64,000 nt of DNA from Escherichia phage UFV-AREG1, in the sequence record KX009778; one strand, given 5' to 3'. Shown here piece after piece: positions 1-64,000 of this stretch. The translations under genes and the position numbers were made by a program. Positions within the stretch are counted from its first letter, which is position 1, and every line of letters starts with the position of its first letter. The notes beneath the pieces are model-generated. The model ran no database searches. It worked only from the letters and a program-made list of their open reading frames with translations, and was not told the origin of the DNA.

Positions 1-11
1 AATTTTCCTTA

Positions 12-2189
12 TTAGGCCGCAAGGGCCTTCATAGTTTTAGCGATTTGGGAAACTTCATCATCACTTAAAGAGTTGCGATAACCGATGAAGTCGGAAACAA
101 TACGGAATTTCTTGGTAAACTCAGCAACCATTTTATCACTGTTTTTTGAAGCATTATTTGATAATACATCAAAAAGATTAGTTACTGTCCAGATGTCATG
201 ACCAATGGTATCTTTTCCACCATTAAAATATACACCGCGCAATGAACTAACTATATTAGCGAGTCGTGTATATTCTTCAGAAACTTCATCTGTGCTGAAG
301 TACTTCATCATAAAATCTAGTTCAGGATACTTGATAATTTTATCAATATATCGTTGAGCTGAACTTGAATAACCTACGTACTTATCATAATCTACATCAT
401 CAAAAGCATCTACATATAAATCGCGCAAAGCTTCAAAAATACATTGGCACTGACCGAGTTCTTTTACCTTTTTCTGCAAAAGCGGACGAATAACATAAAA
501 CTCATTAATGCCAATAATATTAGCCATACGAATCAAAATATTCATAGATGGATGACAAAGAGATGTAGTACCATCCATAGAGAAAATATCAGAACGATGC
601 ATATACGCTACATAACCAGTAATTTCATCTGCTTCTGATGTGAGCGTAAATAATTCCTCTTTTTCCCAGCGCCCGTCTTTAATTTCAAACTTAAATGCTG
701 TAGCAGCTTTAGGACGAGGAGCTTTACTTTTAACTACCTTTGGAATATAGCTTTTAACTAAAGCTTCAATTTCTGACAAATAATGAATGTTAACTTCATC
801 ACTTTCAAACATTGCCATAATATCAGGTAGTAAATCAATCTGCGATTCTACTTCTGGATTAATAAACAGAAGACGATCATTATGATGAATATTCAGAGTG
901 TTATTAAATTCACTATCATCTAATGCACGTGCTAATCCACGGACAATATTAACACGATTTTTAATATTATCAATAACGATATTAATTTTTGTTGTATTAA
1001 TGCCAAACAGACGATAACTTGATGCAACGGCTGAAGTTTCATGACTTTGCTTAATGCGTTTCAGTCGAGGGTCAAGATTTACTTCATACACAACCCCTGC
1101 ATTGCATAACTTACTGTCAGGTTCAAACATGCTCTGCATCTTTTTATATGACAGATTTTTAGTCGTAAATTTGACTGAATTGCTAATCATATAATCTCGA
1201 GCAGAATATCCCATCTTCATCAATTCACGGTATGTATGACGAGGAGATGTAGATTCTTTAAATCGTTTTACATCTTCATTAAATGCTTTCTCACTGAGTT
1301 CTTTAACTCGTTCAATAATATTTTTACGAGTACGATCATCTAATGAAAGAGCTTCGCGTGATGGAGCAATATCAAGTGAACCCATTGGAAACTTAATGTA
1401 ATTCACTTCATTGCGAATGCTTAGCCAGTTACGGTCTCTAATAACACCATCAATAGGATAAACAATACCACCGTAGATAGCATACAATCCACCACGATCT
1501 GGCCAATATCTTTCTGGATTTACGCCGTAATAGTCATCAAAATCCGGAAAATAATCAATTTCGCGGTCAAGACCATTAATGATAGCCAAATCTTTGAATG
1601 GTCGCATGATATAAGAAACTTCATAAGCAAAGTTTCTAAAGTCTTTTTCTTCAACTGGAACTACGATTTCAATACCAGTTTTATCATCTGGACCCATTTC
1701 TTTTACGAATGTAGGTTTAATCTGTGGACCATCACCATCCATGTAAGCTACATAACCACGAATTTCACCTTTATGATATGAAGTAATACTAAATGTATCA
1801 GTATAACTAAACGGAGATTTAGAACCTAAACCAAATCCACCAATGAAATCATTAGATTCAGCCTTAGATGAACTAAAGTATGAATTATACAACCCAGGAG
1901 AATTATCATCACCCTGAATATCAAAATCACTCATACCCGGACCAAAATCTCGGCAAACAAATCGTGGATCTAAACGTCCAGGAACTTGAATGATAAATTT
2001 TTCAGGATTTCCATTGAGAGCATGAGCATCAATCATGTTAGTAATTAATTCACGGACTACTGCACGAATCTTGTTTGTATACAAATCAGACGACAGAATT
2101 TTAAATACTTTAGGAGATGCTGTGATGCTAAATGCTTTTGATTTAGAACCATTACCAAGAATTGTTTCTTTTTCAGTGGTGATAATCAT
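12..2189 (-). CDS. rIIA: rIIA protein (membrane-associated, lysis inhibition / Rex exclusion)
   Basis: 725-aa ORF; N-terminus [16 protein letters not shown] and length match T4 rIIA as recalled; first gene of the T-even early cluster. Confidence 0.9.
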
Positions 2190-2199
2190 AATTTCCTCA

Positions 2200-2403
2200 T
2201 TAATTCATATTACGCTTAATAACTTCAGCAACTTCTAGTAATTCATCTTTAGTTGCAGTGTCGGATTGAATTTTATCTCTAATATCTTTAAAGCGGTTTT
2301 TAAACTCTTCGGCTTCTCCCATATCGAAAAAGCGTTGAATAATTCTATATTCTCGATGAACTGCTTTATCAAAAAGTTCTAAATTTACTTTATATGATTT
2401 CAT
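2200..2403 (-). CDS. small protein at rIIA.1 position
   Basis: 67-aa ORF immediately downstream of rIIA, own early promoter at 2429-2458; synteny with T4 rIIA.1. Confidence 0.55.
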
Positions 2404-2428
2404 TCCAATATCCTCATTTGCCCAATTA

Positions 2429-2458
2429 ATTATACCACATCCTTGTGGTAAAGTAAAC
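2429..2458 (-). promoter_or_regulatory. early sigma70-type promoter for rIIA.1
   Basis: minus strand reads GTTTAC-18-TATAAT (plus: ATTATA...GTAAAC). Confidence 0.55.
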
Positions 2459-4278
2459 TACTGACTCATCCATTCTTTGCGAAGGTCAGCATTATCTCCC
2501 ATGAGCATTTCAAAAAGCTCTTTCCAGTTCTCAGGAAGTTTAACAACATCATATACTGGATTTTGAATCATCTCACGATATTCAGATTTTTCTAAAGAGC
2601 CAAGTCCCTTAATATAACGGATGCTATGTTTAGGCAGAGCATCTTTGGCGCTCTCATATTCAGCGACTGTATAAAACCATTCTTGTTTTTTACCGACCTG
2701 AGCGATGATTACAGGAGTTTTGACAAAGCGAATTCTTCCTTGTTCAAACAGTTCTGGCCAATTACTAAAAAATCCGAGCAGAGAAGGATAAATGCTTCCT
2801 AGACCATCATGGTCAGCATCAGTCATAATAGCAATATTATGATAATTCAAGTTTTCAGCTTTTTCACCAAGAACTAGACCAGTGATTGCGCAAATATCAA
2901 ATAGTTCTTTGTTTTTAAGCATATCAGCATATGACATACCCCAACTGTTGAGAACTTTACCACGCAATGGATAACCACCATGAAGTTCTTTATCACGAAC
3001 ATCAATAAGATATCCGATAGCCGAATCACCCTCAGTCAGGAAAAGAGTAGTGTCAGCATCTTTACCACAAAGATTCGCTTTAATATGTTTATGAACCTTA
3101 GCTTTAGAAGCCTTTTTAGCTGCTTTAGTTTCTGCTGCCTTTTCTGCCGCCAATTTACGAGCCAAGGCAGCTTCAATAATTGGCATTAAAATTGCTTCAT
3201 TATTTAAAATAGCACGTGAAATCTTTTTAGCATCAAGCTGAATATGACTACGGATTTCACCAAATGGAGAAGTCAGACGCTCTTTAGTTTGAGAGTCAAA
3301 TCGCATGTTTTTCATATCACGAACAAACATAACGATAGTCAAACATTCTTTAACACGTGCTTTAGTTACATCAATTTTGAATTTACGTTTGATTTGTGGA
3401 ATAAGGTCTTCACAAATATCATCCATAACGCAGTCAATGTGATGGCCACCATTCTTAGTGTGAATGTTATTCACATAAGTTAATTGACGAAATCCATCCG
3501 GTGAACGACCAACCGCAATAGAACAATTTTCTTGTTCTTGAACAATAGCATGTTCATCATACTGTCGTGCATATTTCTTAAAATTGCCCTGAACCTTTTT
3601 ACCATTAAAGGTAAATTGAATATCAGGATAAACAACAGCAAGTGTCTGGAGACGATCTAGTGTAATGTCAAGATAAACTTGAGATAGCTCATTAGTTTCA
3701 AATGACATAAAATCAGGAATGAAAGTAACACGAGTTCCTTTCCATTTTCCAGGAATAGTTTCCCAGGATTTATTTTCCATGCCATTTGAACAACGAACTA
3801 CAATATTATTTTGACCATCGCCAGTTTCACCGACAAACATCACAGAAAAAATGTTAGTTAAACTAGAACCAACACCATTCATACCACCGGTGACGCGTTC
3901 TTTATCATCACCAAAGTTACCACCTGCTTTTGGAATAGTCCAAGCAGCAACTGGGCCAGGAATTTCTTCACCGGTAGGTGTTTTAACCATCGCTTGTGGA
4001 ATACCGCGACCGTTATCTTCAACTGTTACCTGATTATTTTTAATGGTAACATTAATTTTATTTGCGAATTTAAACTTAGTACGAATACCTTCATCTACTG
4101 AGTTATCGATAATTTCATCAATAAGCTTAACAAGACCAGGTACATACTGAACACTTTCCCATTTACCAAACAGAAAGCGCTCATGCATTTCATTAGCTGA
4201 AGAGCCAATGTACATGCCGCTACGCTTTTTGATATGTTCAATATCGCTCAGAATTTTAATTTCATTCTTAATCATCAC
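2458..4278 (-). CDS. 39: DNA topoisomerase II large (ATPase) subunit, uninterrupted gp39 plus gp60-equivalent
   Basis: 606 aa; GyrB-like ATPase N-terminus MMIKNEIKILSDIEHIKKRSGMYIGS; C-terminal part continues in frame with sequence that T4 encodes in separate gene 60. Confidence 0.9.
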   Translation of the reverse strand: MMIKNEIKILSDIEHIKKRSGMYIGSSANEMHERFLFGKWESVQYVPGLVKLIDEIIDNSVDEGIRTKFKFANKINVTIKNNQVTVEDNGRGIPQAMVKTPTGEEIPGPVAAWTIPKAGGNFGDDKERVTGGMNGVGSSLTNIFSVMFVGETGDGQNNIVVRCSNGMENKSWETIPGKWKGTRVTFIPDFMSFETNELSQVYLDITLDRLQTLAVVYPDIQFTFNGKKVQGNFKKYARQYDEHAIVQEQENCSIAVGRSPDGFRQLTYVNNIHTKNGGHHIDCVMDDICEDLIPQIKRKFKIDVTKARVKECLTIVMFVRDMKNMRFDSQTKERLTSPFGEIRSHIQLDAKKISRAILNNEAILMPIIEAALARKLAAEKAAETKAAKKASKAKVHKHIKANLCGKDADTTLFLTEGDSAIGYLIDVRDKELHGGYPLRGKVLNSWGMSYADMLKNKELFDICAITGLVLGEKAENLNYHNIAIMTDADHDGLGSIYPSLLGFFSNWPELFEQGRIRFVKTPVIIAQVGKKQEWFYTVAEYESAKDALPKHSIRYIKGLGSLEKSEYREMIQNPVYDVVKLPENWKELFEMLMGDNADLRKEWMSQ

Positions 4279-4330
4279 TTATCCTCGTTTGGTTTCGGGA
4301 ATATTATACTCCAGTAATCATAAAGCTAAA

Positions 4331-4342
4331 GGCCCGAAGGCC
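4331..4342 (-). terminator. GC stem-loop with CGAA/UUCG tetraloop (terminator or RNA stability element)
   Basis: GGCC-CGAA-GGCC directly after lipoprotein gene stop. Confidence 0.45.
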
Positions 4343-4344
4343 TT

Positions 4345-4614
4345 TTATTTAAAACGGATAGTCGAATCCTTGAAGAATAAACCAGAACATACTGTTCCTT
4401 CTACTTTCTGCCCAGTAGGTCCAACAGCACGAAATCCAGTGTGTTGGAAATCATTTTCAGAGCAACCGAACCAGTTATATCCAGTGATTTCAATATTAGT
4501 AAAACCGCTTGAAGATAAAACTTTGGTTGCATTATCAGCATCAGTACATCCTACTAAAGATACTGCTAATACTAATGCTGCAATAGAACGATTAATATAT
4601 TTCATAATTTTCAC
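4345..4614 (-). CDS. putative lipoprotein
   Basis: 89 aa; signal peptide followed by lipobox LVGC (MKIMKYINRSIAALVLAVSLVGCTD). Confidence 0.55.
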   Translation of the reverse strand: MKIMKYINRSIAALVLAVSLVGCTDADNATKVLSSSGFTNIEITGYNWFGCSENDFQHTGFRAVGPTGQKVEGTVCSGLFFKDSTIRFK

Positions 4615-4982
4615 TTAAATTTAATGGCTTGAAGAAGACTAATAATTCTCAAGCGACTTCTTTCATCTTTAACTGTAAAAGAAAGAGGGTCACCAGATTT
4701 CATAGTAATAGTACATTCAAAATCAAAATCTTCGGGAACTTCTTCGAATAGGTCAAATTCTTCATCATAAATTAGAACATTACTCTGAAAACTGTGAAGA
4801 ATTTTTCCATCATTTCCAGATGCTGTACTAATCATTGTAACATTATTACCTTTCATATCTTCAACGATAAATTCGCTTGTAGATATTACATTACTAATAG
4901 AACCATTCCTATAAATAGCAGAAAATAGATATTTCTTTTCTTCACCTTCGCGAATACGATACTTCTTACCGATTTTAAACAT
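4611..4982 (-). CDS. hypothetical protein
   Basis: 123-aa ORF, start/stop overlap with neighbours (ATGA-type coupling). Confidence 0.5.
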   Translation of the reverse strand: MFKIGKKYRIREGEEKKYLFSAIYRNGSISNVISTSEFIVEDMKGNNVTMISTASGNDGKILHSFQSNVLIYDEEFDLFEEVPEDFDFECTITMKSGDPLSFTVKDERSRLRIISLLQAIKFK

Positions 4983-4984
4983 AA

Positions 4985-5161
4985 TTACCCTTTAAGTAAG
5001 TCGTAAAAACCGCCATTCACATGCTTAGGAGCAGAAGGCCGACGAGTAGACAGACGATGACATTTAGGACAAACATCATTTTCTCGTTCAGAAATCTTTT
5101 TAATTTTTTCATATTCATGCCCGCAATCTTCGGATTGGCATTTATAATCATACATTGGCAT
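4985..5161 (-). CDS. small zinc-ribbon protein (CxxC...CxxC)
   Basis: 58-aa ORF below the 60-aa cutoff of the track; my translation MPMYDYKCQSEDCGHEYEKIKKISERENDVCPKCHRLSTRRPSAPKHVNGGFYDLLKG; fills the gap between flanking genes exactly. Confidence 0.45.
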   Translation of the reverse strand: MPMYDYKCQSEDCGHEYEKIKKISERENDVCPKCHRLSTRRPSAPKHVNGGFYDLLKG

Positions 5162-5163
5162 AA

Positions 5164-5583
5164 TTATTCCTTAAAGTGTGCTTTCAACATCTGATACAAG
5201 GACCATGCCTGTTCATTATTTTCAATAGTAACTTTCATGACCGGGAATTCTGTGAAATCTTCTATTTGTTCTTGCTCTTCCTGCTTTTGCTCTTCGGACG
5301 CTTGATATGGATTTCCAACTTCGTCAAAGAACTCTGCTTCATTCGTGGAGAGCCAGATAAAGTTTTCATCAAGGATATCACCGCCTGTTGCGTATCCAAC
5401 CGTGCCAGTAGATGTCACAATTTTAGTAGGACGACTGAGATGGTCAACATCTAAAATTTTAAAAGGTTCCATACCTAAACGTCGTGCGTAGATTCCGTTA
5501 TCAGTATGGTCTTTAATAAAAGCTTCTTGAGCTTGTTTATTTTTAAATTGATACCATTTATTAACTTCAAATCTAATAGCCAT
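5164..5583 (-). CDS. hypothetical protein
   Basis: 139-aa ORF with acidic low-complexity stretch [10 protein letters not shown]. Confidence 0.55.
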
Positions 5584-5798
5584 TAATAAATTTCCTTCCA
5601 GTAAGTTGTACCGTCTTCAGTGATTTCACGGAATACACCATAAATCGGTTGTTTATCACCAACCTTTTCATACACATAAACCGAAGTCAAGTGAGTAAAC
5701 TTGATGGTGTGTTCCTTTTGAACTACTACCAAATCTGGATCGAATAATACATCTTCAAATTCGTCATTAGTACAATTCTGAACAATTTTACGTTTCAT
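5583..5798 (-). CDS. hypothetical protein
   Basis: 71-aa ORF, stop/start overlap with neighbour. Confidence 0.45.
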
Positions 5799-5811
5799 TA
5801 CAATTTCCTCA

Positions 5812-6081
5812 TTAATTAAACAGTGGAGCGATGCGTTTCAGAAGAGTAGCAGCACCTTTGGCGAATTTTACATCATGAAAAACAGTTTCTTCTTCCGTTA
5901 CAACACGAGCTTTAATGTTTTCACAATCCCAATTTTTGCGAACAATCTTCAAAAGCTGCAGTAAATCTTTACATTCAGCAATATCGATAACACATCCACG
6001 AGAATCTTCCATTATCGCACGATAACCGTAAGCCATACCATAATCGTTGAAAGATTGCTCGATGATAATTAAGTTTTCCAT
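5812..6081 (-). CDS. hypothetical protein
   Basis: ORF 5812-6093; start moved to second ATG (MENLIII) because the first ATG lies inside the shared GGAGAATAAAATG leader. Confidence 0.45.
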   Translation of the reverse strand: MENLIIIEQSFNDYGMAYGYRAIMEDSRGCVIDIAECKDLLQLLKIVRKNWDCENIKARVVTEEETVFHDVKFAKGAATLLKRIAPLFN

Positions 6082-6178
6082 TTTATTCTCCAAGTTGTTT
6101 TCTGTATCAGTAGTTGATATTGATATAGTACCATAATCAACTACTGATGTATATAGTTTTATGAAAAAATTTTAAACT

Positions 6179-6667
6179 TTATGCATAGAGAGCATTGCTA
6201 TAGTGTTTAATCCAACTTTCAGGAATGACTTTGTATGTTCCTAAAAATACCACATTGTATAACTTAACGCCATCTTCTACCCATTGATCGGTAATATATC
6301 CACACATAGCACGAGTATAAGCAGCCTTTCCATCATCTTTGATAAATTTAAATTCGCAAGGAGCAATGAACTTAATAGCTTGACCGAGTTTCCACTTAAA
6401 GTCTACGCCTACATGCGAAGTATCAATCGTTTCAATTCCTTTAGCAGGAACAGCTTTCAAAAACGCAGATTCAAGAAATTTCGCACGAACATAGCCAAAC
6501 TGAGGTTTAGACTTTCCATCTTTAGGAATGATACGCACTTTTACTTCAGAATCTTCATCTTTAACGCCATGTTTAAGCTGAATGCTTACAATTTCGACCA
6601 ATTTTCCTGCTGCTTTAGAGCGGGATTTATCAGATACACGAGCTAATTCACCAATATTAATAATCAT
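6179..6667 (-). CDS. MotB-position protein (possible DNA-binding early protein)
   Basis: 162 aa, same length as T4 MotB and same position upstream of dexA; early promoter at 6712-6741; paralogous to 6741-7151. Confidence 0.55.
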   Translation of the reverse strand: MIINIGELARVSDKSRSKAAGKLVEIVSIQLKHGVKDEDSEVKVRIIPKDGKSKPQFGYVRAKFLESAFLKAVPAKGIETIDTSHVGVDFKWKLGQAIKFIAPCEFKFIKDDGKAAYTRAMCGYITDQWVEDGVKLYNVVFLGTYKVIPESWIKHYSNALYA

Positions 6668-6711
6668 AGTTATTTCTCACTTGTTAAAAAGATTTTATAC
6701 TCCGCGGGACC

Positions 6712-6741
6712 ATTATATTCTGGTCCCAAGAGTTTGTAAAC
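6712..6741 (-). promoter_or_regulatory. early promoter for MotB-position gene
   Basis: minus strand GTTTAC-18-TATAAT. Confidence 0.55.
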
Positions 6742-7151
6742 TAGCTTACACGAACATTAATCACTGCGCTGCGGGGAACTACGGAGTACTCTCCAGCATG
6801 AACTACATTAAGAAGTTCAACGCCATCTTCAATCCACTGGTCAGTTACCCAACCGCCAATCGGATTCGCGAATGGACGACGAATATAAACTGCCTTACAC
6901 AACAAATCAGTCGGGTCTTCAGGTTTTTCAATTTCTGTCAATAGACTAAAATCTTTTTCATAAATAATAAGCGGTGATACCATTCCATAATAGTTTCTAA
7001 TTTCAATATACATCATACCGATAAGAATTCCGCTATTAACACTAATAACAGTAAAAGGATATCCGCCAGTTAAACCAAGAAGTTCACAAAACTTATTATG
7101 AGCTGTATTAGACAGTACCGAAAAATTCTTAATTTCATCAAATTTTTTCAA
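6741..7151 (-). CDS. paralog of the MotB-position protein
   Basis: 136 aa; shares motif DQWIEDGVELLNVVHAGEYSVVP with DQWVEDGVKLYNVVFLGTYKVIP in 6179-6667. Confidence 0.5.
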   Translation of the reverse strand: MKKFDEIKNFSVLSNTAHNKFCELLGLTGGYPFTVISVNSGILIGMMYIEIRNYYGMVSPLIIYEKDFSLLTEIEKPEDPTDLLCKAVYIRRPFANPIGGWVTDQWIEDGVELLNVVHAGEYSVVPRSAVINVRVS

Positions 7152-7188
7152 TTAATAAACAGCATTATTTTTAATCATAATTTTCTCT

Positions 7189-7692
7189 TTAATCTAAGGT
7201 AATAAAGCCTTTTAATTCGGCATGGGATTTGCGGAACATTACTTGGTGCCCACCAATGATAACTTCATCTTCAGGAACTTCGTATACAGCAAGATAAAAT
7301 CCTTTAGAAGCTAATTCTTCACGCTCTTCTCGTGTGAACCATCTCATCATATCATATTCACTAGCGAAAGCAAAATGATAAAGAGCTATAAACCATCCTG
7401 GAATATAGTGATCTACGCCTACATATTCCTCTTTCTCAAATTTAGTATTAATTGCTATATTAGCATTTTTAACTAATAATTTGTCTTCGCGCGGAAGAGG
7501 AATTCTTTTGTTATCATTACTATGATGTGTAAAATTAGGTCTATCATAACCTACGTGTAATAACCACTCTTCGCTCCATGAATCTATTATACTCCTGTAT
7601 GGCGTTATTTGAACACAAAGATTTCGACGTATTGTTATAGCATCTTCACAATTAAGAATACTAAACGATGATTCAACACGGTAAATTTTCAT
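7189..7692 (-). CDS. hypothetical protein
   Basis: ORF 7189-7731; start moved to MKIYRVESS, preceded by GAGGA RBS and early promoter 7720-7749. Confidence 0.55.
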   Translation of the reverse strand: MKIYRVESSFSILNCEDAITIRRNLCVQITPYRSIIDSWSEEWLLHVGYDRPNFTHHSNDNKRIPLPREDKLLVKNANIAINTKFEKEEYVGVDHYIPGWFIALYHFAFASEYDMMRWFTREEREELASKGFYLAVYEVPEDEVIIGGHQVMFRKSHAELKGFITLD

Positions 7693-7719
7693 TTTATTAT
7701 CCTCAGTAGCTATGGTGTT

Positions 7720-7749
7720 ATAATACCACAACTAACCGAGGAAGTAAAC
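7720..7749 (-). promoter_or_regulatory. early promoter
   Basis: minus strand GTTTAC-18-TATTAT, 20 nt upstream of RBS/ATG of 7189-7692. Confidence 0.55.
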
Positions 7750-7755
7750 AACTTT

Positions 7756-8439
7756 TTATCGTTTTGTTGGAAGAGATAGAGGATCGCACTCTTCCTCTGA
7801 CGGAGCATCTTCAAGACCCATAGCATATCGCAAAGCATACTTCATCATCAGGATGTCTTTCGCACAATCATGAATAGAATCATGCGCAACGAATCCATCT
7901 AAAGTTCCCTTTGGAAGAGGACATGTAGTCATATCACGAACAAGCAGAAGTGCTTCAATTCTGGTACGAATATCACGCTGATTCCAGAATTTACAAGGTT
8001 CTAACTTAAACGTATCAAGCTCATTCTCAGAAACGCCATTAAGACGTTGAATATCGCGAATGAGATCGACTAAAATTGGAAAATCAAACGACATTCCACG
8101 GCACCAACCTTGAGATTTCCAAGGATCGATATTATGCGCATTGATGTAATCATTAAATTTTGCAATACCATCGATAGTGCTTACATCTTCATCTGATGGT
8201 GCAATATTTTTTCGAGCTTCAGGAGATTGATTTTTCCACCATTCGATAGTGCTTTTAGTAAAAAGACGATGTCCCTTTTGGCTTTTTAAATCAAACTTGA
8301 TTTTAATGCCGCGTGAAACTAATTCATCAAAGGATTCAACTACTTCTGGATTAGGGTCAAAGGCAATAACAGCCAAATCAATAACAGCTGCCTTTTCACC
8401 GCTTCCCATTGTTTCAAAATCTATAATAAAATCAAACAT
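7756..8439 (-). CDS. dexA: exonuclease A (DnaQ-like 3'-5' exonuclease)
   Basis: 227 aa as T4 DexA; Exo I motif IIDFETMGS at N-terminus; synteny upstream of dda. Confidence 0.85.
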   Translation of the reverse strand: MFDFIIDFETMGSGEKAAVIDLAVIAFDPNPEVVESFDELVSRGIKIKFDLKSQKGHRLFTKSTIEWWKNQSPEARKNIAPSDEDVSTIDGIAKFNDYINAHNIDPWKSQGWCRGMSFDFPILVDLIRDIQRLNGVSENELDTFKLEPCKFWNQRDIRTRIEALLLVRDMTTCPLPKGTLDGFVAHDSIHDCAKDILMMKYALRYAMGLEDAPSEEECDPLSLPTKR

Positions 8440-8714
8440 TAAATTTTCCTCGCTAAATCGCGAATTTGACCTACAGTATAATCTTGGATATAAACTTTAT
8501 TAATGGGCTCATCAATAAATTTTGCCATAGATTCAATATCTTTTTGTATCTCTTCAAGACTGTATACTATCTTTAAAGCTTTTTCGCGAATAGTAACATT
8601 ATCAGGTCCTGAATTTTCTTGAATGACAGCTTTAACATTTGTCATAAGAGATTTAAACTGATGCAAACTTAATTCAATCATTAATAACCGCCTTATAAAG
8701 ATGGCTAATTTCAC
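8439..8714 (-). CDS. hypothetical protein (dexA.1 position)
   Basis: 91-aa ORF, synteny. Confidence 0.5.
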   Translation of the reverse strand: MKLAIFIRRLLMIELSLHQFKSLMTNVKAVIQENSGPDNVTIREKALKIVYSLEEIQKDIESMAKFIDEPINKVYIQDYTVGQIRDLARKI

Positions 8715-8934
8715 CTAAAACATAATCACTGATTGTAACAGTTTTCACTTCACCGCAAAAGAATTCTAATGCAATCAAATCTCGTTCAATTTCTTCCAAT
8801 TGAAGCATTAACTTTCCCGATTCAATTTTCACGTTTTTGCGATTTTTACTATAAGCTATTTCATAAATTTCGCTCACTTTATCTTGAAGTAGATAAAACT
8901 GGTCTTTAGTTATTTCCACGAATAGCTTCCTCAA
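8674..8934 (-). CDS. hypothetical protein (dexA.2 position)
   Basis: 86-aa ORF, synteny. Confidence 0.5.
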   Translation of the reverse strand: MRKLFVEITKDQFYLLQDKVSEIYEIAYSKNRKNVKIESGKLMLQLEEIERDLIALEFFCGEVKTVTISDYVLGEISHLYKAVIND

Positions 8935-8940
8935 ATTTAA

Positions 8941-10260
8941 TCATACGTAAAACACATCATAACGACCACGTGTTACACCAACATAAAGAAGCTGCTGAGC
9001 TAGTTCAGCATCTGCATAATGAATACAAGGCGTATAAATGAAAGCACGGTCTACAGACATACCCTGAGCTTTATGGAATGTTGATGCAGGAAGTGCTTTC
9101 ACTTTACTAAACTGTGATTTAGCATCCCAAAAATCACTCCACGGAGCTTTTCCACCTTTATTCCAATTTTTGTAAGTTTCTGCCGTTTTACCTAAAAACA
9201 GGTTAAACTTATATAGCTCTTCATCAGATGAAATTATTTTAATCTTTTCACGATAATATTCATCATCGCCGTAAGTTTCTACTGTTAAATCCCAATGACG
9301 AATTAGATATTCTCCAGGAACACCACGAGCTTTAACAAACGTTGATGTATACTCTGCTTCTATAATACGAACTAATTGTCCATTATTAAAAATAATTTCT
9401 GATACAGGCTTTCCATCAATTTTATATGTTTTAATTAATGGTTCCTGCATTACAATAATTTCACCGACAATAAAATCTTTATCAGTTTCAAAAATCTTTT
9501 TACGAATAATGCTATTTAACTTGTCAACGGATTTATTCGTAAATGCCATTACGCGATTTTCAAACAAATCATCTAGTGATTTGACGATTGAAAAATAATT
9601 TACCATAAAATCGCGTAAAGCGGTATCACCAGTAAATCCACGTACTCCATGCCCGTCAACAACTTTATCATAAATCCACTTACCGTTGCGAACATCAGTA
9701 GCTACATCAATAATAGGAGCATTACTGCGTTTAACTTCAGTAAGTTCACACTGATAAAAATCTTTGTGTGTAAAGAATGGACTGATATAAGCAGTATTTT
9801 CTCCTGGATCAACAGGTCTAATTTGCTTATTATCACCTATTCCAATTATAGTACACCAAGGTGGAATAGTTGAAAGCAGAATTTTAAATAGCTTTCTATC
9901 ATACATTGACACTTCGTCGCAGATTAATACCCTGCATTTAGCTAAATCTGGTACTTCCTTCTGTTCAAAAAGAACGTTTTCTTCATACGTAACTGGGTTA
10001 ATTTTAAGAATACTGTGAATAGTACTCGCTTCTTTCCCCGACAGTTTTGAAAGAATCTTTTTAGCTGCATGTGTAGGAGCTGCCAAAATGATACCAGTTT
10101 CGCCTGTTGATATTAAAGCTTCAATGATGAACTTAGTAAGAGTAGTCTTACCAGTACCAGCAGGTCCATTAATAGTTACATGATGTTTCTTTTCTTTAAT
10201 AGCCCTCATAACGATGTTAAAGGCATTTTTCTGGCCTTCTGTCAAATCATCAAATGTCAT
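8941..10260 (-). CDS. dda: Dda DNA helicase (SF1B)
   Basis: 439 aa; MTFDDLTEGQKNAFNIV N-terminus, Walker A GPAGTGKTT; matches T4 Dda as recalled. Confidence 0.9.
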   Translation of the reverse strand: MTFDDLTEGQKNAFNIVMRAIKEKKHHVTINGPAGTGKTTLTKFIIEALISTGETGIILAAPTHAAKKILSKLSGKEASTIHSILKINPVTYEENVLFEQKEVPDLAKCRVLICDEVSMYDRKLFKILLSTIPPWCTIIGIGDNKQIRPVDPGENTAYISPFFTHKDFYQCELTEVKRSNAPIIDVATDVRNGKWIYDKVVDGHGVRGFTGDTALRDFMVNYFSIVKSLDDLFENRVMAFTNKSVDKLNSIIRKKIFETDKDFIVGEIIVMQEPLIKTYKIDGKPVSEIIFNNGQLVRIIEAEYTSTFVKARGVPGEYLIRHWDLTVETYGDDEYYREKIKIISSDEELYKFNLFLGKTAETYKNWNKGGKAPWSDFWDAKSQFSKVKALPASTFHKAQGMSVDRAFIYTPCIHYADAELAQQLLYVGVTRGRYDVFYV

Positions 10261-10568
10261 CGGAAAGTCCCTGCAATTGGAATACTAACAATACGCCCAG
10301 TATCTAGAATTCGTTGATATAATCTTTGTGTATCTACATCAGGCTTAACATGTTTAACTTCTATTTTATTAAACCAAAACTTGCGTGGAGTCTCAACTAG
10401 TCTTGGAATTCCCATACCTAAAGCTAGTTTATATTGGTCTTTGAGAGTAGTAAAAACTCTATCAGCAATCTCTCTTTCAAAAAACACAGCAGGACGATGT
10501 TCATCAAGCGGAACTGGCGCCGTAAATCCGTCTTTGTCTCGGTAAACTATCGCATATACATAAACCAT
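10257..10568 (-). CDS. hypothetical protein (dda.1 position)
   Basis: 103-aa ORF overlapping dda start by 4 nt. Confidence 0.55.
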   Translation of the reverse strand: MVYVYAIVYRDKDGFTAPVPLDEHRPAVFFEREIADRVFTTLKDQYKLALGMGIPRLVETPRKFWFNKIEVKHVKPDVDTQRLYQRILDTGRIVSIPIAGTFR

Positions 10569-10569
10569 A

Positions 10570-11325
10570 TTATCCTCGGATAAGTTTAAAAAATGAACAA
10601 TTTAGCGGGTATCCTCTTTTCAGTTTAAGTTTATCAATAAAAGACAAGTTTTGATACCGCTCTACACCTTGAATAATTTTATCACACATATCATATTGCA
10701 TTTCTGCTTCTGACAACTTTTTCACAATTTTCCAATCCGAGCCTTTAAGAAGAACGTTCAGTTTAACAACTTCAGCGCCTTCTGCTATGCGAGAACCATC
10801 AATACGAGCTTTAAGTGCTATAATCCTTAGCTTAATGTCAGAGGTCTGTTTTGATTTAGAAAGCTGAGAAATGTGTTCAATTCGATTTTCACGCTTTTTC
10901 TGTATAGCTTTAATTTGATTATAAGTCTTTTTGATTTTAGCCCATTTCTTTTCATCTAAATTTAGTTTATGAACTTTTTTCGCAGATGAACGACCAATTC
11001 GCAAAGCAAATAAATCCCGTTTTTCAATCAACTCTTCTAAAGTATAATCAGAACGAAATGTATTATACTTTTTCTTTACTGCAATAACATTCCCTTTAAT
11101 GTATCCAATGTTATTATCAAAACGTTCTAATGATAATTTCTCTCCTTCAATACGATTATCAAAAGGTTCTCCTGAATAGGCACAAACTTTTTGATCTAAA
11201 ATATTCTTAATGTAATTGAAGTCTAAGTTAAAATCTTTAGAACGTCTTTTTGCAGATGCCTGAGTGTGCTCTAAACGACGTTTAATTTTACGAATTTGAT
11301 TATTAGACATATTATGCAGTTTCAT
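10570..11325 (-). CDS. Srd-position protein (possible sigma-related early protein)
   Basis: 251 aa, basic; position between dda.1 and modA as T4 srd; early promoter 11361-11390. Confidence 0.5.
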   Translation of the reverse strand: MKLHNMSNNQIRKIKRRLEHTQASAKRRSKDFNLDFNYIKNILDQKVCAYSGEPFDNRIEGEKLSLERFDNNIGYIKGNVIAVKKKYNTFRSDYTLEELIEKRDLFALRIGRSSAKKVHKLNLDEKKWAKIKKTYNQIKAIQKKRENRIEHISQLSKSKQTSDIKLRIIALKARIDGSRIAEGAEVVKLNVLLKGSDWKIVKKLSEAEMQYDMCDKIIQGVERYQNLSFIDKLKLKRGYPLNCSFFKLIRG

Positions 11326-11360
11326 ATTTTTCTCACATCTTACGGGCGATTGACTACTAT

Positions 11361-11390
11361 ACTATAACATTTTTACCTTAGCTTGTAAAC
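11361..11390 (-). promoter_or_regulatory. early promoter for srd-position gene
   Basis: minus strand GTTTACA-17-TATAGT. Confidence 0.55.
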
Positions 11391-11447
11391 AACTTTATGC
11401 AAAAATGCTTTAAAAATTTCATGGTATAATGAATCTAAGTCCTTCCA

Positions 11448-12050
11448 TTATAGATTAAATCCTTCAAAATCAAGAGTATAGATAGTGTATGTTGAATACT
11501 TTTTATACTCATATCTATCTGCAATTCTAAATACACTTCCAGCTGGTATCATTACTTCTTGTTCATCTGAAACTAATTCCATATTACGATAACGATGGCT
11601 ATCCGGAAACTTAAAGTTTGGATTGTATTCTTTACAGCGTAGAGCTTTTATAGCATACTCCTGGAAATTGAACACCATAGGAGCTTTGAATTCAAAAATA
11701 ACTTGTGTGTTATACTCTAAACCTGAAGCAAAATGCAGAGCTATATTTTTATCATATGAAGCTGATACGACTTTATCAAATGTAATAATATCAATTCCTT
11801 GATTTAACACCTGCTTAGTCTCAGCTGGAACACCTCTCCAAAGAGGTTTATCGTTTGGAACCAAACGAGATTTGATTATTTCATTTAACCAAGTATGGTC
11901 ATCTGGTTTGTTGGTAATACAATGAATTAAAAGTTCAATTTCAGATAAATTAAACCCTTCAGAAAGTAATTCTTCACGAATAGAAGCACGCACCGATGCA
12001 TCCATTGATTTGATTTTAAAATCTTTTAATTGCATTGCTGAATATTTCAT
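11448..12050 (-). CDS. modA: ADP-ribosyltransferase ModA
   Basis: 200 aa as T4 ModA; ART-like R / S-x-S / E elements (LWRGVP, SASYD, QEVMIPAG); synteny. Confidence 0.75.
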   Translation of the reverse strand: MKYSAMQLKDFKIKSMDASVRASIREELLSEGFNLSEIELLIHCITNKPDDHTWLNEIIKSRLVPNDKPLWRGVPAETKQVLNQGIDIITFDKVVSASYDKNIALHFASGLEYNTQVIFEFKAPMVFNFQEYAIKALRCKEYNPNFKFPDSHRYRNMELVSDEQEVMIPAGSVFRIADRYEYKKYSTYTIYTLDFEGFNL

Positions 12051-12682
12051 TCAACTACCTCAATATCATACACTTTAAATGTTCCAAATGAATCATGTAA
12101 TTTTTCTTTTGAAATAGAAGTTATTTTATACTTTCCAATTGGAATCATCCATTCTTGTTCACGCACAATCATCATTAAGTTATCAGTACGTTCTGAATCT
12201 AATCCATCAGTATCTTCATATGTATACTTAAACTCAGTATTAGGAGAAGAAAGTATAATATCGCTGATATGGTCAGAGTAATTAAAAGCTTTATCAGTTT
12301 TTAAGCGAAGTACTATTTCAGTGAAATATTCAGCATAAGAAAAAGAACACGCTGTATGCAAACTAGTAGTAAATGAATCTACTCTGTTCGTTGAAAACAC
12401 TTCTCCAACTTGTAAATCTTTAATGAGTTCTTTTGTCGATTTTGATATACCACGATATAGCTGATAAGGCGATTTAGTTAAATGTTTTTTAACGATTTTA
12501 TTCAACTGCTGATGAAGAGCTTCATTCTTTTTGGCTTCCATACATTGCCAAAGAACTGACTGTTCAAAGTCAGTAAATTTTTCACAGACCTTTTTATACA
12601 TATCATATTGAAAATCAACGCTTTCAGCTTTTATAGATAACTGTTCAACATCTACAAGATTAATAATCATGATAGCCTCCAT
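12047..12682 (-). CDS. modB: ADP-ribosyltransferase ModB
   Basis: 211 aa; ART-like elements (LYRGIS, STN..TTS, EQEWMIPIG); adjacent to modA; early promoter 12697-12726. Confidence 0.7.
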   Translation of the reverse strand: MEAIMIINLVDVEQLSIKAESVDFQYDMYKKVCEKFTDFEQSVLWQCMEAKKNEALHQQLNKIVKKHLTKSPYQLYRGISKSTKELIKDLQVGEVFSTNRVDSFTTSLHTACSFSYAEYFTEIVLRLKTDKAFNYSDHISDIILSSPNTEFKYTYEDTDGLDSERTDNLMMIVREQEWMIPIGKYKITSISKEKLHDSFGTFKVYDIEVVE

Positions 12683-12696
12683 ATACTTCAGAAGCT

Positions 12697-12726
12697 ATCA
12701 TATCATTGTTAGGAAGGAAAGTAAAC
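12697..12726 (-). promoter_or_regulatory. early promoter for modB
   Basis: minus strand GTTTAC-18-TATGAT followed by GGAGG RBS. Confidence 0.55.
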
Positions 12727-12737
12727 AACTTTTTGAA

Positions 12738-12920
12738 TTATTTTGCCCAGGGAGCCCAGGGCGGAGGGTCAAGATGGTATGAAGCTAGTTCTTCTAGAAG
12801 AGCATCTGGAGCTTCAATTCCATAATTCTGTAATACTATACGGTATTCTTTCTTATAATCACTAGAATCATTCTGGATATTCGTAGAATGATTATCTTCT
12901 AACATCTCAAATAAATCCAT
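12738..12920 (-). CDS. hypothetical small protein
   Basis: 60-aa ORF. Confidence 0.4.
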   Translation of the reverse strand: MDLFEMLEDNHSTNIQNDSSDYKKEYRIVLQNYGIEAPDALLEELASYHLDPPPWAPWAK

Positions 12921-12928
12921 ATTAATTC

Positions 12929-13399
12929 CTAGCGATAAAAACCAAAATAACGATTAGTTTCAATAATCTTTCTTTCTTCTTCGGACATTCTCCAGCGTAG
13001 TCCAACATCAAAATGAGCCCAGACCATCTTAACAAATGCATTTATATCTTTAATATCTTCAATAATGAATGTTTTACTTTTAAAAGGTTGACTCGCTAAT
13101 TTAACTTTATCGTCTTCAAACAGGTCAAAAAGACCATATTCATGAGCTCTTTTATAGCCTTTGATAGTTAAAGCCTCAGAAGAAGAAAATGGTGAATCAG
13201 TATTCTGCAAAATATCTTCAGTATGCTTTATAATTAGGATAACATTTTCTGGATATTTTCTTTCTTTTATATCTTTAATTAAAATATCCGGATTTTCTGC
13301 TAAAGGAATAATTAATGAGCACTCTTTATCAAGTGTATTTACCGATTTACCTTCTTTAGACATAAATTCTATTGAATAATGTTTTGCTACTTCAATCAT
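12929..13399 (-). CDS. hypothetical protein
   Basis: 156-aa ORF. Confidence 0.5.
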
Positions 13400-13552
13400 G
13401 TGATTTCCTCTTGCCTACTAATGGGCCGTCAGGAATTTTGTTTTCCTGGATATATTTCTCATTTTCTTCCATCATTTTACTGCCAATTTTAAGAAGCAAA
13501 TCCAACGCTTCATTTGCTTTAGCCTTGGCCTCTTCTAACGTCATATCTTTGT

Positions 13553-13756
13553 TCACGATTTATCCCCGTAGATGTCTCTCATCAATTTAAGCGCTGAGCG
13601 TTCTAATTTCTTTTCTTTCTCAGCACTAATCATTGATTTCATCCATTCTTCTGATTCGTTCTGCATTTCTTTATTTGCCTGTTCAACCCAACCATCATCA
13701 ATGTACATTGAGTTTGGTCTATTGAACCATTCAAACATTTTCTTCAGAACTTTCAT
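13553..13756 (-). CDS. hypothetical small protein
   Basis: 67-aa ORF. Confidence 0.4.
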
Positions 13757-14228
13757 TTACTTTACCCAAAACAACAGTAGGAGCATCATCAAATTCATGA
13801 ATTTTTAGCAAATTTGGATGTAAACTATTCCATACAGAAGAAATAAAGTATGATAACGCATCTTCACTCGCAATTATAAATTTATTTCCTTTATCTATTT
13901 TCCAACTATATAATGAATCATACGAATAGAAAGATAAAGGTTTATCATTATATTGTTCTGCGCTAACATTAATGTATTCGGATTTAGTAAATGCTTCAAT
14001 TGCTCTAAATGGAATATTTGGTACAGTTTCAATGATACCAATCTTTTTAAGTTTTATTTCAGCATCTTCTGGAACTGGCATTGAAACGAAATTTTCTACG
14101 AGATACATTGGGTCACAATAACCCTTATCAATCATTACTGCTACGGTAATTGGAACGTCTTTAGCAAACGACATACTATTACTGCTAATATACATTTCAA
14201 ACAAAATTGCTTCCATAATTTTCCTCAA
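13731..14228 (-). CDS. hypothetical protein
   Basis: 165-aa ORF. Confidence 0.5.
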
Positions 14229-14566
14229 TCACAAGACGTAGATGAACAACTAGAATCACAAGAACTTCCACATGAATCGCCCGTCCATACATGAACAGGA
14301 ACATTAGTATCATATGAATCAGAACTAGACTGTGTATTCTGTGCATTAGATGATGTAGTAGGTACTGACCAGCGCCAAGGATTTTTATAATATTCTTGGG
14401 CTTCTTCATAAGTCATAGTAACTGCTTCTACTGTTCCATCTCCCATATAAACATATTCAACTACAGTTAAAGGAAGATAGTCATTTGAAATAGGAACTAC
14501 ACCTTCTCCAGGAGTCGTAGAGAAAAAATCTGTAAAGAAATTTTTAAACCAATTAAAGATAAACAT
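14225..14566 (-). CDS. hypothetical protein with Cys/Ser-rich C-terminal tail
   Basis: 113 aa ending [18 protein letters not shown]. Confidence 0.5.
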
Positions 14567-14772
14567 TACAAAAAGCCTCTTTTGAATTCGACCTGCTTCT
14601 CACCATAATCATATCGAATCTCTGCGTTAAATTCAACAGAACCATCTGCGTACATCATAAATGAATGCACAACAACTTCTGTAGACCATGGTTGCAATTC
14701 ATATTTCTTCATTACATGCCGTGAAATGATAATATCTAAATCTTCATTTGGTTTAATCCAACGATTTAACAT
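14566..14772 (-). CDS. hypothetical small protein
   Basis: 68-aa ORF with early promoter 14799-14828. Confidence 0.45.
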   Translation of the reverse strand: MLNRWIKPNEDLDIIISRHVMKKYELQPWSTEVVVHSFMMYADGSVEFNAEIRYDYGEKQVEFKRGFL

Positions 14773-14798
14773 AGTGCTCTCCTCTATAAGATAATTCT

Positions 14799-14828
14799 AT
14801 TATACCATACTCATTTTGATATGTAAAC
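14799..14828 (-). promoter_or_regulatory. early promoter (part of stem-loop/promoter cassette)
   Basis: minus strand GTTTAC-18-TATAAT directly downstream of stem-loop 14844-14861. Confidence 0.55.
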
Positions 14829-14843
14829 CGGTAAAATGAAAAA

Positions 14844-14861
14844 GGACTCCCGAAGGAGTCC
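14844..14861 (-). terminator. stem-loop terminator downstream of soc
   Basis: GGACTCC-CGAA-GGAGTCC; on minus-strand RNA the loop is UUCG and a U-run follows. Confidence 0.6.
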
Positions 14862-14870
14862 TTAAATTAT

Positions 14871-15128
14871 TTAACCACCTACACCAGGTGTAGGTGTAAC
14901 AGTCCAAAGACCTTCATTAGCAGTGATCCATTCAGTACGCTGATTTTCTTCATATACTGTAGAATATGCTGCTTTTTCAGAAGGGAATGTCTGATAATGA
15001 GCACCAGAAATTTTGTGAACATCAGAATAAAGAGGGAAAGCTACAGAAATTTCTTTACCCTGAATTGTACCACCATCAACTGCTTGGTCAAATGTTTTGA
15101 TATTAACATAACCGCGAGTACTAGCCAT
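14871..15128 (-). CDS. soc: small outer capsid protein Soc
   Basis: 85 aa; MASTRGYVNIKTF...SVAFPLYSDVHKISGAHYQTFPSEKAAYSTVYEENQRTEW matches T4 Soc as recalled; late promoter TATAAATA upstream; stem-loop downstream. Confidence 0.9.
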   Translation of the reverse strand: MASTRGYVNIKTFDQAVDGGTIQGKEISVAFPLYSDVHKISGAHYQTFPSEKAAYSTVYEENQRTEWITANEGLWTVTPTPGVGG

Positions 15129-15144
15129 GTAATTCTCCTTTTAT

Positions 15145-15354
15145 TTAAATTACATGATTATTTATAATAAATTCTCGCGGAACGTTAAAATACCCGATTT
15201 TAGTTAATATAACAACATCACCGTTAATAATTACCGGAGAATAATCTTCTGGAGCATTAAATTTCCAATGGGCTCTAATATTATATCCATCAGAACCAAA
15301 TGCTCGACTAGCCGGTCTCCCGGCTTTTTGCCATGCATAAAAATCAAATTTCAT
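15145..15354 (-). CDS. hypothetical small protein
   Basis: 69-aa ORF. Confidence 0.45.
   Translation of the reverse strand: MKFDFYAWQKAGRPASRAFGSDGYNIRAHWKFNAPEDYSPVIINGDVVILTKIGYFNVPREFIINNHVI
15159..15166 (-). promoter_or_regulatory. late promoter TATAAATA for soc
   Basis: exact TATAAATA on minus strand about 30 nt upstream of soc ATG. Confidence 0.55.
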
Positions 15355-15545
15355 TTTGAATGCTCTATAATTAATTTTAAAGCTTCTTCACTGACAAAAA
15401 TTTCGTCAGGACCTTCTATAACTTCAACCATACGAAGTTGATTAGTTAAGAGCTCACACACGAGCTCTTTGTTATAATCTTTAAATAGCTGGTCAATACG
15501 TTTCTTATGGGCTTTCTTAAGCTGGCGCTTATTTAAACGAGCCAT
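15351..15545 (-). CDS. hypothetical small protein
   Basis: 64-aa ORF. Confidence 0.45.
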   Translation of the reverse strand: MARLNKRQLKKAHKKRIDQLFKDYNKELVCELLTNQLRMVEVIEGPDEIFVSEEALKLIIEHSK

Positions 15546-16063
15546 TAATAACCTCGGTCTTGACGGGCGAAATTTTCGGCATTTTTCAGGTAATAAAGTT
15601 TAAAGATTTCTTCTGCTGACATTCCAAGAGCAATAAATTTATTCATGAAAAAATGAAATTGGTCAATAAGTTCAAATTTAATTTCAAGCTGATCTTCGGG
15701 AGATAAATCTTGAATTTTCTTGGATTGCATTTCAGAGTAACGTTTCTTCCAAGGTTTCCATACAGCAGAAGCTTCTTTTTCGCCATTACTCATACCACCG
15801 AGAGAAGTATATAGCTCGCGAGTTTCGTCTGCGATATAATCGTCTTGGTTTCGCAGCCAAGCAAGAACTTCTCCTGCAGTTTCAAGTGAATCAGGATGAC
15901 GATTTGTTTCTGGTTTATCATTAGCCAAACGAATCTGTAAATGCCGCTGCATATCAAGCATAACCTGCAGTGGGTCAATATTGTGCATAATATTCTCAGC
16001 ATATGCACGATTTGCTTTATCAACACCTTCGATCAAATGAGCACATTCATTAAAGTAAGCCAT
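15545..16063 (-). CDS. 56: dCTPase / dCTP pyrophosphatase gp56 (MazG-like)
   Basis: ORF track gives a 203-aa version; true start taken at MAYFNECAHLIEGVDKA (172 aa), matching T4 gp56 as recalled and preceded by an RBS. Confidence 0.85.
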   Translation of the reverse strand: MAYFNECAHLIEGVDKANRAYAENIMHNIDPLQVMLDMQRHLQIRLANDKPETNRHPDSLETAGEVLAWLRNQDDYIADETRELYTSLGGMSNGEKEASAVWKPWKKRYSEMQSKKIQDLSPEDQLEIKFELIDQFHFFMNKFIALGMSAEEIFKLYYLKNAENFARQDRGY

Positions 16064-16134
16064 TATTTTTCCTTTCAATTCATGGGTTAGTAGATTAATT
16101 ATACAATAAATATATAAAGCAATAAGGAGGACAT

Positions 16135-16335
16135 ATGGTACAAAAATTAATGGCACTTGTTAATGCCATAAAAGGTAATAAAAAACGTATAGCTTTTACT
16201 ATTTCTGCTATGGTAGGAATTTTACTCTGGAACTTTATTTTATCACCAATTGCAATTGCGCATGGTGTTAATATTCCAGTAGTTACTCTTGATACATTTG
16301 TAGATTTAGCATTTGCTTTAGTTGGGTTGATTTAA
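16135..16335 (+). CDS. plus-strand hydrophobic small ORF (possible membrane peptide)
   Basis: 66 aa; AAGGAGG 4 nt upstream of ATG; lies in the 56-61 intergenic interval and overlaps the gene 61 stop by 4 nt. Confidence 0.3.
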   Translation: MVQKLMALVNAIKGNKKRIAFTISAMVGILLWNFILSPIAIAHGVNIPVVTLDTFVDLAFALVGLI

Positions 16336-17360
16336 ATCTTAGCATATTTAGATAGCCGCATTTTAGCCATCAACCCCTGGGCAATATTATTTTTCATATA
16401 TTCCATAATTTGTTCAGGGGTTGCACCTTCCTTTCTAATCATATCATTGACATCTTTTGATTTCCAGGGAGATTTATCCCAAAACATAACCCTTTCTCCT
16501 GCATCAACTAATTTAGTCATTCGCTTGATAGTGTCAGGGTGACGAGGTTCATTATCTAAAACCCACACTCGTCTATCTTTAAATGGAACAACTTCTAGGT
16601 CTAATTGACCACCCGTAATAGCTATACCATTTTCAATAAAAAGTGAATCTATAGGTCCTTCTAGAACATATACATCACCATCTTTAACTCGTTCGACACC
16701 ATAAATTTTTGTTGCCTCAGGATAAGCTTTAATGGTGATATATTTTTGAGGAGCATCTTTCTTTAATGCACGTCCTTGAAAAGACTCAGCTTTTCCGTTA
16801 GCATTATAAATTGGAATAACAAGACGAGGCTCAGAAATTTCCTTTTTGTATGTTCCCGGTGCGATGCTATTAACTAATTTAGGCCATTCGGTTGTAAACC
16901 AAAGATATTTCCATTTATCCTTTGGAATACAACGAGCTTTTACATATTTTATAATTGGATGGTCTTCCGCCAGTTTATCTAATCTAACACATGACGGAAG
17001 AGATTTAATTATTTTCTTCTCAGGTTGTTTAGGAAGTTCTTTAGGTTTTTCTACTGGACGACTTTTACCTTTTTCTTTTCTTATTTCAAAGATATACTCA
17101 CGATATAAATCAGGTTCAAACTCCTTTAAATATATTCCGATTGGTGCATGATAGTTACAGTTATAACAATGAATATTTCCTTCATTATTATCGCCATAAT
17201 ACCATCCACGAGCTTTATTCTGGTCGGTTTTTGAATCTCCACAAACAGGGCATCTAAACCGCAATTTAAAAGTTGAACTATTATTTACTTGTGTGAATTT
17301 AGGTAAATGAGCTAATGCACGGTATGCAAACTCATTATCAATCCAAGGTATTGATGACAT
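16332..17360 (-). CDS. 61: DNA primase gp61
   Basis: 342 aa as T4 gp61; zinc ribbon CPVCGDSKTDQNKARGWYY...CYNC; TOPRIM-like core. Confidence 0.9.
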   Translation of the reverse strand: MSSIPWIDNEFAYRALAHLPKFTQVNNSSTFKLRFRCPVCGDSKTDQNKARGWYYGDNNEGNIHCYNCNYHAPIGIYLKEFEPDLYREYIFEIRKEKGKSRPVEKPKELPKQPEKKIIKSLPSCVRLDKLAEDHPIIKYVKARCIPKDKWKYLWFTTEWPKLVNSIAPGTYKKEISEPRLVIPIYNANGKAESFQGRALKKDAPQKYITIKAYPEATKIYGVERVKDGDVYVLEGPIDSLFIENGIAITGGQLDLEVVPFKDRRVWVLDNEPRHPDTIKRMTKLVDAGERVMFWDKSPWKSKDVNDMIRKEGATPEQIMEYMKNNIAQGLMAKMRLSKYAKI

Positions 17361-17362
17361 TT

Positions 17363-17527
17363 TTACTCTTCTTTTTCTTTAGATTCCTCTTTTTTCTTTT
17401 TAGGAATCTGTTCAGGACCTTTATTTACTACAGCGCCCGACGTTGTTCCAGTAGAGATATTTTCAGGATTACCACCTGAATCTCCAGCTACCATATCTTC
17501 TTTAATAAATTCTTTATATGTTTTCAT
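17363..17527 (-). CDS. small acidic/lysine-rich protein with CTS-like N-terminus
   Basis: 54-aa ORF not in track; my translation MKTYKEFIKEDMVAGDSGGNPENISTGTTSGAVVNKGPEQIPKKKKEESKEKEE. Confidence 0.4.
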   Translation of the reverse strand: MKTYKEFIKEDMVAGDSGGNPENISTGTTSGAVVNKGPEQIPKKKKEESKEKEE

Positions 17528-17528
17528 A

Positions 17529-17885
17529 TTAACCTCTATTCATAAAAGCATTAAAAATTTGGTCATCAATAGAAGGTGCAGCGATATTTTCTGCATCATT
17601 TAGCAAATCATTAATTTCATCAGATAGCATAACACATGTACCTTTATTTCCTGTAATTGTTACTGCGCAATTACGAACGTTTTCTTTATTAAATTTTAGG
17701 TTAATATTTTCGTAATGAAAATCCTTTAATGCTGAATATATTTTTAAAATAAAATTGTCTTTTACTACAATAAACCCAACCTCACTATTAAAACGTGGTT
17801 CATGGAAACTGTAATAAACCTTTTCATCTATAAAATCGTATGAAATTTTTTCCATTTTTAAATATGAAAATTCAGAACTATACAT
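17529..17885 (-). CDS. hypothetical protein
   Basis: 118-aa ORF. Confidence 0.5.
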   Translation of the reverse strand: MYSSEFSYLKMEKISYDFIDEKVYYSFHEPRFNSEVGFIVVKDNFILKIYSALKDFHYENINLKFNKENVRNCAVTITGNKGTCVMLSDEINDLLNDAENIAAPSIDDQIFNAFMNRG

Positions 17886-17897
17886 ATTAACCTCTAA

Positions 17898-18191
17898 TTA
17901 CTCACCTACCACTTCAGCGATGATATTTTTATTATTGAAGTTTTTATCACAATACAGAACGTAATTATACTGCATTACACCACCAGACTTAAGCTGTTTT
18001 TGTACTTCAGCTTTCATTTCAGGGCGATCACGCTCAACGATATTCATAATATCCGCTTCAATTTGAGTTTCAACTTCAGTCTGATCCGCAGTCATAGACC
18101 ATTCACACAAATCTTTATCATATCCTGCCATAGCAGGCTGAGCAGCACAAGAAGCCAAAGCAAAAATTGTAGCAAAGATAAATTTTTTCAT
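17898..18191 (-). CDS. sp: Spackle periplasmic protein (superinfection exclusion / lysozyme inhibitor)
   Basis: 97 aa with signal peptide MKKFIFATIFALASCAAQPAMA; matches T4 Sp as recalled; early promoter 18220-18249. Confidence 0.8.
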   Translation of the reverse strand: MKKFIFATIFALASCAAQPAMAGYDKDLCEWSMTADQTEVETQIEADIMNIVERDRPEMKAEVQKQLKSGGVMQYNYVLYCDKNFNNKNIIAEVVGE

Positions 18192-18219
18192 GATAATCTC
18201 CTCAGTAGTTTATGTTTAT

Positions 18220-18249
18220 ATAGTATCTCAATTTCCAATAAAAGTAAAC
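18220..18249 (-). promoter_or_regulatory. early promoter for sp
   Basis: minus strand GTTTAC-18-TACTAT. Confidence 0.5.
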
Positions 18250-18251
18250 AG

Positions 18252-18509
18252 TTATTTTAAAACTTCTGCGTAATCACATGTTACAAACTGTTTCTCTAGC
18301 TTAACGATCTTACGAAAATACCTTTTACACTGACGAATCTGCCTCTTCGTAGGGCGAACAGCAAACTTAATAAATTCCACTCGACCAAATGGAGGGTTTT
18401 CTTCTGTTGGAATATCTAACACCAATTCCCACGTATCTGCAATAAGTGCTTTGAATTGCGTATTTTTCCTGACGTTATACGGAGTAGGTTTAAATAAAAC
18501 AATATGCAT
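18252..18509 (-). CDS. hypothetical protein
   Basis: ORF 18252-18551; start moved to MHIVLFKPT preceded by GAGGA, abutting dmd stop. Confidence 0.45.
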   Translation of the reverse strand: MHIVLFKPTPYNVRKNTQFKALIADTWELVLDIPTEENPPFGRVEFIKFAVRPTKRQIRQCKRYFRKIVKLEKQFVTCDYAEVLK

Positions 18510-18510
18510 A

Positions 18511-18693
18511 TTATCCTCGGCAATCCACTTCACACACTTTCTTGTCATCAATGAAAGCTTTAACTAATGCTTTATTAACTTCAGCATATTGAGTAGTAGC
18601 CCATTGAACGTCATCTTTCATCATTGTGATTTCTTTAGTAAACATGCTTTCATTCTTAAACCACCCCATAAAAACTACCTTTACCAATTCCAT
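18511..18693 (-). CDS. dmd: Dmd antitoxin (discriminator of mRNA degradation; inhibitor of RnlA/LsoA)
   Basis: 60 aa; MELVKVVFMGWFKNESMFTKEITMMKDDVQW matches T4 Dmd as recalled; directly downstream of gene 41. Confidence 0.7.
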   Translation of the reverse strand: MELVKVVFMGWFKNESMFTKEITMMKDDVQWATTQYAEVNKALVKAFIDDKKVCEVDCRG

Positions 18694-18722
18694 AACAATC
18701 TCCTCATTTAACCAACAAGACT

Positions 18723-18752
18723 ACTATACCATAGTCTTGTCAGCTTGTAAAC
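18723..18752 (-). promoter_or_regulatory. early promoter for dmd
   Basis: minus strand GTTTAC-18-TATAGT; -10 embedded in palindrome CAAGACTA..TAGTCTTG. Confidence 0.5.
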
Positions 18753-20179
18753 TAAAATTTTAATTCATTTGCCAAAGCATCTAACTGAGCTCGAGTGGAT
18801 TCATTTCTTTGATAACGATTCTGCTCAGCCTGAATCTGTTGTGAACCTGCTACTTCGTTCACTTCAGTTGGAGTAGAATCTTGTTCAATTTCTACCCATT
18901 TCTGATTTCCCTTTTGAACACCCATCAAAAACTTATTCCATTTGTTCTTATCACCATATCGTGATTTGATTTGCTTAATGAGTTGTTGTTCAGCAGCTGC
19001 TAGCTCCTCGGTTTCAATGACCGCAAGCATAAAATCGGCTGTTGCTGGAAGACCAGCAGATTCTGCAATATCGCTCATGTTAACATCAGAAGAATCCCAA
19101 GCTTGTTTACCAACCTGTGCTGCAGTCCAAAGAACAGTTTCGGTTTCAACAGCCAGAGCACGCAATTCCTCTGCAATAGCTTTAACAGTTGTGTAACTAT
19201 TTTCTGAATAAACTCTAATGCGGCAAGATTTACAAATACCTAGATAGTCGACAATAATGATTGTTGGAACAAAATTCTTTTTGAGCTTCAATTCATTCAA
19301 GAGAGACCTGAATGTATTAGCGTCTGCTCCACCAGTAGGATACTGTTTAACGATTAAACGGCCGAGAGTAGATTTCTCACGCCATTTTTCCATTTTTCCT
19401 TTATACTCAGCGTAAGAAATATGTCCATCATCAATGTCATCAAGAGAAACATCAAGCATATTAGCATCAATACGCTTAGCACAGACTTCTTCTGCCATTT
19501 CCATGGAAATATAAAGAACATTATGTCCGAGCTGTAAATAATCTGCCGCTAATGAACACAATCCTAATGATTTACCAACGTTAACGCCAGCCATTAAAAC
19601 GTTCAGTGTTCCAGTTTCAGCTCCGCCTTTCGTAATTTTGTTTAGAATTCTGAGTTTAAATGGAACCTTACGAGCTTTATTCATATAAGATAGCCAACGT
19701 GCTTCGTAGTCATCCATCCAATCATGACCAACGTAACTATCAAATGAAATTGATAATGCTTGGCGCATGATGTCAGGAATAGCACCAACATCCGGCATTT
19801 TCTTATTTCGTTTTTCCGGAGGAAGCTCAGCATTAGTTTGAATTTCGATTATTTTAGACGTAGCATTAAACATCGCCCTTTGCTGAACATATTTTTCTGT
19901 TTCTTTTATTAACCAACTGTGGTCTTCTGGAGAATCAGCTAGTTTTGAAATAAGTGTTTTTACACCAGAATATTCTGTTTCAGTAAATGAACTATTTTCT
20001 AATGCAACATTTAACGCATTAATAGATGGAACGCTATGGTACTCATTAACATGAGATTTAATTAATTTGAATGTATTTTTAGCTGGACCACTTTCAAAAT
20101 ATTCTGAATCCATATATGGCCAAACTTTTGAAAAATAAGCTTGATCAAATATGAGATGAGAAAGAATAATTTCTACCAC
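18752..20179 (-). CDS. 41: replicative DNA helicase gp41 (DnaB-like)
   Basis: 475 aa as T4 gp41; Walker A GVNVGKS; synteny with 61. Confidence 0.9.
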   Translation of the reverse strand: MVEIILSHLIFDQAYFSKVWPYMDSEYFESGPAKNTFKLIKSHVNEYHSVPSINALNVALENSSFTETEYSGVKTLISKLADSPEDHSWLIKETEKYVQQRAMFNATSKIIEIQTNAELPPEKRNKKMPDVGAIPDIMRQALSISFDSYVGHDWMDDYEARWLSYMNKARKVPFKLRILNKITKGGAETGTLNVLMAGVNVGKSLGLCSLAADYLQLGHNVLYISMEMAEEVCAKRIDANMLDVSLDDIDDGHISYAEYKGKMEKWREKSTLGRLIVKQYPTGGADANTFRSLLNELKLKKNFVPTIIIVDYLGICKSCRIRVYSENSYTTVKAIAEELRALAVETETVLWTAAQVGKQAWDSSDVNMSDIAESAGLPATADFMLAVIETEELAAAEQQLIKQIKSRYGDKNKWNKFLMGVQKGNQKWVEIEQDSTPTEVNEVAGSQQIQAEQNRYQRNESTRAQLDALANELKF

Positions 20180-20188
20180 ACTTACTCC

Positions 20189-20545
20189 TTAAAAGAATTT
20201 AAATTTTTTCTTTGACCTTTTATTAAATGCATCTTGTAGTTGCATTGTAATACATTTTTCTACATGAGGAGCTAACTCAGCTTTTCTTTCTTGGTCAAGA
20301 ACAGCAAAGTCCATTACAACCTTTCCATCAACCCAATCCAGTTTAGTTACATACACTATATGTGTAGAACCATCTTCTAGTTTAATGACAATCTCCTGGA
20401 TAACATTTTCCATAGCAGATTTAATTATCTTAAGAGACTCATTAAAAAGACGTTCTTTTCTTTCTTCTTCCCCCTCCGAAGAGGGGGATTCATCGATAAT
20501 TTCTAAATCTAAATCATCTTTATTCATTAAATTCTTCCATATCAC
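20189..20545 (-). CDS. gene 40-position protein
   Basis: 118 aa between 41 and uvsX; synteny only. Confidence 0.5.
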   Translation of the reverse strand: MIWKNLMNKDDLDLEIIDESPSSEGEEERKERLFNESLKIIKSAMENVIQEIVIKLEDGSTHIVYVTKLDWVDGKVVMDFAVLDQERKAELAPHVEKCITMQLQDAFNKRSKKKFKFF

Positions 20546-21701
20546 TTAACTGCTCGAGGTCAGTTTCTAAATCAGCAGCTGATTTACTTTTACTTTCTGG
20601 AGATTTAAATTTTTCAACCTTTGAGTTAATCAATTCATCAACTTCAGCTTCAACAATTTCATTACTATCAATAGCACCTAACTGATAAGCACGTTTAATA
20701 GCATCTCGGAATGGTTGATGCTTAAATAAAGGACCCCAGAATGTAGTGCAGTTGGTATCTTTTGCACGCCAAGATTTTTCTTCGCGAATCATCTCACCGG
20801 TTTCTTCATCAAGAAATTCACGAGCATACCAACCATTCTTAGGTTTTACCACGAATCCTAATTCTAGAGCCATATCTAACAATCCAGAATAAGGATCGAT
20901 ACCACCGTCAAATTTAACATCAATAAAGAATTTACTTTTTTCTTTAACGGTACGAGATTTTTCTACATTTAGAACAAATTGATACCCCTGAAGATCAGAA
21001 CCATCTTTAATCTGACGTTTACCGATAATGAATACAGTATCAGCCGAATACATTACGCCTGTACCACCTGTCATCACGGTTTTACTAAACATTTCAATTG
21101 TTTCAATTGTATGGTTAACCGCAACACATGGAATATTTTTAATGCTAAAGTAAGGAGTAACAATACGGAATAATGACTTCAGTGATTTAGCACGAGTCAT
21201 ATCTGCCACAGATTTTTCATTCAAGGCATCTTCCGTTTCTTTCTTAGAAGCCATATTACCAATTGAGTCGATGAATACAATAACCTTTTCACCACGCTCA
21301 ATAGCTTCAAGCTGGTTCACCATATCAATTTTCAGCTGTTCAACTGACTGAATCGGCGTATGAATTACTCGTTCCGGGTCAACTCCCATGGATCGCAAAT
21401 AAGCTGGAGTAATACCAAATTCACTATCATAGAATAGACAAACCGCGTCAGGATATTTGTTCAAATATGCCGCAACCATAGTCAAAGACATATTTGATTT
21501 AAAGTGTTTAGAAGGCCCTGCGAAAATAGTTAAACCAGACTGCATGCCGCCATCAATCGCACCAGAAATAGCAATATTAAGCATTGGGATTTTTGTACGG
21601 ATTACATCCTTTTCATTAAAGAATTTAGATGTAGTCAGTTCAGCAGTCATTTTAGAAGTGGAAGCTTTAATCAAACGGGATTTTAAATCTGCAATAGACA
21701 T
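20520..21701 (-). CDS. uvsX: UvsX recombinase (RecA/Rad51 family)
   Basis: 393 aa; N-terminus MSIADLKSRLIKASTSKMTAELTTSKFFNEKD and Walker A region match T4 UvsX as recalled. Confidence 0.9.
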   Translation of the reverse strand: MSIADLKSRLIKASTSKMTAELTTSKFFNEKDVIRTKIPMLNIAISGAIDGGMQSGLTIFAGPSKHFKSNMSLTMVAAYLNKYPDAVCLFYDSEFGITPAYLRSMGVDPERVIHTPIQSVEQLKIDMVNQLEAIERGEKVIVFIDSIGNMASKKETEDALNEKSVADMTRAKSLKSLFRIVTPYFSIKNIPCVAVNHTIETIEMFSKTVMTGGTGVMYSADTVFIIGKRQIKDGSDLQGYQFVLNVEKSRTVKEKSKFFIDVKFDGGIDPYSGLLDMALELGFVVKPKNGWYAREFLDEETGEMIREEKSWRAKDTNCTTFWGPLFKHQPFRDAIKRAYQLGAIDSNEIVEAEVDELINSKVEKFKSPESKSKSAADLETDLEQLSDMEEFNE

Positions 21702-21778
21702 TCATTTTTTCCATAGGCATCATTATATTTTCCTCACTGGTTAAAGATAGAGTAATTATAACACAATAAATTTAGGCA

Positions 21779-22627
21779 TTAATCAACTGCTATCGGATGA
21801 ATAGCATTAAACTTATGAAATGCTTCTGATTTTTCTTTACGTGAAACACACATGCGAAGAACCTTTAATGGCTCGTCTTCTTCACCCAACGATTTTCGTT
21901 TTTCAATATTCAACGTTTTCCAACGAGCTTGCTCTGGAAATTCTTTATTGATTTGCTCAAGCGCTCTATTATGTTTAGAATTACTACGAATTGAACTGCA
22001 CCCACCAGGAGCTTGTGCTTTTCCAGATACAACCAGATATTTGAACAAGGCCAAATGCGGATAACCTTGATTAATTAAATTGAGAAATGCATACATATCT
22101 TCACATAAATCAATTTTTCCATACCCAATTTGTTCTGTCGTAAGTTTTCCGAGGTCATACCATGTATTCGTGAATCCATATGAATTTTCACGATAATTAC
22201 CCCAAGATGAAGTAATTTTAAAAATTGGTAGGCGAGCATGACCATGATAATACCCGCAATCCATGGCATCTTCAACGTATTGAATCAATTCATAGAACTG
22301 TTCACGAGTCAATTGATTGACTTTATCCACACAACGACGGTCATCTCTTTTTCGCATTGAACTCATACGAATAGTAGTATCATCGTCAATCATCCAGATT
22401 CGTTGACCTGCATACATATCAGTAATTGCTTTACGAGTACCGGCAATTCCGTTTACATCATCAGGAATAGTTATAATTTTAGCTCTAGACCCATAGGCAT
22501 CATAATAAGCTTTTTCTTCATGTTCACGCACTACAATATGGGGTTCATAATCAGTCGGAAACATATCAAGGGCAGAAACTGCCCCGACACGCTGATAACT
22601 TGGAATTACGAATTGAATCATTTCCAC
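21779..22627 (-). CDS. GT-A-fold glycosyltransferase, candidate hmC-DNA glycosyltransferase
   Basis: 282 aa with DXD motif (WMIDDDTT); occupies the slot between uvsX and gene 42 where T4 has beta-gt, but no similarity to T4 beta-gt as recalled. Confidence 0.6.
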   Translation of the reverse strand: MEMIQFVIPSYQRVGAVSALDMFPTDYEPHIVVREHEEKAYYDAYGSRAKIITIPDDVNGIAGTRKAITDMYAGQRIWMIDDDTTIRMSSMRKRDDRRCVDKVNQLTREQFYELIQYVEDAMDCGYYHGHARLPIFKITSSWGNYRENSYGFTNTWYDLGKLTTEQIGYGKIDLCEDMYAFLNLINQGYPHLALFKYLVVSGKAQAPGGCSSIRSNSKHNRALEQINKEFPEQARWKTLNIEKRKSLGEEDEPLKVLRMCVSRKEKSEAFHKFNAIHPIAVD

Positions 22628-23358
22628 TCACCTTTATAGTCTTTTTTCACAATATGAGTTTCGCCAGTATTCCACCAATGATCAACCAAGTAAAAATGAC
22701 GAGAATATACATGAAGACTTCCGACATTCCATATAATAGAACCTGCTTCATACTGACGAGTTGAATCGCCGGCATTCAAATCAGATACTAATTTATCTAA
22801 TACGTATTTTTGCCATGCATAATCATTACGGAATCCGAAGACCACGTCATTTGAGCGCATGCTTACTACTGCATTGACTTTCTTATCACGAATCAGGTAC
22901 TGTACTGTATTAGTACACATGAAATCTGACATACCATCTTTATTGTAGTCAAATTGCATGGATGGACGAGTATAAATCATGATACCACGTCGAGAATCAG
23001 GATTTTGACCAAGTTCAGCTAAACACATATCATATTGAGCATAGTTATCTTCTGACCAAATAGCCCAACCATAATTCGAGTTAATTTCGCCTTTAGAAGA
23101 TGCTACCTGCTGCCAAATCTTTGGTGTTTCACCTGGAATATCTTTAACAAACAAGCTCTTAGATTTATACCATTCAAGTTCACGCTGAATGTATTCATCA
23201 TTAAGAGCACCAAAAATAAACGGTTCATCTGCTACAAATGATGCGCCAATAATTTCAATAGTTTTAACACCAGTTTTATCAACTACGAAATCTTTTTCTT
23301 TTAATGCAAGCCCCAAATGAAGACGGATTTCTTCAACTGTCATAGAGTCACTAATCAT
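22618..23358 (-). CDS. 42: dCMP hydroxymethylase gp42
   Basis: 246 aa as T4 gp42; thymidylate-synthase-like fold; synteny. Confidence 0.9.
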   Translation of the reverse strand: MISDSMTVEEIRLHLGLALKEKDFVVDKTGVKTIEIIGASFVADEPFIFGALNDEYIQRELEWYKSKSLFVKDIPGETPKIWQQVASSKGEINSNYGWAIWSEDNYAQYDMCLAELGQNPDSRRGIMIYTRPSMQFDYNKDGMSDFMCTNTVQYLIRDKKVNAVVSMRSNDVVFGFRNDYAWQKYVLDKLVSDLNAGDSTRQYEAGSIIWNVGSLHVYSRHFYLVDHWWNTGETHIVKKDYKGEWK

Positions 23359-23511
23359 TTAAACCTCAATTGATACATTCATATTTAACTTGTAACAGTA
23401 ATAAACCCCAACCTAAAATAATAGTTGGAATCATAAGAGGAACCGTTACACTATAGTATATACTTATTATAATCATCAAGATTAAAAGCAACACTGCTAT
23501 AATTTTGCTTT

Positions 23512-23763
23512 TCATTCCTTCTCTCTGATGATAATTACCTGATTTGGTTGTGCAGACTTTTTAGTTTCACCAGCAATTGACCAAATAAATGTAATAAACC
23601 AACCAATAATTGACCAGTTAAACAGTAAAGATGTGAAAAAGATTCCTACTGTCGATTTTGACCCACGCATCAAGGCGATAAACCACGGAAGCATGTATAT
23701 AATAATAGCCAACACGCCTGAAACTAAAACCATAAAAATTGAACCTGCTACTAAAGTTTCCAT
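23512..23763 (-). CDS. imm: Imm superinfection immunity membrane protein
   Basis: 83 aa, two predicted transmembrane helices; size and position as T4 Imm. Confidence 0.75.
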   Translation of the reverse strand: METLVAGSIFMVLVSGVLAIIIYMLPWFIALMRGSKSTVGIFFTSLLFNWSIIGWFITFIWSIAGETKKSAQPNQVIIIREKE

Positions 23764-23770
23764 CTTTTCC

Positions 23771-24151
23771 TCACTTAGTCAAATTTTTTACGCATGAATT
23801 ATAAGAATTCACTACATACTCCATCGGAGCATTTTTACCGGTACGCCATTGGTAATTATTAGCCCAATTTGCCCAAAGCTCGGCGCAGTAGTTTTCAATT
23901 TTTTCTTCGCGTGTAATTACATCCGAATTACGATATGCTTGAGCAGATTCATCTGGACGAATAGCTTCGTCAAAATTTGCCTGCATTTGTTCTACTGTTT
24001 GCTTTGGAGCTTCTTTATAACACTTGACATTAGGATTATAAAATTTGCTTGAACAGTTTACAATTTTTCCTTCATCAGACTGATTTACTACCGGTCCTTG
24101 AGCTACACAACCAGTAAGACATAATGCAATAACCAAAATAGCGATTTTCAT
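23771..24151 (-). CDS. putative lipoprotein
   Basis: 126 aa; signal peptide with lipobox LTGC (MKIAILVIALCLTGCVAQG). Confidence 0.5.
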   Translation of the reverse strand: MKIAILVIALCLTGCVAQGPVVNQSDEGKIVNCSSKFYNPNVKCYKEAPKQTVEQMQANFDEAIRPDESAQAYRNSDVITREEKIENYCAELWANWANNYQWRTGKNAPMEYVVNSYNSCVKNLTK

Positions 24152-24161
24152 AATAATTTCC

Positions 24162-24398
24162 TCAAATGCAAGTAGTAATTACTCCAGTAGTGCTTATGCA
24201 GATATTACCCATTTGCACACCTAAAGACCCATTTGTATTCACATGAAGATTATCATCAATTTTAACTGATATTTTACCATTAGTGTGAATAACGGTGCTA
24301 GATTCAATCACAGGTTGAGTATCATTTTCAACACTAACAAATGGAACTGCTGCTAATGCAACTAAACACACTGCTAAACATCCCATAACAATTTTCAT
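24162..24398 (-). CDS. small secreted protein
   Basis: ORF 24162-24410; start moved to MKIVMGCLAV (signal peptide); first ATG lies in the shared GGAGAATAAAATG leader. Confidence 0.5.
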   Translation of the reverse strand: MKIVMGCLAVCLVALAAVPFVSVENDTQPVIESSTVIHTNGKISVKIDDNLHVNTNGSLGVQMGNICISTTGVITTCI

Positions 24399-24419
24399 TT
24401 TATTCTCCAAATCTGTATC

Positions 24420-24462
24420 AGTTGATAGTTGTATAGTACCACAGAGGAACAGTCTTGTAAAC
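24420..24462. repeat. 43-bp dispersed repeat (promoter cassette), second copy at 50173-50215
   Basis: AGTTGATAGTTGTATAGTACCACAGAGGAACAGTCTTGTAAAC identical at both loci; partial third copy at 51614-51657. Confidence 0.8.
24433..24462 (-). promoter_or_regulatory. early promoter (cassette copy)
   Basis: minus strand GTTTACA-17-TACTAT; 43-bp identical to 50173-50215. Confidence 0.55.
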
Positions 24463-24549
24463 AGTTTTGTGAAAAATTTTTAGGGAATTCTAAAGGTCCA
24501 GAATCATCTGTTTTTCATAAGTATAGATTTATATTACTTGTATGAAAAA

Positions 24550-24565
24550 GGGACCCGGAGGTCCC
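24550..24565 (-). terminator. stem-loop downstream of gene 43
   Basis: GGGACC-CGGA-GGTCCC. Confidence 0.5.
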
Positions 24566-24578
24566 TAGATTTATTCTA

Positions 24579-27275
24579 TCAGCCAAACAGGAAGTCTAAC
24601 GAAGCTTTTTCTTCATAGTCCATACCAGCCGATTCACACATGCCCGCAAGCGGTTTAACAAACGATTTTTGGAACAAAGTTGAGTAGTCAATCCAAGACA
24701 GTACATCAGAACGAATTTCTTTTGGAAGTTCTGTACCCGACGGCCAAGCAATGCACTTGTCACCAAATGGATTTCCCTCACGTAATGGAAGAACCATTAC
24801 CTTATTTCCATCCAAAATTGGAGCTACACCTAAACCGTTAACAGCTCGACGATAAGTTAGCACACCACGAATATGGAACGGACATTTAAATCCTGGCCAA
24901 CCTTTATCATCATATTTCGCTATATCGTTCGCAGTTTTTACTTCAGCAATAACTTTATAATCAAGTTGACGATATTCTTTCTCAAAGTTCTTATAGTATT
25001 CTTGGACAGACTCTTCGCCTTCCTGAAGAATGCGACGAATACTTTCTTCGAGAGCTTCTTGCACTGCTTTTGGTGTTGAACTCTGCTGAGTTTCCATACC
25101 CATGATTTTTAGATGTGGTTCAGCAAATCGCTTATCTTCCATATCATAAACGTTCAGAGCATAACGTTTTTTCGCTTTCCAAAATCCACCGACACCCTTT
25201 GAACCAAGCGGAGGACAAGAAATAGCTTCACGGTCCATATGCATCAGATGCTCGCGGTTATTCATATAATCACATAACTCACGATATGCAACATCAATCA
25301 TAGGTTCCATCTTTTTCTTACCAAACTGATTCATGAATTCAACTAAATCATTTTGTTCTTTAAAGCGGTCAAGACCTACTTTTTCAATTACTTTATCTAC
25401 ACAAACATATACCGAATCAGTATCACCTGCTGCGATGAAATCTTCACCATCAGTTCCACACACTTTATTCAGATATTCATTAATTTTACGAGCAATCCAC
25501 TGAATACCAACTTGACCAAAAATTGTGATAGCAGTAGCATTTCGCAAATCATAGTAACGGAAATGAATATTACCAAGAGCACCATAAAGACTGTTGATAA
25601 GAATTTTACGGTTCAGCTGATTTGTGTTAGCAAGTGTAGCTGCTTTTTCACATTCTTCGATCAGACTATTAAGAACAGATTCAGTGTAATTCGATAATTC
25701 GTTTAAGAAATCATCACTGAACTTAACATATCGTTCAACTTCTGGTTTAGTTGAGCAAGACCCTGCACCTTTCATAATAATCTTTTTAATAGCTTCGGCA
25801 TTCATTTCTTCGGCGAACATTTTCTTTTTCCAATCTTTACGCTGGAAAAATACTTTAGCGATTTCCTTTGGAATGATACCTTCTTGATGCTTATCATACA
25901 TCCATCCATTCGGAGAACAAGAATATTCATCACTCGGTTTAGGAGCTGTTCCTGCGATATATTCATGAATTGGATGAACTTTAAACTGACCACGAATAGT
26001 CTCAGGACTAATGTTAACCTGACGAATAATGCTCGGATACAGAGACGTCAAGTCAAAACTCATAATATATCGACGAGCAATTGGTTTAGGTTCAAATACA
26101 AATGCACCCGGAAAACTTTGTTTAACGTGCGAACCTTGTTGAGGAATAACCTTGTGTTCACTTTTCAGTGAGTTAAAAATAATAGCATCCCAAGTTTTAA
26201 TAGGACTCATTACACCAGAAAAAGGCATTTTAGCGTAATAAGACATACTTAAAACTAGATCAATAAACCCGCGAATTTTATCAATTGCTTGAACTGATTC
26301 TACGTCAATGATGTTATAACTGATGTATCGTTGATGATTAGTCTCACGAAGTTTATTAATAGGACCGTCGTATGGTAATTTGCCCTTTTTGGTTTCATGT
26401 TGAGCAACTGATTCCAAAGAGAATGACGGCAAATTAGTAAATGCGAATTTCTTGTACAAATCTAAATAATCAAGAATAGATACGCCATCAATAGAATAAA
26501 TTTCTTTGCTACCGTACACATTTTGAATTAGTTTAGATTTTACTCGACCGATTGGAGAGAAGCGTTTCATACTACGTTCACCGAGAACCATTTTAACGCG
26601 ATTCATGATATACGGAACGTCAAATCCCTCAATATTCCAACCAGTAAAAATAGCAGGTCGTTTCTGTTCCCAGAGATTGATATATTCCATGAGCATATCA
26701 CGCTCATTATCGAATGGCATATAAATTACTCGGTCAAGAATTTCTTGAGGAACTTCATCACCACCTTCACAGTCAAGCTTAGCAGCTAGCTTTGCATCCC
26801 ATTTTGATACTGAACCATACATTGAATTCAAAAGGTCGAAAACATAAAAACGATCATCAATTGAATCGTAATGAGTGATAGCATCAATTTCATATTCAGC
26901 TTTCATTGGGTCAGGAAATTTATCACCAGTAACCTCAATGTCACAGTTAGCTACACGAACAAATTTTCGGTCATAAACAATTTCTGAACCGTATGTATCA
27001 CTGATATAAGCGAGTTTAAAATCGTTCATACCGAGAGCTTCGAGACCGATGTCTTCCATTCGTTTCATCCAATCTCGAGCATCTTTCATTGATGGAAATT
27101 TTTGAGGAGCGCAGTTTTTACCATAGATGTCTTTGTACTTTGACTCTTCCTTACAATGCCTAAACATAGTTGGAAGATATTCTACTTCACGAGTACGTTC
27201 ATTTCCATTTTCATCAATATAACGCTCAACAATGTTATTTCCGACTGTTTCAATAGAGATATAAAATTCTTTCAT
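24579..27275 (-). CDS. 43: DNA polymerase gp43 (family B)
   Basis: 898 aa as T4 gp43; exonuclease and polymerase motifs (e.g. YGDTDS) present. Confidence 0.95.
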   Translation of the reverse strand: MKEFYISIETVGNNIVERYIDENGNERTREVEYLPTMFRHCKEESKYKDIYGKNCAPQKFPSMKDARDWMKRMEDIGLEALGMNDFKLAYISDTYGSEIVYDRKFVRVANCDIEVTGDKFPDPMKAEYEIDAITHYDSIDDRFYVFDLLNSMYGSVSKWDAKLAAKLDCEGGDEVPQEILDRVIYMPFDNERDMLMEYINLWEQKRPAIFTGWNIEGFDVPYIMNRVKMVLGERSMKRFSPIGRVKSKLIQNVYGSKEIYSIDGVSILDYLDLYKKFAFTNLPSFSLESVAQHETKKGKLPYDGPINKLRETNHQRYISYNIIDVESVQAIDKIRGFIDLVLSMSYYAKMPFSGVMSPIKTWDAIIFNSLKSEHKVIPQQGSHVKQSFPGAFVFEPKPIARRYIMSFDLTSLYPSIIRQVNISPETIRGQFKVHPIHEYIAGTAPKPSDEYSCSPNGWMYDKHQEGIIPKEIAKVFFQRKDWKKKMFAEEMNAEAIKKIIMKGAGSCSTKPEVERYVKFSDDFLNELSNYTESVLNSLIEECEKAATLANTNQLNRKILINSLYGALGNIHFRYYDLRNATAITIFGQVGIQWIARKINEYLNKVCGTDGEDFIAAGDTDSVYVCVDKVIEKVGLDRFKEQNDLVEFMNQFGKKKMEPMIDVAYRELCDYMNNREHLMHMDREAISCPPLGSKGVGGFWKAKKRYALNVYDMEDKRFAEPHLKIMGMETQQSSTPKAVQEALEESIRRILQEGEESVQEYYKNFEKEYRQLDYKVIAEVKTANDIAKYDDKGWPGFKCPFHIRGVLTYRRAVNGLGVAPILDGNKVMVLPLREGNPFGDKCIAWPSGTELPKEIRSDVLSWIDYSTLFQKSFVKPLAGMCESAGMDYEEKASLDFLFG

Positions 27276-27335
27276 AGATATTCCTTAGTTTATAGCCCGA
27301 GTTATTAGGCTCTTGATATATTATACTCCAATTAA

Positions 27336-27349
27336 GGGGCCGAAGCCCC
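27336..27349 (-). terminator. stem-loop with UUCG-type tetraloop upstream of gene 43
   Basis: GGGGC-CGAA-GCCCC. Confidence 0.45.
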
Positions 27350-27353
27350 TTGC

Positions 27354-27575
27354 TTAAATTAGTACTATTTGTCGGGTGAAAATTGTCAATCCATCTACAT
27401 TAATTGACTTAACGACTGCAGTAAAGTGTTTTTGTTCTGGGTGAATTAATTTTTGAAATTCTACCTGAAATTTTAGTTGGAGGTTTTCTGGTAAATCAAA
27501 AAGTGTTTCTGTCGCAGAAAGATTATATTTTTCTTTAAGAGACGCCATGTATTCTTGCGGAGTTATAGCAGTCAT
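27354..27575 (-). CDS. hypothetical small protein
   Basis: ORF 27354-27617; start moved to MTAITPQEY so that it abuts the regA stop. Confidence 0.4.
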   Translation of the reverse strand: MTAITPQEYMASLKEKYNLSATETLFDLPENLQLKFQVEFQKLIHPEQKHFTAVVKSINVDGLTIFTRQIVLI

Positions 27576-27576
27576 A

Positions 27577-27945
27577 TTAATTACCAATCGTATATTTAGG
27601 AACGAGTTTCCATTCATGTTTTTGCTTAAAAGAAATAACTCGGAAGTTATTAGTTAAATCTTTCATAAAAGTTCTTTGACCTGGAGCGATTTCAATCAGT
27701 CCCCAATCTTCTAACAGCCATGCAATCGAATCACGACGAACTTCATCTTCTTCTGTCATTTCAACTTGACGACCATCCATACGAAGCATTTCTTTAAAAT
27801 GAACGATATAGTATAGTCCTTTTTTCTGGAGAATATGACAGGATTGATACAGAACTTTATCTTTATTATTAGCAATTCCCATACGAGTCAGAGTTTCTTT
27901 AACTTTCAGAAAATCTTCAGGTTTTTTAAGAGTAATTTCAATCAT
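27577..27945 (-). CDS. regA: translational repressor RegA
   Basis: 122 aa as T4 RegA; position between 62 and 43. Confidence 0.85.
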   Translation of the reverse strand: MIEITLKKPEDFLKVKETLTRMGIANNKDKVLYQSCHILQKKGLYYIVHFKEMLRMDGRQVEMTEEDEVRRDSIAWLLEDWGLIEIAPGQRTFMKDLTNNFRVISFKQKHEWKLVPKYTIGN

Positions 27946-27946
27946 T

Positions 27947-28510
27947 TTACCATTCCAATGCTAGTTTTTTGAGTTGTTTCTGTTCTTTTACATTCTTAGT
28001 CACTTCTTTCAAAAAATCATCCGTGACTAAACCTTTTAGTTCTTTTAATACTAAAGGAAGTTTTCCATTTTTAGTAAGAATTGATTTATAGTTAATTGCA
28101 TCGTTTGTATTAACTTGATACCGCTTAGCAAGTAACTTAATAATCAATACTTCAGTAGAATCTTCGACCAGTTTTGCCCATTTACCATATCTTTTACCCC
28201 GAGGAACAGCAGCCATCAGATAATTAAAATGGGCTTCATCGCTTAAACCTGATCCAATTAAATTCATAGCATATACAGCTGGCATGCACTCAGGAAATTG
28301 TGATAATGCATTCTCAACCATGTATTTTGAATAATCTTTTTGAGCAATAGAGCATTTAGTTTTATTATTAATAGCTCCAATTATTTCAAAAAATTCATTT
28401 TCAGCTTTTTCTTTAAAAGAATCAGCAGCAGATTGGACAGCTGTCCAATCTTTTGAATACCAAGCAACTTGATGCTCGTTTAATTGAATATCATCTTCAA
28501 ATAAGCTCAT
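27947..28510 (-). CDS. 62: clamp loader small subunit gp62
   Basis: ORF 27947-28531; start at [22 protein letters not shown] gives 187 aa as T4 gp62. Confidence 0.85.
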
Positions 28511-28511
28511 A

Positions 28512-29471
28512 TCACTTCCACTGCATTTCACATGCCAATTGAATGAAAAGATATGCTAAATGTAATTCCGTATTAGCCGCAATTCCATGATACTGGTTAT
28601 TTTCACCAACAATTTCATACATACGAATAATACTCTGTGGAGTTACACGTGAATAAATTTCTTCGGCAAGTTTACCTACGAACCACGAATAATCAGCTGC
28701 ATATTTTGGTGCTAAAGCTCTGAGCTGTTTAACATCTTTATTTTTGAGAGACTCAAGAACATCATCAATAGCACCACGATCGTTAGTAACCAGTGATAAA
28801 ATACCAGCATCCAAAACACCTTTAGATGAATAACTATCGAGCTCGCCAATAGTTTTACGAAAATCAGGAAAATTCTTTTTAACCAAAGCTGCTACAACTT
28901 TCATATCAGCTATAGCAATTCCTTCATGCTTACAGATTTCAGTCAACCGACGAATCATCTGCTTCATCATTTCAATTTTATCTTCATCGGTCGGTTGACC
29001 GAATGTGATAACTCGACAGCGTGACTGAAGCGGTTTAATAATACCATCAATATTGTTAGCAGTAATAATAATACTACAGTTTGAACTATAAGCTTCCATA
29101 AAGGAACGAAGATGTCGCTGAGACTCTGCTAACCCTGAACGGTCAAATTCATCAATAACGATTACTTTTTGACGACCATCAAATGAAGCTGCGCTAGCAA
29201 AATTAGTCAAAGGACCGCGAACGAAATCAATTTTACAATCTGACCCATTCACAAACATCATATCAGCATTTACGTCATGACACAATGCTTTTGCTACGGT
29301 TGTTTTACCTGTTCCTGGAGAAGGAGAATGAAGAATAATATGTGGAATCTTACCTTTACTTGTAATAGATTTAAAGGTTTCTTTATCAAAGGCGGGAAGA
29401 ATACATTCATCGATAGTAGATGGACGATATTTCTGTTCAAGAATGTGTTCTTTTTCATTTACGGTAATCAT
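28512..29471 (-). CDS. 44: clamp loader ATPase gp44 (AAA+)
   Basis: ORF 28512-29486; start at MITVNEKEH gives 319 aa as T4 gp44; Walker A SPGTGKTT. Confidence 0.9.
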
Positions 29472-29504
29472 AATTTCCTCATTCAAGTTTTAGTGTAAAT
29501 TAAA

Positions 29505-29516
29505 GGGCCGAAGCCC
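29505..29516 (-). terminator. stem-loop with UUCG-type tetraloop between genes 44 and 45
   Basis: GGGC-CGAA-GCCC. Confidence 0.45.
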
Positions 29517-29520
29517 TCTA

Positions 29521-30207
29521 TTAAAAATCGTGGGTAGAATCAGCTTCAAGAGCTACTACATAATTCGCATGTTCACCTTCAAATTTAGCAGCGCCTTGTT
29601 TACCTTTTGCCCAGAGCAGAAGTTTATAATTTCCTGGTTGCATTTTCATATTTGCCATATTGATAATGAAATTAAATGTATTTTCACCATCATAATCACC
29701 AAGAGTCAAAGAATATTTAACACGGGTCAAAGCAGAATCTTCTACTTTATTAAAACCGTTAATTACGATTTTACCTTCTTTTACTGTGATAGCAATTGTA
29801 TCAATCTGCAGACCACGAGATACACGCAACAGTTGTTGAAGGTCTTCAGCTTTAATTTCAGTAACAACAGATGCTACCGGGAATGGAATTGGTTTATTAG
29901 GAGCAACTACTGTACTCGGATCGGCTGCTGGCCAAAAAATTGTTGAACGAGCATCAGCAATTTTAATATTTCCATCTTCTGACTGGGAAATTTCTGCATC
30001 ATCATTAACTAGAGACAGAATACCGAGAAAACCGTTCAAATCGTAAATTGCTACATCAAAATCAATAACGTCAGAAATATTTGCTTCCGCATAAGTTGTA
30101 CCATTAACTGCACGAGTCATAATAAATTGACCAGATTTAAGCATAATACCAGAGTTAATAGTAGCGAAATTTTTAAGCAGAGCAGTAGTATCTTTAGACA
30201 GTTTCAT
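29521..30207 (-). CDS. 45: sliding clamp gp45
   Basis: 228 aa as T4 gp45; synteny with 44/62. Confidence 0.9.
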   Translation of the reverse strand: MKLSKDTTALLKNFATINSGIMLKSGQFIMTRAVNGTTYAEANISDVIDFDVAIYDLNGFLGILSLVNDDAEISQSEDGNIKIADARSTIFWPAADPSTVVAPNKPIPFPVASVVTEIKAEDLQQLLRVSRGLQIDTIAITVKEGKIVINGFNKVEDSALTRVKYSLTLGDYDGENTFNFIINMANMKMQPGNYKLLLWAKGKQGAAKFEGEHANYVVALEADSTHDF

Positions 30208-30262
30208 GTAATTTCCTTCAATTCAAATGAGATTTAATTTTATAACTAATTTAATAAAGCAA

Positions 30263-30652
30263 TTAACGATTAAAATCAGCCGCAATTGTTTCCGCAACAA
30301 TTTGAGCAGCAACAATTAGACGTTCATCTGCGTTACCGCAATAATCATCTTCAAGGCGTTCACCGCATGAAGTCATAATAAATTTAGCACCGGCGTTTAG
30401 GGATTCTGTAGTATGTTTGCGCATCAGTTCAATCCATTTATCACTTACTTCACGATCGATAGCTTCATAATATGCATGACGAGCAGGTGCAGATTTAATT
30501 TTGTTCTGAATAACTTCCATTGCGTTATCAGAAAGAGACAAAACCCATGCTCGACGAATTTTATTTTGGTTTTGTGGATTTGATTCAGAACGCACGTGTT
30601 TTGGCTGAATATCTTTTACGTCAACAGTATAATTCACAGTAATTTTAGTCAT
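30263..30652 (-). CDS. rpbA: RNA polymerase binding protein RpbA
   Basis: 129 aa as T4 RpbA, between 45 and 46; synteny. Confidence 0.65.
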
Positions 30653-30661
30653 AATACACCT

Positions 30662-30850
30662 TTAGTCATAATAATCAGTAACAGTCCAAGCTTCATTTCT
30701 GTTGGACATTATTTTCGTATATTCTGATTTAAATGCATTCTTAAGCATATATTCAGTAACTATATGCTCTTCATTAGAAAAATTATTTCTCAGAATATAT
30801 CGTTTTATTTCAGGAATAGTTAATAGATGCTGTCCAGTTGAATATTCCAT
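30662..30850 (-). CDS. hypothetical small protein
   Basis: 62-aa ORF. Confidence 0.45.
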   Translation of the reverse strand: MEYSTGQHLLTIPEIKRYILRNNFSNEEHIVTEYMLKNAFKSEYTKIMSNRNEAWTVTDYYD

Positions 30851-30905
30851 ATTTTTCCTCCATAGAGATTATACTCTAATAAATTAAAGCATAATCTCTT
30901 ATAAA

Positions 30906-32588
30906 TTAAACCATTACAGTAAATCGACCAACTTTCTTCATTTGAAGATGCTGACCATATTCTTGTGGGTCATGGTCTTTATGCGAAATTATAAAAACAT
31001 TAGTATTTTTCATTGAATTTATAATATTAGCTACACCTTTAATACCTTCGGCATCAAATGACCCATCAAACACTTCATCGAGTATTAATGTACTAATACT
31101 AACACCAGATACAATAGAAGCAATATCACGCCAAGTAAATAAAAGAGCAATATCAATTCTTGCCTTTTCACCTTCACTGAATGAAGCATAACTAAAATCT
31201 TCACGACCACGGGATTTAATTGTCTCATTAAATTCTTCATCTAATGTAAACACATAATCCGCTTCCATTATTTTAAGATAATGGTTAATCTGCTTATTAA
31301 ATAATGGAATGTACTTTTTAATAATAGCACCTTTAATACCAGAATCTTTGAGCATATCAGTCAAAATTCCTCGGTGGTATTTTTCCATTACTAAATTAGT
31401 TTTTGTCTTAACAATTTTATCAAGTTCTTCTTGAAGCAGTGCTATTTCATCAGCATGGTCAATAAACTCAGAAGATGCTTTTTCTATAGCCGCTTTAACC
31501 TTTTTAGCTTTATCTACTGCTGCGATCAGAGATTGCTTTTTATTGCGAATATCATTTGCCAACGACTGCTGGGTTTTAATATTATCTCGGTATTCATCAA
31601 CAAGAACTTTTAAATTATCACGATGTGTTGAAAGCTGTTCAAACGAATGCGTGCATTCAGAAACTTTATCTTTAATTTTAGAAACAACTTTATCACCGGA
31701 ACTTAATTGTGACAAACAGGTTGGACATAATCCACCTTCGTGATACATATTAATGACTTTATTATACGAGTCAATTTTTGATTTAATTAAAACTGCTTCT
31801 TGACCGATTTTATTAAATGCATCAGTCGGGTCTTCATCCAAAACAATATTAACTAATCTTTCGTTAGCTTCTTCTATTTCCGATTTTAGTGTTCTAGCTT
31901 CTTTTGCCAAATCATCATACATATTTTGCAGACGAGTAAGATTGTCACCTGTTAATTTTTTCTGACGTTCAACGTTATCATTATATATTTTAATTTGTTG
32001 GATAATACTATCTTTTTTAACATCAAGCACTTGGTTTTGTGAATTTAATTCACGTATTAGTGCTTTATTAAGCTTATCCATTTCAGCTAATGTTCCTACC
32101 TCAAGCAGGTCTTCCACAAGCTTTCTTCGCGCAGGGGTCGACAAACCCATGAAAGGGGTATACCCTGCTGTACCAAGGACAACAATCTGCTTGAAACTGG
32201 CATATGACATTCCGATAAGCTGTTCAAATTCTGCTTGGAAATCTTTACTGCTGGCAGATTCATTAAGACGTGTACCGTTAACGGTGATTTCAAAAACGTT
32301 CGGTTTTTGTCCTCTTTTGATATAGTACTTTTTCTCATCATATTCCATCCACAGTTCAACTAAAAGTTCTTTCTTATTTGTGCTGTTTATTAATTGACCT
32401 TTCTTTACATCACGAAATGGCTTGCCAAAAAGCCCAAATGTGATGGCTTCTAACATAGTAGACTTACCACCGCCATTTCGTCCAGTAATAAGAGTTTTTT
32501 GAACCTTATCTAGTTGAATGTCAATAGGATTTCCACCTACTGACATTATATTTTGATACCTAACTCGGTTTAGTTTAAAATTCTTCAC
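30906..32588 (-). CDS. 46: recombination nuclease subunit gp46 (Rad50/SbcC-like ATPase)
   Basis: 560 aa as T4 gp46; Walker A GRNGGGKST, long coiled-coil middle, C-terminal signature region. Confidence 0.9.
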   Translation of the reverse strand: MKNFKLNRVRYQNIMSVGGNPIDIQLDKVQKTLITGRNGGGKSTMLEAITFGLFGKPFRDVKKGQLINSTNKKELLVELWMEYDEKKYYIKRGQKPNVFEITVNGTRLNESASSKDFQAEFEQLIGMSYASFKQIVVLGTAGYTPFMGLSTPARRKLVEDLLEVGTLAEMDKLNKALIRELNSQNQVLDVKKDSIIQQIKIYNDNVERQKKLTGDNLTRLQNMYDDLAKEARTLKSEIEEANERLVNIVLDEDPTDAFNKIGQEAVLIKSKIDSYNKVINMYHEGGLCPTCLSQLSSGDKVVSKIKDKVSECTHSFEQLSTHRDNLKVLVDEYRDNIKTQQSLANDIRNKKQSLIAAVDKAKKVKAAIEKASSEFIDHADEIALLQEELDKIVKTKTNLVMEKYHRGILTDMLKDSGIKGAIIKKYIPLFNKQINHYLKIMEADYVFTLDEEFNETIKSRGREDFSYASFSEGEKARIDIALLFTWRDIASIVSGVSISTLILDEVFDGSFDAEGIKGVANIINSMKNTNVFIISHKDHDPQEYGQHLQMKKVGRFTVMV

Positions 32589-32848
32589 AAAAGATTCCTT
32601 TTAATGTATCTTTTAGACCATTCTATCATATCATCATAATCTAAAAAGTATTCATCAAATTCAGCCATGCAAACAACACCTTGTGCTGCTTTTGATGTGA
32701 TATAAATTATTCCAACATATCTAGAATCTTCTTCGGTGTAATCAATATTTGCTATGAATTCATCATTAATGTCAAATGTCGAAAACTTCACAGTATGCAT
32801 CCTTAATACAAGATACAGCCATATCTTGTAATGATTTAGGTGTGTCAT
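32585..32848 (-). CDS. hypothetical small protein
   Basis: 87-aa ORF between 46 and 47; start uncertain. Confidence 0.35.
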   Translation of the reverse strand: MTHLNHYKIWLYLVLRMHTVKFSTFDINDEFIANIDYTEEDSRYVGIIYITSKAAQGVVCMAEFDEYFLDYDDMIEWSKRYIKRNLL

Positions 32849-33035
32849 TATCTAAAATGTTGAAGTTAAAAGATACAGCCCAGTCAGTGCAGACCGTGAC
32901 CTTTTTAATACAATTATCTTCAACCTCTAATGGTTCAAACCAATATTCAATAATTTCTTTATGCCCAATATCATCTTTTACTTCGCATTCAAAATGCTGA
33001 CTCATCATAACATTTTTAAATTCATCAAAAGTCAT
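32772..33035 (-). CDS. hypothetical small protein
   Basis: 87-aa ORF between 46 and 47, overlapping 47 stop. Confidence 0.4.
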   Translation of the reverse strand: MTFDEFKNVMMSQHFECEVKDDIGHKEIIEYWFEPLEVEDNCIKKVTVCTDWAVSFNFNILDNDTPKSLQDMAVSCIKDAYCEVFDI

Positions 33036-34051
33036 TGTGTTGCCTCTACATATAGCTGGTTTGCATATTGAATAAGTGCTTCACGGTCAGAATCAGTGAT
33101 GTCTGGAATTGCATTAATGTATTCTTCCATCAACGTCTGAAGAGATTGAACTTCAACTTCTTCACTGTCATCTGACTCGACAGAGTTATCAATTTTTGAC
33201 ACAACTCGTAATGAATGCACAACTTTTTCTAGTTCAGATTCGAACTTCGTTAGATTTTTGTCTACTTCAGTTACTATAACACGTACTGATAGATTTGTAA
33301 AATCTTTATAGTCAATTTTTCCTTTAAATGGATAATGAATTCTACGATGCCAGGTAGTATTGTTTGGAATAAATTCCATTCGTTCTGTTTCTGTATCAAA
33401 CATCCAGAACCCACGAGGGTCATTCTCGTCACCTGCAGTTAGTGTCCATGGTGTCCCAATATATCTGACGTTAGCAGCCTCAGAGATAGTATGGAAGTGA
33501 CCAGACCACACTTCTTTATAAGTCTTAAGGAAATCAGGTTCAAGACCGTGAGATTTCATTCCTTTATAAAAATAAAATCCGTTCAGTTCCCAGTGACCAA
33601 CACAAAAAGAAGCAGATGAAGTTTTGATATGCTCAAGAATTTCACCAGTATTTTCTTCACACATCCAAGGAATTAAATCAATCAAACATCCGTCAAAATC
33701 TACTGTAGTAGGCTTATCATACACTTTAACATTAGGATATTTAGCCAAAAGCTCAGTAGAGGCATTTGGAGTTAAAGTATTTTTAAAGTGCATATCATGG
33801 TTTCCTACAACAGTATGTAGGGTAATACCAGCATCATCAAGCATTTGAACTATTTCACGAGCAAACTCCATAGTTTTATGCGTGATTGCTTTTCGCACAT
33901 CAAAAATATCGCCGTATTGAATCCAGGTAGTAATTCCATTTTTCTTAGAATATTCTATTGCTTGTTTAATTCCATCCAACTGAATAGATTGAACCCACTC
34001 ATCATCGGCTTTAACGCCTAAATGCCAATCACCTAAATTTAAAATTTTCAT
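33032..34051 (-). CDS. 47: recombination nuclease subunit gp47 (Mre11/SbcD-like phosphoesterase)
   Basis: 339 aa as T4 gp47; calcineurin-like phosphoesterase motifs (GDWH, GNHD, GHWE). Confidence 0.9.
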   Translation of the reverse strand: MKILNLGDWHLGVKADDEWVQSIQLDGIKQAIEYSKKNGITTWIQYGDIFDVRKAITHKTMEFAREIVQMLDDAGITLHTVVGNHDMHFKNTLTPNASTELLAKYPNVKVYDKPTTVDFDGCLIDLIPWMCEENTGEILEHIKTSSASFCVGHWELNGFYFYKGMKSHGLEPDFLKTYKEVWSGHFHTISEAANVRYIGTPWTLTAGDENDPRGFWMFDTETERMEFIPNNTTWHRRIHYPFKGKIDYKDFTNLSVRVIVTEVDKNLTKFESELEKVVHSLRVVSKIDNSVESDDSEEVEVQSLQTLMEEYINAIPDITDSDREALIQYANQLYVEATQ

Positions 34052-34211
34052 ATATCAAGAACCGTCATTGAAATGCAAAATAAAATTATTGAAATAAACC
34101 CATCTGGTGTGCTAAAGAACCCAATCCAACATGCTCTAGTGAATAGATAAAATGCAAGAAAAAGTATCACATATCCAAGAAATATCATTATATCAAACTC
34201 CGTATAAAGCT

Positions 34212-34229
34212 AAAGGGCCGAAGCCCTTT
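34212..34229 (-). terminator. stem-loop terminator downstream of a-gt
   Basis: AAAGGGC-CGAA-GCCCTTT overlapping the a-gt stop codon. Confidence 0.55.
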
Positions 34230-35430
34230 ATTTTGTAATAATGTCAAACTGTTCTTTAAAGCAGAAGCTTGAATCTTGATGCTGATACAAAAATTCATAT
34301 GCTTTTTCTCGCTCATGATCATAAAGAGCTCGGTCAGATGACAGTTCTTTAATACGTTCAAATGTTGATTCCATATCATTTTCATCAAACCAAATGATAC
34401 CGCTATCATGCGAGGTCAAAGGAGTATTATCAACACGGAATTTTAAATTTTCGCCAGTAGATTTCCAAAATACTGGAATTGTTCCACACGCGCCAAGCTC
34501 GAGATGAGTATATTCTAAAGAACGTTGTAGATATTTTTTGTCCAACTTACTCAGCTGATAACCAAATCCGGATTTACTCATGCGTTCAAGCATTTCGCTA
34601 TTTACATAACGGTCAAGAATTTGCGTTGGCAAATTAGGAGCAATTTTAATTTGGTCTACTTGATGAAGACGATAATACTCGTATGGAATTCCTTTTTCTT
34701 TAATAGGAATGAACGCTGGAGAACGTTCCAGACCTTCCATAATAGTACTTAGTCCTGCAGGTTTAAGATGTTTTTCGTGAAAATCAAACATCTGATAAAA
34801 ACCTTTCCATGTAGTCGTACGACCAATCCAACGGTTGATATTCATGTTAATTTCAGAAACATCTTTCCAGTAGGTTGACCGAACCTTCGCAATATCCATA
34901 GGAGGCTGAAAGTTATATACTGTCGGTGCTTCTTCAATATCATCAAACAGAGAAACAGTTTCTGGATACCACTCTTTCATCAGAACTTTATTAAAATCAC
35001 CATTATCAGAATGGCTAAAAATAACATCAGCTCGACGAACAGTTTCTTCTAATCCCAAATTTCGACGCAAAGAAAGAGAAGAATGGTCATGTTGATAAAC
35101 TACAACACGAACAGAAGGTTTAATGTTATCAATAATTTTTTTATAGTTATTAATAGTGTCTTCTTCAACCGAAGTAGCAGGAACTGAATTGATAATTAGA
35201 ATATCACAATCATTTACCAGCTTAAGTGTTTTATCATATTCTTTTGCCAATAAAACCGGAATTGAAAATGATTTATAATCATGCGCGCAGTTACGAGTAA
35301 ATGATTTATCTTTAGCATAAACCAAAGTTACTTCATGACCATTTTTAATAAACCAATCACGCTGCTCAAGAGAAAATTTAGTTACACCGCAACCTTCAAG
35401 ACCTCGAGCCATAAAAATACATACTTTCAT
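34228..35430 (-). CDS. a-gt: DNA alpha-glucosyltransferase
   Basis: 400 aa; MKVCIFMARGLEGCGVTKFSLEQRDWFIKNGHEVTLVYAKDKSF nearly identical to T4 alpha-gt as recalled. Confidence 0.9.
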   Translation of the reverse strand: MKVCIFMARGLEGCGVTKFSLEQRDWFIKNGHEVTLVYAKDKSFTRNCAHDYKSFSIPVLLAKEYDKTLKLVNDCDILIINSVPATSVEEDTINNYKKIIDNIKPSVRVVVYQHDHSSLSLRRNLGLEETVRRADVIFSHSDNGDFNKVLMKEWYPETVSLFDDIEEAPTVYNFQPPMDIAKVRSTYWKDVSEINMNINRWIGRTTTWKGFYQMFDFHEKHLKPAGLSTIMEGLERSPAFIPIKEKGIPYEYYRLHQVDQIKIAPNLPTQILDRYVNSEMLERMSKSGFGYQLSKLDKKYLQRSLEYTHLELGACGTIPVFWKSTGENLKFRVDNTPLTSHDSGIIWFDENDMESTFERIKELSSDRALYDHEREKAYEFLYQHQDSSFCFKEQFDIITK

Positions 35431-35481
35431 TTAATATCCTCATTGTTTTTGGTTTATTTTACCAAAAATTTATAAAGCAAT

Positions 35482-35500
35482 ATAGGAGCCGAAGCTCCTA
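35482..35500 (-). terminator. stem-loop with UUCG-type tetraloop
   Basis: TAGGAGC-CGAA-GCTCCTA upstream of a-gt. Confidence 0.45.
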
Positions 35501-35671
35501 TCCACATAATACGCCATACAGAGGCTCGTTAGAACTTTTAAATTTTATGCGCTTATATGTTATAGTTCCTTCTGCTTTAGCTTTATCATGAGACTCTTTA
35601 AAGCGTCTCATCATTTCCTCTTTAGAGGAACGAATTTTATTATAATCTATTTCAGAAGTCTGGATGTTCAT
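35498..35671 (-). CDS. hypothetical small protein
   Basis: 57-aa ORF not in track (MNIQTSEIDYNKIRSSKEEMMRRF...); stem-loop overlaps its stop. Confidence 0.4.
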   Translation of the reverse strand: MNIQTSEIDYNKIRSSKEEMMRRFKESHDKAKAEGTITYKRIKFKSSNEPLYGVLCG

Positions 35672-35674
35672 CTT

Positions 35675-35881
35675 TCACAGTTGCCACCATTTTTTGACTT
35701 GATAAGAATCAACCCACACTTTCATATTAGGGTCTGCTCTTACAATAGGAGGATTAACTTCTTTAATTGAACTATCATGGTATTCTTTTTCAGAAATTTT
35801 CACACAAAGATGACCATTCAAAGATTCAGTAAATCCTGCATTAATTTTAAGACGCTTGAATTTTACGTGTGTAAGCATCAA
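35675..35881 (-). CDS. hypothetical small protein
   Basis: 68-aa ORF. Confidence 0.45.
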   Translation of the reverse strand: MMLTHVKFKRLKINAGFTESLNGHLCVKISEKEYHDSSIKEVNPPIVRADPNMKVWVDSYQVKKWWQL

Positions 35882-36164
35882 TCATATCCTCAATCTGTGA
35901 TCTAGTAGTCTTCCAAAGAATACTAATGAGTTCATCGTTATATGGCTGTTTTAGAATATCCCGACTTTTCTTGATAGCATATTCGTATTGAGCAAAATTA
36001 TTGTTTTCAGCTGCAATCTGAGCGTGCTTATAAAGACGATTCAGTTCGCGTTTGTTTTTAGACAATAACTTATTTGCTTTTCTTTCTGCTTCAAGACGGT
36101 TCTTTTCTTCAATAGAAGAAATAAGCTTTTCCACTTCATCATTAATTTCGGGTTTATCAGTCAT
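35847..36164 (-). CDS. hypothetical protein
   Basis: 105-aa ORF. Confidence 0.5.
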   Translation of the reverse strand: MTDKPEINDEVEKLISSIEEKNRLEAERKANKLLSKNKRELNRLYKHAQIAAENNNFAQYEYAIKKSRDILKQPYNDELISILWKTTRSQIEDMIDAYTRKIQAS

Positions 36165-36165
36165 A

Positions 36166-36411
36166 TTATTTCTCTAATATAAAATAAAAATCATCATCTG
36201 TTAAATGATACCGATAGTTTAATTCTACACCATTAGATTTAAAAGCGGTATCATACGGATTTTCTGGATCAATATCAATGTCAAGAGCTAAAACTTCCCT
36301 GAGATACATTTTAAGTAAATAGGGAATAGCTTCAACTTCAGGTATTTCTTCCAAGAATCCGGAGAGGTTAATCGTTAGCCTCATATAAAAAATCCAAACT
36401 AGGAGAATCAT
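36166..36411 (-). CDS. hypothetical small protein
   Basis: 81-aa ORF overlapping gene 55 stop. Confidence 0.45.
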
Positions 36412-36925
36412 CTACAACACTTTTCTTTTCAGCCCCCGGTGTTCTATAGGTTGATTCTTCGTAATGCGTCATTTTATCATAGATGTCTTGAATAAAAGTT
36501 TCATCTACTAACGCAACCATATCGTCGTCACGACTGTCATAGACATTGTGAACGAAGTAACTATATTTCTTTGCAACTTCCTTACGTTCTTTTTTAATAC
36601 GTTGGACGAATGCATTAAAACAAGCTTGAGTTATATATGCATGTGGGTTTTTATATTTCGTTTCATCAAAATTATGAAGCCCCTTAATAGAAGCTTCTAT
36701 ACCATCTGCAATCATTTCTTGTTTCCAAGACTGGGTGTATCCTGAAAAGTTGAAACGTTTAGATAAGCCTTCTGCAATAAGCATAATGGCTAATCCGATA
36801 GTATCATTCTGACGAACTACTTTATTTGGGTCTTTATTATTTGCTAATTCTGTTTTCCAATCAATAATAGCTTGTAAAAGCTCTTTATTGTTTACGTAAT
36901 TATATTTAGGCTTAGTTTCTGACAT
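36368..36925 (-). CDS. 55: late-transcription sigma factor gp55
   Basis: start at [24 protein letters not shown] gives 185 aa as T4 gp55. Confidence 0.85.
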
Positions 36926-37003
36926 TTTCACCTCTTAGCTCAATTCATAGATCTATTATATCATAATATTTGAAGATCTATCTTAAAGCACAGAGGATAT
37001 CAG

Positions 37004-37273
37004 TTATCTAAGTAAGCAGTATGCTTGGAACACTTTCTCCATCATCTTTTTAAATTCATGAATATCTATATAATGACTAGTTAAATCAGCATGATATAAA
37101 AAGTCTAAAAACTTTTCATGTGTGCTAACATATTCACTTTCATTTAATTCAGAAACATGACTTTCCCAATATCCAACACCAGTCTTATTTGGGAAAAATG
37201 AAATTTTCATGCATTGATCAACATAGAAAATGCCATAATTTTCAATAGTAATAGAAATATTAATAAATTTCAT
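37004..37273 (-). CDS. hypothetical protein
   Basis: 89-aa ORF. Confidence 0.45.
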   Translation of the reverse strand: MKFINISITIENYGIFYVDQCMKISFFPNKTGVGYWESHVSELNESEYVSTHEKFLDFLYHADLTSHYIDIHEFKKMMEKVFQAYCLLR

Positions 37274-37485
37274 GCATTCATCAACTTAGCCGCTCCAAGA
37301 GCTGCATCTAGTGAATCAAATTGGTCAACGTATTCAATCAATTCGCCGTAATTGGCATATAACCACCATTGGCTAAATTCATACTCAAGGATGAATCCAT
37401 TTCCTTCAATTTGAGTTAAACCATTGCCGTTTGTATTTACTTCATACCCAGCGAGACGCAAATCGTTAATAAGAGCTTCGTTCAT
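37270..37485 (-). CDS. hypothetical small protein
   Basis: 71-aa ORF. Confidence 0.45.
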   Translation of the reverse strand: MNEALINDLRLAGYEVNTNGNGLTQIEGNGFILEYEFSQWWLYANYGELIEYVDQFDSLDAALGAAKLMNA

Positions 37486-37487
37486 AA

Positions 37488-37814
37488 TTATACCTTAGTA
37501 ATTTTCAGGTCTGCAAATTTTTTCTTGCGTTGATTTTTCATGCGACGAATAGTTTTATCGGAAATTTCATGCTTTTGATAAGCTTTAGATTCTACACCAA
37601 AAGCTTTAACATCAAATTCTGACAAGATATATTGAACCAACAATTCACGGATAGTATTACGTCCAATCTTCTGATCATTCTGTTTCATCGTCTGATGAAG
37701 CTCTTTTTCCCATTTATCCAAAATTTGAGGAGTTACAATATCGCCTTTTTCTAGCAAAGAAACTACTTTATCATATGCGTAAGAATTGATGGCGTTTTTA
37801 ATTTGAATAGTCAT
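37488..37814 (-). CDS. hypothetical protein
   Basis: 108-aa ORF, basic C-terminus. Confidence 0.5.
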   Translation of the reverse strand: MTIQIKNAINSYAYDKVVSLLEKGDIVTPQILDKWEKELHQTMKQNDQKIGRNTIRELLVQYILSEFDVKAFGVESKAYQKHEISDKTIRRMKNQRKKKFADLKITKV

Positions 37815-37852
37815 ACATTATTCTCAATTACGTTAAAATTTTATTATCCAAA

Positions 37853-37868
37853 AAGGGCCGAAGCCCTT
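37853..37868 (-). terminator. stem-loop with UUCG-type tetraloop
   Basis: AAGGGC-CGAA-GCCCTT. Confidence 0.45.
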
Positions 37869-38067
37869 AGCTAAACTTTTTGGCACCCTTCCAGCCTTCA
37901 TACATCATTGCGGCTGATATTAATATTGCTCCTGAGCAACTTGAATATTTGTGATTCCAAAACCAGTTTAGAAAAACTTCGTCATCAATACCTTGGGCTA
38001 TCATATTTTCAAAGAACTGACGACGAGCTTCGGCAATTCGCTGCGATAATTTAGATTCAGGATTCAT
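37867..38067 (-). CDS. hypothetical small protein
   Basis: 66-aa ORF. Confidence 0.45.
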   Translation of the reverse strand: MNPESKLSQRIAEARRQFFENMIAQGIDDEVFLNWFWNHKYSSCSGAILISAAMMYEGWKGAKKFS

Positions 38068-38283
38068 TTAAATTTTCCAGTTACCATTTTCATCAATAAA
38101 TTTAATCCAGTCATTTACTGACCACTTAGTTGTATCACCTTTTGGAGTAACATTTAAAGTGTATAACCCCTGCTTAAAAAGCATTCGTTTGATATTCATA
38201 TTTTCCTCAGCTGTAACGATAACACTCGTTTGATTTACGTTTAGCAACTCGTTGAGAAGTATTATAATCAAAATCATCGTCAA
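38068..38283 (-). CDS. hypothetical small protein
   Basis: 71-aa ORF. Confidence 0.45.
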   Translation of the reverse strand: MTMILIIILLNELLNVNQTSVIVTAEENMNIKRMLFKQGLYTLNVTPKGDTTKWSVNDWIKFIDENGNWKI

Positions 38284-38500
38284 TGTAAACTGATTTTTTC
38301 AACTTTCTTACTTCACCGCGTAATTGACGATTTAGCTCATCTTTAACTTCTGAATCAATACCTTTCATTCTACGCCATTTATCTGAGCGAAAAATGTTTT
38401 CAACCATATCTTTATGACTTACACCATCAGGAGCTTTACGCTTTCCGAAATAGTCATAATCACGTACTTTTAAATCTTTACGACGATACGTTTTACCCAT
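38207..38500 (-). CDS. hypothetical basic protein
   Basis: ORF 38207-38545; start moved to MGKTYRRKDLK, overlapping upstream stop (ATGGGTAA). Confidence 0.45.
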   Translation of the reverse strand: MGKTYRRKDLKVRDYDYFGKRKAPDGVSHKDMVENIFRSDKWRRMKGIDSEVKDELNRQLRGEVRKLKKSVYIDDDFDYNTSQRVAKRKSNECYRYS

Positions 38501-38669
38501 GGAGTTTAATTTCCTTAGCAACTGAACTAAATACAGCACGATCACAAACCATGCGTTTGTTCCATTTAATCACAGTATAATTAACATCTAGATCATCGAC
38601 TGCTGTAACAATAACGATATGTCCGTTAACACGATAGTACTGGTCAATTTTAATCTCTTTATCAACCAT
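38493..38669 (-). CDS. hypothetical small protein
   Basis: 58-aa ORF not in track (MVDKEIKIDQYYRVNGHIVIVTAVDD...), GAGGAA RBS, early promoter 38700-38729. Confidence 0.4.
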   Translation of the reverse strand: MVDKEIKIDQYYRVNGHIVIVTAVDDLDVNYTVIKWNKRMVCDRAVFSSVAKEIKLHG

Positions 38670-38699
38670 ATCAATTCCTCAAAGGTAATTCATGTGTTA

Positions 38700-38729
38700 A
38701 TAATACCACGGTTTGAACTTGTTGTAAAC
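38700..38729 (-). promoter_or_regulatory. early promoter
   Basis: minus strand GTTTACA-17-TATTAT. Confidence 0.5.
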
Positions 38730-38810
38730 AACTTTGTGAAAAATATTTTAGGGAATGATAAGAAAGGAACGATAGCTTAGAATGGTAATATACAGAATGT
38801 AAGAAAGAAA

Positions 38811-38824
38811 GGCCCAGAGGGCCC
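38811..38824 (-). terminator. stem-loop downstream of glutaredoxin-like gene
   Basis: GGCCC-AGAG-GGGCC. Confidence 0.45.
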
Positions 38825-38827
38825 GTC

Positions 38828-39151
38828 TTAATCTTCTATGATATCTCTATCATATCCAAGTGAAATGAGAGTTTCTTTGAAGTGTTTAATGTTCTTTTGT
38901 CTAGAATCATTAATGAAAATGACTGGATAACGAATGTTAAGAGATGTGAATCCAGCGCGTTTAGCAAGAGATACAATCAGTGGACGATCATACTCAATCT
39001 TACCATTATTTGTAAGAACTTTATAGAAAGTAAAAGGAGCATTGAGCTCCTTTAGAAGTTTTGTAACTGATTGACATCCAGGACAACGACCTACTTCATC
39101 TGGAATTCCATAGACTTCAATCTTATTCTTTAAGTTCGAGTTTTGTTCCAC
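38828..39151 (-). CDS. glutaredoxin-like protein (NrdH position)
   Basis: CPGC redox motif (RCPGCQSVTKLL); likely GTG start at 39151 with AAGGA RBS rather than the 150-aa track ORF. Confidence 0.55.
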   Translation of the reverse strand: MEQNSNLKNKIEVYGIPDEVGRCPGCQSVTKLLKELNAPFTFYKVLTNNGKIEYDRPLIVSLAKRAGFTSLNIRYPVIFINDSRQKNIKHFKETLISLGYDRDIIED

Positions 39152-39434
39152 GAGAAATAATTCCTTGGTAAGCCCAATAAGGAGGATTAACAGAATCCTC
39201 ACCAGAGTTTTCTTCAGGAAAATAAACCTGGATAACAAATCCAGACGCATCAAAGGTAAAATAAACCGTAGGTAGTTCACCTAACAATTCGGCACGAGTA
39301 TTAATTTCTTCGAGATCTCGTTCACGTCCAGCCCAAAAACTAGGATTTAGACTACATTCGTAAAAATAATAGTCATTACCGAACATATCAAAACCCTTCC
39401 AACTCTCTACCACATACCGCTCAAAACTAATCAT
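39123..39434 (-). CDS. hypothetical protein
   Basis: 103-aa ORF. Confidence 0.45.
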   Translation of the reverse strand: MISFERYVVESWKGFDMFGNDYYFYECSLNPSFWAGRERDLEEINTRAELLGELPTVYFTFDASGFVIQVYFPEENSGEDSVNPPYWAYQGIISRGTKLELKE

Positions 39435-39436
39435 AA

Positions 39437-39652
39437 TTAAGCCTTTTTATCAAGAACAGAATTCAGCTTGTTAGTAATTTTATCCAGACGCTCATTAAAC
39501 TCACTAGAAGATAAGCCCTTTTCTGGAGAAATTAAACTAATAACGAAAAATATAGCAATAAAAGGAATAAGGAAAATAGCTCCAACTGCCATAAACAGAA
39601 AGAATGTTACAGTTGTAAGAAAATCAGCTAAACCTTTACGAAATTTATACAT
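39437..39652 (-). CDS. small membrane protein
   Basis: 71 aa with one long hydrophobic helix. Confidence 0.45.
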   Translation of the reverse strand: MYKFRKGLADFLTTVTFFLFMAVGAIFLIPFIAIFFVISLISPEKGLSSSEFNERLDKITNKLNSVLDKKA

Positions 39653-39767
39653 ATTTTACCCTTAATTAATTAACAAAGCATTGATAAGTACTAAACTATA
39701 TTGGGAATAAAATTCTGGACCAAAATGAAAAATCATATCATTTATAGTATCCATAATGCAATTCAAT

Positions 39768-40238
39768 TTAATCATGTTTCCACACCCCATCGGTATTTGA
39801 CCAAAGTCGCTGATTATCTGATCCTCGCCACAGCTTTTTAGTCGGAAGATTTTTCTCATACTTCCCATCAATAATAACATCAACATATTTAAGCATTTCT
39901 AGTTGTTTAATATCTTCAAACTTATATCCTGTCCACAACCAAATGCTTTTATTGGGATAAAGATTTTTTACTGTTTGAACCACAGAGTGAATCACGTCTC
40001 TGTTATCAGGATAAAGAGGGTCACCTCCGGTTATAGTTAATCCTTCTATATAATCATTATTCAAACATTCAATCAATTGTTCTAGTGTTTCACCAGTAAA
40101 TGGAATACCATTTCTAGCATTCCATGTTGATTTATTATAACACCCTTCGCATTTATGCAAACATCCAGTAACGAAAAGAACTGTCCTGCATCCAGGACCA
40201 TTAACAAAGCAGCACGGGTATATTCTGTCATAATTCAT
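39768..40238 (-). CDS. nrdG: anaerobic ribonucleotide reductase activase NrdG (radical SAM)
   Basis: 156 aa as T4 NrdG; Cys cluster CRTVLFVTGCLHKCEGC. Confidence 0.85.
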   Translation of the reverse strand: MNYDRIYPCCFVNGPGCRTVLFVTGCLHKCEGCYNKSTWNARNGIPFTGETLEQLIECLNNDYIEGLTITGGDPLYPDNRDVIHSVVQTVKNLYPNKSIWLWTGYKFEDIKQLEMLKYVDVIIDGKYEKNLPTKKLWRGSDNQRLWSNTDGVWKHD

Positions 40239-41067
40239 TTATATATTTCCAATTATAGCCTTCAACACTTTTACGTTCGCCATTTAAACATTTTAAAATA
40301 TTTCCTTTGCTAGAAATATTAAAATATTTTGCTGCGTCTGGTATATAATTAAATGTTTTTAAAAGAACACCATCTTTATATGCGCCAAATAAATTAAGAG
40401 TATATTTTTCTCGAAGACGCTGATGTTTCCTTTTCATAACCTCAGGATTTGCATACGCCAACTTCAATGAATTTCTGTGTTTTTCTTTTACTTCAGGTTT
40501 TTGCATTGCTAACTTAGTTAGCCTGGAAATTTTATTTCTAACTTCGTCAGTTTTCATTGCATTTGACAAATTTAATAAAGTTTTATTTCTAACTTCAGGT
40601 TTTTGCATTGCTAACTTAGTTAGTTCTCTATGTCTTTTTCTAAAATCGTCATCCTTCCATATATTTTTCGATAATTTTGACATAGAGCGGTGAAATAATT
40701 CCTTTTCACTGGAATACAATTTAAAAATTTCATCCAATTCATCCGCATTAAATCTATCGGTATTCGAGTTTATCATTCTATGAAAGGCATAACACATTTT
40801 ACTATTGCTTGTTTTAGCTAAATAGTAATGAGCTAACGCATGGTCATAATATGACAAATTAACAATATTCCATTTATCTGTTTTATATTCAGGAAATATA
40901 GATTTGGGAAGCACGTGATGTGCTTCCGTTTTTCCTTTTATTTTAGGATTATTATAATTTTTTGTTATCAAATCAACATATGACAATAGTAAATCATTAT
41001 TTTCTTCAAATATTAAAGCTAATTTATCATTCACAAAATCGCAAGGATAAAATCTATCATAATTCAT
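40228..41067 (-). CDS. HNH homing endonuclease
   Basis: 279 aa; HNH-type motif AHHVLPKS...N...HALAHY; repeated LTKLAMQKPEV helices; inserted between nrdG and nrdD (the slot T4 mobC occupies). Confidence 0.7.
   Translation of the reverse strand: MNYDRFYPCDFVNDKLALIFEENNDLLLSYVDLITKNYNNPKIKGKTEAHHVLPKSIFPEYKTDKWNIVNLSYYDHALAHYYLAKTSNSKMCYAFHRMINSNTDRFNADELDEIFKLYSSEKELFHRSMSKLSKNIWKDDDFRKRHRELTKLAMQKPEVRNKTLLNLSNAMKTDEVRNKISRLTKLAMQKPEVKEKHRNSLKLAYANPEVMKRKHQRLREKYTLNLFGAYKDGVLLKTFNYIPDAAKYFNISSKGNILKCLNGERKSVEGYNWKYINEL
40491..40623. repeat. 31-bp perfect direct repeat inside HNH endonuclease gene
   Basis: CTTCAGGTTTTTGCATTGCTAACTTAGTTAG at 40491-40521 and 40593-40623; encodes repeated LTKLAMQKPEV helix. 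Confidence 0.8.
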
Positions 41068-42881
41068 TGGTGTTTAACCCTATGCATGATTTCTTTATTT
41101 TTACCGAGATTAAATCCGCGTTCATTCGGATTTCCCAAATAACCACATGTTCTTCTTATTGTGTTCATCTTTTTAGGATCAGTTTCTCCACAGATAGAAC
41201 AAACAAATCCGTTTTCAGTAGGAGTCATTTCATGGGTACTTCCGCATGTAAAACACTTATCTACTGGCATATTAACACCAAAATAATCTAAATACTGTGC
41301 AGCATAATCCCACACGGCCTCAAGACCTTTTAAGTTATTTTTCATATCTGGAAGTTCAACATAAGAAATGTGACCGCCGGTCGCAATGAAATGATATGGC
41401 GCTTCACGAGAAATCTTTTCAAACGGAGTAATATTTTCTTCTACTGAAACATGGAAACTGTTAGTGTACCAGCCTTTATCGGTAACATCTTTTACACTTC
41501 CATATTTTTCTGTATCAAGTTTACAGAAGCGATAACAAAGGTTTTCAGCAGGAGTCGAATATAAACTAAAAGCAAATCCAGTTCTTTCAGTCCACTGTTT
41601 AAGATGAGCATTCATTTTAGTTAAAATTTCTTGTCCAATATCACGACCGACAAGAATATTCAATTCGTGAATACCAATGTATCCTAGGGACACTGAACTT
41701 CTACCGTTTTTAAATAACTCAATTATATCGTCATCAGGTTTAAGACGAACCCCGAATGCACCTTCTTGGTAAAGAATAGGAGCAACAGTTGCTTTAACTC
41801 CTTTTAAGGAACTAATTCTACACATCAAAGCTTCAAAACATAAATCCATTCGTTCATTGAACAATTCGATAAATTTCTGTTCATTGAACTGTGTTCCAAT
41901 ATAAGAATCTAATGCGATACGAGGAAGATTCAGTGTTACAACACCAAGATTATTACGTCCATCAAGAATTTCATTACCAGTCGAATCTTTCCATACGCTC
42001 AAGAAACTACGGCAACCCATTGGAGAAACCGGAACTGAAGAACCAGTAATAGCTTTATTATTCTTAACCGAAATAATGTCAGGATACATTCTTTTGCTTG
42101 CGCACTCTAGAGCAAGCTGTTTAATATCATAGTTCGGATCGTTTTTATAAAGATTAACACCTTCTTCAACAAACATAACAAGCTTAGGAAAAATAGGAGT
42201 TATCCCATCACGACCAAGACCTTTAATACGATTTTTCAGAATTGCTTTCTGAATCATTCGTTCAGTCCAGTCAGTTCCCGTACCAAATGTAATTGTTACA
42301 AAAGGCGTTTGCCCGTTTGAACTAAAAAGAGTATTTACTTCATATTCATAAGCTTGGAATGCATCGTATACATCTTTTTCTGTTTTAGATTGAGCATAAT
42401 TCAACGCATCAGCGATTTGCCATTTTTCTGCATCCTCAATATGTTTTGCATAGGTGCGTTTAACATAAGGAGAAAGTACTTTATCTACATTAGCAAAAGT
42501 CGTTCCGCCGTATTGATGGGAAGCAACCTGTGCAGTAATTTGTGCCATAATTGCGGTAGCAACTCCAATTGATTTAGGAGTTTCAATCTGTGCATTACCT
42601 AGCTTAAATCCGTTTTCAAGCATTCCTTTTAAATCTACTAAACAGCAATTAGTAAATGGAAGAGCAGGGGAATAATCAATATCGTGGAAATGGATAATTC
42701 CGCTTTCATGCGCTTTCATAATAAAAGACGGGACCATATTTTTGGCAATGTGTTTAGACACAATACCAGCCATAAGGTCCCGTTGAGTTGGAAAAACACG
42801 AGAATCTTTATTAGCATTCTCGTTTAAAAGGTCTTTATTAGTTTTATGAATCAATCCTTCAATTTCTTTTTCAATTGTCAT
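41064..42881 (-). CDS. nrdD: anaerobic ribonucleoside-triphosphate reductase NrdD
   Basis: 605 aa as T4 NrdD; C-terminal glycyl radical motif RTCGYLG; Zn-binding Cys pairs. Confidence 0.9.
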   Translation of the reverse strand: MTIEKEIEGLIHKTNKDLLNENANKDSRVFPTQRDLMAGIVSKHIAKNMVPSFIMKAHESGIIHFHDIDYSPALPFTNCCLVDLKGMLENGFKLGNAQIETPKSIGVATAIMAQITAQVASHQYGGTTFANVDKVLSPYVKRTYAKHIEDAEKWQIADALNYAQSKTEKDVYDAFQAYEYEVNTLFSSNGQTPFVTITFGTGTDWTERMIQKAILKNRIKGLGRDGITPIFPKLVMFVEEGVNLYKNDPNYDIKQLALECASKRMYPDIISVKNNKAITGSSVPVSPMGCRSFLSVWKDSTGNEILDGRNNLGVVTLNLPRIALDSYIGTQFNEQKFIELFNERMDLCFEALMCRISSLKGVKATVAPILYQEGAFGVRLKPDDDIIELFKNGRSSVSLGYIGIHELNILVGRDIGQEILTKMNAHLKQWTERTGFAFSLYSTPAENLCYRFCKLDTEKYGSVKDVTDKGWYTNSFHVSVEENITPFEKISREAPYHFIATGGHISYVELPDMKNNLKGLEAVWDYAAQYLDYFGVNMPVDKCFTCGSTHEMTPTENGFVCSICGETDPKKMNTIRRTCGYLGNPNERGFNLGKNKEIMHRVKHQ

Positions 42882-43351
42882 TTTAAACTCTTTCTAAGCT
42901 GCTTCTTGAATGAAGCTATTAACTGTGTTTTTGTGTCAGATTCATTATATTCAAATCCTCTTTGAAGCATCTCGGCCATCATTTCCTCTTTTCCTAAACG
43001 AGAAAATTCCTTTGATTTATCTCCAACAAAGTTAGGGTGAATATTATTTTGGGTGTAATCGGATTTTAAATAAGTAAGTAAATTTTCTAACCATTCAAGA
43101 TAATCAACACCTTGTCCCTTTAAGCCAGAACGATTAAATTTGTGCTTCATTTGACCTTCTGCGGCATTACAGAGATTACAAAGCAATCCACGTACCTTTC
43201 CTGCTTTTGGTCCATTTAATTCATGGTCATGGTCGAGGTGATTAGCTTGAACATCAGGATTTAGTTCTCGTTGGCAAATTAAGCATTTACCGTTTTGTGC
43301 ATCATAAAATTTCTGTTTTTCTTCTTTATATAATTTGCCAGTCAATAACAT
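42878..43351 (-). CDS. 49: endonuclease VII (Holliday junction resolvase) gp49
   Basis: 157 aa as T4 gp49; Zn-binding CLICQ...CNLCN and HLDHDHELNG catalytic region. Confidence 0.85.
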   Translation of the reverse strand: MLLTGKLYKEEKQKFYDAQNGKCLICQRELNPDVQANHLDHDHELNGPKAGKVRGLLCNLCNAAEGQMKHKFNRSGLKGQGVDYLEWLENLLTYLKSDYTQNNIHPNFVGDKSKEFSRLGKEEMMAEMLQRGFEYNESDTKTQLIASFKKQLRKSLK

Positions 43352-43392
43352 AATAAACCCTTACCTTAAATAGATAAGGGTATTTATTATTT

Positions 43393-43896
43393 TCAAGTAT
43401 TGTAAAACATTTGATTCAATCGCTTATATTGCCGAATCTTTTGGTCAGAAAAAGAAATTTGGGTTTCAAGCCATTCAATATATTCTGCCGCAGCTTGCAT
43501 CAAATTTCCTTCATAGCCATCGTTATTTTCTTGTGCAGCTAATTTAGCTAATGCGTATGGAATACGTTCACCTTGAAAATCGGCTTTAGGCTTCTGAACA
43601 ACTTGATTAGTTCTCTCTACAACTTCTTCAATTTCACCATTTTCTACTGATTCAGTATTCCACAAGCACCAATACGTAGTTGGCTTATCGTAGATGTTAA
43701 TAATCTTTCTATCAGAAAGTTCAATTTCAATAATTCCAGTATCAGGTTCTATATCATCTTCACATTCTTTTGCAAGTTCACGAACTTTAAAGACAGTACC
43801 TGCACTAAGTTCCGGCCAGTAATTACATAGCTCTTTATCAGCACGATTAATTCTAAACCACTTATCTACTGTAATCATGTCCCATCTCCATATCAA
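43393..43896 (-). CDS. hypothetical protein (pin position)
   Basis: 167-aa ORF between gene 49 and nrdC; synteny only. Confidence 0.45.
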   Translation of the reverse strand: MIWRWDMITVDKWFRINRADKELCNYWPELSAGTVFKVRELAKECEDDIEPDTGIIEIELSDRKIINIYDKPTTYWCLWNTESVENGEIEEVVERTNQVVQKPKADFQGERIPYALAKLAAQENNDGYEGNLMQAAAEYIEWLETQISFSDQKIRQYKRLNQMFYNT

Positions 43897-44000
43897 TTAA
43901 GTCATTTATTGTAGGTTCATTATATACTGTTTCTTCATCAGTGTAAACCGGTTCTTCCGGCTCTGGCTCTACAGTTTCCCATCTAGCCGCCCACCAAGGT

Positions 44001-44210
44001 TTAACCCCGAAGCTTATTAAGTTCTTCATAATCAATCCAGGATTCTAATCCTGATGGCAAATCAGATTCAATTTCCCAAAGAAGTTCTTCAATTTTCTGA
44101 AGACGATCTAGTTCTTCGGCTGGAATAGTAACCATTGACGGAGCTCGTGATACATTAATATCGTAAATCATATTTACCCCAGTTTGACCATGCAATCGCC
44201 GTATTTCCAC
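44001..44210 (-). CDS. hypothetical small protein
   Basis: 69-aa ORF. Confidence 0.4.
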   Translation of the reverse strand: MEIRRLHGQTGVNMIYDINVSRAPSMVTIPAEELDRLQKIEELLWEIESDLPSGLESWIDYEELNKLRG

Positions 44211-44389
44211 TTAGAAATAGACTTTTCACCGTTAGAATAATAAACTTCGAGTTTAGCACGATTATTTTTAATTTGAATAACCTTTGCTGTCATCAAAGTT
44301 CCATACCCATAGTAAACTGCAACTTCATCACCTACATATACCGCGCTTCCGCGGTAATCGTGAATATAGTCAGTTCCTTCAAGCATCAT
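44174..44389 (-). CDS. hypothetical small protein
   Basis: 71-aa ORF. Confidence 0.4.
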   Translation of the reverse strand: MMLEGTDYIHDYRGSAVYVGDEVAVYYGYGTLMTAKVIQIKNNRAKLEVYYSNGEKSISKWKYGDCMVKLG

Positions 44390-44649
44390 TTAAAATATTC
44401 TCGCAGTTGGTCAAATCCACCAATATGACTTCCATCAGGAGCAAATACCTGAGGCATTGTCAAGCCGATTTGAGTATCACGACCTAGTTTCGTTAGAAGC
44501 TCAGCGATTTTCTCATCATCAAAAACACCTTTTTCCGGCATAATGTTGATAAATTCAAATGGCTGTTTCTTCACGGTCAAAAGACGTTTTGCATTATCGC
44601 AATACACACATTTGTGGATGTTGCTATCATAGCCATATACTTTAAACAT
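44386..44649 (-). CDS. nrdC: thioredoxin/glutaredoxin NrdC
   Basis: 87 aa as T4 NrdC; CVYC redox motif (MFKVYGYDSNIHKCVYCDNAKRLL). Confidence 0.8.
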   Translation of the reverse strand: MFKVYGYDSNIHKCVYCDNAKRLLTVKKQPFEFINIMPEKGVFDDEKIAELLTKLGRDTQIGLTMPQVFAPDGSHIGGFDQLREYFK

Positions 44650-44650
44650 A

Positions 44651-44893
44651 TTATTCCTTAATTCCTAGTACTTGTTTAAAAGTCTCGTCGTAATCAAGAC
44701 TTTGGCCCGTTTGTTCTTTATGTTTGTATATAATATCACTTACTTCTGATAGCATATTTTTATATGAACGAGTTAAAGCAGATTTAAGCACGCTGTATCT
44801 ATCAGGAAATTTACCATGTTCATTATAATAAGCTATTGCTAATTCACGGACTGCCTTTTCAGCAGCCTCCATATATTCTTTACGCTTGGTCAT
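44651..44893 (-). CDS. hypothetical small protein
   Basis: ORF 44651-45052; start moved to [13 protein letters not shown] so overlap with upstream gene is short. Confidence 0.4.
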
Positions 44894-45197
44894 TTTCTTC
44901 TCGGTCAAATCGGTGTTTACAATGGCGGCATTTATAACGAAGATTACTAGTCTGCCAATGGACCAATTGCACCTGTTCAGTTCCACATTCAGGGCAATTA
45001 GGAACGTTTTTAGAAGCCCTTTCGCGACGTTTAACCATAGCCATAATGGCATCCCATGCTGGAGGTTTAAAATCTAAATCGTCACAACCATGAATCTTTC
45101 CACGCATTTCCATATCATCTTCCTCACCAGCCATAATAATTTTAATTAAACTGGAATTACTTGAAGCTGCAATGTCTTCTAATAGACGCTTTTTCAT
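44880..45197 (-). CDS. zinc-ribbon protein
   Basis: 105 aa with CPECGTEQ...CRHCKHRF. Confidence 0.5.
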
Positions 45198-46123
45198 TTC
45201 AATACCTCAATAGCATTACGTAAACCATTTGCTTTTGCATTAAGAGCTTTTAACAATTTGGTGTGTTCTGCAATTTGGGCTTCAACTTCAATTAAGCGAG
45301 CATTGAGATATTCACGTTCTTCGCTCAGGTTATCAACCTTTTCTACTTTAGGTTCTTTTACAATTGGCTTGTATGTATTAGGGTTCTTCAGTTTAATTAG
45401 AATGCGTGAGCTGTATAACATTGAACCATTATCTTCGGTTTCGTCATACATTTCCACTACGTCCATCATCTCCACCATCGTGCAGAGTTTATAAGACAAC
45501 GAACGAATAGTTTTGTTGTGCTTATTAATTTCTCTAGCTGTCATGGTGCCGAGATTACGTGAGTAATAATAAGGAACCTGGATATTAATTAATACTGATG
45601 AACCACCTGGCTTGTGTGTTACTTCATCAGCAATAACCCAGTCCTTAACATGAACTGTATTTGTACGGTCATCACCCGCGGTAAACAGTTTGCGAGCATG
45701 CTTAAAAAGCATATTCACTTGGTCATTGAATTGACAGGCGAATTTATCAGCAAATTTAGTTTCAGGAATGGTAGATAACCAATCAGCCAAGTGGGTCTTT
45801 TTAACATCGTTAACAATAGTAAATTCAACCAAATCGGTTATAGATGTCGCAGATTTAATGAAGCTCGGCTTCATAAAGTTTTTAATGTTATCACTAGCTA
45901 CAGTAGAAGATAACAGACGAGAACGTTTAAACCATTGAAGCAAATTGCCTAACGAATGAGAATAAGCGTTTTGAGTATCTTTACAGATATGATTTTCCTG
46001 GCCAACATATTGAAGGAAATCACGAAGAATATTATTGATTACTGCTCTGTGCCCGATCTGATAATTACGATGTTTAGTAATAAGACTGTCAAAATAATCA
46101 ATATAATGTTTACGAGTTTTCAT
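45194..46123 (-). CDS. coiled-coil-tailed family protein, member 1
   Basis: 309 aa; starts MKTRKHYIDY; C-terminal heptad-like helix [44 protein letters not shown]. Confidence 0.55.
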   Translation of the reverse strand: MKTRKHYIDYFDSLITKHRNYQIGHRAVINNILRDFLQYVGQENHICKDTQNAYSHSLGNLLQWFKRSRLLSSTVASDNIKNFMKPSFIKSATSITDLVEFTIVNDVKKTHLADWLSTIPETKFADKFACQFNDQVNMLFKHARKLFTAGDDRTNTVHVKDWVIADEVTHKPGGSSVLINIQVPYYYSRNLGTMTAREINKHNKTIRSLSYKLCTMVEMMDVVEMYDETEDNGSMLYSSRILIKLKNPNTYKPIVKEPKVEKVDNLSEEREYLNARLIEVEAQIAEHTKLLKALNAKANGLRNAIEVLK

Positions 46124-46175
46124 ATTCTTCTCACTTGGTTAATGGTTTATACTCCGAGCCATCCTTGGCTTTAAA

Positions 46176-47177
46176 TTACTTAATTAACTGTAAAGCTTGT
46201 TCCAAACGATCAAGACGATTAACAGATTCTTCCCAAATCCTTTTAGCCTGCTCATATTCTTTCTGCGCTTTATTAGAAATTTCTAGAACTTCTTTATAAG
46301 CTTTTTCTAGTGCAATAACTTCTGGACGAATTTCTACCGGTTCAGGAGAATCATCAAGATTATCCATTAGTTCCTCAAGGGTAGTTTCTTCTTTAGGAGT
46401 ATTCACAATTTCATCACATTTTTGTTGGTAAATTTCTTTATCAGTCGGTGAGTACGCACACTTTACTTCACGAAGACTAACTACAATTTTATATCCTTCC
46501 CAACCGCATATATTCTTAAAAGGATATGTATGAATATTTTCTACTGTTTCCATACAAAGTAATGCGGTTTCTAATTGACGAGTTATAGTGCTAGCAATTG
46601 AGAAAAATTTATTAATGTTCTTTTGGTTAGTTTCTGGTGTAAAAAATCCATAATTCACAAAAATAGATACTTTATTTTTATCAAGTTCATATTCTTTTAT
46701 GATAATCATATCAGAAGCCAAAGGATGAATTTGACGATAATCGCCATAACATAATTTAGAAGCTGATTTTAGAATCTGTCCTTTGAAAAGCCTGAAATTA
46801 CTAATCCAACGACGAGTAAAAATATTCTCAGGGTCTTCTTTATTATTAAGATGATAAGAATTAACATCACCGAACCAATTATATCCTACTACATCTTTGG
46901 TTCGTTTAATTTCTTTCCCAAAATTACCAAGAATATCCCGATTAACCAAATATGAAAGAAGACGAGACTCTTTAAAGGTTTTCTTGATAACATCTTTATC
47001 TACACGACTAGAAATTTTACGAATTTCATGAATAAATTTAGTAGAAGAAACAATACCTGCATCAACACTATTGAGCCATTGATTGATAATAGAAATAACG
47101 CTATTTTGACCAAACATCGGTATAGCTTTATCATCAATAACACTATTGAATGATTTGATATATTCGTTACGAGTCAT
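46176..47177 (-). CDS. coiled-coil-tailed family protein, member 2
   Basis: ORF 46176-47228; start at MTRNEYIKSF after GAGGAG RBS and promoter 47206-47235; C-terminal helix ...ALEKAYKEVLEISNKAQKEYEQAKRIWEESVNRLDRLEQALQLIK. Confidence 0.55.
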   Translation of the reverse strand: MTRNEYIKSFNSVIDDKAIPMFGQNSVISIINQWLNSVDAGIVSSTKFIHEIRKISSRVDKDVIKKTFKESRLLSYLVNRDILGNFGKEIKRTKDVVGYNWFGDVNSYHLNNKEDPENIFTRRWISNFRLFKGQILKSASKLCYGDYRQIHPLASDMIIIKEYELDKNKVSIFVNYGFFTPETNQKNINKFFSIASTITRQLETALLCMETVENIHTYPFKNICGWEGYKIVVSLREVKCAYSPTDKEIYQQKCDEIVNTPKEETTLEELMDNLDDSPEPVEIRPEVIALEKAYKEVLEISNKAQKEYEQAKRIWEESVNRLDRLEQALQLIK

Positions 47178-47205
47178 ATTAATCTCCTCAGTAGAAAGTA
47201 AGAAC

Positions 47206-47235
47206 ATTATACCACATCCTTGTGGCAAAGTAAAC
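47206..47235 (-). promoter_or_regulatory. early promoter for coiled-coil family member 2
   Basis: minus strand GTTTAC-18-TATAAT; spacer CCACAAGGATGTGG also found in promoter 2429-2458. Confidence 0.55.
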
Positions 47236-48260
47236 TAGTTCAGTGCATTTAGTGCATTGTTCAGTTTAGAACGTTGCTTTGTCAGATTTTGAACCCTTGA
47301 CTGAGCTTGTTCTAACACCTTTTCAGCTTCTAGCACTTCATTTGTCGCTTTAACGAGTTCATCATCTACTGCCTTAAGAGACTTCTCAATCGCGTCAGCG
47401 TGCCATTTTTCTACAGGTTTAAAATTTGAATTTTCAGTAGGAAGAAAACTCACTTTATTAAGTTTACATGCATCTATATTGCTTGAGCTATACATCCAAA
47501 ATTTAGGATCGTTTGATGAGTAATTGGATAAATTTAAATTTAAGTTATCTTGCACTTCCTGCTTTTTCTCTTGCGTGACTTCGTCCTTTCTCAAAAAATC
47601 GTATTTAAATGAAACGATCATATCAAGTTCATACGTTGTTGTGTCTAATTTAAATCGTTCAAAACGAGGTAAAATCTTAGATTGAACAGCAGCAACAACA
47701 TCCATATACTTAAATGCTTCTGTCAACTGCGATTTAAGGCATTCGCAAATTGAAAGAGAATTTTTTGTATTAGGTTTAAAGCTAATTCGTGCAGTTCTAT
47801 TATTTTCTTTAAATGGTCTTACTTCCATCTGAAGAGTATAACCATCAAATTTCAGATTCTTTAAGTTAATATCAGAACCTTTTAATCGACTAGCCGTAGA
47901 CAAAATTTGCTTTAATTGTTTACGGAATAGAGCAATAAATCTCCATTCAAGACGATAATGATTTGGATTAAAAAATCCTGTTGATAAATCAACCTTACTC
48001 TGACCAACGCCTTGAACAAATAGAGGATTTTTATAATCAATAGTTTTACAGAAATCGGTGAGCTGCTCACGAGCAGTCATTTGTGTAATATACCCCGCTT
48101 TACTAAAATGACGTAACCATTCACTGCTATTCATATACTTAAAGTGAATGGAACTATTAACTCTATCAGGGTCTAAATTATTTTGGCACAAAAATGTCAT
48201 AACATTACGGGTATAGCTGGCATTACGAACCATATCTTCAATTTGAGAACGAGTTTTCAT
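47235..48260 (-). CDS. coiled-coil-tailed family protein, member 3
   Basis: 341 aa; starts MKTRSQIEDM; C-terminal helix ...ELVKATNEVLEAEKVLEQAQSRVQNLTKQRSKLNNALNALN. Confidence 0.55.
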   Translation of the reverse strand: MKTRSQIEDMVRNASYTRNVMTFLCQNNLDPDRVNSSIHFKYMNSSEWLRHFSKAGYITQMTAREQLTDFCKTIDYKNPLFVQGVGQSKVDLSTGFFNPNHYRLEWRFIALFRKQLKQILSTASRLKGSDINLKNLKFDGYTLQMEVRPFKENNRTARISFKPNTKNSLSICECLKSQLTEAFKYMDVVAAVQSKILPRFERFKLDTTTYELDMIVSFKYDFLRKDEVTQEKKQEVQDNLNLNLSNYSSNDPKFWMYSSSNIDACKLNKVSFLPTENSNFKPVEKWHADAIEKSLKAVDDELVKATNEVLEAEKVLEQAQSRVQNLTKQRSKLNNALNALN

Positions 48261-48268
48261 GGTATTCC

Positions 48269-49159
48269 TTAAGATTTAAGTAAATCAACAATTTTAATTA
48301 ACTTTTCACGCTCAGATTTAGCTTTACTACTCAATCCAGATAGTCTGAAAATTTCATCATCATATTGTTGAATAGAAATATTCAGCTCTTCAATTTGCTT
48401 ATTAAAATAATCAATTTGTTCAGAATGTTTTTCGTTACTACGAACTGGTACAGGTTTTGTAGGCAATTTAGTTGAACTAGATTCATCCGGGCGATAAATT
48501 AAAATACAACTTGAACCAATAGGGCATTTTGCACCAGATGAATATTCTAATGTTCCAGCTTCTTTTAAAACTTCAAAAGCTAAACAGAGATGATGTCCCA
48601 TATTAACATAATCTGTAGAGTGAGCTCTGATGTAATAATCATCTCCACGAATACTAAATTTAAAGCATTTAAGGTCTTCTGTATTATTGGTCTTAAAAAT
48701 CATTTGTTTATCTAGACCTTTAGCTAATCGAGCGCCCAATGCTAATAATCGTCGTTGATTTTCCCACAAATCCGCAATCATTTGGTCGAATGATAATTTC
48801 GGCATTAGTCGACCATAAAGGTCATATCCTTTATTATAATTACGAAGGATTTCACTCGCGTTAATACGAGACAATGCTCCAATTTTATTAAGGGCTTTCA
48901 TAATACGATTAGATAAACTCATTCCAGACCCGTTTGTTCGCTGTAAATGTTTTTCTAATCCAAATCCAATATCAACTTTAAACTTATCTAAAATTTCAGC
49001 ATGAACATCTTTGTCGATAACATTCAAATCCAAAGTTGGGTTAAATCTATGAAAAAATTTATCTGGCTCTCCACGACGAAATACAGTCCATTCATTCATC
49101 ATTTTTTTATTAACTAAAGATTTAATTACTGTATTGACATTATTAATTACTACTGACAT
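48269..49159 (-). CDS. coiled-coil-tailed family protein, member 4
   Basis: ORF 48269-49195; start at MSVVINNVNT after GAGGA RBS; C-terminal helix ...QIEELNISIQQYDDEIFRLSGLSSKAKSEREKLIKIVDLLKS. Confidence 0.5.
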   Translation of the reverse strand: MSVVINNVNTVIKSLVNKKMMNEWTVFRRGEPDKFFHRFNPTLDLNVIDKDVHAEILDKFKVDIGFGLEKHLQRTNGSGMSLSNRIMKALNKIGALSRINASEILRNYNKGYDLYGRLMPKLSFDQMIADLWENQRRLLALGARLAKGLDKQMIFKTNNTEDLKCFKFSIRGDDYYIRAHSTDYVNMGHHLCLAFEVLKEAGTLEYSSGAKCPIGSSCILIYRPDESSSTKLPTKPVPVRSNEKHSEQIDYFNKQIEELNISIQQYDDEIFRLSGLSSKAKSEREKLIKIVDLLKS

Positions 49160-49166
49160 ATTTTCC

Positions 49167-49574
49167 TCACTCAATTTCAATTTTACTAAATACACAGAAT
49201 ATGATTGAACAGACTACATAAGCACCACACACAGATTGAACTAATACCATCCCAAAGAACCAAACAATATTATCAAACAGTGTCTGTTTTACGTCGAAAG
49301 GACGTAAACTTACAGTAATATTATCACCTTTTTCTATTGAAGAATACATCTCTGGGGAAATATATTCACTAAATCTATAACCGTCTTTGAGTTCATATAC
49401 AGCAATAAACGATAAACTAGACCCCTTTCCTTGTGTTCCTGTAATGGTATTAACTACAGTAACATCATAATCTTTATAATGCATATAATCATTAATTGCG
49501 TAATAACCGTATGCAACTACTACACATAAACAACATATCAATAAATTCAATCTTTTAATTATCAACTGTTTCAT
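49167..49574 (-). CDS. membrane protein
   Basis: 135 aa with N- and C-terminal hydrophobic helices. Confidence 0.5.
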   Translation of the reverse strand: MKQLIIKRLNLLICCLCVVVAYGYYAINDYMHYKDYDVTVVNTITGTQGKGSSLSFIAVYELKDGYRFSEYISPEMYSSIEKGDNITVSLRPFDVKQTLFDNIVWFFGMVLVQSVCGAYVVCSIIFCVFSKIEIE

Positions 49575-49629
49575 AATAATCTCAATTAAAAGGGCTTAGA
49601 ACCATTATACCATCCTTGGTATAAAGCGG

Positions 49630-50157
49630 TTATGCGAGTACCGTCTTTAACCGTTCTTCAAACTTCCGAAGAGTATTTTGGCGTTCAGCTCTTTGCTTTT
49701 TGTAAGTTTCAATACGCTCTGAAATGAGAGTGTATCGTTCATTTACTGATTCTTTCATAAAATCAGGAATTTCACGAGAAGCTTTAATCTCATCAAATTT
49801 ATCAATAACAGCTTGCTCTTCAGCAATTAAGTTATCATACATCAAAATATCTTTCTTGATGAACTCAATATCTTCTTGAGTTACACGAGATAATTTAGAT
49901 GCTTTATCCTTTTTGTACTGTTCGTTAGTATCACGAGACCAGTGTAATGTACGATTTTTATTCGTATTTTTGTAAATTTCTACAATACCAATCTCATCAA
50001 TAATAACGATCCAATTCCAACGGGATTTGTAAATTTGTCCTCCATCAACTGTGATTTCACCTCCGATTGAGATGTCATTAAAGAACTTGCTTTGTGCTTC
50101 TGATTTAAATTTACCATCATTGTAATTTACCAGGTTGAAAATATCTTTAGCGTTCAT
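49630..50157 (-). CDS. hypothetical protein
   Basis: 175-aa ORF; promoter copy 50186-50215 upstream. Confidence 0.5.
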   Translation of the reverse strand: MNAKDIFNLVNYNDGKFKSEAQSKFFNDISIGGEITVDGGQIYKSRWNWIVIIDEIGIVEIYKNTNKNRTLHWSRDTNEQYKKDKASKLSRVTQEDIEFIKKDILMYDNLIAEEQAVIDKFDEIKASREIPDFMKESVNERYTLISERIETYKKQRAERQNTLRKFEERLKTVLA

Positions 50158-50185
50158 TTTCTGTTCCTCCGTAGTTGATAGTTGT

Positions 50186-50215
50186 ATAGTACCACAGAGG
50201 AACAGTCTTGTAAAC
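50186..50215 (-). promoter_or_regulatory. early promoter (cassette copy)
   Basis: minus strand GTTTACA-17-TACTAT. Confidence 0.55.
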
Positions 50216-50217
50216 CA

Positions 50218-50532
50218 CTAAAAGAAACTTCTTTCACAATTTTTTCCACTAAACCATGCGCTGACCGCTTTCTTAGTCTCAGGAGCAGTGTTATCCATAA
50301 ACCATTCAAAGGCAGCCTTTTTATGATTCTGGAGGGCTTCTCGGGCTTTAATCTGCTCACGGTCTATTAACACTAACATATGAGCCTTTCTTGTCACCAA
50401 GGGCTTCTTATGATTCTTGGAGTATTCCCAGTCATTTGTCCAACGCATTGTCGTTGCGAACTGAAATACTGCTTCTTTAATTTTAGTTTCGTAAATTTCA
50501 CGAGCCTTTGAGTATAACATCATTACCTCCAT
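50218..50532 (-). CDS. hypothetical protein
   Basis: 104-aa ORF. Confidence 0.45.
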   Translation of the reverse strand: MEVMMLYSKAREIYETKIKEAVFQFATTMRWTNDWEYSKNHKKPLVTRKAHMLVLIDREQIKAREALQNHKKAAFEWFMDNTAPETKKAVSAWFSGKNCERSFF

Positions 50533-50621
50533 TTATCAGTTTAATTCTAGTCATCTTTTTGATGGCAGTCCATATAATCTATTTCTGAACTGCCTTTTTA
50601 TCTTAGAAGGCCTCTTATGAA

Positions 50622-51590
50622 TTATTTCAGAAGAGTAACCTCAGCGATTTCTTCCCAACCGTTTTTGTCGGTCATAATAAAGTCAGCAAGATAAAGAGCA
50701 GTACGCAGTGAAACATTGCGTAAACGATTAACATTGACTTTCATCCATGATAATGCTTTATAAGTTTCTTCATCAGAAAGACCGCGCTTTTGCATCATGT
50801 CGGTTGAAAGAATAACATCTTCAACCCTGACCATAATTTCTTCATTAGTGTGAACACCCAAATCCAAATAAACTGAGCGGGACACCAATGCTTGTAAATG
50901 TGGAGCAAGTTTAGTACCACGGTCTAATTCGCGGTCAATGTCAACGTTTGTGATAAAAACAATCGTTCCTTTAAATTCAAACTCACGCTCAATGCCTTTT
51001 TCTTCTAAGTAAGAAGACGCAGTACTCCAGCAGACTTTACGGGTCTCTCCAGTGTCCAGAGCGGCTTTTAGAAGATTAAGAATGTCCATATCAGAGAAAA
51101 CATCCACATCATCAATCAAAAGGACAGAATTCTCTTCACGATTATTCCAAAGCTGCTCATAAAGACCAATACCAGAGATTTTACCATTAATGCTTTTATA
51201 TTCAATGTATCCAATATCATTTGCTTTATTTAAAGCTTTATCTAAAGAATACGTTTTACCAATACCTGCTGCGCCAGAGATAATTAATGAACGAATATTT
51301 CCATTAATAATACCATTCGTCATCATTCCCATAACATTAAATCTTTTATTAATGCGGGTTTTCATATCTTCATATGATTCTTTAACTTCTTCAACTTTTA
51401 CACCATCATATGAAATATCTGATTTGTAAACCCAAACACCGCGACGTTTACCGTCAATTTCAACAAAAACTTTACCATCTCCTTGTGCATCTACCGGAGC
51501 ATTATCTGGGAACCATTCGCCTAAGAGCTCAAAAGTTCCAGAGATTTCTTTACCGAAGTAGATACCCTTATTGATAGTTACAGTTTTCAT
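50622..51590 (-). CDS. P-loop NTPase (AAA-like ATPase)
   Basis: Walker A GAAGIGKTYS and Walker B LLIDDVD; start moved to MKTVTINK behind shared leader; promoter 51628-51657. Confidence 0.6.
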   Translation of the reverse strand: MKTVTINKGIYFGKEISGTFELLGEWFPDNAPVDAQGDGKVFVEIDGKRRGVWVYKSDISYDGVKVEEVKESYEDMKTRINKRFNVMGMMTNGIINGNIRSLIISGAAGIGKTYSLDKALNKANDIGYIEYKSINGKISGIGLYEQLWNNREENSVLLIDDVDVFSDMDILNLLKAALDTGETRKVCWSTASSYLEEKGIEREFEFKGTIVFITNVDIDRELDRGTKLAPHLQALVSRSVYLDLGVHTNEEIMVRVEDVILSTDMMQKRGLSDEETYKALSWMKVNVNRLRNVSLRTALYLADFIMTDKNGWEEIAEVTLLK

Positions 51591-51627
51591 TTTATTCTCC
51601 AAATCCGTATCAGTAGTTGATAGTTGT

Positions 51628-51657
51628 ATAGTACCATAAAGCTTTATGCTTGTAAAC
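51628..51657 (-). promoter_or_regulatory. early promoter for P-loop ATPase gene (cassette copy)
   Basis: minus strand GTTTACA-17-TACTAT, stem-loop 51685-51709 just upstream. Confidence 0.55.
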
Positions 51658-51684
51658 CGTTTTGTGAAAAAATTTTTGAAAATA

Positions 51685-51709
51685 AAAGGGGGACCTCTAG
51701 GGCCCCTTT
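51685..51709 (-). terminator. extended stem-loop (cassette)
   Basis: AAAGGGG...CCCCTTT with inner pairing, followed by promoter 51628-51657. Confidence 0.5.
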
Positions 51710-51717
51710 GTGTTGAT

Positions 51718-52203
51718 TTATTCCATTTCTACTATGTGCATGTTCTTTTTGCTATCAAAATATATGTTTTTAACTATTAACTCAGAATTAATTGGCAGTA
51801 AAAACTCTCTTTCATAATCTACCATGCAAAGATTATCATAAAGCTTGTTAAGCTTATCATCGTCAGTTTGACCAGATTCTTCAATTGCGATTAAATTTTC
51901 TAAAATGTCAATCATAGCAGTCGAATAGTCGAAAACGTTTGCATTTTTTAACACTACTAAAACATTAGTCATATAGCGTTCTGCCGCAAACGTTTCAGCT
52001 ATATGAGACTCACTGCTAAAGGAAGTTATTCTTTTAAATTTGATTCTCCTATTAACTTCAAACTTATAAGATAGCACTTCCTCTATTGTAAGTCCTCTAA
52101 AAAGTGTGTCTTTAATCTCAAGTTTGTCTTTAATGTAATCATTAACACGCTTATGATTAAAATCATTAATTTTGTTGCCAAGGCATTGCATTAAAATATG
52201 CAT
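51718..52203 (-). CDS. hypothetical protein
   Basis: 161-aa ORF flanked by stem-loop/promoter cassettes. Confidence 0.5.
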   Translation of the reverse strand: MHILMQCLGNKINDFNHKRVNDYIKDKLEIKDTLFRGLTIEEVLSYKFEVNRRIKFKRITSFSSESHIAETFAAERYMTNVLVVLKNANVFDYSTAMIDILENLIAIEESGQTDDDKLNKLYDNLCMVDYEREFLLPINSELIVKNIYFDSKKNMHIVEME

Positions 52204-52249
52204 TGTATTCTCCTCAATTTTTAAAGAGCAATTAATTAACTACACATAT

Positions 52250-52279
52250 ATTATAATATGCTTTGCGGCAGAAGTAAAC
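52250..52279 (-). promoter_or_regulatory. early promoter (cassette)
   Basis: minus strand GTTTAC-18-TATAAT, stem-loop 52308-52325 just upstream. Confidence 0.5.
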
Positions 52280-52307
52280 AACTTTGTGGCGTCATTTTAA
52301 ACAAAAA

Positions 52308-52325
52308 GGGAGCCCGAAGGCTCCC
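52308..52325 (-). terminator. stem-loop with UUCG-type tetraloop (cassette)
   Basis: GGGAGCC-CGAA-GGCTCCC directly after NTase-fold gene stop. Confidence 0.55.
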
Positions 52326-52327
52326 TA

Positions 52328-53341
52328 TCATTTATAATAACTTCGGTGGTTTTCAAGATAAACCTTCTCAAGGAAATCATCCCAAAAACCCATGTCTACT
52401 TTTTGCTGCATACCGTTCTTAGAAGCTTCAATGGATGCTGCTTCTACTTGATCGACCACATCTTCCAAAAACTCTTGAACAGTTTTAAATGGATGTTTAC
52501 CCAGCTTCACGTCGAGAATAAACGGAGCATCTTGAAGTGGATAGACTAAGTCACCAGTTTTGTAAATTTCCAATAGTTGGAGTCCACCACGACAAGCATG
52601 ACTCAATGCTTTCCAGTCAATACCTTCATTCGCTTCAGCCTTACGAGCACGTTCACCGTATTCGGCATCAAGTTTATTCAAAGACTGCTTAAGCTCAATA
52701 AGAGAAAGTGTTGTCTGATATTTACGACCCAACACAGTGTAGAACGTTTGTGGACCGGTTTTCTCATGATTATGGAATACCCATTCACAGAATTCGTTCT
52801 CTGGAAGACGATGCTTAATATCTTCAACTTTAGTGCGACGTTGCTTAATGGAACCGTCTTCTTGGTAATCAACCCATTGCTCAGGGATTTGATTAACTAC
52901 TTTCAATACATCACGCAATGCGGCCAAACGAGAACCCTTAACACCATATTTAGAAGCTTGCTTGCGGACATATCCTAAATAGGATTTCATGTTAGTCGTA
53001 TAAAAACGAGAACGATTGTCTTGAATAAACTTCCATACATCAGGCAAATCAGATTTAACTACCAGTTCAGGTGGAGTGTGAAGCATATCCAATGCTACAG
53101 TTTCACCATCTGCTGCTAATTTAAAGAAATATTTAAGACTGTATAGTTCATGGTCAATATCATCTTTAGTGTTTTTAGATGATGTGTTGTTCGTGTTTTT
53201 ACTCATATGCTCTTTAACATTTCCGATAAGAATATCACGAGCAGGAGGAACAAAGATTTCTTTAAAATCTACATCAGATTCTGGAGTAGAAGTTCCATAA
53301 AGATGACTACCAAAATAGCTTTTCATTACTGTTTTCATCAT
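52328..53341 (-). CDS. nucleotidyltransferase-fold protein (Pol-beta-like NTase superfamily)
   Basis: 337 aa; N-terminal GS-x(9)-DxD signature (YFGSHLYGTSTPESDVDF) typical of minimal NTase fold; function unknown. Confidence 0.55.
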   Translation of the reverse strand: MMKTVMKSYFGSHLYGTSTPESDVDFKEIFVPPARDILIGNVKEHMSKNTNNTSSKNTKDDIDHELYSLKYFFKLAADGETVALDMLHTPPELVVKSDLPDVWKFIQDNRSRFYTTNMKSYLGYVRKQASKYGVKGSRLAALRDVLKVVNQIPEQWVDYQEDGSIKQRRTKVEDIKHRLPENEFCEWVFHNHEKTGPQTFYTVLGRKYQTTLSLIELKQSLNKLDAEYGERARKAEANEGIDWKALSHACRGGLQLLEIYKTGDLVYPLQDAPFILDVKLGKHPFKTVQEFLEDVVDQVEAASIEASKNGMQQKVDMGFWDDFLEKVYLENHRSYYK

Positions 53342-53790
53342 TCAGCCTTATATTCAATAACAGGACACACTTTAGCTTTACGGGCTTTTAAAAATTCGAC
53401 GATAATAGATTTCTTAGGTTGAATAGGAGGTAAACCTTTATACGCCCTATCAATATTTTCTACATGTAAAGCATAATCCTTTTTCCATTTATAATCTTTA
53501 TATTTTTCACGCAGTTGTGCAGGAATAACAAATGAACCAATAATAAGTAAAACAAGCAAAATGGCAAGTATAAATGCTGATGGAATAAGAGTCCATAAAC
53601 TACCAAAAATAAGCCAACGTTGTAAACTTTCTGCGCAGATAATAGTTAGACCTGCGAGTATAGTACATCCGAAAAAAAGAAACGAAAAATGTAGGAATAA
53701 CAATAGACCAAAAATACGCGCATAGTGTCTTAGGTCGTTTCCATTCATCATTAAACATTTTGAATAATTTATAGTGCCAAGAGCTTTCAT
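53338..53790 (-). CDS. membrane protein
   Basis: 150 aa, multiple hydrophobic helices. Confidence 0.45.
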   Translation of the reverse strand: MKALGTINYSKCLMMNGNDLRHYARIFGLLLFLHFSFLFFGCTILAGLTIICAESLQRWLIFGSLWTLIPSAFILAILLVLLIIGSFVIPAQLREKYKDYKWKKDYALHVENIDRAYKGLPPIQPKKSIIVEFLKARKAKVCPVIEYKAE

Positions 53791-53802
53791 TAATAATCAT
53801 AA

Positions 53803-54324
53803 TTATCCTTTCATTGAAGGTGTAACGGTTGTTAAATACTTAATCATAGCTTCAGCTTCTGATTTTGATAATGAAATTTCTCCATTGTTTTGACGAATAG
53901 AAATAAAATCCGGATGACGGTCACCGCCCGCTTTCAAAACACACATATAGGTATCAGTTTCATCTTCAATATTTGAAATAATTGAAGCAGTTCCGCATGA
54001 ATGCGGTTTTTGATAAATCAATACGGCTTTTCTTCCACCGTTTGACTGTTCATAAACTTTTAACACATCAAACAAATCACTTCTTTTATCAATAGCTAAG
54101 ATGTTATTTTCATCTTCAATGTTAAATCCTTCGGATACTTCATAAAGCGTCACCCATAAATCACCTATATCGATAGTAGCATTTACTTTTCCATGACTTT
54201 CAAGAGCACGGCAAATTTTCTTGATTTCGTCATAACTCATTTTAATAATATCATCTCCTTGAATAAGGAAGATGTCATTTTTAAATTCAACACGAATTAA
54301 ACCACTTTCACTTGAAATAAACAT
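53803..54324 (-). CDS. hypothetical protein, tandem paralog A
   Basis: 173 aa; C-terminus KYLTTVTPSMKG and GFNIEDENN motif shared with neighbour. Confidence 0.5.
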   Translation of the reverse strand: MFISSESGLIRVEFKNDIFLIQGDDIIKMSYDEIKKICRALESHGKVNATIDIGDLWVTLYEVSEGFNIEDENNILAIDKRSDLFDVLKVYEQSNGGRKAVLIYQKPHSCGTASIISNIEDETDTYMCVLKAGGDRHPDFISIRQNNGEISLSKSEAEAMIKYLTTVTPSMKG

Positions 54325-54330
54325 ATTTCC

Positions 54331-54888
54331 TCACTTTGAAATCATAGTTGGAATGACAGAATCAAGATAAGTCTTTAGCGCAATAGCTTCGTCTTTGGTA
54401 AATGTGACAATATGTGATCGAAAATCGTCAATTTGGCGAATAGTTAAGACATCTCCCTCTTCATAACATTTTGATACATTTAAAAGAGTTTCATCATTCT
54501 GATTGCAAGCGTTAGTAATAATAGCATTGCAATTTTTGAGCCATTTTAAACTATGTTTTCTTTCATTAGAATAATAAAAATATTTAATCTTAGCTATAAA
54601 ATTATCCCAATTATTAATTGATAAGCATATCGACTCGCTTTCAATATTAAATCCTGGGCATAAAGAATAAAAATGAATTTTATGCTCATCATTAATGTTT
54701 ACAATTTTATCAGTATAAGGTTTTTCAATTTGGGTTAAATGAATAATTTCGCTAGGCGTAAAATATAGCATATCGTCTTCTTGCGTCAAACGATACATAT
54801 TATTTACTTTTTCTATAGCCAATTCACCAAAAAGTGAACTAACTTCTAATACTAATCGTTTCATATTGATTCTCTTTGACTCACTCAC
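54331..54888 (-). CDS. hypothetical protein, tandem paralog B
   Basis: 185 aa; C-terminus TYLDSVIPTMISK and GFNIESES motif shared with neighbour. Confidence 0.5.
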   Translation of the reverse strand: MSESKRINMKRLVLEVSSLFGELAIEKVNNMYRLTQEDDMLYFTPSEIIHLTQIEKPYTDKIVNINDEHKIHFYSLCPGFNIESESICLSINNWDNFIAKIKYFYYSNERKHSLKWLKNCNAIITNACNQNDETLLNVSKCYEEGDVLTIRQIDDFRSHIVTFTKDEAIALKTYLDSVIPTMISK

Positions 54889-55023
54889 AATTACATACTC
54901 CTTTGAATAATATCAATAATATTGTTCACCAAATTATAAGTAAACATTGGGTAATTATATTGAATCATCACATACACAACAAACAAAACTTTCATTCTCT
55001 TCTCCTTGGCAGTTGGCAAAATT

Positions 55024-55053
55024 ACTATACCATAACCTTGCCAACTTGTAAAC
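55024..55053 (-). promoter_or_regulatory. early promoter
   Basis: minus strand GTTTACA-17-TATAGT. Confidence 0.5.
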
Positions 55054-55218
55054 CATTAAATGACGTTTTCAATAAAATTCTGGAGTTTTGTGTGAGCATC
55101 AACCATGATTTTCATTTCTTCCTTTGCGAAAGCTATACCTCTTTCCCGAGAAGAACGCTCATAGTCAGAAACTGCATTAGCATATTCTTCAATTAGCTTC
55201 ATTAAAAACATCTGCTTT

Positions 55219-55413
55219 TCAGTTTTCATTATTCCACCTAATCATTTCAAGATATTGAACTAACTTAGCTTTGGATTTATCCAAATCCTTTTTAGCCGCT
55301 TCTATACCATCGTATGAATATCCTTCACAATGCTCAACTGCCAATTGGTATGAATCTATTTCAATATCACGTGCTAATTTAATGATTTTTTCAAACTGTT
55401 CACGTGTTAGCAT
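55219..55413 (-). CDS. hypothetical small protein
   Basis: 64-aa ORF. Confidence 0.4.
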   Translation of the reverse strand: MLTREQFEKIIKLARDIEIDSYQLAVEHCEGYSYDGIEAAKKDLDKSKAKLVQYLEMIRWNNEN

Positions 55414-55415
55414 AC

Positions 55416-55619
55416 TTAAACTCTCGTATTATGATCGATAATTTCATCAAGAAACATATCTAAAGCTTCTACAGCATTATCAACTTTAGCTTCAAGTTCT
55501 TCAGCGCCTTTATTTGCAATGCCTGCCGAAAACCAAGCAAAGTCACTAAGTTCCTCGTCTGCTTTGCGAATTAAAGCTACCAATTCTTTAATTTTATCTG
55601 CTTGTTCGATACTAATCAT
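55416..55619 (-). CDS. hypothetical small acidic protein
   Basis: ORF 55416-55655; start moved to [17 protein letters not shown] overlap with upstream stop. Confidence 0.4.
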   Translation of the reverse strand: MISIEQADKIKELVALIRKADEELSDFAWFSAGIANKGAEELEAKVDNAVEALDMFLDEIIDHNTRV

Positions 55620-55807
55620 TATTCCACCACATATGAAAGAGAGAATATTGCACACGCCATATGAGTTGCAGCTTCATCACACATATCATAACGTTTCTTA
55701 AGAAGTTCTACAAGCTCTTCACTGGTAACTTCATCCATGTCGACGAAAAAATCACCATTAATGATGACGTAGATATTTCCTTCTTGATTAAGTGCTTCAA
55801 TTTTCAT
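55619..55807 (-). CDS. hypothetical small protein
   Basis: ORF 55619-55852; start moved to MKIEALNQ after GAGGAG RBS and promoter 55836-55865. Confidence 0.4.
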
Positions 55808-55835
55808 GATGTTCTCCTCTTTATCTGATGGTTGT

Positions 55836-55865
55836 ATAGTATCACAGCTCAAATGGAAAGTAAAC
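55836..55865 (-). promoter_or_regulatory. early promoter (cassette)
   Basis: minus strand GTTTAC-18-TACTAT, stem-loop 55881-55898 just upstream. Confidence 0.55.
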
Positions 55866-55880
55866 CGGTAAAATGAAAAA

Positions 55881-55898
55881 AGTCTCCCGAAGGAGACT
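55881..55898 (-). terminator. stem-loop with UUCG-type tetraloop (cassette)
   Basis: AGTCTCC-CGAA-GGAGACT, preceded by same GTAAACCGGTAAAATGAAAAA context as at 14823-14843. Confidence 0.55.
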
Positions 55899-55902
55899 AA
55901 TG

Positions 55903-56289
55903 TTATTCGAGGGAAAGAAGATATTTACTTTGATAAAACATTCCAGTAATATCATCTATCGTGCTTTGAATGGCTGGAGGCATTTCTTTGTAAATGCTGT
56001 TAGATTGGTCTAATATGCGATCAATCATTTTAATTGTGTCGGTAGGAAGTTTACTGGCATCCGGAATTGACGGCGTGTATTTTCTACCAGAATACCCCAA
56101 ATATTGCTCACCAAATTTATCAATCAAATCTGGTAACTCAGAGAAAATAAAATCGTATGCTTTGTGTCTAGCATAACTTTTAGTTTCAAAATGCGCAGAA
56201 TGAAAATAAGCTTGTGCGGCCATTAATAAACCTAAGTATTCATCTGCCTTTGAAGGTTTTCCACTTTGTGAAAAGTCGCTGAATTTCAT
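55903..56289 (-). CDS. hypothetical protein (rI.-1 position)
   Basis: 128-aa ORF immediately upstream (genome order) of rI; synteny. Confidence 0.5.
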
Positions 56290-56579
56290 TCAGTCTCCAA
56301 TTTAATGTTCATAATTCTAGCGTATGATTGTGCCATCTCCGCGCCTCGCTCTATACATTCAAAATCGGAAGAGCACGGGTCATTTTTATAGGTCGTTCTC
56401 ATAAAACTATAGAATTGTTCAGACGATTCTACGCTTTTATTTTCAAAAAGTGTATAAACGTGCCTAATACCAGATTCCATAAATTTATCAAAATGAGGAT
56501 CGACATTCGCTTCAATCGATGGAGATAAAACAAATGACAATCCTAGCATGGCAAAAAGTGCCGTTGCTTTTAAGGCCAT
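56286..56579 (-). CDS. rI: lysis inhibition regulator RI (periplasmic antiholin)
   Basis: 97 aa; MALKATALFAMLGLSFVLSPSIEANVDPHFDKFMESGIRHVY matches T4 RI as recalled. Confidence 0.85.
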   Translation of the reverse strand: MALKATALFAMLGLSFVLSPSIEANVDPHFDKFMESGIRHVYTLFENKSVESSEQFYSFMRTTYKNDPCSSDFECIERGAEMAQSYARIMNIKLETE

Positions 56580-56591
56580 AAAGGCCTCCTA

Positions 56592-56804
56592 TCATTTTTG
56601 TCCTGTATTTACTTTATGCCGGTGCACGGCCTTAACTTTATCAAGGTATTTTTCAAAATTTCGCAATCTAGTATAGTCTGCCGGAGATTGGTTGAGTGAT
56701 ACTTCTCGACGCAAAGCTGAAATGATATTTCCAACTTCCCTACGAATTTCATCTAATTGAAGAACAGTAAGATTGCGAAGTTGCTTTTCAGTTAATTGCA
56801 GCAT
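56592..56804 (-). CDS. hypothetical small protein (rI.1 position)
   Basis: 70-aa ORF between tk and rI. Confidence 0.45.
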
Positions 56805-56846
56805 ATATACCCCTTTAGTTAGATAAACCTATTTATAACTTTTACA

Positions 56847-57428
56847 CTAACCGAGCTTTTTAGTTAATTCATTCCAATGTTTTCTGCACAAAGAAACATA
56901 AATTTCATCACCAATACAGATTTGATTACCTTCTTTAACTGGTGTTCCATCTTCCATTAATCGAGCCGTCATAATAGCTTTTTTACCGCAATGACAAACT
57001 GCCGTTAGTTCAATAAGTTTATCTGCAATCGCCAAAAGTTCTTTAGAACCTTCAAATAATTTTCCAGCGAAATCAGTCCTTAGTCCATAAGCCATAACAG
57101 GAACATTATATGTATCAACAATTCGGCTTAATTGATGCACCTGTTCAGTTTTTAAAAACTGAGCTTCATCTACAAATACGCAATGAATATCTTTTTGTGC
57201 TTCAGCCCATTTATAGAACTCGAAAATATCCATATCATCTGTAATAATATTCGCTTCCTGTTTAATTCCAATGCGAGAAACGACTTCACAGACAGAATCG
57301 CGAGTATCAATAGCAGGTTTAAGAACTAATACACTCATTCCGCGTTCTTTATAATTATGCGCAGCAGTCAAAAGAGAAGCAGATTTTCCAGCATTCATTG
57401 CTGCATAAGTAAAAATTAAACTCGCCAT
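56847..57428 (-). CDS. tk: thymidine kinase
   Basis: 193 aa; MASLIFTYAAMNAGKSASLL P-loop and CHCGKKA zinc site match T4 Tk as recalled. Confidence 0.9.
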   Translation of the reverse strand: MASLIFTYAAMNAGKSASLLTAAHNYKERGMSVLVLKPAIDTRDSVCEVVSRIGIKQEANIITDDMDIFEFYKWAEAQKDIHCVFVDEAQFLKTEQVHQLSRIVDTYNVPVMAYGLRTDFAGKLFEGSKELLAIADKLIELTAVCHCGKKAIMTARLMEDGTPVKEGNQICIGDEIYVSLCRKHWNELTKKLG

Positions 57429-57429
57429 C

Positions 57430-57618
57430 TTAGTCCTTAGTTAAATTTTCTAAATATGTTTCTAAATCATTTTCAGCTTTATCGATAGATTTTACTAATT
57501 CGTAGTATGTTTCAGCATCTCCATAATCCGAAGCCAATTCAAAAGATAAATCTCGTTCTAAACTAATAATTTCGCTGATTAAAAATCGTATTTCATTCTT
57601 TTGTTCGCGAGTAATCAT
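57430..57618 (-). CDS. hypothetical small acidic protein
   Basis: 62-aa ORF. Confidence 0.4.
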   Translation of the reverse strand: MITREQKNEIRFLISEIISLERDLSFELASDYGDAETYYELVKSIDKAENDLETYLENLTKD

Positions 57619-57821
57619 AAGGAATCTATATAATCAATAAGTTCTTGTTCTTTATCGTCTAAATCTTTACACAGTTCTTCATATTCATCGGTATTAAAAG
57701 GACCGCATTCATCACAAACTTTTTCCAATTCATTGTTTTTATCCATAACTTCATGAATAAGAGAAAACAGTCGGTCTTTTTGTTCTTTACTTAAACTCAT
57801 AACCATGTCACCTTTAAGCAA
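57615..57821 (-). CDS. hypothetical small acidic protein
   Basis: 68-aa ORF. Confidence 0.4.
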   Translation of the reverse strand: MLKGDMVMSLSKEQKDRLFSLIHEVMDKNNELEKVCDECGPFNTDEYEELCKDLDDKEQELIDYIDSL

Positions 57822-58009
57822 TATTCTTCTACGTGTTGTTTACGTTTATTTTTATCTATAAAAGTATATTCAACATATTCGCCGATATACCATTTATCGG
57901 TGTTGTGTTGACTTTTTATAGGGCATTTAGTTACTCGTGTTTCGGTCCAGTGTCGAATAATTTCCGCTTTATTTTTAGGATCAAACGGATGCGGGTAATG
58001 TACTTTCAT
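57797..58009 (-). CDS. hypothetical small protein
   Basis: 70-aa ORF. Confidence 0.4.
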   Translation of the reverse strand: MKVHYPHPFDPKNKAEIIRHWTETRVTKCPIKSQHNTDKWYIGEYVEYTFIDKNKRKQHVEEYCLKVTWL

Positions 58010-58460
58010 AATCCACCACTATTAAATCAATATCAGGAGTAAACATGTCGATTAATTTAGAAACCTTATCCCAATCACCGCCAGCAATACCACAACCTAT
58101 GCGTGGAATGTAAATTACTGGTTTAAACAAAAGGGTTTCTGCCTGTAGATTTAATTCTATCATGCAGTTTACTAAAGCACCATAATCAAGATTAGGACCC
58201 GGTTCGTATTGTGTATACAGGTTATAGCATATACCAAATCCTGTAGGATTATGTTTAAAAACAATAGACATATCGCCTAATTTATCACGAGAACCGTACT
58301 CAGTAGTGGTTTTATCTATTTCTAAAATTTTAGGATAGGCTCTTGCTAATTGACCCGCTACACCTGAACCCATAGTATGAAAACAGTTGCACCCGTGCGC
58401 AATAATATTACCTTGAAGAAATAGGGCGACAATATCGCCCTTGATATATTTTACAATCAT
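57981..58460 (-). CDS. macro-domain protein (ADP-ribose binding/processing), tk.4 position
   Basis: 159 aa; macro-like N-terminal pattern GNIIAHGCNCFHTMGSGVAGQLARAYP. Confidence 0.6.
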   Translation of the reverse strand: MIVKYIKGDIVALFLQGNIIAHGCNCFHTMGSGVAGQLARAYPKILEIDKTTTEYGSRDKLGDMSIVFKHNPTGFGICYNLYTQYEPGPNLDYGALVNCMIELNLQAETLLFKPVIYIPRIGCGIAGGDWDKVSKLIDMFTPDIDLIVVDYESTLPASV

Positions 58461-58798
58461 CTAGTACTCAATCCTCGATTATAAGAATCTACCAAACGGT
58501 CAACCATTGAATGACAAGCGGCTTTATCTTTCTCCTCCGCAACTGAACATTCTAAGGTATTCCACTTTTTAGCATATCGTTTTAATAAAGTATCGTTCTT
58601 GTATCTACTTGTTTTATCTCTTTCTCCGTCTTTATATGCATATATTAATTTCTGCGCAAATTCAGCTTGGCATGCTTTATTTTTCCCACAATAATCCGCG
58701 GCAGTACGGTTTACATACTCTCTAACTTCAGAATATGATATATCTGCTAACGCAGAAAATGAAATTAATCCTACACATAAAACCAAAATTTTAGTCAT
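58457..58798 (-). CDS. secreted protein (vs position)
   Basis: 113 aa with signal peptide MTKILVLCVGLISFSALA; synteny. Confidence 0.45.
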   Translation of the reverse strand: MTKILVLCVGLISFSALADISYSEVREYVNRTAADYCGKNKACQAEFAQKLIYAYKDGERDKTSRYKNDTLLKRYAKKWNTLECSVAEEKDKAACHSMVDRLVDSYNRGLSTR

Positions 58799-59336
58799 TT
58801 ACTATTTCCAAAAGTTTATTATTTTTAAGGTAGTTAGCCTTTTCTAGGACTTCAGAAGCATATTTAGAACCAGCTTTAACATTCCATCCCGAGTTATAAG
58901 AGGATATAGCTTTTCTTATATCACCCTTATGTATATTTAACCAATAAGAAAGTTCAATGTACGCCCAGGAAGCTGAATTGGACCGTTTATTCAACATTCT
59001 TTTTATTTCGGCATCGGTCATATTATAACCAAGTTCCTTAACTCTTGCTCGCATGGTCGGCAAATAATTTTGGAACATTCCGTAGGCATGATGCTTTGGT
59101 TTAGATTTTAAATTAACTCCGGCAGAGCTTTCTTGCCATAAAATAGCAGCCATTATATGACCTAATCCGCTTTTATGGATATTTTTGTGTGTTTTATATT
59201 TTCCATCCTTAGAAAATTGTTCCCCGAATTGATACGCGTAACGCATGTTATCGAGTTGGACATTACTGAAAGTATGCTCGGAGCTATGCGCCATCATTGA
59301 AATGGCCAATAGACCAGCGAGTAGTGCTTTTCTCAT
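58791..59336 (-). CDS. secreted lytic-transglycosylase-like protein (SLT domain)
   Basis: 181 aa; signal peptide MRKALLAGLLAISMMAHS; SLT-like catalytic segment AAILWQESSAG. Confidence 0.6.
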   Translation of the reverse strand: MRKALLAGLLAISMMAHSSEHTFSNVQLDNMRYAYQFGEQFSKDGKYKTHKNIHKSGLGHIMAAILWQESSAGVNLKSKPKHHAYGMFQNYLPTMRARVKELGYNMTDAEIKRMLNKRSNSASWAYIELSYWLNIHKGDIRKAISSYNSGWNVKAGSKYASEVLEKANYLKNNKLLEIVND

Positions 59337-59343
59337 GCTTACC

Positions 59344-59805
59344 TCATTGAGTTTTAATTACTGCTTTAGAAGCCTTTCCTGGTAAACGACGACTGTTGAT
59401 AATGGCCATCCTACATTGAAGTGACGGGTCTTTGAACTTCGCATTGGGTTTACAAACTGTAAATCCAAGCCAAAGATTTCCATCTGTGATTTCTAAACGC
59501 CCAGGACGATATTCAACCCCATCAATAAAATCCTCGTCAATGTCAGGACGCGGAGGCATACTCAGGAATTCATTAACTTCTAAAACATGGTCTTTTATTT
59601 TATGGAATAATTCAAAAACATATGTCTCATCAATCTCCCGTTGAATTGCACGATCAAGAAGATGCTGAGAATATTTTAGATGAAACGATGAGACCCCTGC
59701 TGCTTTTGATGCCTCACGAATCTCATTGTTAATTTGACGAAACTCCGACTCAAAGTGACGACGGAGCTTATTTCGACGGATAAAAACTTCTGTGTTGATA
59801 GTCAT
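59344..59805 (-). CDS. regB: RegB endoribonuclease
   Basis: 153 aa; MTINTEVFIRRNKLRRHFESEFRQINNEIREA matches T4 RegB as recalled; early promoter 59833-59862. Confidence 0.85.
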   Translation of the reverse strand: MTINTEVFIRRNKLRRHFESEFRQINNEIREASKAAGVSSFHLKYSQHLLDRAIQREIDETYVFELFHKIKDHVLEVNEFLSMPPRPDIDEDFIDGVEYRPGRLEITDGNLWLGFTVCKPNAKFKDPSLQCRMAIINSRRLPGKASKAVIKTQ

Positions 59806-59832
59806 GTTATTCTCCTCTTAACTGATAGAAAA

Positions 59833-59862
59833 ATTATACCACAGTCAAGAGGAAAAGTAAAC
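59833..59862 (-). promoter_or_regulatory. early promoter for regB
   Basis: minus strand GTTTAC-18-TATAAT then GAGGAG RBS. Confidence 0.55.
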
Positions 59863-59864
59863 AG

Positions 59865-60185
59865 TTATTCTTTAAATCTAATCAATTTATTCATAGACTT
59901 TGTAACTTCTGCACGAACCTCATGCAGGTTTTTAAGCTGTTCAAGACGCTGCTCATAGTAAGCAATTTCATCTTCTTCGAGACAGTCCTGTGAATCTTCT
60001 TTAAGATAACGTGCATAGTCCTGGAAAGCTTTACGGACTACTTCTTGGAAGTCATCAAGACTTTGAATTTTCTTAGGAGCAACAGATACACGACGAGGGG
60101 CAGTATAATACTCATAACCAAACCCTGCGCTTAATTGAGCCATTAATATTTTTCCTCTGGTTGGAACACAGCACGACAAGCCCAC
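59865..60185 (-). CDS. hypothetical protein (vs.3 position)
   Basis: 106-aa ORF. Confidence 0.45.
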
Positions 60186-60409
60186 ATACTGGCTTCTTTG
60201 AGTTTCGTTTTAGCAATAGTTAACTGATCGAGGCTTTCAGCATAATTCTTTGCGAATTCACAGTCTTCACAATTATCCAGTGCTTCCCAGAATTCATCAT
60301 ATAAAGCATCAAAGATAAGTCCTAAACGAACTTCAGCGTCTTTGATAGCATTCACCTTACCGATTTTCTCTTCAGTGTGCGGCTTATAACCTTTAATGTC
60401 TTCAATCAT
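60143..60409 (-). CDS. hypothetical small protein (vs.4 position; candidate Acb2-like cyclic-nucleotide sponge by synteny only)
   Basis: 88-aa ORF; position corresponds to T4 vs.4. Confidence 0.45.
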
Positions 60410-60623
60410 ATTCTACTTCCTCACCAGTACCCAAATCATATTCAACTAAACGAATAGGTTCATGAATGCCATATCCTTGAACAGAAATTTCTGTCGTAGG
60501 ATAAATTCCATCAATATCACCCATATTCCACGCTTCGTTAAATTGCTGTTCGCCTGAATTACTAAACCACTCGGCGAAAGCATTTAGCACATCTTTAGAA
60601 CCTTCAATAATTATCTTTGCCAT
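60402..60623 (-). CDS. hypothetical small acidic protein
   Basis: 73-aa ORF. Confidence 0.45.
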   Translation of the reverse strand: MAKIIIEGSKDVLNAFAEWFSNSGEQQFNEAWNMGDIDGIYPTTEISVQGYGIHEPIRLVEYDLGTGEEVEYD

Positions 60624-60985
60624 TACAAACTCTTGGTGAATGTACGAGCGATAACGTCGCGCTGCTGTTCCGGAGTCAGAGAGTTAAAGCGAACTGCATA
60701 ACCGGATACACGGATGGTCAGCTGCGGATATTTTTCCGGATGCTTAACTGCATCTTCCAGAGTTTCACGACGCAGAACGTTAACGTTCAGATGTTGACCA
60801 CCTTCAACTTTAACTGTAGGCTGTTGCTCAATTTCAATTTCACGGGCATGCAAACCGTAGAAAATTTCTGGGTCTACAAAAGAGTCCTCTTTAAAGGTTT
60901 TAGAGACAATAATTCGTGCTTGAATACCATCTTCAAAATAAATAGTACCTTTATGTGTGCCTTCAAGAATTTGATATGCTTTCAT
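60623..60985 (-). CDS. autonomous glycyl radical cofactor (GrcA/YfiD-like spare part for pyruvate formate-lyase)
   Basis: 120 aa; C-terminal glycyl radical motif [13 protein letters not shown]. Confidence 0.75.
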
Positions 60986-60992
60986 ATAAACC

Positions 60993-61373
60993 TCAATTAG
61001 AAAATAAATTTATCCAAGATTGTTCTTTAATTAAAAATGGCTCAGAATCATATGCCATTAAACTCTGCGTGATTAGTCCTTTAAAAGGTCCATCAATAAA
61101 TTCCATGGTAAAATATGGAATTTTATTCATTAGCCGTGCATTAGGAGCAGTACATAAAACTCTGCATCCTTTGAATACACCCTTTTGTAATTTGTATTGC
61201 TTGGGATAAAATTCGCTCAAAATGTTATTATTTGCTAAAATTTCAAAATGATTCACCAATTTATTTTTAATAGTTTTTGGCGAAAAATAAAGATATTCGA
61301 AAAGCTGTGTGTCTGTCATCATTGCATTCCGATTACGAAAAACTGTGGACGAGTAATACCACCAATACAACAT
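60993..61373 (-). CDS. hypothetical protein
   Basis: 126-aa ORF. Confidence 0.45.
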
Positions 61374-61858
61374 TTAATATTACAGCAGCAGTGTACAGTG
61401 TCAATATGGACACTATAAATCTTATCCATATCAGGAGATTTGACAGGCTCGTCAATTATATACAAAATTCGCGAAAGCGATAAACCTCTGAACTTGCTTC
61501 CTTTATTACCTATAAAACTACGCACAGAATCAGTAAATAAACGAAAACGTATATCATCATTAGAATAACGCGAAAATTCCTTTTTAATGTTATTTGCAGA
61601 AATTTTAGCGTAAGCTGAAGTATTAGAAAGAACAATAACTGTTCCACCGTCATACAACCAATTAGCGGCAAAATTAGTTACTGCAGTTGATTTACCAGAT
61701 TGACGTCCACCATCTAGTCGAAGTGTGCAATACTGCTTAAGTAAGTCTTCAAATGGCGGGATATATTCGTTTTTACAAATTTCTTCTACTCTAGCGTCAG
61801 AATGGTGTGTAAAAGCATTCATCAGGGATAGATAAGGACCAGTTAAAAATGTTCTCAT
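61319..61858 (-). CDS. P-loop-containing protein
   Basis: 179 aa with Walker A-like GGRQSGKST. Confidence 0.5.
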   Translation of the reverse strand: MRTFLTGPYLSLMNAFTHHSDARVEEICKNEYIPPFEDLLKQYCTLRLDGGRQSGKSTAVTNFAANWLYDGGTVIVLSNTSAYAKISANNIKKEFSRYSNDDIRFRLFTDSVRSFIGNKGSKFRGLSLSRILYIIDEPVKSPDMDKIYSVHIDTVHCCCNIKCCIGGITRPQFFVIGMQ

Positions 61859-62010
61859 TTCTTCTCTCTAAATTTGGGCCATTCCATGGCGCATGAATTG
61901 TCCATTTCTGTATTTACCCATTACCGCACTTGGGCTCGACCTTATTACAGGTTGGCGGGAATCCCTCACAGAATCATGAGGTCCAGCTTGTTCCCATATT
62001 TCTTATTTGC

Positions 62011-62484
62011 TTATTTGAATGATTTAACGTACTGAATAGAACCTTTACTATTCACAAAGGCAATTTTACCATTTTTGTTATACATGGTAGCAGTACGCTG
62101 ATAGCCATAAGTTTGTTTACCAGATTGATAACCAACTAATGCGAAATTATCTTCACCCATTTTATTCTGTTTAGCGCGAATACGTTCATGGCCATGTGCC
62201 ATAAGAACCTTAGCATCACCAGTTGCAATGGATCGACGAGTTTTTTCATCTTCAACTGTATTAACAAAATCGTCAAATGAATCAAATTTAGCATGAGATT
62301 TATTATACAGTTTTCCATCTACTGCATAATTATATCCTTGTACATCCATCTCAACTTCTGTACCATCATCCAATACAGCAGTGATTTTCTGACCTTTTTT
62401 AAATTTCAAAAGATCAGTAAAAGATTCAGCAATAATTTGAGAATTAATAGCTGCTTCAGTGATAAATTCTTGATATGTTTTCAT
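62011..62484 (-). CDS. internal protein (head-packaged) with capsid targeting sequence
   Basis: 157 aa; N-terminus MKTYQEFITEAAINSQIIAE resembles the CTS of T4 IPI/IPII/IPIII; lies in the IP locus upstream of e. Confidence 0.7.
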   Translation of the reverse strand: MKTYQEFITEAAINSQIIAESFTDLLKFKKGQKITAVLDDGTEVEMDVQGYNYAVDGKLYNKSHAKFDSFDDFVNTVEDEKTRRSIATGDAKVLMAHGHERIRAKQNKMGEDNFALVGYQSGKQTYGYQRTATMYNKNGKIAFVNSKGSIQYVKSFK

Positions 62485-62538
62485 ATGTTTCCTTTAAATA
62501 TTTTAATTAGTAATTTGTCTCTTCAAGCAACTGTGAAT

Positions 62539-62568
62539 ATACTATCACAATTCTAGGAGAAAGTAAAC
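62539..62568 (-). promoter_or_regulatory. early promoter for internal protein gene
   Basis: minus strand GTTTAC-18-TAGTAT. Confidence 0.5.
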
Positions 62569-62572
62569 AACT

Positions 62573-63541
<969 letters not shown>

Positions 63542-63560
<19 letters not shown>

Positions 63561-63904
63561 TCACTCACAAACTCTTTCATTGATTCATTTTCAATATAAG
63601 ACATGTAGCTATTATATTCTTTTAATTGTATTTTGTAATCCTTTTTTCTTTGCCAATTTATTTTAAAATTATCATAATGAAAATATAACATGGTACCAAA
63701 GAATGAAAATAATGAAATAATTTTAGTATAGTGAAGTTCACTCCAAACTTCTGTTATATTTACTGTGCCGTCGATGTTTAAAATAAGACAGTCAATTAAC
63801 AATCCAAAAAGACTACCCGCAAGAGCTGCAGCCAACGCCACAGCAAAAATTAAAAATGACTCAGGAAGCGAATATTTGACTTTATTTAGTTTTGGCTTTT
63901 GCAT
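63542..63904 (-). CDS. membrane protein
   Basis: 120 aa with two hydrophobic helices. Confidence 0.45.
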
Positions 63905-64000
63905 CGTGATTCCTTAACAAATTTCATAATTTCATCAAATTCATATGCAGCAAGTTTAAGCTGGTGTTCCTTTTTAATCTTTTTACACTGCGCTTTCCAA
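63886..64000 (-). CDS. partial ORF (C-terminal fragment, continues beyond window)
   Basis: open frame from window edge ending ...KFVKESRCKSQN, stop overlapping next start. Confidence 0.3.
   Translation of the reverse strand, partial: WKAQCKKIKKEHQLKLAAYEFDEIMKFVKESRCKSQN

Follow-up and report, generated by a model that had tools for sequence, protein, structure and literature searches.

Adjacent MobD.1-family paralogs in the T-even phage UFV-AREG1: an anciently diverged gene pair with a possible role as acidic protein-binding adaptors

Two adjacent genes of Escherichia phage UFV-AREG1, here called ORF A and ORF B, encode paralogous members of the MobD.1 (Y05I) family that diverged long ago. 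ORF A is the orthologue of T4 MobD.1 (UniProt Y05I_BPT4) by both sequence and position, and ORF B is a deep paralog of the RB32ORF097c type. Our tentative proposal, which we favor without counting it probable, is that both may act as dimeric acidic protein-binding adaptors or decoys. The pair as such is an already known, annotated entity, both of its domains being curated in Pfam, and the observation that had singled it out is correct but ordinary. The DNA analyzed (the window) is a 64,000-nucleotide stretch of sequence record KX009778. Its relevant features are the following.

55881-55898, minus strand: intrinsic-terminator-like hairpin, after rI.-1 and upstream of the mobD.5-mobD.2a cluster of small ORFs
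55024-55052, minus strand: T4-early-type sigma-70 promoter-like site (GTTTACA, 17 nt, TGGTATAGT)
54891-54995, minus strand: mobD.2-like small ORF, 34 aa, hydrophobic, with a strong AAGGAG ribosome-binding site
54331-54888, minus strand: ORF A, the MobD.1 orthologue, 185 aa, GTG start
~54559-54861 and ~54334-54558, minus strand: N-terminal and C-terminal domains, respectively, of ORF A
53803-54324, minus strand: ORF B, the deep MobD.1 paralog of RB32ORF097c type, 173 aa, ATG start
~54031-54324 and ~53806-54030, minus strand: N-terminal and C-terminal domains, respectively, of ORF B
53338-53800, minus strand: small membrane-protein gene (PHROG 944, RB69ORF104c type), split into 53600-53800 and 53338-53790
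52328-53341, minus strand: NrdC.11, RlaP-family Pol-beta nucleotidyltransferase (PF10127), with a 4-nt overlap with the membrane-protein gene
52307-52326, minus strand: intrinsic-terminator-like hairpin closing the unit (8 bp, 6 of them GC, then a T-run)

The two genes, of 173 and 185 aa, lie exactly where the earlier note had placed them, on the nrdC side of rI: nrdC.11 flanks the pair on one side and rI/rI.-1 on the other. The genome is that of a Tequatrovirus, the surrounding 2 kb being 96-98% identical to many T-even phages of Escherichia, Shigella, and Yersinia. The GTG start of ORF A coincides with the annotated T4 start (an alternative ATG at 54864 would give a 177-aa product), and only 6 nt separate the two genes, with a GAGG ribosome-binding site for the second overlapping the stop codon of ORF A. 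Both ORFs contain the GFNIE(D/S)E motif and the C-terminal consensus that had been described for them, in the form of GFNIESE and TYLDSVIPTM in ORF A and of GFNIEDE and KYLTTVTPSM in ORF B. A third family member was not found in the 64-kb window.

The alignment check that had been proposed for the pair returned a similarity far above chance, and the paralogy was borne out. ORF A and ORF B are 28% identical from end to end (BLASTP E = 8e-11), with a Smith-Waterman score of 112 compared to 31.5 ± 5.3 for shuffled sequences (n = 2000, maximum 58; z = 15), and in shuffles of the halves taken separately both the N-terminal (z = 10) and the C-terminal (z = 6.4) parts scored above chance. The same two Pfam domains are present in both proteins, with E values of 1e-21 to 1e-40: PF24449 (T4_y05I_N) at 137.7 bits in ORF A and 113.5 bits in ORF B (gathering score, 24.9) and PF24448 (T4_y05I_C) at 74.6 and 83.4 bits, respectively (gathering score, 27). 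The BLASTP and shuffle values and the common domains refute a chance or compositional resemblance, to which we assign practically no probability. PHROG 1502 likewise covers both proteins over their full length.

ORF A has ~86% protein identity to T4 MobD.1 (tblastn) and occupies the orthologous position downstream of mobD.2 and upstream of nrdC.11, with the same flanking mobD.2 and promoter-like site as in T4. ORF B has the two-domain architecture in common with the T4 MobD.1 family but, at 28% identity to ORF A, forms its own clade. T4 lacks ORF B; the slot that ORF B and the small membrane-protein gene fill in the window is taken in T4 by the HNH homing-endonuclease gene mobD. The GenBank record of phage T6 labels the membrane protein "similar to RB69ORF104c ... 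replaces mobD" and ORF B "similar to mobD.1; RB32ORF097c," and the paralogy was therefore already known. With genes near-identical in hundreds of sequenced Tequatroviruses and a curated Pfam family, the pair alone brings nothing new.

Prior functional annotation is sparse. In the literature, "mobD.1" was found in only one review, where it labels an insertion site, and a search for "y05I" gave nothing relevant; neither NCBIfam nor PADLOC had a match for ORF A, ORF B, or the membrane protein. Pfam names PF24449 and PF24448 "y05I-like putative transcription factor" domains. In many RefSeq records, MobD.1 orthologues (e.g., in EcNP1, L001 5037-5570) and T4 mobD.4 bear the product name [quoted passage not shown] which appears to have spread from mobD, the gene symbol for mobile endonuclease D. 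The only Pfam matches of ORF A are the T4_y05I domains, and the only one of the mobD.4-type ORF is DUF7438. Both the "putative transcription factor" label and the RefSeq molybdopterin name of MobD.1 are poorly founded and should be read with caution.

In a neighbor-joining tree, ORF B and P0010, a metagenomic allele 55% identical to it, fell outside all MobD.1 orthologues from several genera with 100% bootstrap support. ORF B is therefore an old paralog, and the tree rejects a recent tandem duplication; the term "tandem paralog pair" used in the earlier note holds as to paralogy but not as to the recent duplication that "tandem" implies. Its description of the family as diversifying also stood in part, that is, between lineages but not within the genus. 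Within Tequatrovirus, dN/dS was 0.18 for ORF A and 0.10 for ORF B, compared with 0.09 for NrdC.11 next to them; both ORFs are thus real genes, maintained by purifying selection, and positive selection within the genus is unsupported by these values. Between lineages, N-terminal versus C-terminal domain identity was 41-44% versus 65-67% for ORF A and 37% versus 79% for ORF B, and by these figures divergence is much faster in the N-terminal than in the C-terminal domain. The C-terminal motif is kept across genera despite an overall identity down to ~30%. Domain-level mosaics were also observed (P0011, P0037, and the RB27/IME340 allele), as was an A/B chimera. In genomes where the MobD.1 homologue is only ~30-46% identical, or is represented by the C-terminal domain alone, NrdC.11 is still 69-84% identical.

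MobD.1 was detected by tblastn in 727 of 50,697 phage records, belonging to Tequatrovirus, to Mosigvirus (~46% identity), and to the VR5/SP18-type phages (~34%). ORF B at an identity of at least 90% was present in ~432 phage records, all those listed being of Tequatrovirus type, while 47 records have a T4-type mobD at its site instead; RB69 carries MobD.1 and the membrane gene and has no ORF B. An exhaustive HMM search of 1.84 billion cluster representatives gave only 24 matches, and because all the credible ones are T4-like phage proteins, the family has no cellular homologues. A BFVD structure search likewise returned MobD.1 family members only. On the strength of these searches, the MobD.1 family is a tiny one, restricted to T4-like phages. 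The content of the site itself varies, with mobD in T4, two extra ORFs in T6, and a tk.1-like gene in RB69 and IME340, in agreement with its earlier characterization as part of a hyperplastic (variable) region.

The genes downstream of the promoter-like site likely form one transcription unit, in the order mobD.2, ORF A, ORF B, membrane protein, NrdC.11, and terminator, as read from the signals in the DNA. The promoter-like site at 55024-55052 is nearly identical in T4, T6, and EcNP1, the DNA of the mobD.2-like ORF is almost invariant between the window and these three phages, and there are 2 nt between its stop codon and the start of ORF A. No MotA-box middle promoter was found inside the unit or elsewhere between the two strong terminator-like hairpins. 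The membrane-protein gene is split in the window into ORFs of 66 and 150 aa in different frames by one extra T in the T-run at 53672-53678, which has seven Ts here and six in EcNP1 and L023 and is interrupted in phage T6. Databases contain many truncated versions of the protein, and the T-run may be an indel hotspot or else contain a sequencing error here. Two cysteines, in the motifs SLC-x-YFW and K-x-CP-x-IEF, are near-invariant in the membrane-protein family (PHROG 944), which also reaches into Aeromonas phages; the genes upstream of it there are unrelated. Members of the family adjoin the RlaP nucleotidyltransferase in enterobacterial T-evens (window 52328-53790) and an RNA ligase of the DRB0094 family in Aeromonas phage Aes012 (L060 2501-4095). 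In bacteria, RlaP enzymes extend the 3' ends of damaged RNA by 1-2 nucleotides (PMC12776372).

The C-terminal domain also exists on its own. Stand-alone proteins of 65-107 aa, from T4-like phages of Yersinia, Serratia, and Erwinia and from metagenomes, keep the signature TK-x-EA-x-AL-xx-YL-x-SVIPTM, and we infer that the ancestral unit of the family was this domain (repeat III in the structural description below), which carries the YL-x-SVIPTM signature. At 31 of 37 NrdC.11 loci from IMG/VR, a gene for the C-terminal domain, either full-length or stand-alone, ends within 21 nt of the start of the membrane-protein gene or overlaps it, and what lies between the membrane gene and nrdC.11 differs from locus to locus. 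Exceptions to this linkage include T4, with MobD.1 and no membrane gene, and L044 and L049, with a membrane gene and no C-terminal-domain gene. The membrane protein of L044, of 245 aa, has an N-terminal extension that was considered as a C-terminal domain and rejected, and in Aeromonas phages 65 and Aes012 the genes upstream of the membrane protein are not detectable C-terminal-domain homologues. One IMG/VR T4-like contig (L045 2021-2463) has two stand-alone C-terminal-domain genes in tandem, of 82 and 65 aa, upstream of the membrane gene, in what looks like an independent duplication within the MobD.1 family.

The AlphaFold2 model of ORF A, built from a 27-sequence alignment (mean pLDDT, 85.2), predicts a beta4-alpha-beta4-alpha arrangement for residues 11-108 and beta5-alpha for residues 113-178. 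The model of ORF B arrived independently at the same N-terminal topology, with a pLDDT of 82-92 in the N-terminal domain, and in both predictions this topology is PC4-like/PUR/Whirly. Each protein would thus consist of three beta-sheet-plus-helix repeats, of which repeats I and II are predicted to fold jointly into one PC4/PUR/Whirly-like domain. The three-repeat reading is adopted because repeat I and the C-terminal domain are homologous: hhalign scored the two at 25.0 (E = 3e-5), a value reached in none of 200 column shuffles (maximum, 17.4). Repeat II gave no significant hhalign score against the other repeats, and the Pfam family DUF7189 matches repeat I and the C-terminal domains weakly. 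MobD.5, considered as a fourth, single-repeat relative, was rejected with hhalign scores of 12-14, within shuffle noise. Searches against known structures and families were negative: Foldseek found no significant match in the PDB, with poor TM-scores; querying the PDB by sequence, with either protein or the family profile, gave nothing (for the profile, no matches at E <= 10); and none of the 27 members matched the PUR, Whirly, or PC4 families of Pfam at E <= 1. The predicted architecture resembles the three-repeat arrangement of Pur-alpha (PDB 3k44), with a third repeat homologous to repeat I. In Pur-alpha, repeats I and II form an intramolecular domain and repeat III an intermolecular dimer (PMC7549692). 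A testable Pur-alpha-like three-repeat model with a single-repeat ancestral core, together with the conserved link between the C-terminal domain and a small membrane protein encoded close to an RNA-repair-type enzyme, is a by-product of this analysis that offers a concrete start for assigning function to uncharacterized T-even early genes.

In 26 of the 27 MobD.1-family members the pI is 4.2-5.8, and the net charge of the N-terminal domain ranges from -3 to -12. The alignment shows no conserved basic residue on the beta-strands, those conserved being Q, E, D, and N, and thus a basic/aromatic nucleic-acid-binding surface on the beta-sheets is not seen at the sequence level, the only level at which it was sought. 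The acidity of the members checked is therefore evidence against the "transcription factor" label. Because of this acidity and the lack of a conserved basic beta-sheet residue, we favor an adaptor or decoy over a classical nucleic-acid-binding transcription factor. Repeat III would pair with a second repeat III, giving homodimers and, where both genes exist, A/B heterodimers as well. Such intermolecular pairing is most likely because a repeat of this fold, when alone, requires a partner; the argument is drawn only from the stand-alone single-repeat proteins, with repeat III of Pur-alpha as the analogy. The conserved C-terminal domain would then be the module for dimerization or docking, possibly for the membrane protein encoded alongside, and the fast-evolving, exchangeable N-terminal domain may contact a variable target. 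That the genes stay adjacent is weak evidence for such functional coupling, the phages compared being related and largely syntenic.

Somewhat less likely, in our judgment, is that ORF A and ORF B are true single-stranded nucleic-acid binders, acting for example on damaged tRNA or mRNA ends with the RlaP protein NrdC.11 (in RNA repair or counter-defense) or modulating transcription. The PC4/PUR/Whirly-like predicted fold points in this direction, as does the Pfam name, for which the fold and the RNA-repair-type neighbor are presumably the reason. However, none of the PUR, Whirly, or PC4 families is matched in sequence, and SsgA, which has the same fold, is annotated as a cell-division protein and is not known to bind nucleic acid. 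PC4-like domains nevertheless generally have nucleic-acid-binding surfaces in common (PMC7549692), and there is a phage precedent in ChmC, a Whirly-fold RNA-binding protein (PMC11077065). This precedent cuts both ways, since binding by ChmC depends on lysine and arginine patches (PMC11077065); MRP1/MRP2 (of the Whirly/MRP/SsgA group) and ChmC bind RNA through the phosphate backbone or such patches, whereas the MobD.1 family has no conserved basic patch, its N-terminal domains being negatively charged throughout. ChmC is moreover an essential homotetramer from another phage group, the chimalliviruses, and has no sequence similarity to the MobD.1 family. Overall acidity, for its part, is compatible with nucleic-acid binding and does not exclude it. 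Genomic context also speaks for nucleic acid as the ligand: the pair shares a predicted transcription unit with an RlaP-family enzyme (PMC12776372), whose RNA 3'-end activity fits nucleic-acid binding better than an adaptor or decoy, and the membrane-protein family adjoins an RNA ligase in Aes012.

That the pair is redundant, decaying cargo of the variable region, with ORF B a filler lost by T4 at the mobD insertion, is a very improbable explanation, even though several observations are in line with it. A genome-reduced T4 remains viable after losing nrdC.11-mobD.3 (PMC9825161), and in T2 (L019 1940-3022) both MobD.1 and the ORF B homologue are frameshifted, the ends of each being in frame and the middle out of frame, which in sequence terms implies two frameshifts per gene; the break is also seen in P0046, an independent T2 protein record. 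Deletion-fusion proteins are found in databases (P0012, P0047, and P0049), and the downstream membrane gene is itself frameshifted in the window. Set against this, ORF B is an intact 173-aa gene in the ~432 records mentioned above, the dN/dS values of 0.10-0.18 are like that of the neighboring enzyme, and the C-terminal motif has persisted across genera at ~30% overall identity. ORF A and ORF B are thus accessory genes, as had been proposed, dispensable in the laboratory on the evidence of the viable T4 deletion mutants and the frameshifted T2 copies.

The adaptor/decoy reading concerns the two proteins themselves. A wider and improbable reading, if less so than decay, takes in the neighboring genes: a C-terminal-domain protein, the two-cysteine membrane protein, and RlaP would together form a membrane-anchored RNA-repair/counter-defense device of enterobacterial T4-like phages. 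In that case MobD.1 and ORF B would have, in their PC4-like N-terminal domains, interchangeable recognition heads, for damaged RNA or a host ribonuclease toxin, and the paralogs would heterodimerize via repeat III, leading to a wider specificity. If this were true, the conserved unit would be the cassette and not the paralog pair, and MobD.1 would be only the second known protein type, after Pur-alpha, to join intra- and intermolecular PC4-like domains.

Two further observations were made in the vicinity of the pair. Between the nrdC.11 terminator and nrdC.10, the window has a 161-aa ORF (51718-52203, minus strand) that is not at this spot in T4; it is 94% identical to a T2 CDS annotated as "RNA polymerase ADP-ribosylase" and has no Pfam match. 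In addition, DUF7438 scored above the cut-off in five small ORFs on the minus strand (55056-55229, 55219-55413, 55416-55655, 57430-57618, and 57615-57821), corresponding to the mobD.2a, mobD.3, mobD.4, tk.1, and tk.2 types, which are paralogs of ~60 aa flanking rI/tk. Their relationship is seen by profiles only, BLASTP between two of the ORFs being not significant, and this five-copy family represents a larger expansion than the ORF A/ORF B pair.

Follow-up and report, generated by a model that had tools for sequence, protein, structure and literature searches.

The tk.4 (adfM) gene of Escherichia phage UFV-AREG1: a Gln-type macrodomain, probably directed against DarT2-based defence, at a mosaic locus

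The DNA considered here ("the window") is the whole analysed stretch of 64,000 nucleotides of Escherichia phage UFV-AREG1 (KX009778), a Tequatrovirus genome that keeps the T4 gene order regB - vs.1 - vs - tk.4 - tk.3 - tk.2 - tk.1 - tk. Phages PE37, WL-3, and teqdroes match its tk.4 region with 99% DNA identity, and the Tk.4 protein of phage FL33 is 100% identical to that of the window. According to the ORF list of the window, tk.4 begins with an ATG and its reading frame ends exactly at 57981 and 58460. The immediate surroundings comprise the following:

57981..58460, minus strand: CDS of tk.4 / adfM, 159 aa, a single-domain macrodomain best described as the Gln type of the TARG1/ALC1-like class
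58457..58798, minus strand: vs (valyl-tRNA synthetase modifier), upstream of tk.4; ORF list; 93% identical to T4 Vs
57797..58009, minus strand: tk.3, 70 aa, downstream of tk.4; Pfam DUF7202, E=1e-36
59833..59861, minus strand: sigma-70-like promoter match, TTTACT-17-TATAAT with TG, upstream of regB; candidate only

The stop codon of vs and the start of tk.4 overlap in ATGA at 58457-58460 (ORF list and sequence), which suggests translational coupling of the two genes. At its other end, tk.4 overlaps tk.3 by 29 nt, compared with 4 nt in T4. The promoter match, the top score of a consensus scan, is a candidate start for a regB-vs.1-vs-tk.4-…-tk transcript, to be read alongside the result that the promoter and terminator scan found 10 promoter-like sites in 56700-60400 versus 14.5 in shuffled sequence, that is, no excess.

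Several smaller features of this neighbourhood can be recorded here. A palindromic hairpin, AGGGCGACAATATCGCCCT, with a terminator-like score on both strands lies at 58423-58441, within the 5' end of the tk.4 CDS; it may be a chance occurrence, or a regulatory or recombination feature. Tk.1 and Tk.2 (57430-57821, minus strand) each match Pfam DUF7438 (E=1.8e-14 and 8.6e-19), and since they share this family we regard them as tandem paralogues of unknown function adjoining tk. Vs.1 (58791-59336, minus strand), annotated merely as "hypothetical protein" in the T4 RefSeq record, has a significant match to the SLT lytic transglycosylase domain (Pfam PF01464, E=4.8e-5), and its N-terminus resembles a signal sequence.

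A preliminary description of this DNA, made from its letters alone, had placed a macro-domain protein at the tk.4 position, and the exact ORF, the Pfam Macro match, and the synteny with T4 all bear this out. Tk.4 scores 33.1 bits against Pfam Macro (PF01661; cut-off 22, E=5.8e-8), the match extending from position 2 to position 117 of the 118 in the profile, and it also matches PHROG 335 (E=1.6e-71). An AlphaFold2 model built with 45 homologues (mean pLDDT 94.7, pTM 0.89) has the three-layer alpha/beta macro fold, and a Foldseek search of the PDB returned the macrodomains of TARG1, BT1257, Poa1p, and DarG with E values from 4.5e-10 to 1e-7. Fold prediction therefore gave a macro domain, the opposite of the outcome that had been named as fatal to the claim. 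The glycine-rich loops that bind ADP-ribose and its diphosphate are conserved in Tk.4 as M30-G31-x-G33 and G122-x-G124-x-x-G-G, and ligand binding is predicted on this basis. By structure and by sequence, the nearest neighbours are TARG1, DarG, Poa1p, SCO6735/BT1257, and ALC1, and not MacroD, PARG, or viral Mac1. The dN/dS of tk.4 against its closest divergent allele, that of Dhakavirus IME281, is 0.07, which points to strong purifying selection; IME281 served as the reference because synonymous sites are saturated against T4, at 58% aa identity.

It is in the active site that Tk.4 departs from the better-known members of its class. The three segments concerned, each located by translation, are as follows:

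58383..58397, minus strand: codons H22-G23-C24-N25-C26, aligned to DarG, SCO6735, and BT1257
58209..58223, minus strand: codons N80-L-Y-T-Q84
58071..58106, minus strand: codons P119-RIGCGIAGGD-W130, the diphosphate-binding loop

Within the first segment, N25 aligns with N22 of T. aquaticus DarG and N27 of SCO6735, and H22 with H23 of Poa1p and H24 of SCO6735; the H, the G, the N, and the second C do not vary among the 119 full-length homologues (119/119). Both hhalign and MAFFT place Q84 opposite the catalytic lysine K80 of DarG, and the column also holds the catalytic K84 of TARG1 and Gln85 of SCO6735. Here hhalign pairs NLYTQ of Tk.4 with NFPTK of DarG, the same columns holding LITKK in TARG1, and Q84 is invariant throughout the 121 family sequences (121/121). 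The profile-profile alignment of 44 Tk.4-family sequences with DarG-type macrodomains (M. tuberculosis, T. aquaticus, Thermosipho, and PhiKZ gp104) reached 98.5% probability. In the third segment, P119, G122, G124, and W130 are invariant among full-length members of the family, and G122/G124 correspond to G126/G128 of SCO6735. Tk.4 carries PRIGCGIAGGDW at the position of the PRIGCGLAGG of the SCO6735 type, and the loop PRIGCG[IL]AGGxW is common to Tk.4, BT1257, and SCO6735, whereas TARG1 has …GLDRLQW and DarG has PPLGxGNGGLxW. Counting residues in the 5E3B sequence, V25/N27/Q85/G126/G128 of SCO6735 become G23/N25/Q84/G122/G124 in Tk.4; Q84 and N25 match Gln85 and Asn27 both directly and by way of BT1257. 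When the conserved catalytic residues that the preliminary description proposed to check are examined in this way, the active-site asparagine (N25) is kept, but the catalytic lysine of DarG is absent and Gln84 stands in its place. From these alignments, the description that fits Tk.4 best is that of a TARG1/ALC1-like macrodomain of the Gln type, like SCO6735 and BT1257, and not that of a DarG copy.

What such an active site can do is known from SCO6735 of Streptomyces coelicolor (PDB 5E3B), which cleaves thymidine-linked ADP-ribose off DarT-modified DNA (PMC9411070) and takes uracil-linked ADP-ribose off RNA as well (PMC13036486). Its Q85A and Q85E mutants are inactive, N27S is nearly so, and G128E is weakened; its authors proposed that hydrolysis is started by a water held by the backbone, with the glutamine keeping the distal ribose in place (PMC9411070). 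Tk.4 has the Lys-to-Gln state and the PRIGCG loop in common with SCO6735 and with BT1257 of Bacteroides (PDB 2AFC/2FG1), but is just 26-27% identical to them. It also does without the 5-6-residue, lysine-bearing "mobile loop" (Lys89) that follows the glutamine in SCO6735 and has been tied to processivity on DNA (PMC9411070). Both the window Tk.4 and T4 Tk.4 have a gap after the Gln, of 6 columns relative to BT1257 and 5 relative to SCO6735, and no Lys (QYEPGPN vs QHGMKTGSKGAP). In addition, SCO6735 is a DNA-damage-induced chromosomal gene, whereas Tk.4 is phage-encoded and expressed during infection.

Against the DarG macrodomains (T. aquaticus 5M31/5M3E, M. tuberculosis 5M3I, and Thermosipho 7OMU), Lys80 of the FPTK motif is replaced by the Gln of NLYTQ, and the loop reads PRIGCGIAGG, compared with PPLGxGNGG. 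DarG has two domains; Tk.4, at 159 aa, has one, lacks the C-terminal DarT-binding domain, and has no neighbouring darT, its flanks being vs and tk.3. A darT gene was also sought beside a Pelagimonas homologue (P0096) in one bacterial genome and was not found there; this homologue is an orphan among housekeeping genes, which speaks neither for nor against a toxin-antitoxin origin. In human TARG1 (OARD1, PDB 4J5S), the Lys84/Asp125 dyad corresponds to Gln84/Ala126 of Tk.4. Yeast Poa1p (PDB 6LFQ), a characterised ADP-ribose-1''-phosphate phosphatase, shares the HxCNC motif, with H23 opposite H22 of Tk.4 and S30 opposite T29, but aligns poorly to the centre of Tk.4 and weakly at the C-terminus, where no counterpart of F152 could be placed. 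By sequence, Tk.4 is about equally near to Poa1p and DarG, and its substrate preference is thus not to be read from homology alone.

Much about the function of this gene has been published for T4, and here we must credit that work. T4 lacking both adfA and adfN remains resistant to DarTG2, from which a further anti-DarTG2 factor could be predicted (PMC11825919). In a HIDEN-SEQ preprint, a T4 transposon library was challenged on a DarTG2-expressing host, with tk.4 as the sole significant hit, and T4 became sensitive to DarTG2 once tk.4 had been cleanly deleted (bioRxiv 10.1101/2025.11.20.689424). The preprint gives tk.4 the new name adfM (anti-DarT factor, macrodomain) and remarks upon a structural likeness to the DarG of M. 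tuberculosis; of an enzymatic removal of ADP-ribose from DNA, its authors write only that it "seems likely" (bioRxiv 10.1101/2025.11.20.689424). Several GenBank records already call tk.4 "macro domain protein" or "phosphatase," and macro domains occur in 41% of myoviruses (PMC9503650). Given this public annotation and the published T4 phenotype, the identification itself adds nothing new.

T4 Tk.4 (NP_049723) occupies the same slot between vs and tk.3, has 155 aa compared with 159, and aligns with the window protein end to end without gaps (58% aa identity from one end to the other, E=1e-70). The family-invariant residues H22, N25, Q84, G122, G124, and W130 are all common to the two. It is important to remember, however, that the DarTG2 phenotype was demonstrated for the T4 allele, whereas that of the window allele is assumed by orthology, and that transfer is limited in that the tested allele differs from the window allele at 42% of residues.

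The name itself calls for caution. PhiKZ gp104, also named AdfM, strips DarT2-made ADP-ribose from DNA in vitro, an activity that N23A lowers (PMC13309987, Cell Rep 2026). It resembles Tk.4 in being a free-standing macrodomain of comparable size encoded by a phage, and the two have their name and proposed role in common; unlike Tk.4, to which it is 22% identical, it is of the DarG-like Lys type (N23/K78, FPTK), is imported into the phage nucleus, and has been characterised by direct biochemistry. On the NCBIfam DarG model NF048014, whose cut-off of 250 bits is set for the full two-domain DarG, gp104 scores 137.8 bits, T4 Tk.4 scores 30.3, and the window Tk.4 scores 27.8 (model positions 2-142 of 338). 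With scores so far apart and so low an identity, the gp104 of PhiKZ and the AdfM of T-even phages are, on the sequence comparison, non-orthologous and were recruited independently from different macrodomain lineages. Two groups thus gave the name AdfM independently (PMC13309987; bioRxiv 10.1101/2025.11.20.689424), and it is a trap for annotation transfer. We had also weighed whether the acidity of Tk.4 (pI 5.0, charge -5) speaks against a DNA substrate, and dropped the idea because the DNA-active gp104 is equally acidic (pI 5.05).

In the reading that we prefer, tk.4 would be expressed early, as part of the regB-vs-tk block. Host DarT2 ADP-ribosylates thymidines in single-stranded phage DNA and so blocks replication (for background, see PMC11825919). 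The ADP-ribose would be bound in the macrodomain cleft of Tk.4, where Gln84, held by Asn25, would position the distal ribose, the Gly122/Gly124 loop would grip the diphosphate, and an activated water would attack. Hydrolysis of the bond between ribose and thymine would restore replicable DNA, Tk.4 acting as an orphan antitoxin, and the chemistry would probably be that of SCO6735 and not the lysine type of DarG and TARG1. That the window allele confers the anti-DarTG2 phenotype seen in T4, and does so by de-ADP-ribosylating DNA with SCO6735-like chemistry, we consider likely, by analogy with the T4 allele and with SCO6735. The activity of PhiKZ gp104, a different phage macrodomain, on DarT2-modified DNA and the purifying selection on tk.4 lend this further support. 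The absence from the Tk.4 family of both the catalytic lysine of DarG/TARG1 and the mobile loop of SCO6735, the low score on the DarG model, and the comparable closeness to Poa1p weigh against it. The preliminary description had also raised the idea that the protein counters host ADP-ribose-based defences; the T4 tk.4 genetics (in preprint) and an active site like that of the thymidine-ADP-ribose hydrolase SCO6735 support it.

Its companion idea, that Tk.4 tunes the modifications imposed by the phage itself, starts from a correct observation. The two ADP-ribosyltransferase genes are present where they had been described (11448-12682):

11448..12050: ModA, 98.5% identical to the T4 protein
12047..12682: ModB, 96.6% identical to the T4 protein

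With both intact in this genome, Tk.4 might be thought to erase the marks that Alt, ModA, and ModB leave on RNA polymerase, S1, and EF-Tu (or the RNAylation by ModB) and thereby to time the infection, and the Legionella macrodomain MavL is reported to be arginine-specific. We hold this to be most improbable. The marks made by Alt, ModA, and ModB are arginine-linked, and a review table assigns the removal of such marks to DraG-like hydrolases (PMC8120803), whereas the TARG1-like class is documented on Glu/Asp-linked protein and on thymine- or uracil-linked ADP-ribose (PMC9411070, PMC13036486), a documented range that does not include the arginine linkage. A distance of 45 kb separates the mod genes from tk.4, they belong to another transcription unit, and the sole tk.4 phenotype in the T4 screen arose under DarTG2 (bioRxiv 10.1101/2025.11.20.689424). 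Because of the arginine linkage, the 45-kb distance, and a fitness loss in T4 that is specific to DarTG2, the tuning idea finds no support, and the presence of phage ADP-ribosyltransferases in a genome with tk.4 is probably coincidental.

Two further explanations concern what the cleft does with its ligand. Tk.4 might be a clean-up enzyme for small metabolites, either an ADP-ribose-1''-phosphate phosphatase like Poa1p or a deacetylase of O-acetyl-ADP-ribose, with the effect on DarTG2 being secondary; the database labels ("phosphatase," "A1pp phosphatase motif") and the closeness of Poa1p, with its HxCNC motif, lean this way. T4 repairs RNA by means of Pnk and Rnl1, which leaves no 2'-phosphate, and we therefore know of no source of ADP-ribose-1''-phosphate in T4 infection. 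Moreover, the invariant Gln84, Asn25, and glycine pair are the very residues that SCO6735 needs for the hydrolysis of thymidine-ADP-ribose, and insertions in T4 tk.4 lost fitness specifically when DarTG2 was present (bioRxiv 10.1101/2025.11.20.689424), so that we judge metabolite clean-up as the primary role improbable. Please note, however, that a phosphatase or deacetylase activity is compatible with DNA de-ADP-ribosylation, and both could coexist in one protein. The missing catalytic lysine invites a non-catalytic alternative, in which Tk.4 would be a reader or sponge of ADP-ribose, or an inhibitor of DarT2, that shields the DNA, sequesters a signal, or blocks the toxin in the manner of AdfA on DarT1. 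This is decidedly improbable: SCO6735, with the same Lys-to-Gln state, is a highly active, Gln-dependent hydrolase (PMC9411070), every equivalent of a catalytic-site residue is invariant across the 121 homologues, and a single domain of 159 aa leaves Tk.4 without a DarT-binding domain of the DarG style.

The preferred reading, hydrolysis of ADP-ribose from thymidine in DNA, concerns a gene whose allele in this phage has a history of its own. The flanking proteins rI, rI.1, Tk, Vs, Vs.1, and RegB are 93-100% identical to those of T4, but identity drops to 89% in Tk.1, 82% in Tk.2, 73% in Tk.3, and 58% in Tk.4. In a sliding-window comparison, 57800-58400 (tk.3 and most of tk.4) is 89-97% identical at the nucleotide level to Dhakavirus IME281 versus 47-67% to T4, and in its flanks the relationship is reversed, with 92-100% to T4 versus 45-77% to IME281. 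The nucleotide identity of tk.3 is 94% to IME281 versus 74% to T4, and most of tk.4 is unalignable to T4 at the DNA level. Taken together, these values indicate that a cassette of ~600 bp spanning tk.3 and tk.4 arrived by recombination between genera; the likely crossover point is the conserved 5' end of tk.4 (58300-58460). As a separate observation, tk.3 was transferred together with tk.4 here, and Dhakavirus VR5 is without tk.3, its tk.4 being followed by a tk.2-like gene.

The tk.4 family occurs in 2,776 of the 50,697 records of the phage collection, and among Tequatroviruses it falls into a class of the window type (at least 90% identity, 311 records) and a class of the T4/T2 type at 58%. 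Such a pattern is what one would predict for an accessory or anti-defence gene that can be swapped. One may go further and regard tk.4-tk.3 as an exchangeable anti-defence cassette at a diversifying arms-race locus, in which this allele may differ from the AdfM of T4 in substrate range and would employ a lysine-free chemistry so far undescribed in phages. Its targets might then include other DarT variants, uracil-linked ADP-ribose on RNA, or other defences based on nucleic-acid ADP-ribosyltransferases, and the overlapping, co-transferred Tk.3 (70 aa, DUF7202) might be a partner of Tk.4. As a whole, we rate this extended reading as rather unlikely.

Defence against phages by means of DarT toxins, which ADP-ribosylate DNA, is widespread, and T-even phages counter it in layers, with AdfA, AdfN, and now AdfM (Tk.4). 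What the present analysis adds is modest: a description of the T-even AdfM family as lysine-free and SCO6735-like and not a copy of DarG, a tk.4 locus that recombination has made into a mosaic, its two alleles deeply diverged within one phage genus, and three residues singled out for mutation, namely, Q84, N25, and G124. Because there are two such diverged classes, we recommend that results obtained with the T4 allele not be carried over by assumption to the 58%-identical allele of the window.

A related observation concerns a second anti-DarT locus of the same genome. At the position of T4 gene 61.2 (adfA, the anti-DarT1 factor), 17529-17939 on the minus strand, the only ORF is one of 118 aa (17529..17885). 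A tblastn comparison gives 31% identity with the last 130 residues of the T4 61.2 protein, which has 208 aa, and on this account adfA appears to be highly diverged or truncated in the phage of the window.

Follow-up and report, generated by a model that had tools for sequence, protein, structure and literature searches.

A conserved, putatively structured RNA element beside ip4, a candidate injected defence inhibitor gene, in T4-like phages

We have examined the internal-protein (IP) locus in a 64,000-nucleotide stretch of Escherichia phage UFV-AREG1 (record KX009778; the whole stretch is called the window below), and show that the IP gene next to the lysozyme gene e is, with near certainty, Ip4. 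Judged by sequence comparison, this is an already named and widespread gene, with no novelty at the protein level. The 152-bp gap downstream of it is no remnant of denV but a separate functional unit, most likely a structured RNA. We tentatively propose that the gap encodes an undescribed class of structured RNA found across unrelated enterobacterial phages, and that Ip4 alongside it may act as an injected defence inhibitor. The features of the locus are as follows.

62573..63067, minus strand: e lysozyme gene, upstream neighbour of ip4
62539..62568, minus strand: putative T4 early-promoter-like sequence GTTTAC-N14-GTGA-TAGTAT, read by eye and conserved in the T4 e-ipIII spacer
62462..62499, minus strand: block common to IP genes (ATTTAAAGGAAACAT plus ATGAAAACATATCAAGAATTTAT), comprising the ribosome-binding region and capsid-targeting codons; upstream edge of the cassette
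62011..62484, minus strand: ip4 (ipIV) coding sequence, an ATG-initiated ORF of 157 amino acids plus a TAA stop
61859-62010: 152-bp stretch without a substantial ORF, between ip4 and vs.8
61319..61858, minus strand: vs.8 homologue of 179 amino acids, true start the conserved MRTFLTGPY, downstream of ip4 and 95% identical to T4 vs.8

The ORF listing gives the N-terminus of the ip4 product as MKTYQEFITEAAINSQIIAES, with MKTYQEFITE as its first ten residues, and the protein is 100% identical over 157 of 157 residues to Ip4 of RB32 (YP_803065.1) and IpIV of T2 (BBC14742.1). Pfam DUF7412 (PF24183) matches it over its full length (319.4 bits against a cut-off of 27, E = 6e-96; residues 1-157 on profile positions 1-158), PHROG 3155, 'internal virion protein', matches at E = 6e-102, and the BFVD model 'Ip4 [Enterobacteria phage K3]' (UniProt Q38388) is 98% identical. 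Counterparts in RB14, AR1 and wV7 also carry the Ip4 or IpIV name, and in all these phages, as in T2, RB32 and K3, the gene is in the same position, flanked alike by e and vs.8. There being no protein-level difference from the T2 and RB32 proteins, the window represents another member of that phage group.

Megablast matched the locus to 831 phage records, all from T4-like phages of enterobacteria, that label the corresponding gene 'Ip4', 'IpIV' or 'internal virion protein'; the closest DNA match over the 1.8-kb locus was T4_ev240 (98.2%, with an extra insertion). The mature Ip4 domain was found by tblastn in 469 of 50,697 phage records, at 99% identity or more in 290 (Tequatrovirus) and at 60-80% identity in 159 (T4-like phages of Klebsiella, Salmonella and Serratia). 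Profile searches recovered 16 clusters among 5.8 billion proteins, all from T4-like phages, and four representatives at E < 1e-10 among 1.8 billion proteins, and neither search returned a relative outside the T4-like phages. A preliminary description of this DNA had put the product forward as a candidate new protein; the identity to the RB32 and T2 proteins, the Pfam and PHROG assignments and the 469 records show that it is not new.

Other statements in that description are borne out. It had recognised a canonical capsid-targeting sequence (CTS), and MKTYQEFITE is indeed present, within a segment (M1-A11) that is common to T4 IPII and IPIII; about the first 11 residues are the sole part of Ip4 with a likeness to T4 IPI, IPII or IPIII. 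It had also not recognised the mature portion as T4 IPI, IPII or IPIII, and residues 21-157 are unrelated to these proteins by BLASTP (E = 9.9 for IPI, 0.61 for IPII and 4.5 for IPIII); the mature region is identical to that of the named protein Ip4, and not to that of T4 IPII or IPIII. T4 IPI* and Ip4 are alike in having an N-terminal CTS, predicted processing by gp21 and a small, compact mature protein, and both are encoded in the hypervariable IP locus, but IPI* has 76 residues and mature Ip4 has 137, and the mature parts are without sequence similarity. T4 IpII and IPIII share with Ip4 the e-adjacent locus, the block of ribosome-binding site (RBS) and CTS codons, and basic mature proteins, whereas their mature domains are unrelated to that of Ip4.

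The order of genes in T4 is vs.8-denV-ipII-ipIII-e, and that in the window is vs.8-[gap]-Ip4-e, with ip4 directly downstream of e. This agrees with the variant IP locus adjoining e that had been reported for this DNA, and with the annotated order in RB32 and T2 (vs.8-Ip4-e-nudE), which likewise lack denV. The absence of denV also holds: tblastn with T4 DenV as the query found no counterpart anywhere in the 64-kb window (best E = 3.2). Ip4 thus stands in for the ipIII-ipII-denV block of T4 in Tequatroviruses of the T2/RB32/RB14 type. T2 is more UV-sensitive than T4, which is classically attributed to an absent v (denV) function, so a denV-less locus of the T2 type is unsurprising. Separately, in the T2 record LC348380 'nudE' is annotated as overlapping e, and vs.8 is annotated at just 110 amino acids (L003 1520-1852); T2 vs.8 has two bases fewer than the window and RB32 (…AAACGA--ATATCCC…), which suggests that it is frameshifted.

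Cassette-like variability is a long-described trait of IP loci, and the e-proximal locus is modular, with ipIII plus Ip4 in SA21RB and another IP plus Ip4 in SH7. The RBS and CTS block is invariant between e and Ip4 in the window, between e and ipIII and between ipIII and ipII in T4, and between ipIII and Ip4 in SA21RB; ATTTAAAGGAAACATATGAAAACATATCAAGAATTTAT is unchanged before each IP gene examined, and DNA similarity ends past about codon 9. The window e-Ip4 spacer matches the T4 e-ipIII spacer, and an early promoter is annotated in SA21RB at the site homologous to the promoter-like sequence at 62539..62568, where a sigma-70 scan made no call. The other IP locus, downstream of the dNMP kinase and Acb1/57B genes, contains a distant Ip4 homologue (34% identity; called at 186 amino acids) on a metagenomic T4-like contig (L006 6001-6561), so the Ip4 module has moved between these two loci. 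In the e-proximal locus, the edges of the Ip4 cassette are the RBS and CTS block upstream and a conserved structured element, described below, downstream. Elsewhere in the window, just upstream of the primase gene, a 54-residue ORF (17363-17527, minus strand) begins MKTYKEFIKE, a capsid-targeting-like start with an I-K-E motif, and continues into a low-complexity tail rich in Gly, Lys and Glu; its product may be another small packaged protein.

About 120-130 bp of the 152-bp gap align at near identity in the window, RB32, T2 and T4. In T4 the conserved block starts right after the denV stop codon (…GCATAA followed by GGGAACAACCTGG…). The annotated start of vs.8 differs among these phages: the T4 protein is annotated at 219 amino acids, its first 40 codons being the conserved block, RB32 vs.8 begins at another ATG (189 amino acids), and the window protein has 179 amino acids. 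Additionally, an in-frame TAG (61868-61870) separates the conserved block from the vs.8 ATG at 61858 in the window. The disagreement among the three annotated starts speaks against a coding block, and the vs.8 N-terminal extensions that overlap the element in T4 (NC_000866 64854-64912; L002 2355-2413) and RB32 (L001 3090-3167) are probably non-coding annotation artefacts. The vs.8 protein itself has weak P-loop similarity (AAA_14 and Terminase_6N, E about 0.003-0.03; PtuA, 0.008) and matches PHROG 2, terminase large subunit, at 3e-06; it is the gene after the element in most T4-like loci examined.

Within the gap we delineate the following parts of the element.

61916..61996, minus strand: conserved structured element, core module of 81 nt, from a covariance model and compensatory changes
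61991-61996 with 61956-61961, minus strand: P1 helix, enclosing a hairpin at 61964-61981
61953-61956 with 61916-61920, minus strand: P2 helix, with a bulged G at 61919
61949-61952 with 61939-61942, minus strand: P3 helix, ACCU/AGGU
61921-61938, minus strand: invariant strand CGAGCCCAAGUGCGGUAA
61876..61915, minus strand: 3' extension (…AUGGACAAUUCAUGCGCCAUGGAAUGGCCC) confined to T4-like phages and conserved in T4-like types A and B

The whole element (61876-61996, minus strand) is G+C-rich (51%), and 17 nt separate the end of its 3' extension from the vs.8 start codon; by eye, GCCC at 61876-61879 could pair with the 3' strand of P2 as an alternative. The centre of the module is a 32-nt near-invariant core, ACCU-GURRNA-AGGU-CNAGCCNNNGNGCGGUAA, the second part of which reads C-N-A-G-C-C-N-N-N-G-N-G-C-G-G-U-A-A. 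Across a 32-row alignment 23 of the 32 core positions are invariant and six more are at least 90% conserved, and among 48 distinct full-length copies variation is limited to about nine positions. These copies came from pattern scans of IMG/VR and metagenomes together with annotated records (66 real matches).

The helix that closes the core, P2, varies on both sides with zero unpaired cells, as the pair counts by alignment column show.

Columns 21-54: AU 18, UG 5, UA 4, CG 3, GC 2
Columns 20-56: CG 21, GC 5, UA 4, AU 1, GU 1
Columns 19-57: CG 28, GC 4

The alignment behind these counts is gapless and anchored on the core alone, so that the evidence for P2 is unbiased. Next after the closing pair of P2 stands an invariant bulged G. 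Pairing was found in 96.9% of cells, against 75.5% in shuffles and 29-52% when the partners were slid by 1-3 columns, and a model-based alignment gave 94.0% against 73.3% (67 matches at E <= 0.01, being 66 real matches and one partial chance match in L033; 43 distinct rows). P1, in the hairpin domain that precedes the core, occurs in many versions, including UGGGAA/UUCCCG, GGGAG/CUCCC, AAAGG/CCUUU, AAAGC/GCUUU, UGAGUG/CACUCA, UGAAUG/CAUUCA, UGAGGG/CCCUCG, GGAAC/GUUCC and others; the pairing percentage of P1 is biased upward, because this helix was placed in each sequence through a complementarity search. The covariance model matches the window once (61911-61965, 64.9 bits, E = 3e-15) and T4 once, within the 'vs.8' extension. 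The single-sequence fold of the element is no better than that of shuffled sequence (z = 0.05), and the case for a structured RNA is therefore a comparative one.

By blastn the 152-bp gap matches 1,115 phage records, among them Tequatroviruses and more distant T4-like phages at 76-82% identity. A 43-nt core recurs at 86-95% identity in rV5-like phages and a 45-kb phage, mostly in unannotated spacers, a related copy is carried by phages of about 146-151 kb (SF1-1, DE16, phiWec188/190), and further copies are found in Klebsiella phage Pylas (70 kb) and phages of about 45-46 kb. In T4-like phages the element comes directly after the last cassette gene, be it Ip4, denV or another IP, and in most of the loci read lies 15-20 nt, and up to about 45 nt, before vs.8; in L017 an IP-like gene, and not vs.8, follows it. 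In non-T4 phages the element is often within or beside tRNA arrays, and in the rV5-like and approximately 46-kb phages same-strand tRNA arrays are 200-700 nt away.

Two variants of this arrangement were also seen. The Pylas/KpCHEMY26 group (L026 10480-10720, L024 5250-5420) has an outer helix, GUUGUGAC/GUCACAAC, around the element. On either side of the element are repeated spacers (UUUCCGUUGUGACGAAA…) and units resembling tRNAs to the eye (GAGCAUU…GGUUCGAUUCCGCC…AGUGCUC), which ARAGORN did not call. In some T4-like phages a degenerate second copy stands in tandem about 40 nt past the first (L029 9105-9181, L051 447-523, L061 5091-5166), with an altered core (…AAGGUC-AGCCCGCGGCGGUAA…).

Against Rfam 15 the element drew no match, with thresholds of E <= 10 for the window and E <= 1 for seven further loci that carry it. 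None of 5,426 E. coli genomes matched it, and the exact core occurred in none of 185,579 bacterial species genomes, so a host origin was rejected; exact-word matches in soil metagenomes were set aside as chance, the rest of the core being missing. The element is not a tRNA (no ARAGORN call), not an intrinsic terminator (no U-tract) and not a copy of T4 rnaC or rnaD, neither of which gave a covariance-model match. By eye, pairing of the invariant strand with the P1 or P3 loops was nowhere consistent across types, and visual comparison gave no consistent likeness to an HDV-like topology, ToxI, boxB, a CRISPR repeat or RNase P RNA. A literature search for the element's sequence string returned nothing relevant; the roughly 8,500 candidate phage RNAs catalogued in PMC10690425 were outside its scope.

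Two other accounts of the gap have to be weighed against a structured RNA. One makes it the residue of a deleted denV, beside an unrecognised internal protein, after the preliminary description, which had called it all that remains where T4 has denV. The premises were sound in that denV is truly absent and the mature protein is truly unlike T4 IPI, IPII and IPIII, but the protein is the named Ip4/IpIV of RB32, T2, RB14, AR1, wV7 and K3, the gap aligns with T4 sequence past the denV TAA and not with denV, and the element also stands 3' of denV in T4, L011 and L020 and 3' of IP genes elsewhere. This reading is thereby refuted, and we give it next to no credence. Alternatively, the element could be protein-coding, as an N-terminal extension of vs.8, or a mere recombination arm of DNA, as its annotation as vs.8 codons 1-40 in T4, its position as the downstream homology arm of the IP cassette and its unremarkable single-sequence fold would allow. 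Against this stand the in-frame TAG and the discordant vs.8 starts of T4, RB32 and the window, the Pylas group, in which the element of L026 (L024 is alike) has no ORF and lies between the tRNA(-like) units, and P2 pairs 21-54 and 20-56, which change on both sides with no unpaired cells. Moreover, the orientation of the element is always that of the flanking genes or tRNAs. We therefore consider a coding sequence or recombination arm improbable, and retain a structured RNA as the most likely nature of the gap.

Among known phage elements, T4 rnaC and rnaD are similarly non-coding, conserved and phage-specific, and they lie in the T4 tRNA cluster much as the element of non-T4 phages lies in or near same-strand tRNA arrays. 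PeSLs are conserved intergenic promoter/stem-loop cassettes that have been proposed to mediate module shuffling in T4-type genomes, and the element of T4-like phages is likewise placed at a module boundary. In contrast to AT-rich promoter cassettes, the element is G+C-rich, combines covarying helices with a near-invariant core, and is shared by unrelated families of phages. We read it as a small stable RNA, or a 3' or 5' UTR module, that would recognise a conserved host component: conservation across phage families together with the lack of a host copy would point to an RNA binding one such component.

For the protein, the anatomy of Ip4 is consistent with a packaged precursor, and its predicted parts are as follows.

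62425..62484, minus strand: propeptide, residues 1-20, with the capsid-targeting sequence MKTYQEFITE and two predicted gp21 sites
codon 62455-62457, minus strand: predicted prohead-protease (gp21) site I-T-E10, cleaved before A, from sequence motif
codon 62425-62427, minus strand: predicted gp21 site I-A-E20, cleaved before S, from sequence motif
62014..62424, minus strand: mature Ip4 domain, residues 21-157, with a predicted compact alpha/beta fold

The gp21 prohead protease cleaves by the rule (L/I)-x-E, from which we infer that Ip4 would be a substrate. E10 and E20 are invariant in a 13-member alignment of the family (A3) and nearly invariant in a 15-member alignment (A4), and the family keeps a hydrophobic residue at -3 of both, in the motif (I/L/M)-x-E. 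The mature protein would have 137 residues, 15.5 kDa and a pI of 9.3, and is lysine-rich (22 K+R against 17 D+E). An AlphaFold model of the mature domain, made with two extra distant homologues, is confident (pLDDT 93.9, pTM 0.88), whereas a model that included the propeptide reached a pLDDT of 50. The predicted fold has a sheet rich in beta-hairpins, three short helices and a second sheet. Its best Foldseek match in the PDB had E = 0.31, a structural search of BFVD returned Ip4 itself only, with IPI absent from the matches, and comparison of the sequence with PDB sequences, NCBIfam and PADLOC gave only noise. A test for homology to a characterised inhibitor, by sequence or by fold, thus came out negative, and with no similarity to such inhibitors or to solved structures the mechanism of Ip4 is argued by analogy.

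On the known T4 pathway, the CTS would carry the Ip4 precursor into the scaffolding core of the prohead, where gp21 would cut at I-T-E10, I-A-E20 or both and so remove 10 or 20 residues. The basic 137-residue protein would then remain amid the packaged DNA and be ejected with it into the cell. By analogy with the T4 IPs, cytoplasmic Ip4 may there neutralise a first-response host defence. We consider packaging and injection very likely given the CTS, which alone is enough to target even foreign proteins into the T4 head (PMC3012670). That packaged IPs can be injected anti-restriction effectors, as the first reading of this locus had noted, is an established view: the diverse internal proteins are regarded as injected defence inhibitors, and IPI* blocks the GmrS/GmrD type IV restriction enzyme (PMC3012670); on ECOR17 the phage needs IPIII, and a plasmid-borne IPIII that lacks the CTS is functional in the host (PMC9391042); and IpII inhibits the fused GmrSD/BrxU of ECOR21 (bioRxiv 10.1101/2023.04.06.535777). 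For Ip4 itself, a literature search found no experiments, whether on virion presence or on function, and an anti-defence function is, by this analogy, an evenly balanced proposition. Taken as a whole, a packaged, injected, anti-defence Ip4 with the adjacent gap as a separate unit is the explanation that we regard as reasonably probable.

One class of target is disfavoured. T2 is blocked by ECOR21 GmrSD/BrxU unless IpII is supplied (10.1101/2023.04.06.535777), and sequenced T2 genomes encode exactly the Ip4 of the window. T2 thus has Ip4, lacks IpII and is sensitive to the GmrSD that IpII inhibits, so that at least this type IV enzyme would not be a target of Ip4. On this indirect evidence, the case for type IV restriction as its specific target is weaker.

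It is also conceivable, although rather unlikely, that the role of Ip4 in the head is chiefly structural or physical, and that it balances DNA charge, aids packaging or ejection, or protects the leading DNA end non-specifically, with no dedicated host target. Its pI and surplus of basic residues fit DNA-associated packing as well as they fit an inhibitor, and in a T4 head the internal proteins, about 1000 molecules in all, touch the phosphates of the DNA with their lysines (PMC3012670). The high constancy of Ip4 within Tequatrovirus (290 records at 99% identity or more) likewise suits a structural part and is unexpected in an arms race, though all Tequatroviruses are close relatives. However, the modelled protein is compact, well ordered and globular (pLDDT 94) and not a disordered polycation, no T4 IP is needed in laboratory hosts and all three are now tied to host-specific counter-defence, and close relatives swap whole cassettes at the locus, as is typical of accessory genes. 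Ip4 might instead be an injected enzyme that acts as the packaged ADP-ribosyltransferase Alt does, modifying some component of the host or the phage upon entry. Polar residues invariant in A3 (D47, H64, H99, R101, E111, D112, N113, Y128 and Q129) and an orphan fold that could hold an unrecognised active site would accommodate this. Yet no catalytic family matched in Pfam, NCBIfam, PADLOC or the PDB, the protein is small and without a nucleotide-binding motif, and, once three distant homologues are added (A4), Y128 alone of the listed residues is still invariant; R130 alone is on the 90% 'nearly invariant' list, and R101 is not. We regard an enzyme as a poor prospect, and an injected defence inhibitor remains our preferred reading of Ip4.

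Since IPI, IpII and IPIII are each tied to counter-defence, Ip4, the one common internal protein that is left among those of the classical T-even phages (T2), is an obvious candidate for host-range screens. The correction to the gap matters more than the protein, as it implies that the N-terminus annotated for T4 vs.8 is probably non-coding. The element, covarying, RNA-like and missing from Rfam, defines the downstream edge of an exchangeable IP/denV cassette, and no other non-coding feature of the locus is as conserved. If it does bind a conserved host component, its partner could be, for example, a tRNA-processing, translation or defence factor.
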